From NCBI GenBank assembly GCA_016180645.1, contig JACPAV010000011.1:124001-158397 (forward strand): 34,397 nucleotides of DNA, written 5' to 3'. The stretch is from Nitrospirota bacterium. Lineage in GTDB: Bacteria > JACPQY01. The notes under the pieces were generated by a model. That model was not told where the DNA came from, made no database searches, and was given only the letters and a program-made list of their open reading frames with translations. A program made the position numbers and the translations under genes. Positions 1-34,397 of this stretch are shown in pieces. Every line of letters starts with the position of its first letter. The first letter of the stretch is position 1.

Positions 1-200
1 TCGATCGCGCCTCCACCGATCTCCGCGGCCACGCGCCCCACATCCACCCCAAGGTTGCTCGGCATTTCACGCAGATCCACTCTCGACCGGCTGAACCCGG
101 AGGTATTCATATTGGCGATATTGTTGGAGGTCACGGACAACTGGCGCATTAGGCTCGACATGGCCGACAGCGCGATGGATGACCCCGGGCCTCCGATCAT
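1..200 (-). CDS. Flagellar basal-body rod/hook family protein, N-terminal part (runs off window start)
   Basis: Not in the ORF track. Manual translation from ATG at 200 gives MIGGPGSSIALSAMSSLMRQLSVTSNNIANMNTSGFSRSRVDLREM..., containing the Flg_bb_rod signature SNNIANxNTxGF. Confidence 0.8.
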   Translation of the reverse strand, partial: MIGGPGSSIALSAMSSLMRQLSVTSNNIANMNTSGFSRSRVDLREMPSNLGVDVGRVAAEIGGGAI

Positions 201-261
201 GGACTCACTTTCCCTTTCACTTCCCCCATAGACATCAGGATACCGTCCCCTTTTGAATTTG

Positions 262-288
262 TCATCGGAATCTTCACGACTAACTTGA
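262..288 (-). promoter_or_regulatory. Putative sigma28 (FliA) promoter
   Basis: Minus strand reads TCAAGTTA-N11-TCCGATGA, versus consensus TAAAGTTT-N11-GCCGATAA; about 60 nt upstream of the flagellar gene. Confidence 0.65.
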
Positions 289-329
289 GATTGTGACCCG
301 GATCACCCCCCCCTCGACCCCTGTGCGCG

Positions 330-358
330 TTGACGCCACGGAGCGAATCGGGCACGAT
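330..358 (+). promoter_or_regulatory. Putative sigma70 promoter, probably leaderless
   Basis: TTGACG-N17-CACGAT, 8 nt before GTG 367. Confidence 0.45.
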
Positions 359-366
359 GACCGCCA

Positions 367-927
367 GTGACAATGAAGACCTTCCCGGTCCACTTCTGGG
401 CCTTCACCGCTGCTAGCCTCAGCATGGGAACGTGTGGCACCGAATCGACGCCCGCAACCCCCGTCGTGGAGTACATCGCTCAGGATGCAGATTTCGATTG
501 CATGTTGAATTGGGATAGGGTCGGAAAGTTCCGCATCATCAACCGGCTTGGAATGCAGGCGGAGGCCTTGGCCGTCGCCCGCGGAGACAAGAAAGGGCCC
601 TTTCCCGTCGGCACGATCATCCAACTCGTACCCGTGGAGGCGATGGTCAAACGCGGCCGCGGCTTCGCCCCCGAGGCAAACGACTGGGAATTCTTCTTCC
701 TCGATCCCAAGATCGACACCGAAGGCAACCCGGTGGGCAAGACGATCCAGACCCGCGGCGCCCGGGAAACGATCAATCGGTTTGGAGGAAATTGTTTCGA
801 CTGCCACGTGAAGGCGCAGTCGTTCGATTTCATCTGTGGGACCGATCATGGGTGCGATCCCATTCCGTTGGCCGAGGCGCCGCTCATCGACGGATTCCAG
901 ACCGCCGACCCCTCCTGCCCCCACTGA
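367..927 (+). CDS. Cytochrome P460 / c'-beta-like exported monohaem cytochrome c
   Basis: Signal/lipoprotein-like N-terminus; FPVGTII, AMVKRG and NDWEFF motifs; late CxxCH (CFDCH). Start is GTG 367 or ATG 373. Confidence 0.7.
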   Translation: MTMKTFPVHFWAFTAASLSMGTCGTESTPATPVVEYIAQDADFDCMLNWDRVGKFRIINRLGMQAEALAVARGDKKGPFPVGTIIQLVPVEAMVKRGRGFAPEANDWEFFFLDPKIDTEGNPVGKTIQTRGARETINRFGGNCFDCHVKAQSFDFICGTDHGCDPIPLAEAPLIDGFQTADPSCPH

Positions 928-950
928 AGAACGGGGCCCGTCGGCCCGTC

Positions 951-1010
951 CACCCTTCGACAGGCTCGGGTGAGCGGCATTTTCCGCTCATGCTGAGCGC
1001 CGTCGAAGCA
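951..1010. repeat. REP-like inverted doublet between convergent genes
   Basis: CACCCTTCGACAGGCTCGGGTGAGCGG-catttt-CCGCTCATGCTGAGCGCCGTCGAAGCA: two imperfect inverted copies. Confidence 0.65.
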
Positions 1011-1022
1011 GGAGCGGCCTGC

Positions 1023-1787
1023 CTACTCTCCCGCCGGCAGCCCCTCTTCTTCCGGAGACGGGGGAACAGGCCGGGAGCGCTCGGCGGAAGTATCCCGGTA
1101 GTCCGGTGGCACCTCAAAGATCTCGGTCCCGATTGGGATCTCTTGGATGCTCGTGATCTCGGTCACCGCATTCTCTTCATCCACATAGGACATCAGAAAG
1201 CCCTCCGTACGGAGGTCCACCTGCGTGATCACACTCGGCCCCCGCGCCTTTTCAATTCTCTCGCCCACCGCCCGGTAGAGTTTGAGCAGGGGCTTCGGAA
1301 GATCCTTCGAGTAGCAGACTTTGCCGAATGCCTCACCCGAAACAACCACCTCGTATTCCGAGCACGCATAAGTGGAAACTTTTCGCTTCGTCCCCAGGGG
1401 ACGCAGGCTCAGGCCTTCATTCCGACCGCCGAACTCACCGATAATCTGGTCCCGGTCTTCCGTGAGCGGTGTGAAGTACGCCGTTTTCCGGACGTGGTCG
1501 ACATTCGAGATTCGCCCTTCCCGAAGATTCCAGATCTCGGTTTTGTCCACTCGGAGCGTGCCGTCGGTCGGCGAAGGCTCGCCGGACATGTTCACGCGGA
1601 TCCGGTCGGCTTGCAGATAGAGCTCGATCTTGAACACCTGCTCCTCGAATTGGCTTTTCTGGACGAGGAGCCACGCCTTCTCCTTCGGCCGGACGGAACT
1701 GGGTGCTCCCTGGGCGGCTTTCTCATCCGCGTAGGCCGCCTCCTCGCCCAGGAGGAGGGTGAGGACGATCAGGCAGGTCGCGAACAC
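1023..1787 (-). CDS. Exported DUF4412-like protein
   Basis: Likely start GTG 1787 (FATCLIVLTLLL...AYA signal peptide); LGTKRKVSTYACSEYEV and EITSIQEIPIGTEIFEVPPDY motifs. The ORF-track extension to 2081 overlaps the upstream gene. Confidence 0.65.
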   Translation of the reverse strand: MFATCLIVLTLLLGEEAAYADEKAAQGAPSSVRPKEKAWLLVQKSQFEEQVFKIELYLQADRIRVNMSGEPSPTDGTLRVDKTEIWNLREGRISNVDHVRKTAYFTPLTEDRDQIIGEFGGRNEGLSLRPLGTKRKVSTYACSEYEVVVSGEAFGKVCYSKDLPKPLLKLYRAVGERIEKARGPSVITQVDLRTEGFLMSYVDEENAVTEITSIQEIPIGTEIFEVPPDYRDTSAERSRPVPPSPEEEGLPAGE

Positions 1788-1797
1788 GGGGGCCGAC

Positions 1798-2124
1798 TCA
1801 AACGGTGCGGATTTCGCCACGGGCTTCCACCTCGTACGGGTTCTCAAGATATGCCGTGCGGCGATCGCGGAACCGGAGCCAGTTGCGAACGAAAAACCAC
1901 ATGTACTTCGGCCACATCTTGAACCCCTCCCGCTCAAACTGCAATATGTGCACACGTTCGTGTTCAAGCACCTTTTCCGGCAGAGGCAACACGTAGGCGA
2001 ACACCTTTCGACCCATCGTGACCGCCACCCGGCCCGGCACGAACCACGCCGAGACCCGGCCCACGATTCTCCAAGGCACACCCTGCGTCACGACACGAAT
2101 TTCGCGTTTTTCATCCATCTTCAT
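1798..2124 (-). CDS. Small HExxH zinc-metallopeptidase-like protein (DUF4157-like)
   Basis: AVTMGRKVF...LEHERVHILQF...YLENPYEVEAR: HExxH plus downstream NPxExEA motif. Start is 2118, 2124 or 2133. Confidence 0.7.
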   Translation of the reverse strand: MKMDEKREIRVVTQGVPWRIVGRVSAWFVPGRVAVTMGRKVFAYVLPLPEKVLEHERVHILQFEREGFKMWPKYMWFFVRNWLRFRDRRTAYLENPYEVEARGEIRTV

Positions 2125-2166
2125 TGCGCGCACCGACCCCGCATGTTAGACTTCAAACCCTCAGCC

Positions 2167-3696
2167 ATGCAATCGGTCGGGAGGAGACCCGGGCGTTCGC
2201 GCTCTGCCCAGCAAACCGCCATCGGTCGGTACGAGATTCTCGAACGGATCGGATTCGGCGGCATGGCCGAAGTCTACAAGGCTCGCCTCCGCACCGACCG
2301 CGGCGCCGAGAAGATCGTGGCCGTCAAGAAGATCCTGCCGCAGTGGGCCGACGACGACCAACTTCGCAACATGTTCCTTCACGAAGTCAAAGTCGCCTTT
2401 TCCCTCTCCCACAAGAACATTGTCTCGGTTTTCGACCAAGGGGAAGCGGACGGCTACCACTATCTCGTCATGGACTACGTCGAGGGCAAGGACCTCGGCC
2501 AAGTGCTCCGTGCCCTGGGTCATTTGCGAAACCGCATCCCGGAGCCGTTGGCGGTGTTCATCGTCGCCGAGATCGCTGCCGCATTGGAGTACGCCCACAC
2601 GAAGCAGGACCGCATGGGCCGCCGCCTGAATATCATCCATCGCGATGTGAGTCCCTCCAACATCTACATCTCCTGCGAAGGAGAGGCCAAACTCGGCGAT
2701 TTTGGAATTGCGAAAATAGCCGTCAATCCACAGACTTCCGTACATATCCTTAAGGGTAAATGGAGCTACATGTCGCCCGAGCAGGCGCGTGGCGAGGACA
2801 TCGACCACCGTTCGGATCTCTACTCCCTTGGGCTCGTTTTCTACGAATTGCTTTGCGGTCGAAAGTGCTTCTCCGATGAAAACGAGATGAAGATTCTCGA
2901 GAAGGCTCGCCGCGCGGATCTTCCGAACTTCAAGGAAAGCGGGATTCCGGAAGGACTCCTCCCCATCGTCAGCAAGGCGCTGGAGGCCAACCCCGAGGAG
3001 CGATACGCCTCGGCAGCCGGGTTGGAGGACGAGTTGAGACGGTTCCTCCATCGCTTCGGATCGGAGCGGTGGGAACGCCGGCTGGGCGCCGTTGTCAGCG
3101 AGTTGTTCCCGGCCCAAGCCCAAACCGGATCGAAAGATGATGAGCAAGAGGAAACCGAGGAGAAACAGACCAAGGTGATTCCGGGTGCCGAGTCGCCTTC
3201 CCCACGCCCCTGGCGGACGCCTGTCTTCGTGGCCGCGGGCGCCCTGCTGGGGATCTCCACGGCCGTGGCCGCGCTACGGTTGTTTCGCGAGCAGGAAATC
3301 CAGACGGTGGTCGTGGCTCCCCAGAAGTCGCCCTCGGCCGCTGCCGAGCCGAGCGCTCCCCACCCGCCCTCTCTGGCACCCGACTCAACCACACCGGCGA
3401 CCGCTTCCTCAGCCGGATCCAAGACCGTCCCCGCGGCAGTGGGCACCAGCCTCCACACGCAGGCCGAGCCCGCGGCCCATGGATTCCTGAATCTTAGCTC
3501 CACCCCATGGGCCAACGTCACCATCGACGGGAGGCCGGTGGACGCGACCACTCCTTTGATCCACTACAAGCTCGCAGCCGGCCGTCATGAAATCCAGTTG
3601 AGCAATCCGTACACCCCGATGAAGAAGTCCCTCAAGGTGGACATCCGCGAGGGCGAGACCCAGAACCTGGTCGTCGATCTCCAACTGAACCGCTGA
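2167..3696 (+). CDS. Membrane Ser/Thr protein kinase with C-terminal PEGA-like domain
   Basis: IGFGGMAEVY, VAVKK, HRDVSPSN, DFG, YMSPEQ, SDLYSLG; TM segment VFVAAGALLGISTAVAAL; C-terminal LSSTPWANVTIDG. Start is probably ATG 2167 (or 2143), not 1759. Confidence 0.93.
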   Translation: MQSVGRRPGRSRSAQQTAIGRYEILERIGFGGMAEVYKARLRTDRGAEKIVAVKKILPQWADDDQLRNMFLHEVKVAFSLSHKNIVSVFDQGEADGYHYLVMDYVEGKDLGQVLRALGHLRNRIPEPLAVFIVAEIAAALEYAHTKQDRMGRRLNIIHRDVSPSNIYISCEGEAKLGDFGIAKIAVNPQTSVHILKGKWSYMSPEQARGEDIDHRSDLYSLGLVFYELLCGRKCFSDENEMKILEKARRADLPNFKESGIPEGLLPIVSKALEANPEERYASAAGLEDELRRFLHRFGSERWERRLGAVVSELFPAQAQTGSKDDEQEETEEKQTKVIPGAESPSPRPWRTPVFVAAGALLGISTAVAALRLFREQEIQTVVVAPQKSPSAAAEPSAPHPPSLAPDSTTPATASSAGSKTVPAAVGTSLHTQAEPAAHGFLNLSSTPWANVTIDGRPVDATTPLIHYKLAAGRHEIQLSNPYTPMKKSLKVDIREGETQNLVVDLQLNR

Positions 3697-3704
3697 TTCG
3701 CTCC

Positions 3705-5021
3705 ATGGACCTCACCCCGGACACCGTCACCAAGCTCATCTACCTCGGGGAGAAGCCCACCAAGCTGGTCTACCGAAAACTCCTCTTCCGCATTCTGAAG
3801 GGCCCCGAGAAAGGACGGAAATTTGTATCCGATCGGGATCAGATCCGCATCGGCTCGGCGCCGGACAACCAACTCGTGCTGGCCGACGACACGATCTCGC
3901 GCCACCACGCGGAGATCCGGCTCGATCCCAAGGGATTTCTCGTGCGGGACCTCGGGAGCACCAACGGCACGTTCGTCAATGGCGTACAGGTCAACGAGGC
4001 CTATGTCCCTGCCCATTCGACGCTGACCATCGGCGCCACTCACTTCACCTTTGAGCCGCTCAAAGACCGCGTTGAGGTCGACATCAGCGAGAAGACCGTT
4101 TTCGGCGAACTGGTCGGGATCAGCGTCCTTCTCCGCCGAAGCTTCGCCTTGTTGGAGAAAGTAGCCGGGAAGGATGTAACGGTGCTCATCGAGGGCGAAA
4201 CGGGCACCGGAAAAGACCTCGCGGCCCGCGCCATTCATCAATCCGGCCCCCGCAAATCCGGTCCTTTCGTGGTCTTCGACGGCGGCTCCGTGCCCAAAAA
4301 CCTGGCCGAGAGCGAATTGTTCGGCCACGTTCGAGGCTCCTTTACGGGGGCACACTCCGACAAAATCGGCGCCGTCGAGCAGGCGCACCGGGGAACACTG
4401 TTTCTCGATGAGATCGGCGAACTGGATCTGGAACTCCAACCCAAGCTCCTCCGCGCCCTGGAACAGCGCGAGGTGAAGAAAGTCGGTTCCACCACGATGG
4501 CACACGTGGACGTCCGTTTCATCGCCGCCACGAACAAGAACCTGGAGGAGGAAGTCGAGAAGAATCGATTCCGGAAGGATCTTTTCTATCGGCTGAACAC
4601 CATTCGTATCACGATGCCTCCGCTCCGGGAGCGGCGCGAGGATGTTCCCGTACTTATCGACAAGTTCCTCAAGGAGTTCAACGCCCCTCCCGACTACCGG
4701 CTACCTCCCGAAGCCGTTCCCCTCTTCCAATCGTACAGTTGGCCCGGCAATGTGAGGGAGCTCCGGAACACCGTTCAGAAGATGCTTGTTTTTTCAGATC
4801 CCCGGGAAGCCCTTACACCGCGCGAAGAGGCGCCCGCTGGAGAAGTGGACCTCTCCGTCCCCTTCAAAGAAGCCAAACATGAAGTTCTCGTGCAATTCGA
4901 ACGCCGGTATCTCTCCCAGCTCCTTTCTGAAAAGGGCTACAATGTCTCGGAATCCGCGCGATCGGCCGGCATCGACCGGAAGTATCTTGAGCGGATGGTG
5001 AAGAAACTGAATCTAAAATAG
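3705..5021 (+). CDS. FHA-domain sigma54-dependent enhancer-binding protein
   Basis: FHA (IGS..DN, SRHHA, DLGSTNGT); Walker A GETGTGKD; ESELFGH; GSFTGA; FLDEIGE; WPGNVREL; C-terminal Fis-type HTH. Confidence 0.93.
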   Translation: MDLTPDTVTKLIYLGEKPTKLVYRKLLFRILKGPEKGRKFVSDRDQIRIGSAPDNQLVLADDTISRHHAEIRLDPKGFLVRDLGSTNGTFVNGVQVNEAYVPAHSTLTIGATHFTFEPLKDRVEVDISEKTVFGELVGISVLLRRSFALLEKVAGKDVTVLIEGETGTGKDLAARAIHQSGPRKSGPFVVFDGGSVPKNLAESELFGHVRGSFTGAHSDKIGAVEQAHRGTLFLDEIGELDLELQPKLLRALEQREVKKVGSTTMAHVDVRFIAATNKNLEEEVEKNRFRKDLFYRLNTIRITMPPLRERREDVPVLIDKFLKEFNAPPDYRLPPEAVPLFQSYSWPGNVRELRNTVQKMLVFSDPREALTPREEAPAGEVDLSVPFKEAKHEVLVQFERRYLSQLLSEKGYNVSESARSAGIDRKYLERMVKKLNLK

Positions 5022-5040
5022 AGCCCCGCCGAGCGGGACA

Positions 5041-5127
5041 AGCCATCAGCTGTCAGCGGTCAGCTCTCAGCCAGGAACCGGCCTTCTCTGCAGCGGACGA
5101 CTGAGCGCTGAATGCCGAACGCTTGAT
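5041..5127. repeat. Inverted arrays of degenerate 7-bp repeats
   Basis: AGCCATC AGCTGTC AGCGGTC AGCTCTC AGCCAGG, followed by complementary-type GCGGACG ACTGAGC GCTGAAT GCCGAAC GCTTGAT, between convergent stop codons. Confidence 0.7.
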
Positions 5128-5130
5128 CGA

Positions 5131-6327
5131 CTACTTCTCCACCCGGATCGTCACCACTTCCTGACGAAACGCATCCACCACGAAGGGGGTCGCGGCACCC
5201 GTCAGGGCCACGCCCACGACCGTCGGCCAGAACCACTTTTTCCGGATGATGGAGGCGAAGGCGAGCGGCGGTTTTTCACCGCGATGCCACTGGAGTATCC
5301 GTTGGACCACGCGCTCCAATTCCGGGTTGTTCTTTCCGAATTCTTCCTGGTCGTCCGCTCCTGAAAGTTCGATCGGATCACCGATGGCGATTCCCTTCCC
5401 CTCCCGATAAAGGGCCCACGCCAGCCTCCAATGCTCCCCGCTCGATTCAACCTTCGCCATGCATACCGTGTTCACGCCCAAGAGGCCGGCCACCCGCTGA
5501 AAGGGAACGGCCGACACGGTGGGTTGGGAAAAAAACTCTTTAACCGTTGAAGCCACCATTTCGGAGCCTTGACGCGGCGTGAGGTAGGCCTTCAGTGTGT
5601 TCTCCGGGAGCGGCAGCGAGATGCGCTGAACGAATGGGCGCGTGTCATCCCTCTCGAGTTGAAACAGGTAGGTCAGCCCCGAGCGCAGCGGAACCGTCAA
5701 CGGAGTTTCGCCCATCGGCTTCCCGTCGATGATCACGGTGGCCGACCCCGGCTCGGACACCACGTGCACGGGGACGGTCGCCTCGCGCTCGATCTCCTGT
5801 GCCACGGCATTGAAGAGCGTGCTCACTCCCGGTGGAAACCTCAGTGGATCGATCCATGCCGCCGTGCCGAGGTCCGCCGCCTTCCGCAAAAGTTTGGAGG
5901 CCCCCACCCGATCCTGCCGGACAAGAGACAACATGGCCTGAAATACCTTGATGTCGAACAGGGCCTTTCTCAACGCCTCCGGGGAGTCGCCCCAGCTCAG
6001 GAGCGCCTCCTCGGCATGATCGAGATGGGTCGTCGCCTCGTCGAAATTGAAGTATTTGTAGGCCAGCCAGGCCTTCTCGATCCATTCCGGAACGGGAGGG
6101 GAATCGGCCGGCGCGGTCGGCTGGAGTGCGACCGGATCGATTCGGGAAACCGACAGACCCTCGCGTTTGACCCCCTGTTCCACGAGGAGCAGGGCATTGG
6201 CCGCCAGGGCGGGCGGCGCGGCCGGATCGTGCGCGAACACCAGCCCGATATCGTCGCTCAGCGCCGGCGGGGCCTGGATGATGAGGATGGCCCAGAGAAG
6301 CGTGGTGGAGATCCAGAAACGTTTCAT
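5131..6327 (-). CDS. Exported PEGA-domain protein with C-terminal membrane anchor
   Basis: Start MKRFWIST (6327) with signal peptide; helical region; PEGA motif VVSEPGSATVIIDGKPMGETP; KKWFWPTVVGVALTG tail. Confidence 0.8.
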   Translation of the reverse strand: MKRFWISTTLLWAILIIQAPPALSDDIGLVFAHDPAAPPALAANALLLVEQGVKREGLSVSRIDPVALQPTAPADSPPVPEWIEKAWLAYKYFNFDEATTHLDHAEEALLSWGDSPEALRKALFDIKVFQAMLSLVRQDRVGASKLLRKAADLGTAAWIDPLRFPPGVSTLFNAVAQEIEREATVPVHVVSEPGSATVIIDGKPMGETPLTVPLRSGLTYLFQLERDDTRPFVQRISLPLPENTLKAYLTPRQGSEMVASTVKEFFSQPTVSAVPFQRVAGLLGVNTVCMAKVESSGEHWRLAWALYREGKGIAIGDPIELSGADDQEEFGKNNPELERVVQRILQWHRGEKPPLAFASIIRKKWFWPTVVGVALTGAATPFVVDAFRQEVVTIRVEK

Positions 6328-6367
6328 CCCGTGCAAGCGGGCCCTTGCTCCCATCGCACAGGAGGAA

Positions 6368-7315
6368 CTACAGTCGGCGTCGGTAGAGATGAAGGTCCGC
6401 AAACATCCCTTCCGCCGCCGGACCGGAGTCTTCGGCCGCTTCCAAGCCGCCCAATCGAAGTAGGGACATCGGATCGATCCGCGCACCCATGAGCCGCACG
6501 CCCATGTGGAGGTGTGCTCCGCGGGCATGACCTGTACGTCCGGCAAGACCGAGGGCTTGTCCGCGTGTCACCGCCTGCCCCTCTTTCACGTCGACCCGGG
6601 AGAGGTGGGCATACAGCGAGTGCAATCCTCCGCCATGGTCCAGAATCACCACATTGCCCTCGAGCAGGAACCGATCCACCAAGGCCACGGTCCCCTCGCT
6701 CACCGCGTTGATTGGAGTCCCGGACCTCGCGCGCAGATCTACACCTGTGTGCGGCATGAGGGCGTCCCCCCCCGCAAACCGACGCGCCGCAAATCGGCTC
6801 GTCACTTTCAATTCGCCTTCCACCGGCGAAGCAAAAGGGACCGACCATTGAAAACCTGGACGAACCGTCCAGAAAATCCGATTCATCTGAGCCTTTTCGC
6901 GCCGCACCCGCTCGATGACCCGTGGGTCCCTGTTCCCTCGTCGTCGTCCGAATCCCTCCCAGGATCGAACGGCATGACACACCGTCACCTCGCCGGAAAA
7001 GGTGTGGGGGCGGCCGTGGATGGCGTAGGAGAGCCGGTATGGCCGAGGCCCCTCCGGAGCTTCCATGTCGAAGCCCACGAGCGCGCGCCTTCGTCCATCA
7101 CGACCTCGTTCGGTACTGACCCAGCCCCCTTCCACGCCTACATCCAGGACCTCGAATCCCGCGGGCGCCAGGGCCAGGATTTCCCCGGGCGATACGCACC
7201 GACCCAGATCGAGAGGGCTCTTGAACGGGTACGGGTAGGGATACGGTTCGGAATCGGTGAAGGCCAAGGCCGCTGCAAGAAGGGACAGCACACACGTTCT
7301 GGCCAGCGTGATCAT
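6368..7315 (-). CDS. M23 family metallopeptidase
   Basis: Signal peptide; HTGVD (HxxxD), ILDHGGGLHSLYAHLS, GRTG..RGAHLH (HxH). Confidence 0.9.
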   Translation of the reverse strand: MITLARTCVLSLLAAALAFTDSEPYPYPYPFKSPLDLGRCVSPGEILALAPAGFEVLDVGVEGGWVSTERGRDGRRRALVGFDMEAPEGPRPYRLSYAIHGRPHTFSGEVTVCHAVRSWEGFGRRRGNRDPRVIERVRREKAQMNRIFWTVRPGFQWSVPFASPVEGELKVTSRFAARRFAGGDALMPHTGVDLRARSGTPINAVSEGTVALVDRFLLEGNVVILDHGGGLHSLYAHLSRVDVKEGQAVTRGQALGLAGRTGHARGAHLHMGVRLMGARIDPMSLLRLGGLEAAEDSGPAAEGMFADLHLYRRRL

Positions 7316-7416
7316 TCGTTAGCAACTCTTATAGACGAAACGCCCCAGGTTTTCCAGTTGTCACCCTTTGGGTCCCGCCTATGCTTCGACGGCGCTCAGT
7401 ACGTGCGGAGCATAAC

Positions 7417-7463
7417 AGGTGACAGTATACTCTAATGCGCGTGAATAGAGTATACTGTCACCT
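7417..7463. repeat. Perfect 18-bp inverted repeat just 3' of tRNA-Sec (terminator or REP-like)
   Basis: AGGTGACAGTATACTCTA-N11-TAGAGTATACTGTCACCT. Confidence 0.8.
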
Positions 7464-7477
7464 TTTATCCACGGAAA

Positions 7478-7573
7478 TGGCGGAGGATGATGGGAATCGA
7501 ACCCACCCGCCCCGTTTAGTGAAGCGCACCGGTTTTGAAGACCGGGAGGGCCACCAGAGCCCCTGCATCCTCC
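7478..7573 (-). tRNA. selC: tRNA-Sec (anticodon UCA)
   Basis: 96 nt; 8-bp acceptor stem GGAGGATG/CATCCTCC with G discriminator and encoded CCA; anticodon arm CCGGT-CT-TCA-AA-ACCGG; long variable arm; T-arm GTGGG-TTCGATT-CCCAT. Confidence 0.95.
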
Positions 7574-7580
7574 GTCCTTG

Positions 7581-7622
7581 CTGAAGCGTGAATAGTGAAG
7601 GGTGATGAGTGAAGAGTAAAGG
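7581..7622. repeat. Degenerate 7-bp tandem repeat (6 units)
   Basis: CTGAAGC GTGAATA GTGAAGG GTGATGA GTGAAGA GTAAAGG. Confidence 0.7.
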
Positions 7623-7627
7623 GGCAA

Positions 7628-8659
7628 TCAGGACACGGAGAGGCGAAGATGGGATTGGAGCCAGCGGGCGGCTTTGCCCAGCACCACGGGGGCGGGCTGA
7701 GAAACGTAACCGAGATCTCGACGGATTTTCGCGTCGGAGTAGTACCAGTACCGCTTCGCCGCGATCAGGACCATACCCATTTCGAGTTTGAGCCGGCTGT
7801 ACAGAAATCGTTCCACGGGTACCAGTGCCGCGCGCGGAAGTCGATAGAAGATGTTCAGCAAGGCGGGATTCACGGCTCGACGAGGAGCCTTGATACCCGT
7901 CGCGCTCTCCAGGATCCGGTACATCTCACGATATTCCAGGTTCTCCCCGCCCGAGAGATATTTTTCTCCGGCCTTGCCCTTTTCCAGGCCGAGGACCAGG
8001 GATGCGCCCGCGTCATCCACGCCCTGCACGTTGATCCCGCCGTCCAGGTACACGCTCATCTGCCCCTTCAAATAGGGGACGATGGCGCGCGACGAAGAGA
8101 GATACACATCGCCTTCTCCAAAGCAAAAATTGGGATACACGGTGACCACCGGCACGCCCTTCCCGACGAACTCGTCCCTCGCCTCTTCGCACTGCTTCTT
8201 GGCCCGCACGTAAGGAACCTTCCGCGCCAGATCTTCAAGATTGAATTGGACGGTTTCGTCCGCGGCCTCGCGTCCTTCACCCCGCCCGAAACCGAAGATC
8301 GAGCCGAGGAAAACAACTCTCGGGGTCCCAGCGGCCCGGCAGGCCTCGAACACGTTCCGGGTGGTCTGATAATTCGACCGGATCACTTCCTGTTCGAGCT
8401 TGGGATCCACGCTCATCCTCACCCACCCGGCCAGGTGGATCACACCGTCGCATCCTTTGACACACTCCTTGGCGAAAGCCAGATCGCCCAGATCTCCATC
8501 GAGGATTTCAACGCCGTTCTGGTGAGCGGCAAGATTCTCGATCTTGGAGCTTTTCCGGCGCGAGATCCGGACACGGTAGCCCCGCTCGGTCAGCACCCTC
8601 ATCGTGTGGGACCCGATGAAGCCGGTCGCGCCGGAGACGTAGACTCGTTCTTTGGCCAT
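7628..8659 (-). CDS. NAD-dependent epimerase/dehydratase (extended SDR, HpnA/DFR-like)
   Basis: VSGATGFIGS, VIHLAG, YxxxK (YVRAK). Confidence 0.88.
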   Translation of the reverse strand: MAKERVYVSGATGFIGSHTMRVLTERGYRVRISRRKSSKIENLAAHQNGVEILDGDLGDLAFAKECVKGCDGVIHLAGWVRMSVDPKLEQEVIRSNYQTTRNVFEACRAAGTPRVVFLGSIFGFGRGEGREAADETVQFNLEDLARKVPYVRAKKQCEEARDEFVGKGVPVVTVYPNFCFGEGDVYLSSSRAIVPYLKGQMSVYLDGGINVQGVDDAGASLVLGLEKGKAGEKYLSGGENLEYREMYRILESATGIKAPRRAVNPALLNIFYRLPRAALVPVERFLYSRLKLEMGMVLIAAKRYWYYSDAKIRRDLGYVSQPAPVVLGKAARWLQSHLRLSVS

Positions 8660-8683
8660 TTGGCCGCTGACTATATCGGAGAA

Positions 8684-9535
8684 TCAGCTCCCGTGCGAGG
8701 GGTGTGCCATGTTGCCCTTGCGTGCGGTCAACTGCCGGATCACAGCCAACACAACGAGCGCGGCTCCGAACGTGCACACCACCGTGGCCCCGGTGGGGGT
8801 GTCGAACCGGTAGGACCCCCACATCCCCAGCAGGCTCACGACGGTTCCCATCGCCCATCCAATGGCCAAGCGGTGCCCGATCGATTCCGAAAAGAGAATT
8901 GCCGCGACCGATGGAACGATCAAGTATGAGAACACCAAAAGGACCCCCGCGATGGCCACGGAGGACGTTACCATCACGCCGAATGTCGCGTAGAACAGGA
9001 AATCCCACATTCGCACATTGTACCTGCGCCTCACCTCACCATCCGACTCCGTGGAAATGGCCAGGAATGGTTTTCGCCACAGCCAATGCAACACCCCGAT
9101 CACGGAGTAGAGTGCGGCGAGCTTGATTACTTCGGTGGGGGTCACGGCCAGGAGATTCCCCACCAACAGGTGTTTGATGTGTTCCGCGCCCTCCGGAAGC
9201 CTGTCCATGATCAAGATCGCAGTCGCGGCGCCCATGGCATACACGATCCCGATGATCGCTTCCTGGGGAATTCGCCCGTTCCTTGCCCTCGTCAGGGCAA
9301 AGAGCGCCGCTCCCAACAGGGTGAATCCCAGCGAGAAGAGGTAGGCGGCCTGGCCGTGCAGCTCGAAGCCGCACAGCAAGGCGATGGTCGCGCCCAGGGC
9401 AGCCACTTGCGCCAGGGAAAGATCCACGAAAATGACGCCTCGCTCCACCACGTGGAGTCCCAAATAGGCGTGGATCCCGGTGATGACGAGGCACGCGACC
9501 GACGGCCAGAACAGGAATTGCGCAACTTCCATCAT
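8684..9535 (-). CDS. Zn/Mn-type metal ABC transporter permease
   Basis: Multiple TM helices; LGLHVVERGVIFVDLSLAQVAALG, EAIIGIVY, GVLLVFSYLIVP (ABC-3 family). Confidence 0.88.
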   Translation of the reverse strand: MMEVAQFLFWPSVACLVITGIHAYLGLHVVERGVIFVDLSLAQVAALGATIALLCGFELHGQAAYLFSLGFTLLGAALFALTRARNGRIPQEAIIGIVYAMGAATAILIMDRLPEGAEHIKHLLVGNLLAVTPTEVIKLAALYSVIGVLHWLWRKPFLAISTESDGEVRRRYNVRMWDFLFYATFGVMVTSSVAIAGVLLVFSYLIVPSVAAILFSESIGHRLAIGWAMGTVVSLLGMWGSYRFDTPTGATVVCTFGAALVVLAVIRQLTARKGNMAHPSHGS

Positions 9536-9539
9536 CGGA

Positions 9540-10457
9540 TCACCCCCGATTCTCCAAGGCTTCTCTTAGGCGCCGGACCTGCGCGTCGAAGAGATCGAAA
9601 TAGGTCTTGATTTCTTCCGTTCCTCCAACCGACGGAGGAAACACCACGAAAGTTGCGCCTCCTTCACGCGCGACTTTCTCGGGAAGTTTCGGATCGAAGT
9701 AAGGTTCCACCAGCACCAAGGGGATCGCCTCCGATCGCACCTGCTCGATCAGGTCATGAATATGCGCCGGCGAAGGTGGAATCCCCGGCTTGGGCTCGAT
9801 GTAGTTCACCACGTTGAGACCGAAACGCCCGGCAAAGTTCGGCCAGGAGTTATGATAGGTGACGACCTTGACTCCTTTGTAGGGAGCCAGAAGGGTGTCC
9901 CACTCCTTCTCTTTGCCTGCAAGTTTCACCTCAAATCGCGCGAAGTTGGCCACGTAGTCCTTCGCATGATCACGATCCAACGCGGCAAGCCTCTGAGCGA
10001 TACTCCTCGCGATGATCCGGCCATTGCCGGGATCAAGCCAGTAGTGGGGATTGCCGAGCGGATGCACGTCGCCGAGCGAGCGATCGACGCGTCCCTCCGG
10101 CCTTTGCGTGATGTTGCAGCCTTCGGAGGCATCCATGAAACCCATGTTGCCAGGGAGGATTCTCGGATTCCTCGCGTTGGTGAGCAGGGACGTGGCCCAC
10201 CCCACTTCGAGTTCGAGTCCCACCTGGATGTACAGATCGGCCCTCTTGAGTTTCAGCAGGTAGCTGGGCTTGGCCTCCACAAAATGGGGATCCTGGTAGC
10301 CTCGCGCGATGGGGGTGGCATCCACCCAATCGCCACCGACTTCGCGGGCCAACGCGGAGAGGTCTTCGGTAGTGGTCACCACCTGGACCTTGGCGAGAGC
10401 GAGTGAAGGAATTGCGGACAAGAGCGCGACGGACAGAAACATTGTTCGAATAGTCAT
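9540..10457 (-). CDS. Metal ABC transporter substrate-binding protein (ZnuA/TroA family)
   Basis: Start ATG 10457 with AAGGAGG Shine-Dalgarno; signal peptide; QDPHF, DVHPLGNPHYWLDP, YHNSW, EPKPGIPPS. Confidence 0.9.
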   Translation of the reverse strand: MTIRTMFLSVALLSAIPSLALAKVQVVTTTEDLSALAREVGGDWVDATPIARGYQDPHFVEAKPSYLLKLKRADLYIQVGLELEVGWATSLLTNARNPRILPGNMGFMDASEGCNITQRPEGRVDRSLGDVHPLGNPHYWLDPGNGRIIARSIAQRLAALDRDHAKDYVANFARFEVKLAGKEKEWDTLLAPYKGVKVVTYHNSWPNFAGRFGLNVVNYIEPKPGIPPSPAHIHDLIEQVRSEAIPLVLVEPYFDPKLPEKVAREGGATFVVFPPSVGGTEEIKTYFDLFDAQVRRLREALENRG

Positions 10458-10468
10458 GATAAACCTCC

Positions 10469-11590
10469 TTAGAACGGATCGGCGCCGTGCGGGCCGATAT
10501 TGAAAGTGACCTTGAGAAGGCCGAGGGTGTCTTCCGCCCCACCTTCCTTCCACACTTGCTTGCCTTGCAAACTTATCCGGCAGAATTCGGAAGTCGCAAA
10601 TGTGAGGTAAGCAAGACCGCCGGTCACACGATCCGATCTGTCCGTCGGCGACTCGGACCAGTCGTACCGGGCACCGGTGCGCCAGCGCCGCGCGAACTGG
10701 TATTCGAGGTGCGAGAACAGGCCGGCAGTCGCCAACGCGGAATCGGCCGCCCGCTCGCGGTTGTTCAAGAAAGCTTCTGTTTGCCAGAACCAGGAGCCGT
10801 AAATCGCCCGACGCGGATTCTTCCACCGCATCGTCAAGTCCACCCCGTAGAGTCGGTTTCCAGGTGTGAATGATTCGCCCGTCGCCTCGTCCGCGACCGG
10901 GCCCGCCGTCCCAAGGGCGACGCTGGCTCCAACATTGGCGTTCAACGCTTCGGTCAGGTCGTGGTAGCTGCTGAGACGGCCGACGTAAAGCAGGTCATTC
11001 CGGCCTGCGGCACCGAAGGCCGGGGTTTCCTCCGTGTCGGGCATATTCATCGCTTCGGCATCCAGGTTGATGAGCCACCATGGATTGGGAACGTGCCACG
11101 AGAGTGCTCCACCGATGCTCGCGAGGCCCTCATCGCCCAAGTACCGTTCCTGCGCAAGGGGGCGGTCGGCAAAGGCGGTTTCCGGCCTGTGAGTACGATT
11201 GAATTTCCCGAAGTCCGCCTTGAACTTCCCGAGCTTGAGCGACAGATCCGCAGGGAGCGCAAACCACGTGAGATATCCCTCTTCGAGATCGACGCCTCCC
11301 TCGCCTTCCACCGCTACGAAGAAGTCAGCCCGGGCGAAGGGGTCGACGACCGACTGGAAGGCCAATTCCGCTTCCTTGAATTGGAACCGCGGGGTCTTGT
11401 CTTCTCCCGCCTCCGTTTCCCTTTGCCCCGCTTCGGCCTGGAACCATCCGATGGCGCTGATATTCGGATTCAGAATGTTTGACGATTGCAGTGCTGCGCC
11501 GCTCGATTGGGGCGACGTGGATTGCGACCACGCAACCAGCGGGCCCGCAAGAAACGCAAGCCCGATCAGCGAAATGAAAACAACTCTCAT
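10469..11590 (-). CDS. Outer-membrane beta-barrel of the type found in metal-uptake operons
   Basis: Signal peptide; NPNIS, EAELAFQSVVDPF, EEGY, FGKFNRTH; C-terminal IGPHGADPF. Confidence 0.78.
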   Translation of the reverse strand: MRVVFISLIGLAFLAGPLVAWSQSTSPQSSGAALQSSNILNPNISAIGWFQAEAGQRETEAGEDKTPRFQFKEAELAFQSVVDPFARADFFVAVEGEGGVDLEEGYLTWFALPADLSLKLGKFKADFGKFNRTHRPETAFADRPLAQERYLGDEGLASIGGALSWHVPNPWWLINLDAEAMNMPDTEETPAFGAAGRNDLLYVGRLSSYHDLTEALNANVGASVALGTAGPVADEATGESFTPGNRLYGVDLTMRWKNPRRAIYGSWFWQTEAFLNNRERAADSALATAGLFSHLEYQFARRWRTGARYDWSESPTDRSDRVTGGLAYLTFATSEFCRISLQGKQVWKEGGAEDTLGLLKVTFNIGPHGADPF

Positions 11591-11620
11591 AAAACAGTTC
11601 CTCCAATGGCAAGAATCAGT

Positions 11621-11648
11621 TTCCTCGGGCTGGAGCCCTAAGGATGAC
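11621..11648 (-). repeat. Hairpin / single REP-like palindrome between leader ORF and outer-membrane gene
   Basis: Minus strand GTCATCCTTAGGGCTCCAGCCCGAGGAA (imperfect stem TCCT..GGGCT/AGCCC..AGGA). Confidence 0.5.
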
Positions 11649-11678
11649 GGATTGTTCGGCCCCTGTAGGCCGGAGGAG

Positions 11679-12071
11679 CTAGGCGCGAGGAGGAGACTGC
11701 TTGGGGGCGAGGAGGATCAGATCGACGGTGCGGAGGACCGGGCGGGCCACAACGCTCCGATCCGCAACCTGGCTCTCGGGCACCGAGAGCATTCGAACTT
11801 GGGATGCCGTACCGACCAGACTTCGGGCCGAGGCGAGAAACACACATCCATGATTATGGCCGGCCACATCCCTGCGCTCTTCGGCGTCCCCTGCCCACCC
11901 ATGGGCGGAAGGCAGGGACGCGGCGACCGAGGGATCTTGGTGAACGACCTCGCCGTGGCGGGGGCAGATTCGGTGTTGCGTGAAGGCCCCATGGGCCAGG
12001 GCGGAGATCTGACCGAGGACAAACAGGACGGCCACCCACCCAGCCATGCGCCTTCGCAGATTTGTCCGCAT
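11679..12071 (-). CDS. His/Cys-rich DUF2946-like upstream ORF of the metal-uptake operon
   Basis: RRR plus hydrophobic segment, HRICPRHGEVVH, HNHGC, C-terminal LLAPKQSPPRA; first gene of the operon. Confidence 0.7.
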   Translation of the reverse strand: MRTNLRRRMAGWVAVLFVLGQISALAHGAFTQHRICPRHGEVVHQDPSVAASLPSAHGWAGDAEERRDVAGHNHGCVFLASARSLVGTASQVRMLSVPESQVADRSVVARPVLRTVDLILLAPKQSPPRA

Positions 12072-12077
12072 TCCTCC

Positions 12078-12106
12078 AAAATACCTGCCGCTTCCCCGCT
12101 TGTCAA
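12078..12106 (-). promoter_or_regulatory. sigma70 promoter of the metal-uptake operon
   Basis: TTGACA-N17-TATTTT, 6 nt before ATG 12071. Confidence 0.65.
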
Positions 12107-12134
12107 TCCGGGCATATCGCGATACGCCAAAGCG

Positions 12135-12497
12135 ATGACCCCATCGCGCTTTCGAGAGTTGGTGGAAAAGGCTCTGGGGGAGCTACCCGAACAATTCCAG
12201 ACTCACGTGAGGAATGTCCAAGTCACGGTCAAGGCCGCCCCGGGCGCCGAAGCCGATGGGCAGCCGGACGCGGACACCCTGTTGGGCCTCTACGTGGGAG
12301 ATCCGCTCACGCAGCAGAGCGCGACCGAACCGCCGCTCTTCCCGGCCCGAATCTTCATCTACCGGGACAGCATCCTTCAGGAGAGCGGCGAGGATGAGCG
12401 GCTTATCGTGGAGGAAATCCGAATCACTGTGCTGCACGAGATCGGACACCACTTGGGGTTGGATGATGAGGAGATGGCGATTCTGGAGGAGGAGTGA
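12135..12497 (+). CDS. Minimal zincin metallopeptidase (Zincin_1/DUF1025-like)
   Basis: MTPSRFRELVEKALGELP...LLGLYVG...IFIYR...TVLHEIGHHLG. Real start is ATG 12135, not 11199. Confidence 0.88.
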   Translation: MTPSRFRELVEKALGELPEQFQTHVRNVQVTVKAAPGAEADGQPDADTLLGLYVGDPLTQQSATEPPLFPARIFIYRDSILQESGEDERLIVEEIRITVLHEIGHHLGLDDEEMAILEEE

Positions 12498-13748
12498 TCA
12501 GTCTTCGCGCTTGACAAGCCCTTCGCCGGACACGTACCAACCGTTGTGCAGAGGCGGCTCTCCCTCACCTGAAAAGGTGAGCTTGATGGCCTTCGGGTAA
12601 CTCTTCTGCTCCACTTGGAGGATGCTCGTACCCGACAGCACGATTTCGAAGGACTTCGGAGTCTTGTACGGTCCGCCGTTCCACGCCGACCACTTCCCGG
12701 TCACAGGGTCCTGTGTCCTGCTTTTCCGACCGTAATCGAGGAGCAGCATTCCATCCTGTTTCAATGCGCGCACGGACACGCTGGTCCGGCCCTTCAGGGG
12801 TTGACCGTAGATTCTGAGGGATTCCTCCGTCTCCACCGTCCAGAGCCGATCTTTCCCTCGCACTTCCGTGCCGAGCACCTTCATCCGGGTCACCTTCATT
12901 TGAGACGCATCCTGCCTGATATCCTGGTAGATGACTTTTCCCGCCGTCAGCGCGAAGTATTCCCCCGCGCGGATAGAGGCCAGCGTGTCGAGTCGAGTCT
13001 TCGCCGATTGGATTTCCGAGATGAGGCTTTCGGCCTGCTTCATCGCGTCGGAAGGCAGCCCTTCCGTCTTCAACTCCATCGCAGAGACGTACGCCTTCTC
13101 GACCTCCCCGGCGGCGAGGAGCTCCTTCATATCCTCCAAGGACCAGTACAATTGCCCCACCGAGGATTCCAAATCCCGGTAGCGCCGATCGGGTTCCTCC
13201 CCCAATCCCATTCCCAAATCCTCTCCGATCTGAAAGGCGCGGTGGAGTTCCATGTAGGCATTCAGGTGGCGACCTTTCTGGCGATGCTCCAATCCCGTTG
13301 CGATGTGTCCCACCATCTCAGCGGCCGCCAAACGCGCATCCGATTTCCGCTTGGGAAACGGCTGCGGACCGATCCGTTTCAGAACGGCGCGCGAGCGTTC
13401 ACCCTTTGCCGACTCGGATACGGTCCCATAATCAAGACCGCCTGATCGTAGCTTCTCCATGCCGTCCATCACCTCTTCCCAGTGGGCGGACTGTACCGCC
13501 TTGTCGATCCCGATCACCGCCAGGACATCCTGCATCCGGAGCAATCCTGCCCGCGACGGGATAACGAATTTTCCGGATCCGGCAGAAACGGCGAGCTGGT
13601 AATGATCGAGGGCCTCTTGAAATTTCCCCTGCTCTTCCAGTTGAGCAGCCAACTCGAAAGGCTTCTTCGACCGGTCGCAGGCGGAGAGGAGGACCGCCGC
13701 AATCATCGCGCCGGCTCGGACGTGGTGAACCAGGATGCTGTGTTTCAA
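12498..13748 (-). CDS. Hypothetical lipoprotein, TPR-like helical N-terminal half
   Basis: Lipobox LLSAC; AAQLEEQGKFQEALDHYQLA TPR-like segment; long ORF co-oriented with the upstream gene. Confidence 0.65.
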   Translation of the reverse strand: MKHSILVHHVRAGAMIAAVLLSACDRSKKPFELAAQLEEQGKFQEALDHYQLAVSAGSGKFVIPSRAGLLRMQDVLAVIGIDKAVQSAHWEEVMDGMEKLRSGGLDYGTVSESAKGERSRAVLKRIGPQPFPKRKSDARLAAAEMVGHIATGLEHRQKGRHLNAYMELHRAFQIGEDLGMGLGEEPDRRYRDLESSVGQLYWSLEDMKELLAAGEVEKAYVSAMELKTEGLPSDAMKQAESLISEIQSAKTRLDTLASIRAGEYFALTAGKVIYQDIRQDASQMKVTRMKVLGTEVRGKDRLWTVETEESLRIYGQPLKGRTSVSVRALKQDGMLLLDYGRKSRTQDPVTGKWSAWNGGPYKTPKSFEIVLSGTSILQVEQKSYPKAIKLTFSGEGEPPLHNGWYVSGEGLVKRED

Positions 13749-13762
13749 TTCAGGAGCATGAC

Positions 13763-14995
13763 CTAATACTCAGCCACGCCGCTTTTTTCAAGTGTTCGAA
13801 CGACTCCTGACCCGGCCAACGCGGAGATTTTCGGCAGCGTGTATCCCAGGACCTTACGGAGAATATCCCGGGTATGTTCGCCTAACCGAGGCGGCGGCGA
13901 GGTCGGCAATGAGGCCTGGGTGAATTTTACGGCGCTCCCTACCGCGCGGATCCGCCCGGCGGTCGGATGATGGAGAGTCACTACCGTGCCACGGGACTTG
14001 ACCTGCGGATGATCGAAGGCGCGGTCCATCGTGGAGACGGGACCGCATACGACGTCGCACTTCTCCAGCCGTTTCACCCAATCGGCAACGGTTCGTTTCA
14101 CAAGAATCGCCTTGAGAGCGGGTAGAAGCGTGCGACGATGTCGGTAGCGCGCCGCCATCGTGTTGAACCGCGGATCATCGCCCCACTCCGGTTTCCCAAT
14201 CCCCTTGCATAGATTCCTCCAGAACCGGTCGTTCATCGCCATGACGACCAGGGTGCCATCCTTCGCCCGAAAATTCTGAACGGGGATGATGTGGGGGTGC
14301 CCGGAGCCCGCGACACGTCCCGGCTTCTCGCCGGCGTTAAGGTAGTAGGCCGCCAGATATGTGAAGAGTGACATCTGAGTATCCAGGAGCCCCACGTCGA
14401 CGAGATCGCCACGGCCTGTCGCCTGCCGCCGCCAGAGCGCGGCCACCACGCCGAGCGCGGAGTAGAGACCGCCCACATGGTCCACCATCGAGATACCCGT
14501 CTTGACGGGCGGTCCCCCCGGTTCGCCTGTGATGCTCATCATCCCGGACATCGCCTGGATGACGTAGTCGTAGCCCGGTTTGGAACTCCAGGGGCCGGTC
14601 AGCCCATAGCCGGTCAATGCGCAGAACACGAGGCGCGGATGGATGCGGCGGAGGCGGCCGTATCCTATCCCGAGCCGCTCCATCGTGCCGGGGCGAAAAT
14701 TGTGGAAGACCACGTCGCTCTTTTTGACCAGATCCTCAAAAACTTTGCGTCCATCCGGATGTTTGAGATCGAGGGCGAGGCTCTTTTTGTTCCGGTTCAG
14801 GCTGAAAAAATAAATGCTCTCGCCTTTGATGAAATGCGGCGGGGTGGATCGGGCGATGTCAGGGCTGTTCGGATGCTCGATCTTGATGACTTCGGCGCCC
14901 AGGTCGCCCAGGATCATGCTCCCGAACGGGCCGGCGACGGTCTGCGTCAGATCGAGGACGCGAATCCCCGAGAGTGGACCCCTCCCTTTTTCCAT
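13763..14995 (-). CDS. Family III CoA-transferase (CaiB/BaiF)
   Basis: PLSGIRVLDLT..AGP, LGDLGAEVIKIE, NRNKKS, NFRPG, GYGLTGP, GYD; catalytic Asp in SMVDH; PPRLGEHT. Confidence 0.93.
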   Translation of the reverse strand: MEKGRGPLSGIRVLDLTQTVAGPFGSMILGDLGAEVIKIEHPNSPDIARSTPPHFIKGESIYFFSLNRNKKSLALDLKHPDGRKVFEDLVKKSDVVFHNFRPGTMERLGIGYGRLRRIHPRLVFCALTGYGLTGPWSSKPGYDYVIQAMSGMMSITGEPGGPPVKTGISMVDHVGGLYSALGVVAALWRRQATGRGDLVDVGLLDTQMSLFTYLAAYYLNAGEKPGRVAGSGHPHIIPVQNFRAKDGTLVVMAMNDRFWRNLCKGIGKPEWGDDPRFNTMAARYRHRRTLLPALKAILVKRTVADWVKRLEKCDVVCGPVSTMDRAFDHPQVKSRGTVVTLHHPTAGRIRAVGSAVKFTQASLPTSPPPRLGEHTRDILRKVLGYTLPKISALAGSGVVRTLEKSGVAEY

Positions 14996-15089
14996 GGGCG
15001 GGATGATGGCGAATTGCCGTCATTGGGGCAAGTCGTTCTTTCCGGCGCCCCATTTCTTGATATCGAGCTTCGTCACCAGAGCCGTTGCG

Positions 15090-15329
15090 CTAACATACCC
15101 GAGCGTTGCAGCGGCTACGCTGAAGAAACCCCCACTGCTCGGAATGAACCACGAACCCGATGGTGGCCCACGTCAGGAGTTCTTCCAGCCCAGCCAGCAG
15201 ACTGGCCGGCTTCGTCCTCCGCGCGAGGATATAGATCGTCTGCGCATCGGACAGGAAGCTCACCAAGAACCGGGCGACAAAAACGCCGACCAAAACAAGC
15301 GCCAGTTCCACGGCACACCTCACTTTCAT
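15090..15329 (-). CDS. Possible small membrane protein or gene fragment
   Basis: 79 aa with a hydrophobic N-terminal helix; no recognisable family. Confidence 0.25.
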   Translation of the reverse strand: MKVRCAVELALVLVGVFVARFLVSFLSDAQTIYILARRTKPASLLAGLEELLTWATIGFVVHSEQWGFLQRSRCNARVC

Positions 15330-15417
15330 CGTTATCCCGGACTTCCATGTCCGGCGCCCAAGGTTGAGAGGGCGTCCGGCATCCCGCCGGACCGTCCGTT
15401 TCGTGCTTTCTGATCTC

Positions 15418-15472
15418 GGTCGCCGCAGCCTTCAGGCTGCGCGCCTTACGCAGGCTAAAGCCTGCGGCTACC
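15418..15472. repeat. REPIN-like element (GTAG-type REP doublet), family A copy 1
   Basis: GGTCGCCGCAGCCTTCAGGCTGCG-cgcctta-CGCAGGCTAAAGCCTGCGGCTACC. Confidence 0.8.
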
Positions 15473-15656
15473 AGCAGTCGGTTCAGATCAGTCAGGTCAT
15501 CTCCAAGGTAGCCTCCACCCCCAAGGTGAGTCAAGCCAGTGATCAAGAAATAGTCTCGTACTTACAATAACTTACGAACTATACGTGAAGTCGACGCTTC
15601 CCGAATTTGCCTGAAGATCCAGTTCGTTAACCGGGGATCGTGGCAGAGACTAAAGA

Positions 15657-17225
15657 CTACTGGTGGCGGCGGCGCCAGAAGACATAGGCGCCGGTGAGGA
15701 ACAGGGCGCCCGGAATCAGGAGCATGGTCAACAGGGCCACATTCCGCATTTGAACCGAAGTCAGGCTCACCGACCGGAATCCGGGGGTCTTATCCCGGAT
15801 GGAGATGAGCGCCTCGCGGCGGGCGAGCCAGTTGACCATGTTGAGCATGAGATTGAGGTTGGCGGATAGGTTCACGTAGGCGTTCGATCCGAAATCGGAA
15901 TCCCCAACCACCACGAGGCGAGTCTCCCGCTTGTTCTCTTCCTCGGCCGCGTGGGCCTCGGCGCCTTCCTTCTTCTCGGTCACCGATGCGCCGCCTTCAA
16001 CCGCTTTCGTGACCACCAGAATCACCGGGAGCGGCCCCTTCTCGTCGCCCGCATCCAGCTTGGGTTTGGACATGTTGGTTTCCGCCCAGCTCTGCGGGGT
16101 CGTCTCGGCGAGCTTGACGATCGACACGCCCGACGGCGGAGTGGCCTGCGGCTTCACGGGACGACTCGTGGGAAACAGCGTGGCGTACTTGAAGTTCTTC
16201 GTGATTTCGTGGTCGCCGTACTGGGAAACGAGCGGGATGGTGTAGTCCGCGCCCAGCAATTTCGCGAGCGGATCGATGATGACCTCATCCCGCAGCTCGA
16301 CGCCCCAATCTTTGAGCCAGTCTTTCCAACCGCCGGAATCGGGATCCAGCATCATCAGGAGCCGCCCGCCGGCTTGCGCGTACTGTCCGAGCCGCTTCTG
16401 CTCCTCGTCGAAATACTTGAGTCGGGGGCCGGACACGATGACCACGGCGGCGTCCGCCGGAACCTTCTCCTGCTGCGCGAGCGCGAGCGGCCGCACCTGA
16501 TAGTTCTCGTCCTCCAGGGCTTTCTTGACCTGCGAATATCCGTTTTCTTCGGCATCGTCGGGATCCTTCTCGCCGTGGCCCTTGGTGAAATAGATGACGG
16601 GCGTCGAATCGGATGTGACCTTGACCACAGCGTTCGTCAGACTCTCCTCGTTGGTCTCCTCCATTTTCGTCTGATTGCCCTGGCTCTGGAGCACGATCGT
16701 GCCGAGGACCGTGACGCCGTATTCCTTGGCGCTGGCCGGCCGTTTGTAGGGGTCGACGAATTCCACCGTGAACCTGCCCTGGGCGGCGTGCTCGTATTCG
16801 GTGAGCAGGTCCTCGGCCTTCTTCCGCTCCGGAGTTCCCTCCTGGAAAAACGCCGTGACTTTGATATCCCGCTTGAGGCCGCCTACGAGCTTCACCGTCT
16901 TGTCGGTCAGGCTGTACAGCTTCGTTTCCGTGAGGTCCACGCGCCAGCTTCGTTTCACCCCGATGTAGTTGATCGCCACCATCACGCCCAGGACGATCAG
17001 GAGGAAGAAGCCTGCGCCACCCGCGTATCGAGTGCCCTTGGCGCTCAAGACGTTCTTGACGAGATCGAAGTACGCGAAGAGGGCGACAAGGAGGGACACG
17101 AGACCCGCGATGGCCAAGGCCGTAGGCACCGTGCCGAACTCGTCCGTCATGATCATGGCCACGGCCGCAGCGATCAACAGCCCGGCAGCCAGCGGAAGGA
17201 TCAGTTTCTTGAGTCGCAGCAACAC
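15657..17225 (-). CDS. GldG-like ABC transporter auxiliary component
   Basis: N-terminal TMs; RVDLTETKLYSL, FVDP, YFTKGHGE, GGRLLMMLDP, VVVGDSDF, NMVNWL; C-terminal TM ending WRRR. Confidence 0.85.
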   Translation of the reverse strand: MLLRLKKLILPLAAGLLIAAAVAMIMTDEFGTVPTALAIAGLVSLLVALFAYFDLVKNVLSAKGTRYAGGAGFFLLIVLGVMVAINYIGVKRSWRVDLTETKLYSLTDKTVKLVGGLKRDIKVTAFFQEGTPERKKAEDLLTEYEHAAQGRFTVEFVDPYKRPASAKEYGVTVLGTIVLQSQGNQTKMEETNEESLTNAVVKVTSDSTPVIYFTKGHGEKDPDDAEENGYSQVKKALEDENYQVRPLALAQQEKVPADAAVVIVSGPRLKYFDEEQKRLGQYAQAGGRLLMMLDPDSGGWKDWLKDWGVELRDEVIIDPLAKLLGADYTIPLVSQYGDHEITKNFKYATLFPTSRPVKPQATPPSGVSIVKLAETTPQSWAETNMSKPKLDAGDEKGPLPVILVVTKAVEGGASVTEKKEGAEAHAAEEENKRETRLVVVGDSDFGSNAYVNLSANLNLMLNMVNWLARREALISIRDKTPGFRSVSLTSVQMRNVALLTMLLIPGALFLTGAYVFWRRRHQ

Positions 17226-17230
17226 GGCCG

Positions 17231-17998
17231 TTACCTCCAGCGATGGGCGTCGATCGCCTGCTGCGAAATGACGATGCCCGTGAAAATCATGGTGATGAAA
17301 TAAATGATGTGCTTGGTGTCGAAGACCCCTTTGGTCAGGTCTTCCAGATGTTCGGAGATCGAAAGGTGATTGAGCACCTCACCGATCGGCCCGCTGATCG
17401 CCTCGCCCGCCCAGTTGAGAAGCCAGAGAAGAAGCAGCGAGCCGAAACCGATCAGCGCCGCGATGATTTGGTTCTTCGTCACCGACGAGGCCACCAGCCC
17501 GACGGCAAGGAAAGTCGCGCCAATCAGGTAGAAGCCGAGATACGCCAGCGCCATGGGGGCCGGATCGGGCCTCCCATAAAGGAGGAGGGTCAAGGGGAAC
17601 GGAGCCGTCAGGAGCACCATCACCGTGAAGAGTCCCAGACCGCCGAGGTACTTCCCGAGCGCAATCTGAAAGGTCGTGAGGGGAGACGTCAGAAGCAATT
17701 CGATCGTTTGGAGCCGCTTCTCTTCCGAGACCAGCCGCATCGTCAGAATCGGCATGATGAAGAGGATGACGATGCTCAGATTGTGCATGAGGGGGCGCAC
17801 GATCATTTCGTTGATATTGAGCTGTTCGAGCATTTGCGGGTTGCGGGAGGCGAGGAAGTAGTATGTGAGGAAGAACTTCAGGGAGACGGCGAAGAGGTAG
17901 CCCGAAATCAGCATGAACACGCCGCTCACGGCATAGGCCAGAGGCGAGGCGAAATAGGCCCGCATCTCCCGACCGGCGATATGGAGCACATTCTTCAT
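17231..17998 (-). CDS. GldF-like ABC-2 permease
   Basis: REMRAYFASPLAY, PILTMRLVSEEKR..TIELLLTSP, LGKYLG, NQIIAA; ATG 17998 overlaps the ATPase stop (ATGA). Confidence 0.88.
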   Translation of the reverse strand: MKNVLHIAGREMRAYFASPLAYAVSGVFMLISGYLFAVSLKFFLTYYFLASRNPQMLEQLNINEMIVRPLMHNLSIVILFIMPILTMRLVSEEKRLQTIELLLTSPLTTFQIALGKYLGGLGLFTVMVLLTAPFPLTLLLYGRPDPAPMALAYLGFYLIGATFLAVGLVASSVTKNQIIAALIGFGSLLLLWLLNWAGEAISGPIGEVLNHLSISEHLEDLTKGVFDTKHIIYFITMIFTGIVISQQAIDAHRWR

Positions 17999-18924
17999 GA
18001 CTGACCTTCTTCCGTCGTTAGGCGCACAAACACGTCCTCCAGAGTGATATTCACCGGCCGGAGTTCCAAGATCCCCCAACCCGCGTCAAAGACCAGCCGG
18101 GAAACATCTTTCCTCACGTCCTTGTTCAGCCCGCTCTTCACGAGCAGCGTGGTCTCATCCTTCTTTTCCACCTCGTCCACGCTCGCTACTTTCCGGATCT
18201 TGTCCACCAGCCCGTCCACCGGGCGGTCCACCTGAATCACGAACGCCTCCGACTGACGGACCTTCGACTGTAGGCCGTCGAGGCTGTCGCTTACGATGAT
18301 CTTCCCCTTGTCGATGATGATCACCTTCTGGCAGGTCATCGCCACTTCCGGGAGGATGTGGGTGGAGAGGATGATCGTGTGGTCGCCGGCCAGCGATTTG
18401 ATCAGCGCCCGGATTTCCCGGATCTGGACCGGATCAAGTCCGATCGTCGGTTCGTCCAGAATCAATACTTTCGGATTGTGAATGAGGGCTTGGGCGAGAC
18501 CGACGCGCTGCCGGTACCCTTTCGAGAGGTTTCCGATGACGCGCTCCTCGACTTCTTTGATCCCGACTTTGTACATGACGGATTGGAGCCGCTCCTCGCG
18601 ATCTTTGCGCGCAATCCGCTTGATCTTGGCGACGAAGAGGAGATACGCGCGGACGGTCATGTCCTCGTATAGCGGAGGGGTCTCGGGGAGGTATCCGATG
18701 ATCTTTCGCGCCTCGAGGGGCTGCGCGAGTACATCGATTCCTCCCACGCTGGCTTTCCCTTCATTCGGCATGAGGTAGGCGGAGAGGATTCGCATGGTGG
18801 TGGTTTTTCCTGCTCCGTTGGGACCGAGGAACCCGGCGATTTCGCCCGCCTCAATCTTGAAGCTCACGTTCTGAACCGCGGCGATCTCGCCGTATCGCTT
18901 CGTCAGGCCTTCGACTTCAATCAT
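17995..18924 (-). CDS. GldA-like ABC transporter ATP-binding protein
   Basis: GPNGAGKTT, LSKGYRQR, ILDEPT, STH. Confidence 0.93.
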   Translation of the reverse strand: MIEVEGLTKRYGEIAAVQNVSFKIEAGEIAGFLGPNGAGKTTTMRILSAYLMPNEGKASVGGIDVLAQPLEARKIIGYLPETPPLYEDMTVRAYLLFVAKIKRIARKDREERLQSVMYKVGIKEVEERVIGNLSKGYRQRVGLAQALIHNPKVLILDEPTIGLDPVQIREIRALIKSLAGDHTIILSTHILPEVAMTCQKVIIIDKGKIIVSDSLDGLQSKVRQSEAFVIQVDRPVDGLVDKIRKVASVDEVEKKDETTLLVKSGLNKDVRKDVSRLVFDAGWGILELRPVNITLEDVFVRLTTEEGQS

Positions 18925-18960
18925 ATATCGAACTCCAGCAGTCTAAAGAGCACCTAATGC

Positions 18961-19017
18961 GTAGGGGAGGGTCTTCAGACCCTCCCGAAGAGGGAGCATC
19001 TGAAGATGCTCCCCTAC
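18961..19017. repeat. REPIN-like element (GTAG...CTAC), family B
   Basis: GTAGGGGAGGGTCTTCAGACCCTCCC-gaaga-GGGAGCATCTGAAGATGCTCCCCTAC. Confidence 0.8.
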
Positions 19018-19040
19018 AAGCAGGTATTCGGTCATAGGCT

Positions 19041-20402
19041 TCATATGTCCAACACGACTCGATAGATAAAATTACCCCTTTGGATTTCGGCGAGTATACT
19101 CGCCTGACCGCGCATATTCAAGACCGTTTCGCGAAAATCATCCAATGAATACAACACGCGCGAATCCAATCGCAGGAGAATGTCCCCCGCCCGGATTCCC
19201 GTCTGATAGGCCGGGCTCCCCGGACGGACCTTCGAAATGGAAACGCGCCGACCCGGCCCTGCTTTCACGTTGAATCCCAACATCTCGAAACCCAAATCCT
19301 CCGCTCTCGCGTTCGGGAAGACCGTCACCACCACCGGGATGACTCGCTTTGTCCCCTCGCGAAAGATTTCCGTCCGGATCGTGTCGCCGGTTCGGTATCC
19401 GCGAAGGAGCGAGTAAAAGTCCTCACGGTATTGCACGGGACTGTCTTCGAGCGACGTGATGATGTCCTGCCGTCGGAGACCCGCTTTATCCGCAGGGCTG
19501 TCCGCTTCCACCTTCGTGACAACAACGCCCCGGGAGACACCGAAGTAGTTCGAGAGTTCGTCGTTGATCGCCTGCACGCGGACTCCGTACCACGGGATCG
19601 TCACTTGCCCCTGGGTGAGGAGGTTGCTCATGATGCGGTTCGCGCGATCGATCGGGATGGCGAATCCGATTCCCTGCGCCTTGGCCACAATGGCCGTGTT
19701 GATGCCGACCGTTTGCCCGAGGATGTTGAGAAGCGGCCCGCCGGAGTTGCCGGGATTGATCGAGGCGTCGGTCTGAACGAAATCCTGATACACGCGATCG
19801 CCGGTCTTCACCGAGCGGTGGAGCGCGCTCACCACACCCACGGTCACGGTGTGGGAAAGCCCGAAGGGATTTCCGATGGCGATGACGGTTTCGCCGATCA
19901 TGATATCGTTGGAGCGACCCATTCCGAGGGTCGGCAATCGAATCGCTCCGCTCTCGGTTTTCACGCGGAGCACCGCGATGTCCGTGTCCGGGTCCGCCCC
20001 TACCGGTTCGGCAAGGTATTCCTTTCCATCCACGAGAGTGACTTTGATCTTCGTGGCCAGGCGGACGACGTGCTCGTTGGTCAGAATGATGCCCTGGGGA
20101 TCGATGATGGCGCCGGAGCCGAGGCTTTCGTACACGCGTTCTCTTGGGAGGGAGTACATGTCGAAAAAGTCCTTGAAGAACTCGTCGAAGAACGGGTCCT
20201 GGAAGCCGAATGGCGCGCCTTGCCGCTCCTGCGTGCGCGTTTCCGTGTTGATATTGACCACGGCCGCGCTCGCCTTTTGAACGACCTCCACAACGGCATC
20301 GCGCCGGTAGAGATTGACCTCAGCGGCCTCTGCGAGAGTACGGAGTCCTGGGTGCGGGGTTCCCAGCAGCAGCAGGACCAGAACGGCTTTCTTCATTTCC
20401 AC
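19041..20402 (-). CDS. HtrA/DegP-family serine protease with two PDZ domains
   Basis: Signal peptide; TNEHVV, DIAVL, GNPFGL, QTDASINPGNSGGPL; two PDZ domains. Confidence 0.93.
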   Translation of the reverse strand: MEMKKAVLVLLLLGTPHPGLRTLAEAAEVNLYRRDAVVEVVQKASAAVVNINTETRTQERQGAPFGFQDPFFDEFFKDFFDMYSLPRERVYESLGSGAIIDPQGIILTNEHVVRLATKIKVTLVDGKEYLAEPVGADPDTDIAVLRVKTESGAIRLPTLGMGRSNDIMIGETVIAIGNPFGLSHTVTVGVVSALHRSVKTGDRVYQDFVQTDASINPGNSGGPLLNILGQTVGINTAIVAKAQGIGFAIPIDRANRIMSNLLTQGQVTIPWYGVRVQAINDELSNYFGVSRGVVVTKVEADSPADKAGLRRQDIITSLEDSPVQYREDFYSLLRGYRTGDTIRTEIFREGTKRVIPVVVTVFPNARAEDLGFEMLGFNVKAGPGRRVSISKVRPGSPAYQTGIRAGDILLRLDSRVLYSLDDFRETVLNMRGQASILAEIQRGNFIYRVVLDI

Positions 20403-20484
20403 GGGGGGGGATCTTGAACGGACTTCAGCACGAATTCAAACGGCAACCGATCTCACTCTGGAGCTGCACTCGCTCCTGCCGACG

Positions 20485-20513
20485 TTGACCCCTCGTAACA
20501 CCGCACGTAAGAT
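20485..20513 (+). promoter_or_regulatory. sigma70 promoter, probably leaderless
   Basis: TTGACC-N17-TAAGAT, 7 nt before ATG 20521. Confidence 0.6.
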
Positions 20514-20520
20514 CAAAGGC

Positions 20521-21093
20521 ATGGCGAATCGTGAAGACGACAATGCGAGAGACTGGGAATCGCTCAGGCGGCGGCTTCTCTCGCTTGTCACCAAGGGCAA
20601 ACGGCTCATGGTCGGCGCGACCGCGATGCAACAGTACGTCGAGATCCGGCCGACCGCCGACCTCGACTATCTCGTGGACGACCGCATCTTCGCCAACGTG
20701 GAGGCTTTCCTCGGCACCGAGAAGATTCCCTACGCGGCGGACAAGCAGAAATCGGCTTTCGTCGTGCGCATCCTGAACGTGGATGTCATTCGGGCTTCGT
20801 CTCACCCGGTCCTCGAAGCCGTCCTGAAGGTAGAGGGGTCGGCGAAATATACAACGATGCCCTCCCCGGAAGCTCTGGCCGCGCTCAAGTACGTTGCGCT
20901 CGTCAGCCCGACCCGCCCCACGAGGAAAAAACGCCAGGACCGGCTGGATTTCGGATTGCTCGCCCAGCATCCCGATTTCTCACTTGCCACGTTTCGGCGC
21001 TGGCTCGATGGCAGGCTTTCTCCCGCCAAGGTCGAGGCGGCGGTCCGCATCGTCCGAGGGGAACAGATCCACAGCGTCGCCCCAGACAGTTGA
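20521..21093 (+). CDS. Pol-beta-superfamily nucleotidyltransferase (AbiEii/DUF6036-like)
   Basis: MVGATAM..Y...RPTADLD (G[GA]xA...RxTxDxD), VDVI, LAALK, RQDRLD. Confidence 0.68.
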   Translation: MANREDDNARDWESLRRRLLSLVTKGKRLMVGATAMQQYVEIRPTADLDYLVDDRIFANVEAFLGTEKIPYAADKQKSAFVVRILNVDVIRASSHPVLEAVLKVEGSAKYTTMPSPEALAALKYVALVSPTRPTRKKRQDRLDFGLLAQHPDFSLATFRRWLDGRLSPAKVEAAVRIVRGEQIHSVAPDS

Positions 21094-21108
21094 GATAAGT
21101 TCTCCCAT

Positions 21109-21157
21109 CAGATCAATAGATCAATCATGAGCGGCCTCATGATTGAAGACTGATCTG
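21109..21157 (+). terminator. Inverted repeat, probable terminator
   Basis: TCAATCATGAG-cggc-CTCATGATTGA, extended by CAGATCA/TGATCTG and followed by TTT. Confidence 0.55.
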
Positions 21158-21231
21158 TTTGACAGCCAAGCATCGGTTGATAGGATGCCGGTTGGACTTG
21201 ACGTTATCCGCTCGAAACCAAGGGAGGATAC

Positions 21232-22236
21232 ATGAACACGAAGAGAATCACTCTTGCCATCGCGGCGTTCGGGCTGCTTTCAGCATCCTGTTCTCTCATC
21301 TTTCGCTCAACCATCCCGAACGTCGGTCCACCGCCGGCGATCAAGGTACAGGCGTCCCCAGATCAGCTTGAGCGAGGACGGTATCTTGCCCGCCATGTGA
21401 CCGGCTGCATCGATTGCCACTCGGAGCGGGACTTCCATCGTTATTCCGGCCCCGTCGTGCCTGGAACGGAAGGGAAAGGCGGATTTGTTTTTGGCAAAGA
21501 GATGGGTTTGCCGGGAACAATACCCGCATCCAATATTACGCCGGCCGCTTTGGGCAAATGGTCGGATGGCGAGATCGCGCGGGCCATCACCAGCGGAGTG
21601 ACGCGCTCGAATGAAGCCCTCTTTCCGATCATGCCCTACCCCCGCTACAACGCGATGGATGCGTCGGACCTCCATGCGATAATCGTCTACGTCCGCAGCC
21701 TGAAGCCCATCGATAACAAAGTACCTTCCCGTCAGCTCGACTTCCCTCTCAACCATGTGGTGAAGACCCTTCCCCGGCCGGCCGCGCCTCAACCGCGGCC
21801 CGACGCGAAGGAATCGGTCGCGCTCGGACGGTATCTCGTGAACATTGCCGCCTGCTCGGACTGCCACACGCCGACGAAGAAAGGTACGCCGATTGCGGGC
21901 AAGGAATTCGCCGGTGGAGGTGAATTCGTCCTTCCGTGGGGGAGGGTCCGTCCCACCAACATCACGCCCGATCCCGAAACGGGCATCGGCCAGTGGAGTC
22001 GCGAGAGGTTCATCGGGCGCTTCAAGGAATTCGACCCCTCGAACGGGCGGGTCATTGCGGTGAAGGACGGTGAATTCAACACCATCATGCCGTGGAGTGA
22101 ATACAGCGGCATGACCGAGGCCGACCTAGGCGCGATCTACGACTATCTGAAGACGTTGAAACCCATCTCGAATACCGTCGTCCTCTTCACTCCGGCCGGC
22201 GCAAGTCAGGATCACGATTCCAATCGCCGTCCTTGA
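21232..22236 (+). CDS. Dihaem c-type cytochrome, probable lipoprotein (dehydrogenase cytochrome c subunit-like)
   Basis: GGAGG Shine-Dalgarno; LLSASC; two repeats of GRYL..CxxCH (CIDCH, CSDCH)..NITP..MP. Confidence 0.88.
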   Translation: MNTKRITLAIAAFGLLSASCSLIFRSTIPNVGPPPAIKVQASPDQLERGRYLARHVTGCIDCHSERDFHRYSGPVVPGTEGKGGFVFGKEMGLPGTIPASNITPAALGKWSDGEIARAITSGVTRSNEALFPIMPYPRYNAMDASDLHAIIVYVRSLKPIDNKVPSRQLDFPLNHVVKTLPRPAAPQPRPDAKESVALGRYLVNIAACSDCHTPTKKGTPIAGKEFAGGGEFVLPWGRVRPTNITPDPETGIGQWSRERFIGRFKEFDPSNGRVIAVKDGEFNTIMPWSEYSGMTEADLGAIYDYLKTLKPISNTVVLFTPAGASQDHDSNRRP

Positions 22237-22320
22237 AGCGGAGCGAAATGGGCGGCGCCGCGGCGCGCTGAACCGCGATCTCGGCTTGACATGTGGTGAT
22301 GAGCGCGTCAGGCTCCTCCG

Positions 22321-22545
22321 ATGGCGCAGGCGCTACGGATTCGCAACGTGCCGATCCGCCTCCGCCGAAAGTTCAAGTCCCGGGCGTTTTCAGCCGACTT
22401 GTCGCTTTCGGCCTACCTCTTGAGGGATTTTCGCCGCTCACCTGAAATCCCCACGGAAGAGGAGTTACGCCGCCGGGTCGAGAGGCTCAAGAAACTTCGC
22501 GCTACTCCTTGGACCACTATCCCATCCCCTCCATTGCGCGGCTAG
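22321..22545 (+). CDS. FitA-like ribbon-helix-helix antitoxin (orphan, possibly degenerate)
   Basis: LRIRNVP..LRRKFKSRA...LSLSAYLL; promoter TTGACA-N17-CAGGCT at 22286-22314. Confidence 0.62.
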   Translation: MAQALRIRNVPIRLRRKFKSRAFSADLSLSAYLLRDFRRSPEIPTEEELRRRVERLKKLRATPWTTIPSPPLRG

Positions 22546-22568
22546 GCTCTGGTTGGAAAGGTTCCTCC

Positions 22569-22625
22569 GGTAGCCGCAGGCTTCAGCCTGCGTCCGAGGA
22601 CGCACCCTTGAAGGGTGCGCCTACC
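22569..22625. repeat. REPIN-like element, family A copy 2
   Basis: GGTAGCCGCAGGCTTCAGCCTGCG-tccgagga-CGCACCCTTGAAGGGTGCGCCTACC. Confidence 0.8.
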
Positions 22626-22664
22626 AGGAAATCTCACGGCAATGAGGTGCTTCTCAGACACAGG

Positions 22665-23267
22665 CTAGTGACCTGGACCGAACGGGCAGCCGACGGTCAA
22701 TGCCGGAACGGGCAGCCAGCCGGGAGCATGACTCCCGGCGTAATCCCCCAGACCTGCCCGAATTCTGACGCCAACATCGGAAACCAGCTCATATCCGATC
22801 TCGATGGCGACAAGATTGGTCACCCAATCCCTCGGGAGCTTGTTGTAACCGTCATCCGGAACGAGAGGCAGCGTCAGCCCGTGATCTTCATCGTACCAAC
22901 GAGGTCCATTGTAGATACCCTGCCCGTAGCTCAGGTAAATTCGGTGCGTGCCACCCACACTCGCGCGAAGCCCCGGAGTGTACACCGGAAATCCCCACCC
23001 GACGGTGTAGCCCGGCATGAAGAACGTCCAAGCGCCGACATTCAGAAACGGTTCAAGCGCAAAGCCGCCATCCACCAAAGGGTAGTAGAAACCGGCTCCC
23101 ATCCCGACAACGTTCATCGTCGGGCCTTCGCCAGCCTCCACCACCACCCCAGGGAATTTGAACTTGTCCTCCTCGCTGGACGCCCTGCTCTGTGCTGCTC
23201 CACGGCCGCACAGTCCAAGCACACCGGCGATGCCGAAAAACAGGAATCCAATCCCATGTCGCCTCAA
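22665..23267 (-). CDS. Hypothetical exported protein (Gly/aromatic-rich, possibly a small beta-barrel)
   Basis: Signal-like GIGFLFFGIAGVLGLC; alternating strands such as VAIEIGYEL and VRIRAGLG; start uncertain (TTG 23267). Confidence 0.5.
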   Translation of the reverse strand: MRRHGIGFLFFGIAGVLGLCGRGAAQSRASSEEDKFKFPGVVVEAGEGPTMNVVGMGAGFYYPLVDGGFALEPFLNVGAWTFFMPGYTVGWGFPVYTPGLRASVGGTHRIYLSYGQGIYNGPRWYDEDHGLTLPLVPDDGYNKLPRDWVTNLVAIEIGYELVSDVGVRIRAGLGDYAGSHAPGWLPVPALTVGCPFGPGH

Positions 23268-23368
23268 TTCGCCCCGCGAGATTCGTGACTCGTGGGACGC
23301 GGCTGCGCCAGGAAGAATCAGAAGCTTCCGAGAGCTGGATGGGCGGTCGGGATTTTGAGCCGCTTGGA

Positions 23369-23575
23369 TCACCTACCCGTGCGTGACTTGAGATAGCCGA
23401 TGGCATGGCCCGTGAGCGCCCCGACAAACCGTTCGAATCGAAGCTCCGCCGATGGTTCGCGGAACCTGCCCATCGGACCTGTACTGCGATCCGTCAGTAG
23501 CAAGCAGGAACAATCGTACAGCTGTTCACGAACGAGTTTCTGGCAGAACAATTCATATCTCTTGGCATACGACGC
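23369..23575 (-). pseudogene. C-terminal remnant of a PaeR7I/XhoI-family restriction endonuclease
   Basis: ASYAKRYELFCQKLVREQLYD...G.FREPSAELRFERF resembles the family C-terminus; no catalytic N-terminal part upstream. Confidence 0.72.
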
Positions 23576-23690
23576 TGGGATTCGCAAGGTCTGAGGGAAT
23601 TGCGTCGGGGAGGCTGGTACTCTCCACTCAATCAATCTGCAAGTTCCGGCCCATTGGACTTGAACAATCAGAGGTGAGAAACTATTAATC

Positions 23691-25163
23691 GTGGCAGGGA
23701 TGTCCGTCCACAACCAGACGAAGACGCTGGGACAGTTCTTCACGCCGCCGGACGTGGCGCGTACTCTTGTTCACTGGGCCACCCAGCGAAAACGCGATCG
23801 TTTGCTTGATCCATCGTGTGGGGACGGAGAATTCCTCGCCTGTCATCGCAAGTCGGTCGGCATCGAGATCGATCCACAAAAAGCCGCGATGGCCAAAATG
23901 CGCGCGCCGTGGTCCCTCGTGCACGAAGGCGACTTTTTCGATTGGGCCGCGCAGACCAAGGAAAGGTTCGACGCCGCTGCCGGGAATCCTCCCTTCATTC
24001 GATATCAAAGTTTTTCAGGTGTTCTCAGGGAAAAGGCGCTTTCACTTGCGTCCTTCTTAGGGGCCGAATTCAGCGGTCTCTCTTCGTCCTGGGCGCCCTT
24101 TCTGGTAGTTGCCGCGAGCCTGCTCAAGCCCGGGGGCAAGATGGCGTTCGTGGTGCCGGCCGAGATCGGCCACGCCACATATGCGAAACCTCTGATTGAA
24201 TGGATTTGCGGGCATTTTGGGCAGGTCCGTCTTGTGGCTTTTCGCGAGAAACTGTTTCCGGCCTTGTCGGAGGACGCCTGGTTCCTGTACTGCTCAGGCT
24301 TCGGCGATGAGACGACGGGAATCCATCTGAACTGTCTTGAGAGATTTGTGGCCGATCAGGAACCGGCCAGATTCGCAAGGCGCATCGAACTTTCAACCTG
24401 GAGGGAATCCGGCTGGAAGCTGAGACGCAACCTCCTAACAGACACCCAGCTTGATCTCTATGACGATCTCATCGCCAGACCCTCGGTGGTGAGATTCTCA
24501 GAGGTGGCCCACGCAGGCATTGGTTACGTCACTGGGGCCAACGATTTCTTTCACCTCCGACCCTCCGAGGCGCGGTCTCATGGGATTCCGCGCCGAGTCC
24601 TCCGCGTGTCGGTGCGAAAGTCCCAACAGCTTCCTTCCTCTACGGTTGATCGCGCCGTGGTAGCCAATTGGATCGCAACGGACGAACCGGTCCTTCTGTT
24701 GGACCTTGCTGAGCTGAACGATCTCCCCGATTCCGTGCGACGTTATCTAGCTACCCCCGCGGCGAGAGACGCCAAGCGGGCGTACAAATGTCGGAATCGA
24801 GCCCCGTGGTACGCTGTTCCCGATGTCCGGACCCCCGATGCGTTCCTGTCGTACATGAGTGACAGCCAGCCCTTGCTGGTCCGAAATCCCGCCGGTTGCA
24901 CCTGCACCAATTCCATTCATGCGGTGAGATTCAAGCCAGGTGTGGCGGCGCGCGATGTCCAGCGGGCTTGGAATGAGCCACTCGGCCAGCTAAGTTGCGA
25001 GTTGGAGGGCCATCCGCTCGGAGGCGGCCTCCTGAAACTCGAGCCGGGGGAAGCGGCGAACGTCCGGATCGCGATGAATGGACTAAGATTGACAAGAAGT
25101 GAGGCTGATACGATCGCCGAGGCCACCTCCCTGATGAGGAAGTGGAGGCATTATGCGTCCTGA
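23691..25163 (+). CDS. N6-adenine DNA methyltransferase, gamma class (M.PaeR7I/XhoI-like)
   Basis: LGQFFTP (motif X), LLDPSCGDG (motif I), GNPPF (motif IV), LKPGGKMAFVVP, GYVTGANDFF, C-terminal GGGLLKLEP. Confidence 0.9.
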   Translation: MAGMSVHNQTKTLGQFFTPPDVARTLVHWATQRKRDRLLDPSCGDGEFLACHRKSVGIEIDPQKAAMAKMRAPWSLVHEGDFFDWAAQTKERFDAAAGNPPFIRYQSFSGVLREKALSLASFLGAEFSGLSSSWAPFLVVAASLLKPGGKMAFVVPAEIGHATYAKPLIEWICGHFGQVRLVAFREKLFPALSEDAWFLYCSGFGDETTGIHLNCLERFVADQEPARFARRIELSTWRESGWKLRRNLLTDTQLDLYDDLIARPSVVRFSEVAHAGIGYVTGANDFFHLRPSEARSHGIPRRVLRVSVRKSQQLPSSTVDRAVVANWIATDEPVLLLDLAELNDLPDSVRRYLATPAARDAKRAYKCRNRAPWYAVPDVRTPDAFLSYMSDSQPLLVRNPAGCTCTNSIHAVRFKPGVAARDVQRAWNEPLGQLSCELEGHPLGGGLLKLEPGEAANVRIAMNGLRLTRSEADTIAEATSLMRKWRHYAS

Positions 25164-26016
25164 GGAGATATCGCGTTTCCTAAACGTCAAATCGGCCCTC
25201 ACCGAATTCGTCACCGTCGTGGGGACGCAGGCACAGGAGCACATCAAACCATTTCACAAGTATGTTGCCTTGCGCCTCGTGTTTGAGGGCGGCTTTGCGC
25301 CGGACGAGGTCAGCCCCCGTCCCCCGCTCACGGTCGACAACCGCGGCAAACGGAGGCGGATTCGATTCGATGAAAGCGTCGAAGGGAATGGGGAGCAGAC
25401 CGTGTTAGGAGGTTTGAAGAGCAAGAGAGTCGATGTGGTAGTTGCGAAACGCGGCGTCGGCCCCGTAGTGGCGGTATCCATAAAGGGGACGGGAAACGCG
25501 TTTCGTAATCTGACGAACAGGATGGAGGAGGCCATAGGCGATTCGACCAACATCCACATCATGTACCCCGGTCTTGTGTACGGGTTCCTCCACTTGCTGA
25601 AAGCGAATCGAGAGGGAAAGTTCCGTAAGAATGATGTCTCCGTCGATATGCAAGGTCGGGTGGTCCCAGCCATAGCGCGATACCATGATGTGCTGCGGGG
25701 CTTGACGGGAAGACGCTTCGTTCGAAATGACTTCACCCGGTATGAAGCCGTTACGCTTGTCATGGTGGATTCATCGGGGAAGCGAAGGGGAGAAATCTTT
25801 GGGAAGTATCCGAGCCTTGACAGTCCGCTTCATCTTTCCCGATTTTTCGCGAGCCTCTACAACGTTTATGACTTGAGGTTTCCCTACGTGTCGGCGTCGG
25901 TGCCCAGTCTCGAGCGGATCGAATGGGACTCGGGGTCCCCCGCGTTCGTCCAGTTCGGCTCATTAGGACAATTCACCCGGATTGCAGGGTACACGCCGCG
26001 AGTTTCCCACGGATAG
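25153..26016 (+). CDS. Putative cognate type II restriction endonuclease (PD-(D/E)xK fold)
   Basis: Overlaps the MTase stop by 11 nt; KRVDVVV...AVSIKG...FRNLTNRMEEAIGD resembles the NNRxEEAxG motif of PaeR7I-like enzymes. Confidence 0.72.
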   Translation: MRPEEISRFLNVKSALTEFVTVVGTQAQEHIKPFHKYVALRLVFEGGFAPDEVSPRPPLTVDNRGKRRRIRFDESVEGNGEQTVLGGLKSKRVDVVVAKRGVGPVVAVSIKGTGNAFRNLTNRMEEAIGDSTNIHIMYPGLVYGFLHLLKANREGKFRKNDVSVDMQGRVVPAIARYHDVLRGLTGRRFVRNDFTRYEAVTLVMVDSSGKRRGEIFGKYPSLDSPLHLSRFFASLYNVYDLRFPYVSASVPSLERIEWDSGSPAFVQFGSLGQFTRIAGYTPRVSHG

Positions 26017-26125
26017 AGACCCATCCGGCAGGCGGCAGGGTCGCGACGACGAGAGTCATCGGAAAAGGGCGCCGATTCCGGCTCGATTCGCCCCCCCCTC
26101 CGCTCCGGGACCGCGAGATGAACCG

Positions 26126-28393
26126 TTATGAGGCCCCGGCGCAGCCGTGGATGCGGAGGGCGCCGGATTGGAGGTCGAGGATGAAATGCGAGGCGCGGTC
26201 CCACTGTTCCATGACGGGCAGTTTGACCGTTTCGTCGATCACGCGTTTCAGGAAGCGCGCGCCATACTGGATGCTGTAGCCCTTCGCGGCGAGGGCGGCG
26301 GCGGCCTCCTCCGTGTAACTCAGGCTCTTGCCGAAGCCACGCAGGTGGGCGTCCAACGCCGCGAGATGACGCTCTACAATCTGCCGCACCTCGCCTTCTG
26401 ATAGCGGCGTGAAGACCACCACTTCATCGATCCGGTTGATGAACTCCGGTGAGAAGGCTTTTTCCAGCTCCGCCATGACATCCGATCGGATCGCCGCGAA
26501 CTCCTTCCCTTCCTGGAGGAAGCCCATGGGACGCGTGAGGCTCTTGAAGTGCTCGGCGCCCAGGTTCGACGTCATGATGATGGTCGAATCGCTGAAGTAG
26601 ACCTTCCGGCCGCGACCGTCCGTCATCCACCCCTCGTCGAAGACTTGCAGGAATAGATCGCGCACCCACCGATTGGCCTTTTCCATTTCGTCGAGCAGCA
26701 CAATCGTGAAGGGGTGGTCGCGGATGGCGCTCGTCAAGACCCCGCCGCGCTCGCTGCCCACAATCCCCCGTGGCATACCGATGAGCTTGTCCACACCAAG
26801 CGTCGAGTCCGAGAATTCCGACATGTCCATCCGCACCATCTTCCGATCATCGCCGAAGAGGAACTCGGCCAGCGCTTTCGCCATCTCCGTTTTCCCCACG
26901 CCGGTGGGCCCCAGAAAGAGGAGAACCCCGTCCGGTCGCGCGGCATCCAACTTCAGTGGACCCTTGTTCAGCCGCAGCCGCCGCACGACCGCATCCTTCG
27001 CCTCCCGCTGGCCCACGATGCGACGATCCAAAACCTCCGGAAGCGCGTCGAAGGGGGGGATGCCGTCCCGAGCGATCATCGCATATGGAATCTTCGCCTC
27101 CTCCGCCACCACCCGCGCCACGTCCTCCGCGCGCACGATTTTCTCCTGGCCGTGGAACTCCACTTTCACGCACGCCGTGTTGAGCCATCCGATCGCCTTG
27201 TCCGGCAGCCGGAGGTGGTGCATGTAGCGCCGGGAGAGATCCATCGCCGCATTCAGCGCGGCGTCGGACACATTGACGCCATAATATTCCTCGTAGCGTT
27301 TGCCGGCCTCGGCCAGGATGGTTCGCGCATGCTCCGGCGAAGGCTCCTCCACGTGGACGATGCGGAATCGTCGCGTGAGCGCCTCATCCTCCTGGATGTG
27401 CATTTTGTACTCGGCCAGCGTGGTCGCTCCAACGATCTGAACCTCTCCTCTCGCAAGGGCGGAGCGCAGGATGGTGGCCGCGTCCGACGTGACGCCGAGC
27501 GCCGTGCCCGCCCCGATCATCGTGTGCGCCTCATCGACAAACAGGATGATGTCTTTCCGCTCGCGCACCTCGCGGATGATTTTTTCCATCCGATCCTCGA
27601 ACATCCCGCGGAAGACCGTTCCCGCCACAAGCGTGTTCATCTGAAGGTTCACGATCTGGGCCTCGCGGAGCCGTTCGGGAATGGTCTGCGGTTCAAGCTC
27701 AAGCTTCCGTGCCATCCCCTCGGCCAGGGCGGTCTTGCCCACTCCCGCATCGCCCACGAGCATCACGGAGTTTTGCCTTTCCCGGTGGCAGAGAATTTCC
27801 ACCATTTGCCGGAGCTCGGCTTCGCGTCCCACGAGCGGGGGAATGCGACCCTGAAGGGCCAGTTGATTCAGATTGACGCCGTACATGGCCAGGTGGGGAG
27901 GCAGGTCGTGCTTCCTTCGGCGCAGCTCAGCCCCGGACCTTCGATCGCGATGCCTGGTTTTGAGCCACTCCTGGACTTCATCGGGGCTGACGCCGAAGGA
28001 CATCAGCATTCGGGCGGGGAGGGAATGCTCGTCCCGGAACATGGCAGCCAGGAGATCCGCTGAATGGATGAGATTCCGGCCCCTTTTCTGGGCCTCCTCC
28101 CAGGCGTGCTTGAAAACCATTTTCGTATCGCTGGGAATCCGCATTCCCACGCCGAGATACTGCTTGGCCGTGTGCATCTGGGCCCGCACGGCTTCGTCCA
28201 CCAGGTCCAGCGGGAGGCGGACGTCGTCGGCCATCTCCTTGAACAAATCGTGTTCGATTTCGAGAAGGGCGAGGAAGAGGTGCTCGATGCCGAGGAAGAA
28301 ATGCTGCCGCCGCTGGGATTCGTCGACCGCCCGCGTGAGAACGCGGAAGCAGCGTTCGGACATCTTGTTCTGGTATCGCGAGAGGTCGATCAC
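26126..28393 (-). CDS. ClpA/ClpC-family double AAA+ ATPase
   Basis: Two Clp_N repeats; GDAGVGKT/FVDEAH; GPTGVGKT/LLDEMEK; MTSNLG; PEFINRID; GARFL; MGF loop; no ClpB coiled coil. Confidence 0.92.
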   Translation of the reverse strand: MIDLSRYQNKMSERCFRVLTRAVDESQRRQHFFLGIEHLFLALLEIEHDLFKEMADDVRLPLDLVDEAVRAQMHTAKQYLGVGMRIPSDTKMVFKHAWEEAQKRGRNLIHSADLLAAMFRDEHSLPARMLMSFGVSPDEVQEWLKTRHRDRRSGAELRRRKHDLPPHLAMYGVNLNQLALQGRIPPLVGREAELRQMVEILCHRERQNSVMLVGDAGVGKTALAEGMARKLELEPQTIPERLREAQIVNLQMNTLVAGTVFRGMFEDRMEKIIREVRERKDIILFVDEAHTMIGAGTALGVTSDAATILRSALARGEVQIVGATTLAEYKMHIQEDEALTRRFRIVHVEEPSPEHARTILAEAGKRYEEYYGVNVSDAALNAAMDLSRRYMHHLRLPDKAIGWLNTACVKVEFHGQEKIVRAEDVARVVAEEAKIPYAMIARDGIPPFDALPEVLDRRIVGQREAKDAVVRRLRLNKGPLKLDAARPDGVLLFLGPTGVGKTEMAKALAEFLFGDDRKMVRMDMSEFSDSTLGVDKLIGMPRGIVGSERGGVLTSAIRDHPFTIVLLDEMEKANRWVRDLFLQVFDEGWMTDGRGRKVYFSDSTIIMTSNLGAEHFKSLTRPMGFLQEGKEFAAIRSDVMAELEKAFSPEFINRIDEVVVFTPLSEGEVRQIVERHLAALDAHLRGFGKSLSYTEEAAAALAAKGYSIQYGARFLKRVIDETVKLPVMEQWDRASHFILDLQSGALRIHGCAGAS

Positions 28394-28410
28394 CCGAACT
28401 CCTTCCGTTC

Positions 28411-28439
28411 AGAATACCAACGGAAGCGAAGAGCGTCAA
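28411..28439 (-). promoter_or_regulatory. sigma70 promoter of the clp gene
   Basis: TTGACG-N17-TATTCT, followed by GAAGGAG Shine-Dalgarno and GTG 28393. Confidence 0.6.
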
Positions 28440-28586
28440 TCGAACGGCCGCTTGGGACCTTTCAGGCTGCTTTTCCAAGGACCGCCGGCCCTCAGCGACC
28501 ATTTTGAATCGGGTTTGAATCCATGCACTTTCATAGGTTCCTCCGCTCTCACGTGAAGGTAAATGAAAAGAAGTGAAGGATCTTTC

Positions 28587-28615
28587 TTGACAGCTTGGCG
28601 CCACATCCGTATAAT
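28587..28615 (+). promoter_or_regulatory. Perfect-consensus sigma70 promoter
   Basis: TTGACA-N17-TATAAT. Confidence 0.85.
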
Positions 28616-28623
28616 TAACTACT

Positions 28624-28884
28624 GTGAAGAAGGACGAAGGGCAATCCGGGGCTCCGTCTGCCATGGTCCGCCGGGACCCCCCCGCTCCCCTGCGGGCGGA
28701 GATCATGACCGTGAAGCAGGTGGCCGATTACCTCCAGATGGAATCGCACACGGTCTACAAGATGGCGCGCCTGGGCGAAATCCCCTCGTTCAAGGTTTCC
28801 GGTCGCTGGAGATTCAAACGCGATTTGATTGACGAATGGTTCCGGGAGAAATCCCTGGGACGAGTCCGGAAAGAGGCCTCATAG
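28624..28884 (+). CDS. Excisionase-like HTH_17 DNA-binding protein
   Basis: IMTVKQVADYLQM..HTVYKMA..GEIPSFKVSGRWRF. Confidence 0.88.
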   Translation: MKKDEGQSGAPSAMVRRDPPAPLRAEIMTVKQVADYLQMESHTVYKMARLGEIPSFKVSGRWRFKRDLIDEWFREKSLGRVRKEAS

Positions 28885-28913
28885 GTCATTTCAGTCCCAA
28901 GGAGGGCTGCGGG

Positions 28914-30173
28914 ATGAAACGCACGGCATGGATGGCTGCAAGCGTGGCCCTGCTTTTTCTTTGGCTCGCCGAGGCACAGCCGATCGAAGTCTCCCCCCCC
29001 CCGCCACCCGGCGAGAAACTCTTCACTCTTTCCAGCCAGGATGCCGACCTCCGAATCATCCTTCAGGCTCTGGCCGATGAGATGGGCGTCAATTTGATTC
29101 TGGATCCGAAGGTGAAGGGTGTGGTCTCACTCAATCTCAAGGACGTACCCATTCAGGACATCCTCGAAGCGTTGTTGGGCGCCTATGACCTCGCCCGAAC
29201 GGTCGACGGCGCCATCATGCGGATCGCGCCCAAGGGCGAGGCCGCGCCGAAGCAACTGGTCACGGAGGTCATTCCCGTTATCTACTCCGATGCCAACCAG
29301 ATGCTCGCTCAGATCACTTCCCTGCTCTCCCCGGACGGACGCGCGAACGTGAACAGCCGCACGAATCACTTCCTTCTGACCGATACCCGCGAGAACGTGA
29401 ACCGCGTAAAAGAGATCCTCCGCCAGATCGACACGCGCGTCCCGCAAGTGGAAATCGAGGCCAAGCTCGTCGAGCTCTCCACCTCTTTCAGTCGAAACCT
29501 CGGGATCCGGTGGGGTTCGCAGATCCGGGCGGGAGGCGACGTGCTGACCGGCGTTGGCGGCGCCGCGGGTCCGGGGCTTGGGAACTTCCTCGTCGACATG
29601 CCGGGTGGGGGCCGGCAAGGCATCGGCTTCACGGTGGGTCAAATCAGCAGCCTCGCCACCCTGAATGCCCAGATCCTCGTCGCGGAGAGCGATGGACTGG
29701 CCAAGATCATCTCCCACCCCAAGATCACCACGCTCAACAAGGAGAACGCCACGATTACGAGCGGAGAGACCATCCGGCTGCGGACGGGCGGAGGCACGGG
29801 GAGCGGCGGGGTGTCCGCGCCTGTCACGCTCACAGAGATCACGTCCGGTATCACCCTGAACGTCCTCCCGCTGATTTCTCCCGGGGGATACGTGGAACTC
29901 AAAATCACGGCCACTCGAAGCACGCTGAGCGGGAAGGCCATCGACAACGTTCCCGGCCAGGCAAGCAAGTCGGCCAACACCAACGTCCTTCTCAAGAACG
30001 GCGAAACAACCGTCATTGCGGGCTTGTATGAAACGGTGGACACCCGTTCTTCCGAGCGCGTGCCCCTGCTCTCCCAGATCCCCATCATCGGCTGGTTGTT
30101 CAAGAACATGGTCAAGTCGCACGATCAGACGGAGCTCCTCATCTTCATCACCCCGCGCATTCTCACTTCCTGA
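28914..30173 (+). CDS. PilQ/GspD-family secretin
   Basis: Start ATG 28914 with signal peptide; N0/STN domain (DADLRIILQALA), N3 domain, PQVEIEAKLVE, VPLLSQIPIIGWLFK, ELLIFITPRI. Confidence 0.9.
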   Translation: MKRTAWMAASVALLFLWLAEAQPIEVSPPPPPGEKLFTLSSQDADLRIILQALADEMGVNLILDPKVKGVVSLNLKDVPIQDILEALLGAYDLARTVDGAIMRIAPKGEAAPKQLVTEVIPVIYSDANQMLAQITSLLSPDGRANVNSRTNHFLLTDTRENVNRVKEILRQIDTRVPQVEIEAKLVELSTSFSRNLGIRWGSQIRAGGDVLTGVGGAAGPGLGNFLVDMPGGGRQGIGFTVGQISSLATLNAQILVAESDGLAKIISHPKITTLNKENATITSGETIRLRTGGGTGSGGVSAPVTLTEITSGITLNVLPLISPGGYVELKITATRSTLSGKAIDNVPGQASKSANTNVLLKNGETTVIAGLYETVDTRSSERVPLLSQIPIIGWLFKNMVKSHDQTELLIFITPRILTS

Positions 30174-30193
30174 CCCCGCCCGGCCCCTGTCGC

Positions 30194-30221
30194 GTCTCCC
30201 ATCTCCTATCTCCCATTTGAC
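30194..30221. repeat. Degenerate 7-bp tandem repeat abutting a putative promoter
   Basis: GTCTCCC ATCTCCT ATCTCCC ATTTGAC; TTGACA-N16-GATAAT at 30217-30244. Confidence 0.5.
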
Positions 30222-30299
30222 ATTCGGCCCTCCTCCGGGATAATCCACCGGGGCACGGAGGGATCTGAACAACCCGATCACGATCGAGACATATTCACC

Positions 30300-30743
30300 A
30301 TGGCCAAGGCGCAGCAATCCATCATCGTCGATGTCTCCTCGAAGCACTTTTTCGAGGTGATAGTGGATTATGGCCGTTATCCGGAGTTTCTGCCGGAGGT
30401 CAAGAAGATCGACATCCTCGAACGGAAGAAGAATCACGCGATCGTGGGATTCGAAATCGACGTGCTCCGTCGGATCCACTACTCCATCTCACTCATTGAG
30501 AAGCCCTACAAATCCGTCGAGTGGAAACTTCACGAAAGCCCGTTTTTCAAGGAGAACAACGGCGGCTGGTATCTCACGCCCATGGGCAGGAGCAAGACCG
30601 AAGTCACCTACATGGCGGAGCTGGCCCTCCCGCTCCTGATCCCGAAGTCCATCACCAATATGCTTCTCCAAGTGCGCCTGCCGAAGATGCTCGAACTCTT
30701 CAAGGGCCGTGCCCAATCGATCACGAACAAGACCGTTGCCTAG
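30300..30743 (+). CDS. SRPBCC/START-fold (cyclase/RatA-like) protein
   Basis: FEVIVDYGRYPEFLPEVK...FKENNGGWYL...TEVTY. Confidence 0.85.
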   Translation: MAKAQQSIIVDVSSKHFFEVIVDYGRYPEFLPEVKKIDILERKKNHAIVGFEIDVLRRIHYSISLIEKPYKSVEWKLHESPFFKENNGGWYLTPMGRSKTEVTYMAELALPLLIPKSITNMLLQVRLPKMLELFKGRAQSITNKTVA

Positions 30744-31455
30744 GCCCCGACAGCGCCCTTCGCGACGCGACACATCGATCATCCTGCTCGCCGCGGGCGA
30801 GGGCCGACGGCTGGCGCATGGCGTGCCCAAAGGGTGGGTCTCCCTGGCCGGGCGCCCGCTTCTCGTCCGTGCCATCGAATCTTTTTCGTCTCTCCCCGAA
30901 GCCCTGGAAATCGTCGCCGTCGTCCATCCCTCGATCTATCGCCGCGCCCGGGCGTGGATGGTCGGCCATCGCGCGAGGGTGCCCGTAAAGTTTGTGCTCG
31001 GTGGCCGCACCCGGCAGGAATCGGTCCGCCGCGGACTGGAGGCCGCGGCCCGGCAGGCGCAGCTCATCATCACGCACGATGTGGCCCGGCCGCTCATCCG
31101 CGCCCGAATTACTCGGGAAGCCGTTCAGACCGCGCGGCGCTCAAAGGCCGCCGTCGTAGCCGCCCGAGCCACCGACACGCTCGTGCTGGCTCGGAGTTCC
31201 CGCCTCCAACGCGTCTTGGATCGAAAGGAGATCGCGGCCACCCAGACGCCGCAGGTGTTCGACGCGGCGCTCCTCAGATTGGCCCATGAGGCCGCCCGCC
31301 GAGACCGCTTTCTTGGCTCGGATGAGGCATCGCTCGTCGCCCGCATCGGCCACCAAGTTTCGCTCGTGTGGAACGACTCCCCCAATCTGAAAATCACCCA
31401 CCCGCATGACCTCGTCGTCGCCGAAACCCTCCTGAAGCCAAGAGCTGACCGCTGA
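30736..31455 (+). CDS. ispD: 2-C-methyl-D-erythritol 4-phosphate cytidylyltransferase
   Basis: ILLAAGEGRR, GGRTRQESV, HDVARP, QTPQVF, SDEASL, NLKITHPHDL; start uncertain (30709 or 30736). Confidence 0.92.
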   Translation: MPRPRQRPSRRDTSIILLAAGEGRRLAHGVPKGWVSLAGRPLLVRAIESFSSLPEALEIVAVVHPSIYRRARAWMVGHRARVPVKFVLGGRTRQESVRRGLEAAARQAQLIITHDVARPLIRARITREAVQTARRSKAAVVAARATDTLVLARSSRLQRVLDRKEIAATQTPQVFDAALLRLAHEAARRDRFLGSDEASLVARIGHQVSLVWNDSPNLKITHPHDLVVAETLLKPRADR

Positions 31456-31946
31456 TGGCTGGAAGCTTCCGAATCGGCTTCGGCTACGACATCCACCCGC
31501 TGGTGGAAGGCCGACCTCTCATTCTCGGCGGGGTTCGGATTCGATCTAAACTGGGGCTGGACGGCCATTCGGATGCCGACGTCCTCTGCCATGCCGTCGG
31601 AGAAGCCCTCCTCGGCGCGGCCGGACTCGGGGATCTCGGCCGGCACTTCCCACCCTCCAATCCCAGGTACAAGAACATCTCCAGCCTCACCCTTCTGAAG
31701 GAAATTCGCAGCAAGCTCCAACGGCGCGGTTGGATGATTCAGCAGGTGGATTCCACCGTTGTGCTGCAACTGCCTCGTCTCGCCACCCGGCTGAACGCCA
31801 TGCGATCGACACTGGCTCGAACGCTCGCCATGAAACGGACGGATATCAACGTCAAGGCCAAGAGCCCCGAATGGCTCGGCCCCGAAGGCGAACTCCGCGC
31901 CTCCTCCGCCTTTGCGGTTGCCCTCCTCAAGTGCCCCCCCGCCTGA
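31455..31946 (+). CDS. ispF: 2-C-methyl-D-erythritol 2,4-cyclodiphosphate synthase
   Basis: RIGFGYDIH, GHSDADVLCHA, GDLGRHFP, INVKAK. Confidence 0.95.
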   Translation: MAGSFRIGFGYDIHPLVEGRPLILGGVRIRSKLGLDGHSDADVLCHAVGEALLGAAGLGDLGRHFPPSNPRYKNISSLTLLKEIRSKLQRRGWMIQQVDSTVVLQLPRLATRLNAMRSTLARTLAMKRTDINVKAKSPEWLGPEGELRASSAFAVALLKCPPA

Positions 31947-31967
31947 CCCTTCGCCAAGGGGCGAGCA

Positions 31968-32004
31968 TTGACTCAGGCTCCGGCCTAGACTAGACTAGAC
32001 CTAG
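31968..32004 (+). promoter_or_regulatory. TA operon promoter with overlapping TAGAC/CTAG operator-like repeats
   Basis: TTGACT-N17-TAGACT; CTAGACTAGACTAGACCTAG covers the -10; AGGAGG Shine-Dalgarno downstream. Confidence 0.7.
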
Positions 32005-32023
32005 TTTAATTCAGGAGGCAACC

Positions 32024-32263
32024 ATGCGTATGGTCAACATTCATGAAGCCAAGACACATCTATCGAGACTGCTTGAAAAGGTGAGCGCCGGCACGGAAGT
32101 GGTCATCGCCAAGGCGGGGAAGCCGCTGGCTCGCCTCGTTCCGATCGAACGGACAAGGAAACGCCGTCGATTGGGAATCCTGGCCGGCCGTTTCACGGTC
32201 CCCGATGACTTCGACACTCCTTTGCCCGACGACATACTCAAGGGTTTCGAAGAGGGCGATTGA
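32024..32263 (+). CDS. Phd/YefM-family antitoxin
   Basis: VNIHEAKTHLSRLLEKV..G.EVVIAKAGKPLARLVP. Confidence 0.93.
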   Translation: MRMVNIHEAKTHLSRLLEKVSAGTEVVIAKAGKPLARLVPIERTRKRRRLGILAGRFTVPDDFDTPLPDDILKGFEEGD

Positions 32264-32652
32264 TGCGTCTCCTTGTCGACACGCACGTGCTCCTGTGGGC
32301 CGTGGCGGAGCCCGGCAGGATCCCGAAATCACACCGCGACCATATCGAATCGCCTGACAGCGAGGTGCTGTTCTCGGCCGCCAGCATCTGGGAACTGGCG
32401 ATCAAACTCCAAGTGGGCCGGATTCAATTGCCTGTGGATCTGGAGGAGATCACCGCAGCCGCCGTCCGCATGGGCTTCAGCGAGCTTCCCGTGACCTCGG
32501 CGCATTCAGCGGAGATCAGACGACTCCCGCTCCACCATCGCGACCCCTTCGATCGCCTCCTCTTGGCTCAGAGCCTGCACGAGCCCGCTCGCTTCTTGAC
32601 CGCAGACCGGGCGCTTGCGGCGTATTCGAACCTCGTGGATGTCATCACATAA
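32263..32652 (+). CDS. vapC: PIN-domain VapC-family toxin
   Basis: LLVDTHVLLW, SAASIWE, HRDPFDRLL, LTAD; translationally coupled to the antitoxin (TGATG). Confidence 0.92.
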   Translation: MRLLVDTHVLLWAVAEPGRIPKSHRDHIESPDSEVLFSAASIWELAIKLQVGRIQLPVDLEEITAAAVRMGFSELPVTSAHSAEIRRLPLHHRDPFDRLLLAQSLHEPARFLTADRALAAYSNLVDVIT

Positions 32653-32735
32653 CCGCTCGATCGAAGGAATCCCTGTCTATTCTACGTTCGTTCCACCCTG
32701 ACTGACGGGCACAGGGTCTGAAGAAGCGGCCCGCC

Positions 32736-33719
32736 CTATCTTCGCGGGGATTTCTTCCTGTCTTGAGGAGGGACGGTGGGAGGGCCTTGGGGTTGAGTCG
32801 TGGGTAGAGAGGCAGGACCTTTGCCCGGATCTTCGAGGATGCGGATTTTGTCGTCGCCCCAATACATCGTCTGACCGGCTTCGGCGGAGACGAAGACTTT
32901 CATGAGGCCGTCCAGTTCCCAGCCGCGGATGCCCTTGAGGAGGTCGATCACGAGCGAGCGGGGGATCTTCACCGCCCATCGCCCACCGCCCTCCGCCTGC
33001 CACTCCACCCTGTCGGCCACAACGGTCCCCTGGAATTTCGTCGTCGTCGCGAGCAGGCCGGCATTCTGCGGCGCGGAGAGATAGGCCGTAATCCACTTGC
33101 CCTCCGACTTGAAGTTCAGCGTATCCGGATCGACGTCCAGCCCCACCTTCACCGGCTCTTTCTCGGTGGTCTGGATGATCAGCGTGTTCGACCACACCTC
33201 TCCGATCCAGACCTTCGCGCGATCGTCGACAGTCTTAAAAGGATTCTCTTTGTTCCCATGCGGCCAGCGAAGTCGATAGGTGTCCGGAGGCACTCTAAGT
33301 AGCCCTACCTCCATGCAATGTTCGGTGTTGCGGCACGGAACGTTATGCGTTTGAGGCCCCACGTAGAAATCGCCTTCCCTGATGACCTCAGTCTGCACTC
33401 GCGAATCTCCCGGCTTCAGGAGCGTGAAGTCTGAGGTTTTTCTATACCGAACTTGTCCGAAGAAATACGGCTCAATTCGCTTGCCTTGCGAGTCGGTAAT
33501 CTGGAACGGTCCTACCGCCATACGAAATAGATCGCCAATATTGGGCCTTGGGACAAGCAGATCTATTGTATCGTGGTTGCTCGTCACGAAATCAACTTCC
33601 CAGGGTTTGCCTTCCGGCCGGACCGGGGACGGCGTACCCAGCGCGGCGATCACTGGCCCATCAATCGCGTGGGCAGATCCACAGAACCACAACAACCCGA
33701 GAAGAACTAGAATTCGCAT
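32736..33719 (-). CDS. Secreted two-domain hypothetical protein
   Basis: Start ATG 33719 (MRILVLLGLLWFCGSAHA signal peptide) overlaps the upstream gene end; beta-sandwich-like domain (DFTLLKPGDS...YRL...WSN), then PDTLNFKSEGKWITAYL domain. Confidence 0.7.
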   Translation of the reverse strand: MRILVLLGLLWFCGSAHAIDGPVIAALGTPSPVRPEGKPWEVDFVTSNHDTIDLLVPRPNIGDLFRMAVGPFQITDSQGKRIEPYFFGQVRYRKTSDFTLLKPGDSRVQTEVIREGDFYVGPQTHNVPCRNTEHCMEVGLLRVPPDTYRLRWPHGNKENPFKTVDDRAKVWIGEVWSNTLIIQTTEKEPVKVGLDVDPDTLNFKSEGKWITAYLSAPQNAGLLATTTKFQGTVVADRVEWQAEGGGRWAVKIPRSLVIDLLKGIRGWELDGLMKVFVSAEAGQTMYWGDDKIRILEDPGKGPASLPTTQPQGPPTVPPQDRKKSPRR

Positions 33720-34397
33720 TGGCTTGGTGTGATTGGCACATCGGGGGGCTTCGGCTGTCCACACACTTCAGGGTCAGGGTTGTCTCCGCCACATTCCTGA
33801 AAACAGATGCTTTCGCAACTGTCTGCTCGTTGATCTGCCGAAAGTCCGTCAAGTGGTGTGAAATTTGGTGGAGTCGGATCACATTGGTGAACACGCTCGT
33901 GCAGAGTCGTGATTTCTAGGCTGCGGCCAGCCGGGGTACCCGCGTTGTCTGCACAGACCACGCTCTGCTTGGTCTGGGCGTCCGTGTATCCGCCGTTTCC
34001 TCGTCGGCAATTGTCGTCCCCATCATTTTTCACGCAGGCGAATCGGCTCGCATCGGTATTCTTGAAACATTCCTTCATCCTCGGCCCCAAACACGGCGGC
34101 GGAGTCGTCTTCCACGTCTTCTGGAGGCACGCCACGCGGTTTTCGCATTGGGATTGATCGGCCTCGCACGGGTCGTCGGCTTCGCACGAGAGCGCCCGCC
34201 TTGGGGCGAGATCGCCGGCCCGGTCCGGGGCGGGAGAGGGACTCGGTGCTTCCTCCAACACCTCCAGGATCGCCTTCACCTGCGAGGTCAACCGCTCAGC
34301 ATCCGCCTCCCCCACTTTGAACACCTCCCGCCCGTAGGGCAACTTCTCAAACTCCAAATACATCGCCTCCGCCGGAAGTTCCCACTCCATCCGGTCC
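33707..34397 (-). CDS. Protein with Cys-rich C-terminal HExxH domain (5' end probably outside the window)
   Basis: Frame is open to the window edge; Pro-rich linker, many Cys, TTLHERVHQC and QRADSCES. Confidence 0.68.
   Translation of the reverse strand, partial: DRMEWELPAEAMYLEFEKLPYGREVFKVGEADAERLTSQVKAILEVLEEAPSPSPAPDRAGDLAPRRALSCEADDPCEADQSQCENRVACLQKTWKTTPPPCLGPRMKECFKNTDASRFACVKNDGDDNCRRGNGGYTDAQTKQSVVCADNAGTPAGRSLEITTLHERVHQCDPTPPNFTPLDGLSADQRADSCESICFQECGGDNPDPEVCGQPKPPDVPITPSQCEF

Follow-up and report, generated by a model that had tools for sequence, protein, structure and literature searches.

To our knowledge, regulation in which a nascent peptide senses a metal has so far been documented for copper only, in the proteins CruR and CutF. 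CruR of Bordetella pertussis (Bp2923) carries a CxxC motif at positions 90-93 and an RAPP motif at positions 139-142, with a conserved spacing that is needed for regulation, and its output is described as Rho-dependent termination in a 162-nt gap (PMC9426467); arrest at RAPP is reported in vitro, and the R139A substitution abolishes it (PMC12992588). CutF of Rhodobacter capsulatus controls a detoxifying oxidase. As reported, the metal prolongs the stall, stalling melts a stem-loop that hides the ribosome-binding site (RBS) of cutO, and the protein is degraded after export (PMC9973294; bioRxiv 10.1101/2025.02.05.636593). The CutF survey further suggested a role for metals other than copper in those CutF-like proteins that have His ligands, and its text supplements hold no match for porin, ZnuA or SPP (PMC9973294). 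Finally, RSPP is reported, in the work on RAPP-like arrest peptides, as an arrest-permissive motif depleted from proteomes (PMC12992588). No zinc-linked or APKxSPP leader is described in the literature that we searched.

The stretch of DNA analysed here, 34,397 nucleotides from a Nitrospirota bacterium (hereafter the window), contains on its minus strand, where all features given below are located, an operon whose first gene, ORF130 (11679..12071), encodes a protein of 130 residues. We lean, by a narrow balance of probability, towards seeing in ORF130 a pausing leader that responds to a metal, probably zinc, and gates downstream translation, a cis-acting device of the CruR/CutF (DUF2946) kind placed in a zinc-uptake operon. 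The gene is followed by an intergenic region of 88 nt (11591..11678) with predicted hairpins, for example at 11657..11672, and then by the gene that we propose to be gated, 10469..11590, encoding a porin-like outer-membrane protein of 373 residues that matches Porin_O_P (PF07396) at E 6.9e-7, its 29.3 bits lying above the cut-off of 20.9. A ZnuA-type periplasmic binding protein (9540..10457; PF01297, E 2e-53) starts 11 nt past the porin stop, and an ABC-3 (ZnuB-type) permease (8684..9535; PF00950, E 1.8e-33) starts 4 nt past the ZnuA stop; no ATPase gene comes after the permease. This ZnuA retains all three His ligands of a zinc-type site, with DPH, NPHYW and YHNSW aligned, and among solved structures its best relatives are 2ov1/1pq4 of the Synechocystis zinc-uptake binding protein, which makes zinc the most likely metal. 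Upstream, a promoter-like site (TTGACA-17 nt-TATTTT, 12078..12106; a consensus match only, one found against 0.1 expected in shuffles) would place the transcript start at or beside the ATG of ORF130. A 10-nt palindrome lies further upstream, at 12115..12124. A search of Rfam over 11000-12600 returned no family, its single match being a chance-level snoRNA (E 0.24) outside the region, so that a riboswitch is not supported. No RNA sequencing run is listed for the locus; four DNA runs of one study contain the stretch and are possibly its source.

Residues 1-30 (11982..12071), judged from the sequence and an AlphaFold2 helix, comprise a basic N-terminus and then a hydrophobic stretch, MRTNLRRRMAGWVAVLFVLGQISALA, presumably an export signal or a membrane anchor, and A-L-A/H27 could be a cleavage site. 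There follow a first putative ligand cluster, H27...H33-x2-C36-x2-H39-G40...H44 (11940..11993), in which residues 33-39 read HRICPRH, and a second, H72-N-H74-G-C76 (HNHGC, residues 72-76; 11844..11858), which occupies the place of the DUF2946 CxxC; H33, C36 and H39 in the one and H72, H74 and C76 in the other would be the metal-binding residues. A linker (residues 77-117; 11721..11843) then leads to the C-terminal motif L118-x-x-L121-A-P-K-Q-S-P-P128 (11688..11720), our candidate pause or arrest site. The original prediction, which had described a signal-like N-terminus, HRICPRH, HNHGC, a spacer, a first place in a metal-uptake operon and an 88-nt gap with a hairpin before the outer-membrane gene, holds in all these features, down to the exact length of the gap. 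Its KQSPP tail is there, as part of APKQSPP (nt 11688..11708), but Arg and Ala come before the stop codon, so that the tail is APKQSPPRA and not a bare KQSPP end. From the sequence alone we also discarded a lipoprotein signal, as there is no lipobox, and a sorting signal of the MYXO-CTERM type, as the tail is not hydrophobic.

AlphaFold2 models a helix over residues 2-30 (pLDDT 91-98) and strands at residues 33-35 and 42-44, making a beta-hairpin around H33-H44; pLDDT is 82-98 over residues 1-50 and 55-68 over residues 51-100, with a pTM of 0.40. The confidently modelled helix and hairpin would equally fit a stable membrane protein, and they lend some weight to an alternative that we judge unlikely: ORF130 may be a stable, membrane-anchored periplasmic metal-binding accessory that serves the porin or receptor and ZnuA, for instance as chaperone or gate partner, with APKxSPP mediating docking or turnover and the RNA helix discussed below reflecting no more than ordinary translational coupling. 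Its three ligand clusters could form a His/Cys site, and the gene always adjoins transport genes. The low pLDDT over residues 51-100 and the pTM argue against such a protein, as do the cis action of its DUF2946 relatives and the degradation of CutF after export, and so does the way in which the family has been conserved.

An exhaustive HMMER search with ORF130 recovered 387 representative relatives at E<=1e-3 (clusters at 50% identity); a word-indexed homolog search returned ORF130 itself and one relative only. Near the C-terminus, [AS]PK.[SGP]PP is present in 149 of the 150 best matches of the exhaustive search, and over 143 aligned members H33, C36, C76, P123, K124, P127 and P128 are invariant, with H27, H39, G40, H72, A122 and S126 conserved at 90% or more. 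Within the first cluster identity amounts to 100% for H33 and C36, 99% for H27 and 97% for H39 and G40; within the second, to 100% for C76, 93% for H72 and 84% for H74. The variable position of K-x-S-P-P is filled by T (41), Q (35), N (31), S (17), H (9) or other residues (16) in the 149 proteins. Under the invariant residues the codons of the motif are all synonymously variable in 62 sequences (Ala with four codons; Ser as TCG, TCA, TCC or TCT; Pro as CCG, CCT, CCA or CCC): the motifs of this leader family are not due to chance, and selection operates at the level of the peptide. Conservation is highest over the last 7-11 residues and gives way to a short variable tail of 1-10 residues after PP, never 0, in the 149 proteins, a pattern that would be unexpected of a stable accessory. 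The same holds for the linker: none of the columns 84 to 117 reaches 50% identity among the 143 members, yet the number of residues in this stretch is fixed within about one, as one would expect of a ruler but seldom of a folded domain. The distance from C76 to P127 is 47-55 residues, 51-52 in 106 of the 143, and that from C36 to C76 varies from 34 to 51. Conservation of HxxCxxH and of APKxSPP, and of the spacing between cluster and prolines, had been put forward as a check by the original prediction, and the family passes it, the motifs being invariant or nearly so. Its members go by no other name than 'hypothetical protein' in the 57 database entries examined.

Whether this family belongs with DUF2946 (PF11162) is not obvious from ORF130 itself, which has no Pfam match (E<=0.1) and no NCBIfam match, falls short of the PF11162 gathering score of 23.7 bits, and is absent from the four weak PF11162 matches of its own genome at E<=10; nor was any NCBIfam match of relevance obtained with the 143 relatives. 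PF11162 is matched at E<=0.1 by 27 of these 143, and among 76 relatives scanned singly two exceed the cut-off, P0065 with 27.1 bits and P0026 with 24.1 bits. The matches are colinear (residues 14-137 of P0002 correspond to profile positions 2-117 of 117), and P0065 displays HDHEDCLLC, a true CxxC, where the others have HxHC. Aligned by hhalign with a single canonical DUF2946 protein that ends in RAPPV (L089), the family gives E 0.13, which is not significant, and in the best stretch of this non-significant alignment the HxHxC cluster faces CEHC; a homolog search with that canonical protein found only itself. DUF2946 clusters account for 6 of 30 matches among ESM Atlas neighbours (score 0.93). 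Canonical DUF2946 matches numbered two from 151 genomes, and none was seen in 88 genomes of one class at a strict threshold of 1e-5. Because 27 of 143 relatives touch DUF2946 weakly while ORF130 has no Pfam match, we can understand the ORF130 family, as far as profile matches tell, as a diverged and unannotated branch of the CruR/CutF kind, probably a distant homolog of DUF2946. The original prediction was right to see a related system there; what has to be amended is that the link is probably one of distant homology, and not of analogy alone, as the PF11162 matches and the CxxC of P0065 indicate. Its suggestion of His-rich ligands for other metals was already present in the CutF survey (PMC9973294).

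ORF130 and CruR are both small first genes of a metal-uptake operon, placed before an outer-membrane transporter, both have an N-terminal export signal, presumed in ORF130, and both are predicted to be largely unstructured; certain relatives of ORF130, as noted, score above the PF11162 threshold. Approximately 50 residues separate the Cys ligand motif from the C-terminal PP in the two proteins (C90-P141 and C76-P127 are both 51), with few residues after, and the ORF130 family shows the conserved ligand-to-PP spacing of the CruR type. They differ in that ORF130 has HxHxC and an additional N-proximal HxxCxxHG where CruR has CxxC, APKxSPP with no Arg at -2 and PP two residues before the stop where CruR has RAPP, a ZnuA-type, hence zinc, operon instead of a copper one, and, unlike CruR, no PF11162 match. 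With CutF it shares a signal peptide, presumed in ORF130, a ligand motif, a proline motif at the C-terminus with R-x-stop behind it (GPPPRL in CutF, SPPRA in ORF130), and an RNA structure, predicted in ORF130, over the RBS of the next gene, proposed in CutF to be melted by the stalled ribosome. The features by which CutF-like proteins were filtered in the survey (PMC9973294) are all found in ORF130: fewer than 150 residues, PP within the last 15, a probable N-terminal signal and a same-strand neighbour within 1000 nt. CutF has PPP where ORF130 has SPP, its stem-loop is separate and intergenic whereas the masking arm of ORF130 would consist of the stall-site codons themselves, and, ORF130 heading an uptake operon, the sign of metal action is predicted to be opposite. 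As for the RAPP-like arrest peptides (SecM, ApdA, ApdP and ApcA; PMC12992588), they too are small exported proteins, encoded upstream of a regulated gene, whose C-terminal end contains an X-X-P-P core. In the ORF130 family, in contrast, T, Q, N, S or H precedes the first Pro by two positions and the defining Arg is never found there; the R-[AG]-P-[PG] core is absent, and the invariant basic residue is a Lys, one position further back. Read residue by residue, KxSPP is not RAPP-like, which tells against the pausing leader, as does the expectation that a plain SPP is read fast in the presence of EF-P.

In the window, the codons of the proline tail appear to serve a second time. In the predicted fold, those of K124-Q-S-P-P128 (11689..11702, with C 11695 bulged) form the 5' arm of a helix whose 3' arm (11592..11604) is the porin Shine-Dalgarno GGAGGA (11599..11604) with its spacer, the AUG being at 11588..11590 and the hairpins of the gap lying inside. 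This helix has 13 pairs with probabilities of 0.72-1.0, and is also found when the full 572 nt are folded. The duplex between tail and RBS is worth -18.2 kcal/mol, against -8.7 +/- 2.05 for shuffled tails, none of 2000 reaching that value; of all 364 windows of the coding sequence none pairs better with the RBS than the tail does, and only 0.3% of its synonymous recodings pair with the RBS equally well. The strand that would hide the porin start signal is thus the one that encodes the prolines, and a tail codon choice that favours RBS pairing is not what a stable accessory protein would call for.

Here too the output of CruR has to be considered, since the same sensor-leader might act on transcription, the paused ribosome blocking the loading of Rho in the gap and its release leading to Rho-dependent termination ahead of the porin. 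CruR works in this way across 162 nt and is the only member of the family known to control an uptake transporter, and several family loci have long gaps of 100-280 nt. The gap of the window, however, is merely 88 nt long and predicted to be structured over a masked RBS, its composition (C 27, G 22, U 21, A 18), which is not C-rich and G-poor, does not suggest a rut site, and it has no intrinsic terminator, the two terminator-like matches falling within ORF130; as the pause-site codons would moreover sequester the RBS directly, we find this transcriptional variant improbable.

Across the family, support for an RNA structure that hides the RBS is partial. In a set of 44 loci, where downstream starts were taken as the best Shine-Dalgarno match, a choice that may favour pairing, 13 tails reach 0.05 or less in the synonymous-recoding test against approximately 2 expected (mean z -1.2), and minimum-energy folds pair the RBS with the tail at 26 loci, the controls giving 19.5 (shuffled tails) and 17 (an upstream coding segment used as tail), an excess so modest that we put no weight on it. 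Counts so near to controls speak for the stable-protein alternative. CCT accounts for 43 of the 124 codons in PP, against 72 of the 612 that encode Pro elsewhere. In an 18-member subgroup that precedes receptor genes, the P-P-A codons CUCCUGCC stand opposite GGCAGGAG, 6 nt before the start, and 83% of the cells are paired for this facing; for the whole named structure, 87.6% are paired, against 34-44% when the 3' partners are slid. Covariation in this helix is limited to one compensatory double change, and RNAalifold on the subgroup alignment did not recover the outer helix, only two inner hairpins. In the sole relative from the same phylum (G001), the local fold pairs the Shine-Dalgarno with codons just upstream of APK, outside the footprint of a paused ribosome, and this pairing is lost in the full-length fold.

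Context loci were gathered with one peptide pattern, C[PA]EHGEL[IV]H, derived from a 17-row sub-alignment, which biases the counts towards Myxococcota, and genomes that are related do not count as independent. A complete leader is present at 60 loci, mostly from myxobacteria. It is followed by the gene for a TonB-dependent receptor (TonB_C-Plug) at 26 of them, for a porin homologous to that of the window at 12, for ZnuA at 5 and for an ABC ATPase at 3, the remainder being 6 unassigned and 8 without a candidate gene or at a contig end. ZnuA and/or ABC-3 follow in 10 of the 12 porin loci, and porin homologs come after the leader in these 12 other loci and in G001. The place upstream of outer-membrane genes that the original prediction had noticed in the window recurs among these loci, the leader heading operons of an outer-membrane transporter plus ZnuA at 46 of the 52 loci with a readable downstream gene.

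Taking ORF130 as a pausing leader, we may picture its operation as follows. A ribosome translating it would pause when P127 occupies its P site and P128 its A site, while the nascent L-x-x-L-A-P-K-x-S-P occupies the upper exit tunnel. The paused ribosome would cover the K-Q-S-P-P codons, otherwise paired to the porin Shine-Dalgarno and spacer, so that the porin start site would be free and the porin translated; ZnuA, and then the permease, would be translated by coupling to it. Once the ribosome finishes and departs, the 13-bp helix would re-form and the operon be shut. The length of the pause would be set by metal on the His/Cys clusters (H33, C36, H39; H72, H74, C76), of which the second, 51-52 residues from the pause site, would be just outside the ribosome tunnel, sensing presumably taking place either in the periplasm or in the cytoplasm. 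Metal on the nascent chain, most likely zinc, would shorten the pause and turn uptake off, a CruR-like sign that is expected because the operon is an uptake system. It could be objected that every passage of a ribosome through the tail opens the helix: a PP pause and a helix might then constitutively tie the porin to translation of the leader, metal control being left to transcription, for instance to a Zur-type repressor at the promoter, and the promoter-like site and the palindrome lie upstream. This would leave unexplained the invariant H33, C36 and C76 and the fixed distance from C76 to PP, and no such palindrome is seen ahead of the homolog in G001; we hold this objection to be very improbable.

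If the pausing leader is what we propose, nascent-peptide metal sensing would be extended to zinc uptake, by means of a new conserved pause motif that does without the Arg of RAPP-like arrest peptides, and it would reach into lineages that published surveys have barely covered, the Myxococcota and a two-genome phylum. The window would be an unusually clean design for start-site opening by a paused ribosome, because the codons of the pause site are also the masking strand. A bolder version, possible but in our estimation rather doubtful, would make APKxSPP a new, Arg-independent arrest module and the family the first nascent-chain zinc sensor, zinc bridging both clusters so as to free the arrest and the K-x-S-P-P codons then masking the Shine-Dalgarno again; a single gene of 130 codons would then combine sensor, ruler, brake and RNA switch. 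A homolog in a cultured host, Archangium violaceum (P0197), makes tests feasible. The family being large, with 387 clusters at 50% identity, and its members carrying no name of their own, naming it would improve the annotation of many zinc-uptake operons.

ORF130, the minus-strand gene (12071 to 11679, 130 aa) that heads the porin-ZnuA-ABC-3 operon, is a real feature with a candidate pausing mechanism. The layout of the original prediction was recovered in full on the minus strand: a signal-like N-terminus, basic and then hydrophobic in sequence, the clusters HRICPRH (residues 33-39) and HNHGC (residues 72-76), a gap of 88 nt (11678 to 11591) and an outer-membrane gene next. The predicted KQSPP tail is present in the C-terminal sequence LILLAPKQSPPRA, though it is not terminal, as R and A come after SPP. 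Directly past the gap, a porin-like gene of 373 aa (Porin_O_P, PF07396, E 6.9e-7) is followed, 11 nt past its stop, by that of a ZnuA-type binding protein (start 10457; PF01297, E 2e-53) and then by an ABC-3 permease, all on the minus strand. In this ZnuA all three His ligands typical of zinc-type sites are retained, and among solved structures it comes closest to binding proteins for zinc uptake. Within 7628..10457 (minus strand) no ATPase gene comes after the permease; the next gene encodes a NAD-dependent epimerase. ATPase-less uptake operons also occur in several Myxococcota loci, with ABC-3 permeases often fused to HEAT repeats (L017, L018, L041, L047, L066).

From a promoter-like TTGACA-17-TATTTT site (12106..12078, minus strand), transcription would begin at or next to the ATG of ORF130, whose mRNA may therefore be leaderless or nearly so. 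GGAGGA adjoins this ATG with a 1-nt spacer (12069..12106 region, minus strand); the leader of G001, a relative genome of the same phylum, likewise has GAGG directly 5' of its ATG. The 63-bp region shared with the divergent, plus-strand Zincin_1 gene (12135) holds a perfect 10-nt palindrome, TATCGCGATA (12115..12124), a possible operator, for which the region upstream of the G001 homolog showed no counterpart. Within the leader, a small-x-small site (A-L-A) closes the hydrophobic segment directly before H27 (11993..11991; 99% conserved in the 143-row alignment of relatives). Cleavage there would start the mature peptide with His, which makes H27 a possible amino-terminal metal ligand. Elsewhere in the window, ORF translations alone give a three-gene minus-strand run (15657..18924) resembling an ABC-2 type exporter, with an ATPase (17995..18924), a permease (17231..18079) and a large accessory protein of 522 aa, as well as an HtrA-like serine protease (19041..20402).

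ORF130 belongs to a real, large and unnamed family. Pfam and NCBIfam gave no match for it, and a word-indexed search returned one relative at 33% identity, whose last 11 residues, LLAPKQSPPRA, are identical to its own. With HMMER run exhaustively against 1.84 billion representatives, 387 proteins came up at E<=1e-3; [AS]PK.[SGP]PP lies near the C-terminus in 149 of the best 150, followed by one residue in 71, two in 36, three in 27 and four to ten in 15, never by none. Conservation of HxxCxxH and APKxSPP, on which the original prediction hinged, is borne out in 143 aligned relatives (seven longer hits, of 164-266 aa, being excluded): H33, C36, C76, P123, K124, P127 and P128 are invariant, and H27, H39, G40, H72, A122 and S126 are at least 90% conserved. 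Across 62 DNA sequences every motif codon shows synonymous variation, so selection acts at the level of the peptide. A profile search returned 57 database entries, all without a precomputed Pfam domain and, where named, called 'hypothetical protein'; one comes from the cultured Archangium violaceum. The phylum of the window genome is represented by only two genomes in the collection, with one leader copy in each.

Scanning species-representative genomes for C[PA]EHGEL[IV]H yielded 68 loci, nearly all from Myxococcota MAGs (one is labelled Planctomycetota), of which 60 have a full-length leader with the motif at its end; the sample is biased by the pattern, and genomes that are related do not count as independent. 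For these 60, the gene that comes next on the same strand is a TonB_C-Plug-barrel receptor (26), a homolog of the window porin (12; E 3e-46 to 2e-8), ZnuA (5), an ABC ATPase (3) or unassigned (6), with no candidate gene or a contig end in 8. In ten of the 12 porin-type loci, ZnuA and/or ABC-3 come next, in the window order, and in G001 the leader again precedes the porin. In the receptors after Myxococcota leaders, a TonB_C domain at the N-terminus precedes the plug (L019, L021, L029, L031 and 22 others).

Leaders of the DUF2946 type (PF11162), with signal peptide, Cys/His ligands and a C-terminal proline motif, are described in the available parts of PMC9973294 and bioRxiv 10.1101/2025.02.05.636593, where His-type members are suggested to serve other metals. 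The original prediction saw in ORF130 an analogy to them; the likeness to CruR of Bordetella pertussis holds, and relatives' matches to PF11162 point to probable homology rather than bare analogy. ORF130 itself fails the PF11162 test, but 27 of 143 relatives match at E<=0.1 and 2 of 76 scanned singly exceed the gathering score, the matches being colinear across the whole profile. The best scorer, P0065, has a true CxxC (HDHEDCLLC in place of HNHGC) and still ends in APKTSPPLV. Among ESM Atlas neighbours, unnamed myxobacterial clusters rank first, followed by DUF2946 clusters (6/30 hits, score 0.93); hhalign against a single canonical DUF2946 protein was not significant. The family is thus likely to be a diverged branch of the superfamily, ORF130 itself being a candidate member, with HxHC replacing CxxC, KxSPP replacing RAPP, and an N-proximal HxxCxxHG as an addition. 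In genome G072 (L089:938-1796, minus strand) two DUF2946-like ORFs stand in tandem, the first with CEHC and ending RAPPV, the second with CTYC and RGPP. In the literature searched we found no description of the ORF130 subfamily or its APKxSPP motif, nor of its link to ZnuA-type uptake operons; one of the 29 clusters surveyed in PMC9973294 might overlap it, since the cluster logos of that source lay outside the comparison.

Constancy of motif spacing, a check named in the original prediction, is also found: C76 and P127 are 47-55 residues apart, 51-52 in 106/143, yet identity stays below 50% in every column between residues 84 and 117; the C36-C76 distance varies far more (34-51 residues). Such a spacer, constant in length but free in sequence, between ligand residue and C-terminal PP matches the CruR pattern in the part of Roy et al. 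(PMC9426467) available, where CxxC occupies 90-93 and RAPP 139-142, and altered spacing impaired regulation. The corresponding distance in CutF of Rhodobacter capsulatus is given as 45 residues in the available part of PMC9973294. AlphaFold2, with the family alignment, predicts a helix over residues 2-30, a short hairpin (33-44), a short helix past C76 and otherwise coil (pLDDT 55-68 over residues 51-100; pTM 0.40).

Folding places the tail codons in a 13-bp helix with one bulged C, in which 11702..11689, exactly the codons of K124-Q-S-P-P128, face 11592..11604, the porin Shine-Dalgarno GGAGGA and spacer, around two hairpins. Pair probabilities are 0.72-1.0 with 146 or 572 nt folded. The duplex reaches -18.2 kcal/mol vs -8.7 +/- 2.05 for shuffled tails (0/2000 as good); no other stretch of ORF130 partners the RBS as well as the tail, and 0.3% of synonymous recodings (porin-gene codon usage) pair equally well. 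A masked RBS is in print for CutF (available parts of PMC9973294 and bioRxiv 10.1101/2025.02.05.636593); pause-site codons as the masking strand were not found in the literature searched.

This switch appears partly general. Under synonymous recoding 13/44 loci fall at <=0.05, about 2 being expected, and 34/44 below the median. CCT, which makes CCUCC, accounts for 43/124 PP codons vs 72/612 other Pro codons in leaders, an enrichment that could alternatively reflect selection for slow decoding. Further support comes from a receptor subgroup of 18 members, where the P-P-A codons CUCCUGCC lie opposite GGCAGGAG, six bases 5' of the start, with two hairpins enclosed as in the window; the paired share of cells is 83% vs 34-44% when the 3' partners of the whole named structure are slid (87.6% unslid), and a single synonymous CCT-to-CCC change has its A-to-G counterpart on the opposite arm. 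Counting against generality, pairing of tail and RBS appears in minimum-energy folds of 26/44 loci (controls 19.5 and 17), and RNAalifold did not recover the outer helix. Also against it, in G001 the Shine-Dalgarno has a local partner just upstream of APK, a pairing that is gone in a longer fold.

The pause, the metal, its regulatory sign, the sensing compartment and any role of EF-P are all inferred. With P127/P128 in the P and A sites, the ribosome would span the entire 5' arm, so that a pause at SPP would keep the porin RBS open and its release would close it. RAPP-type arrest differs in that its Arg is essential, KxSPP having none; RSPP, reported as arrest-permissive in the available part of PMC12992588, contains Arg. 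A Rho-dependent output of the CruR kind is less probable here, given a gap that is short, structured and not rich in C. Pause length would be set by the His/Cys clusters as the chain emerges, the second cluster being held some 51 residues from the peptidyl-transferase centre. The ZnuA in the operon makes zinc the likely metal, and, since the operon imports metal, the sign expected is that of CruR: metal would shorten the pause and turn the operon off.
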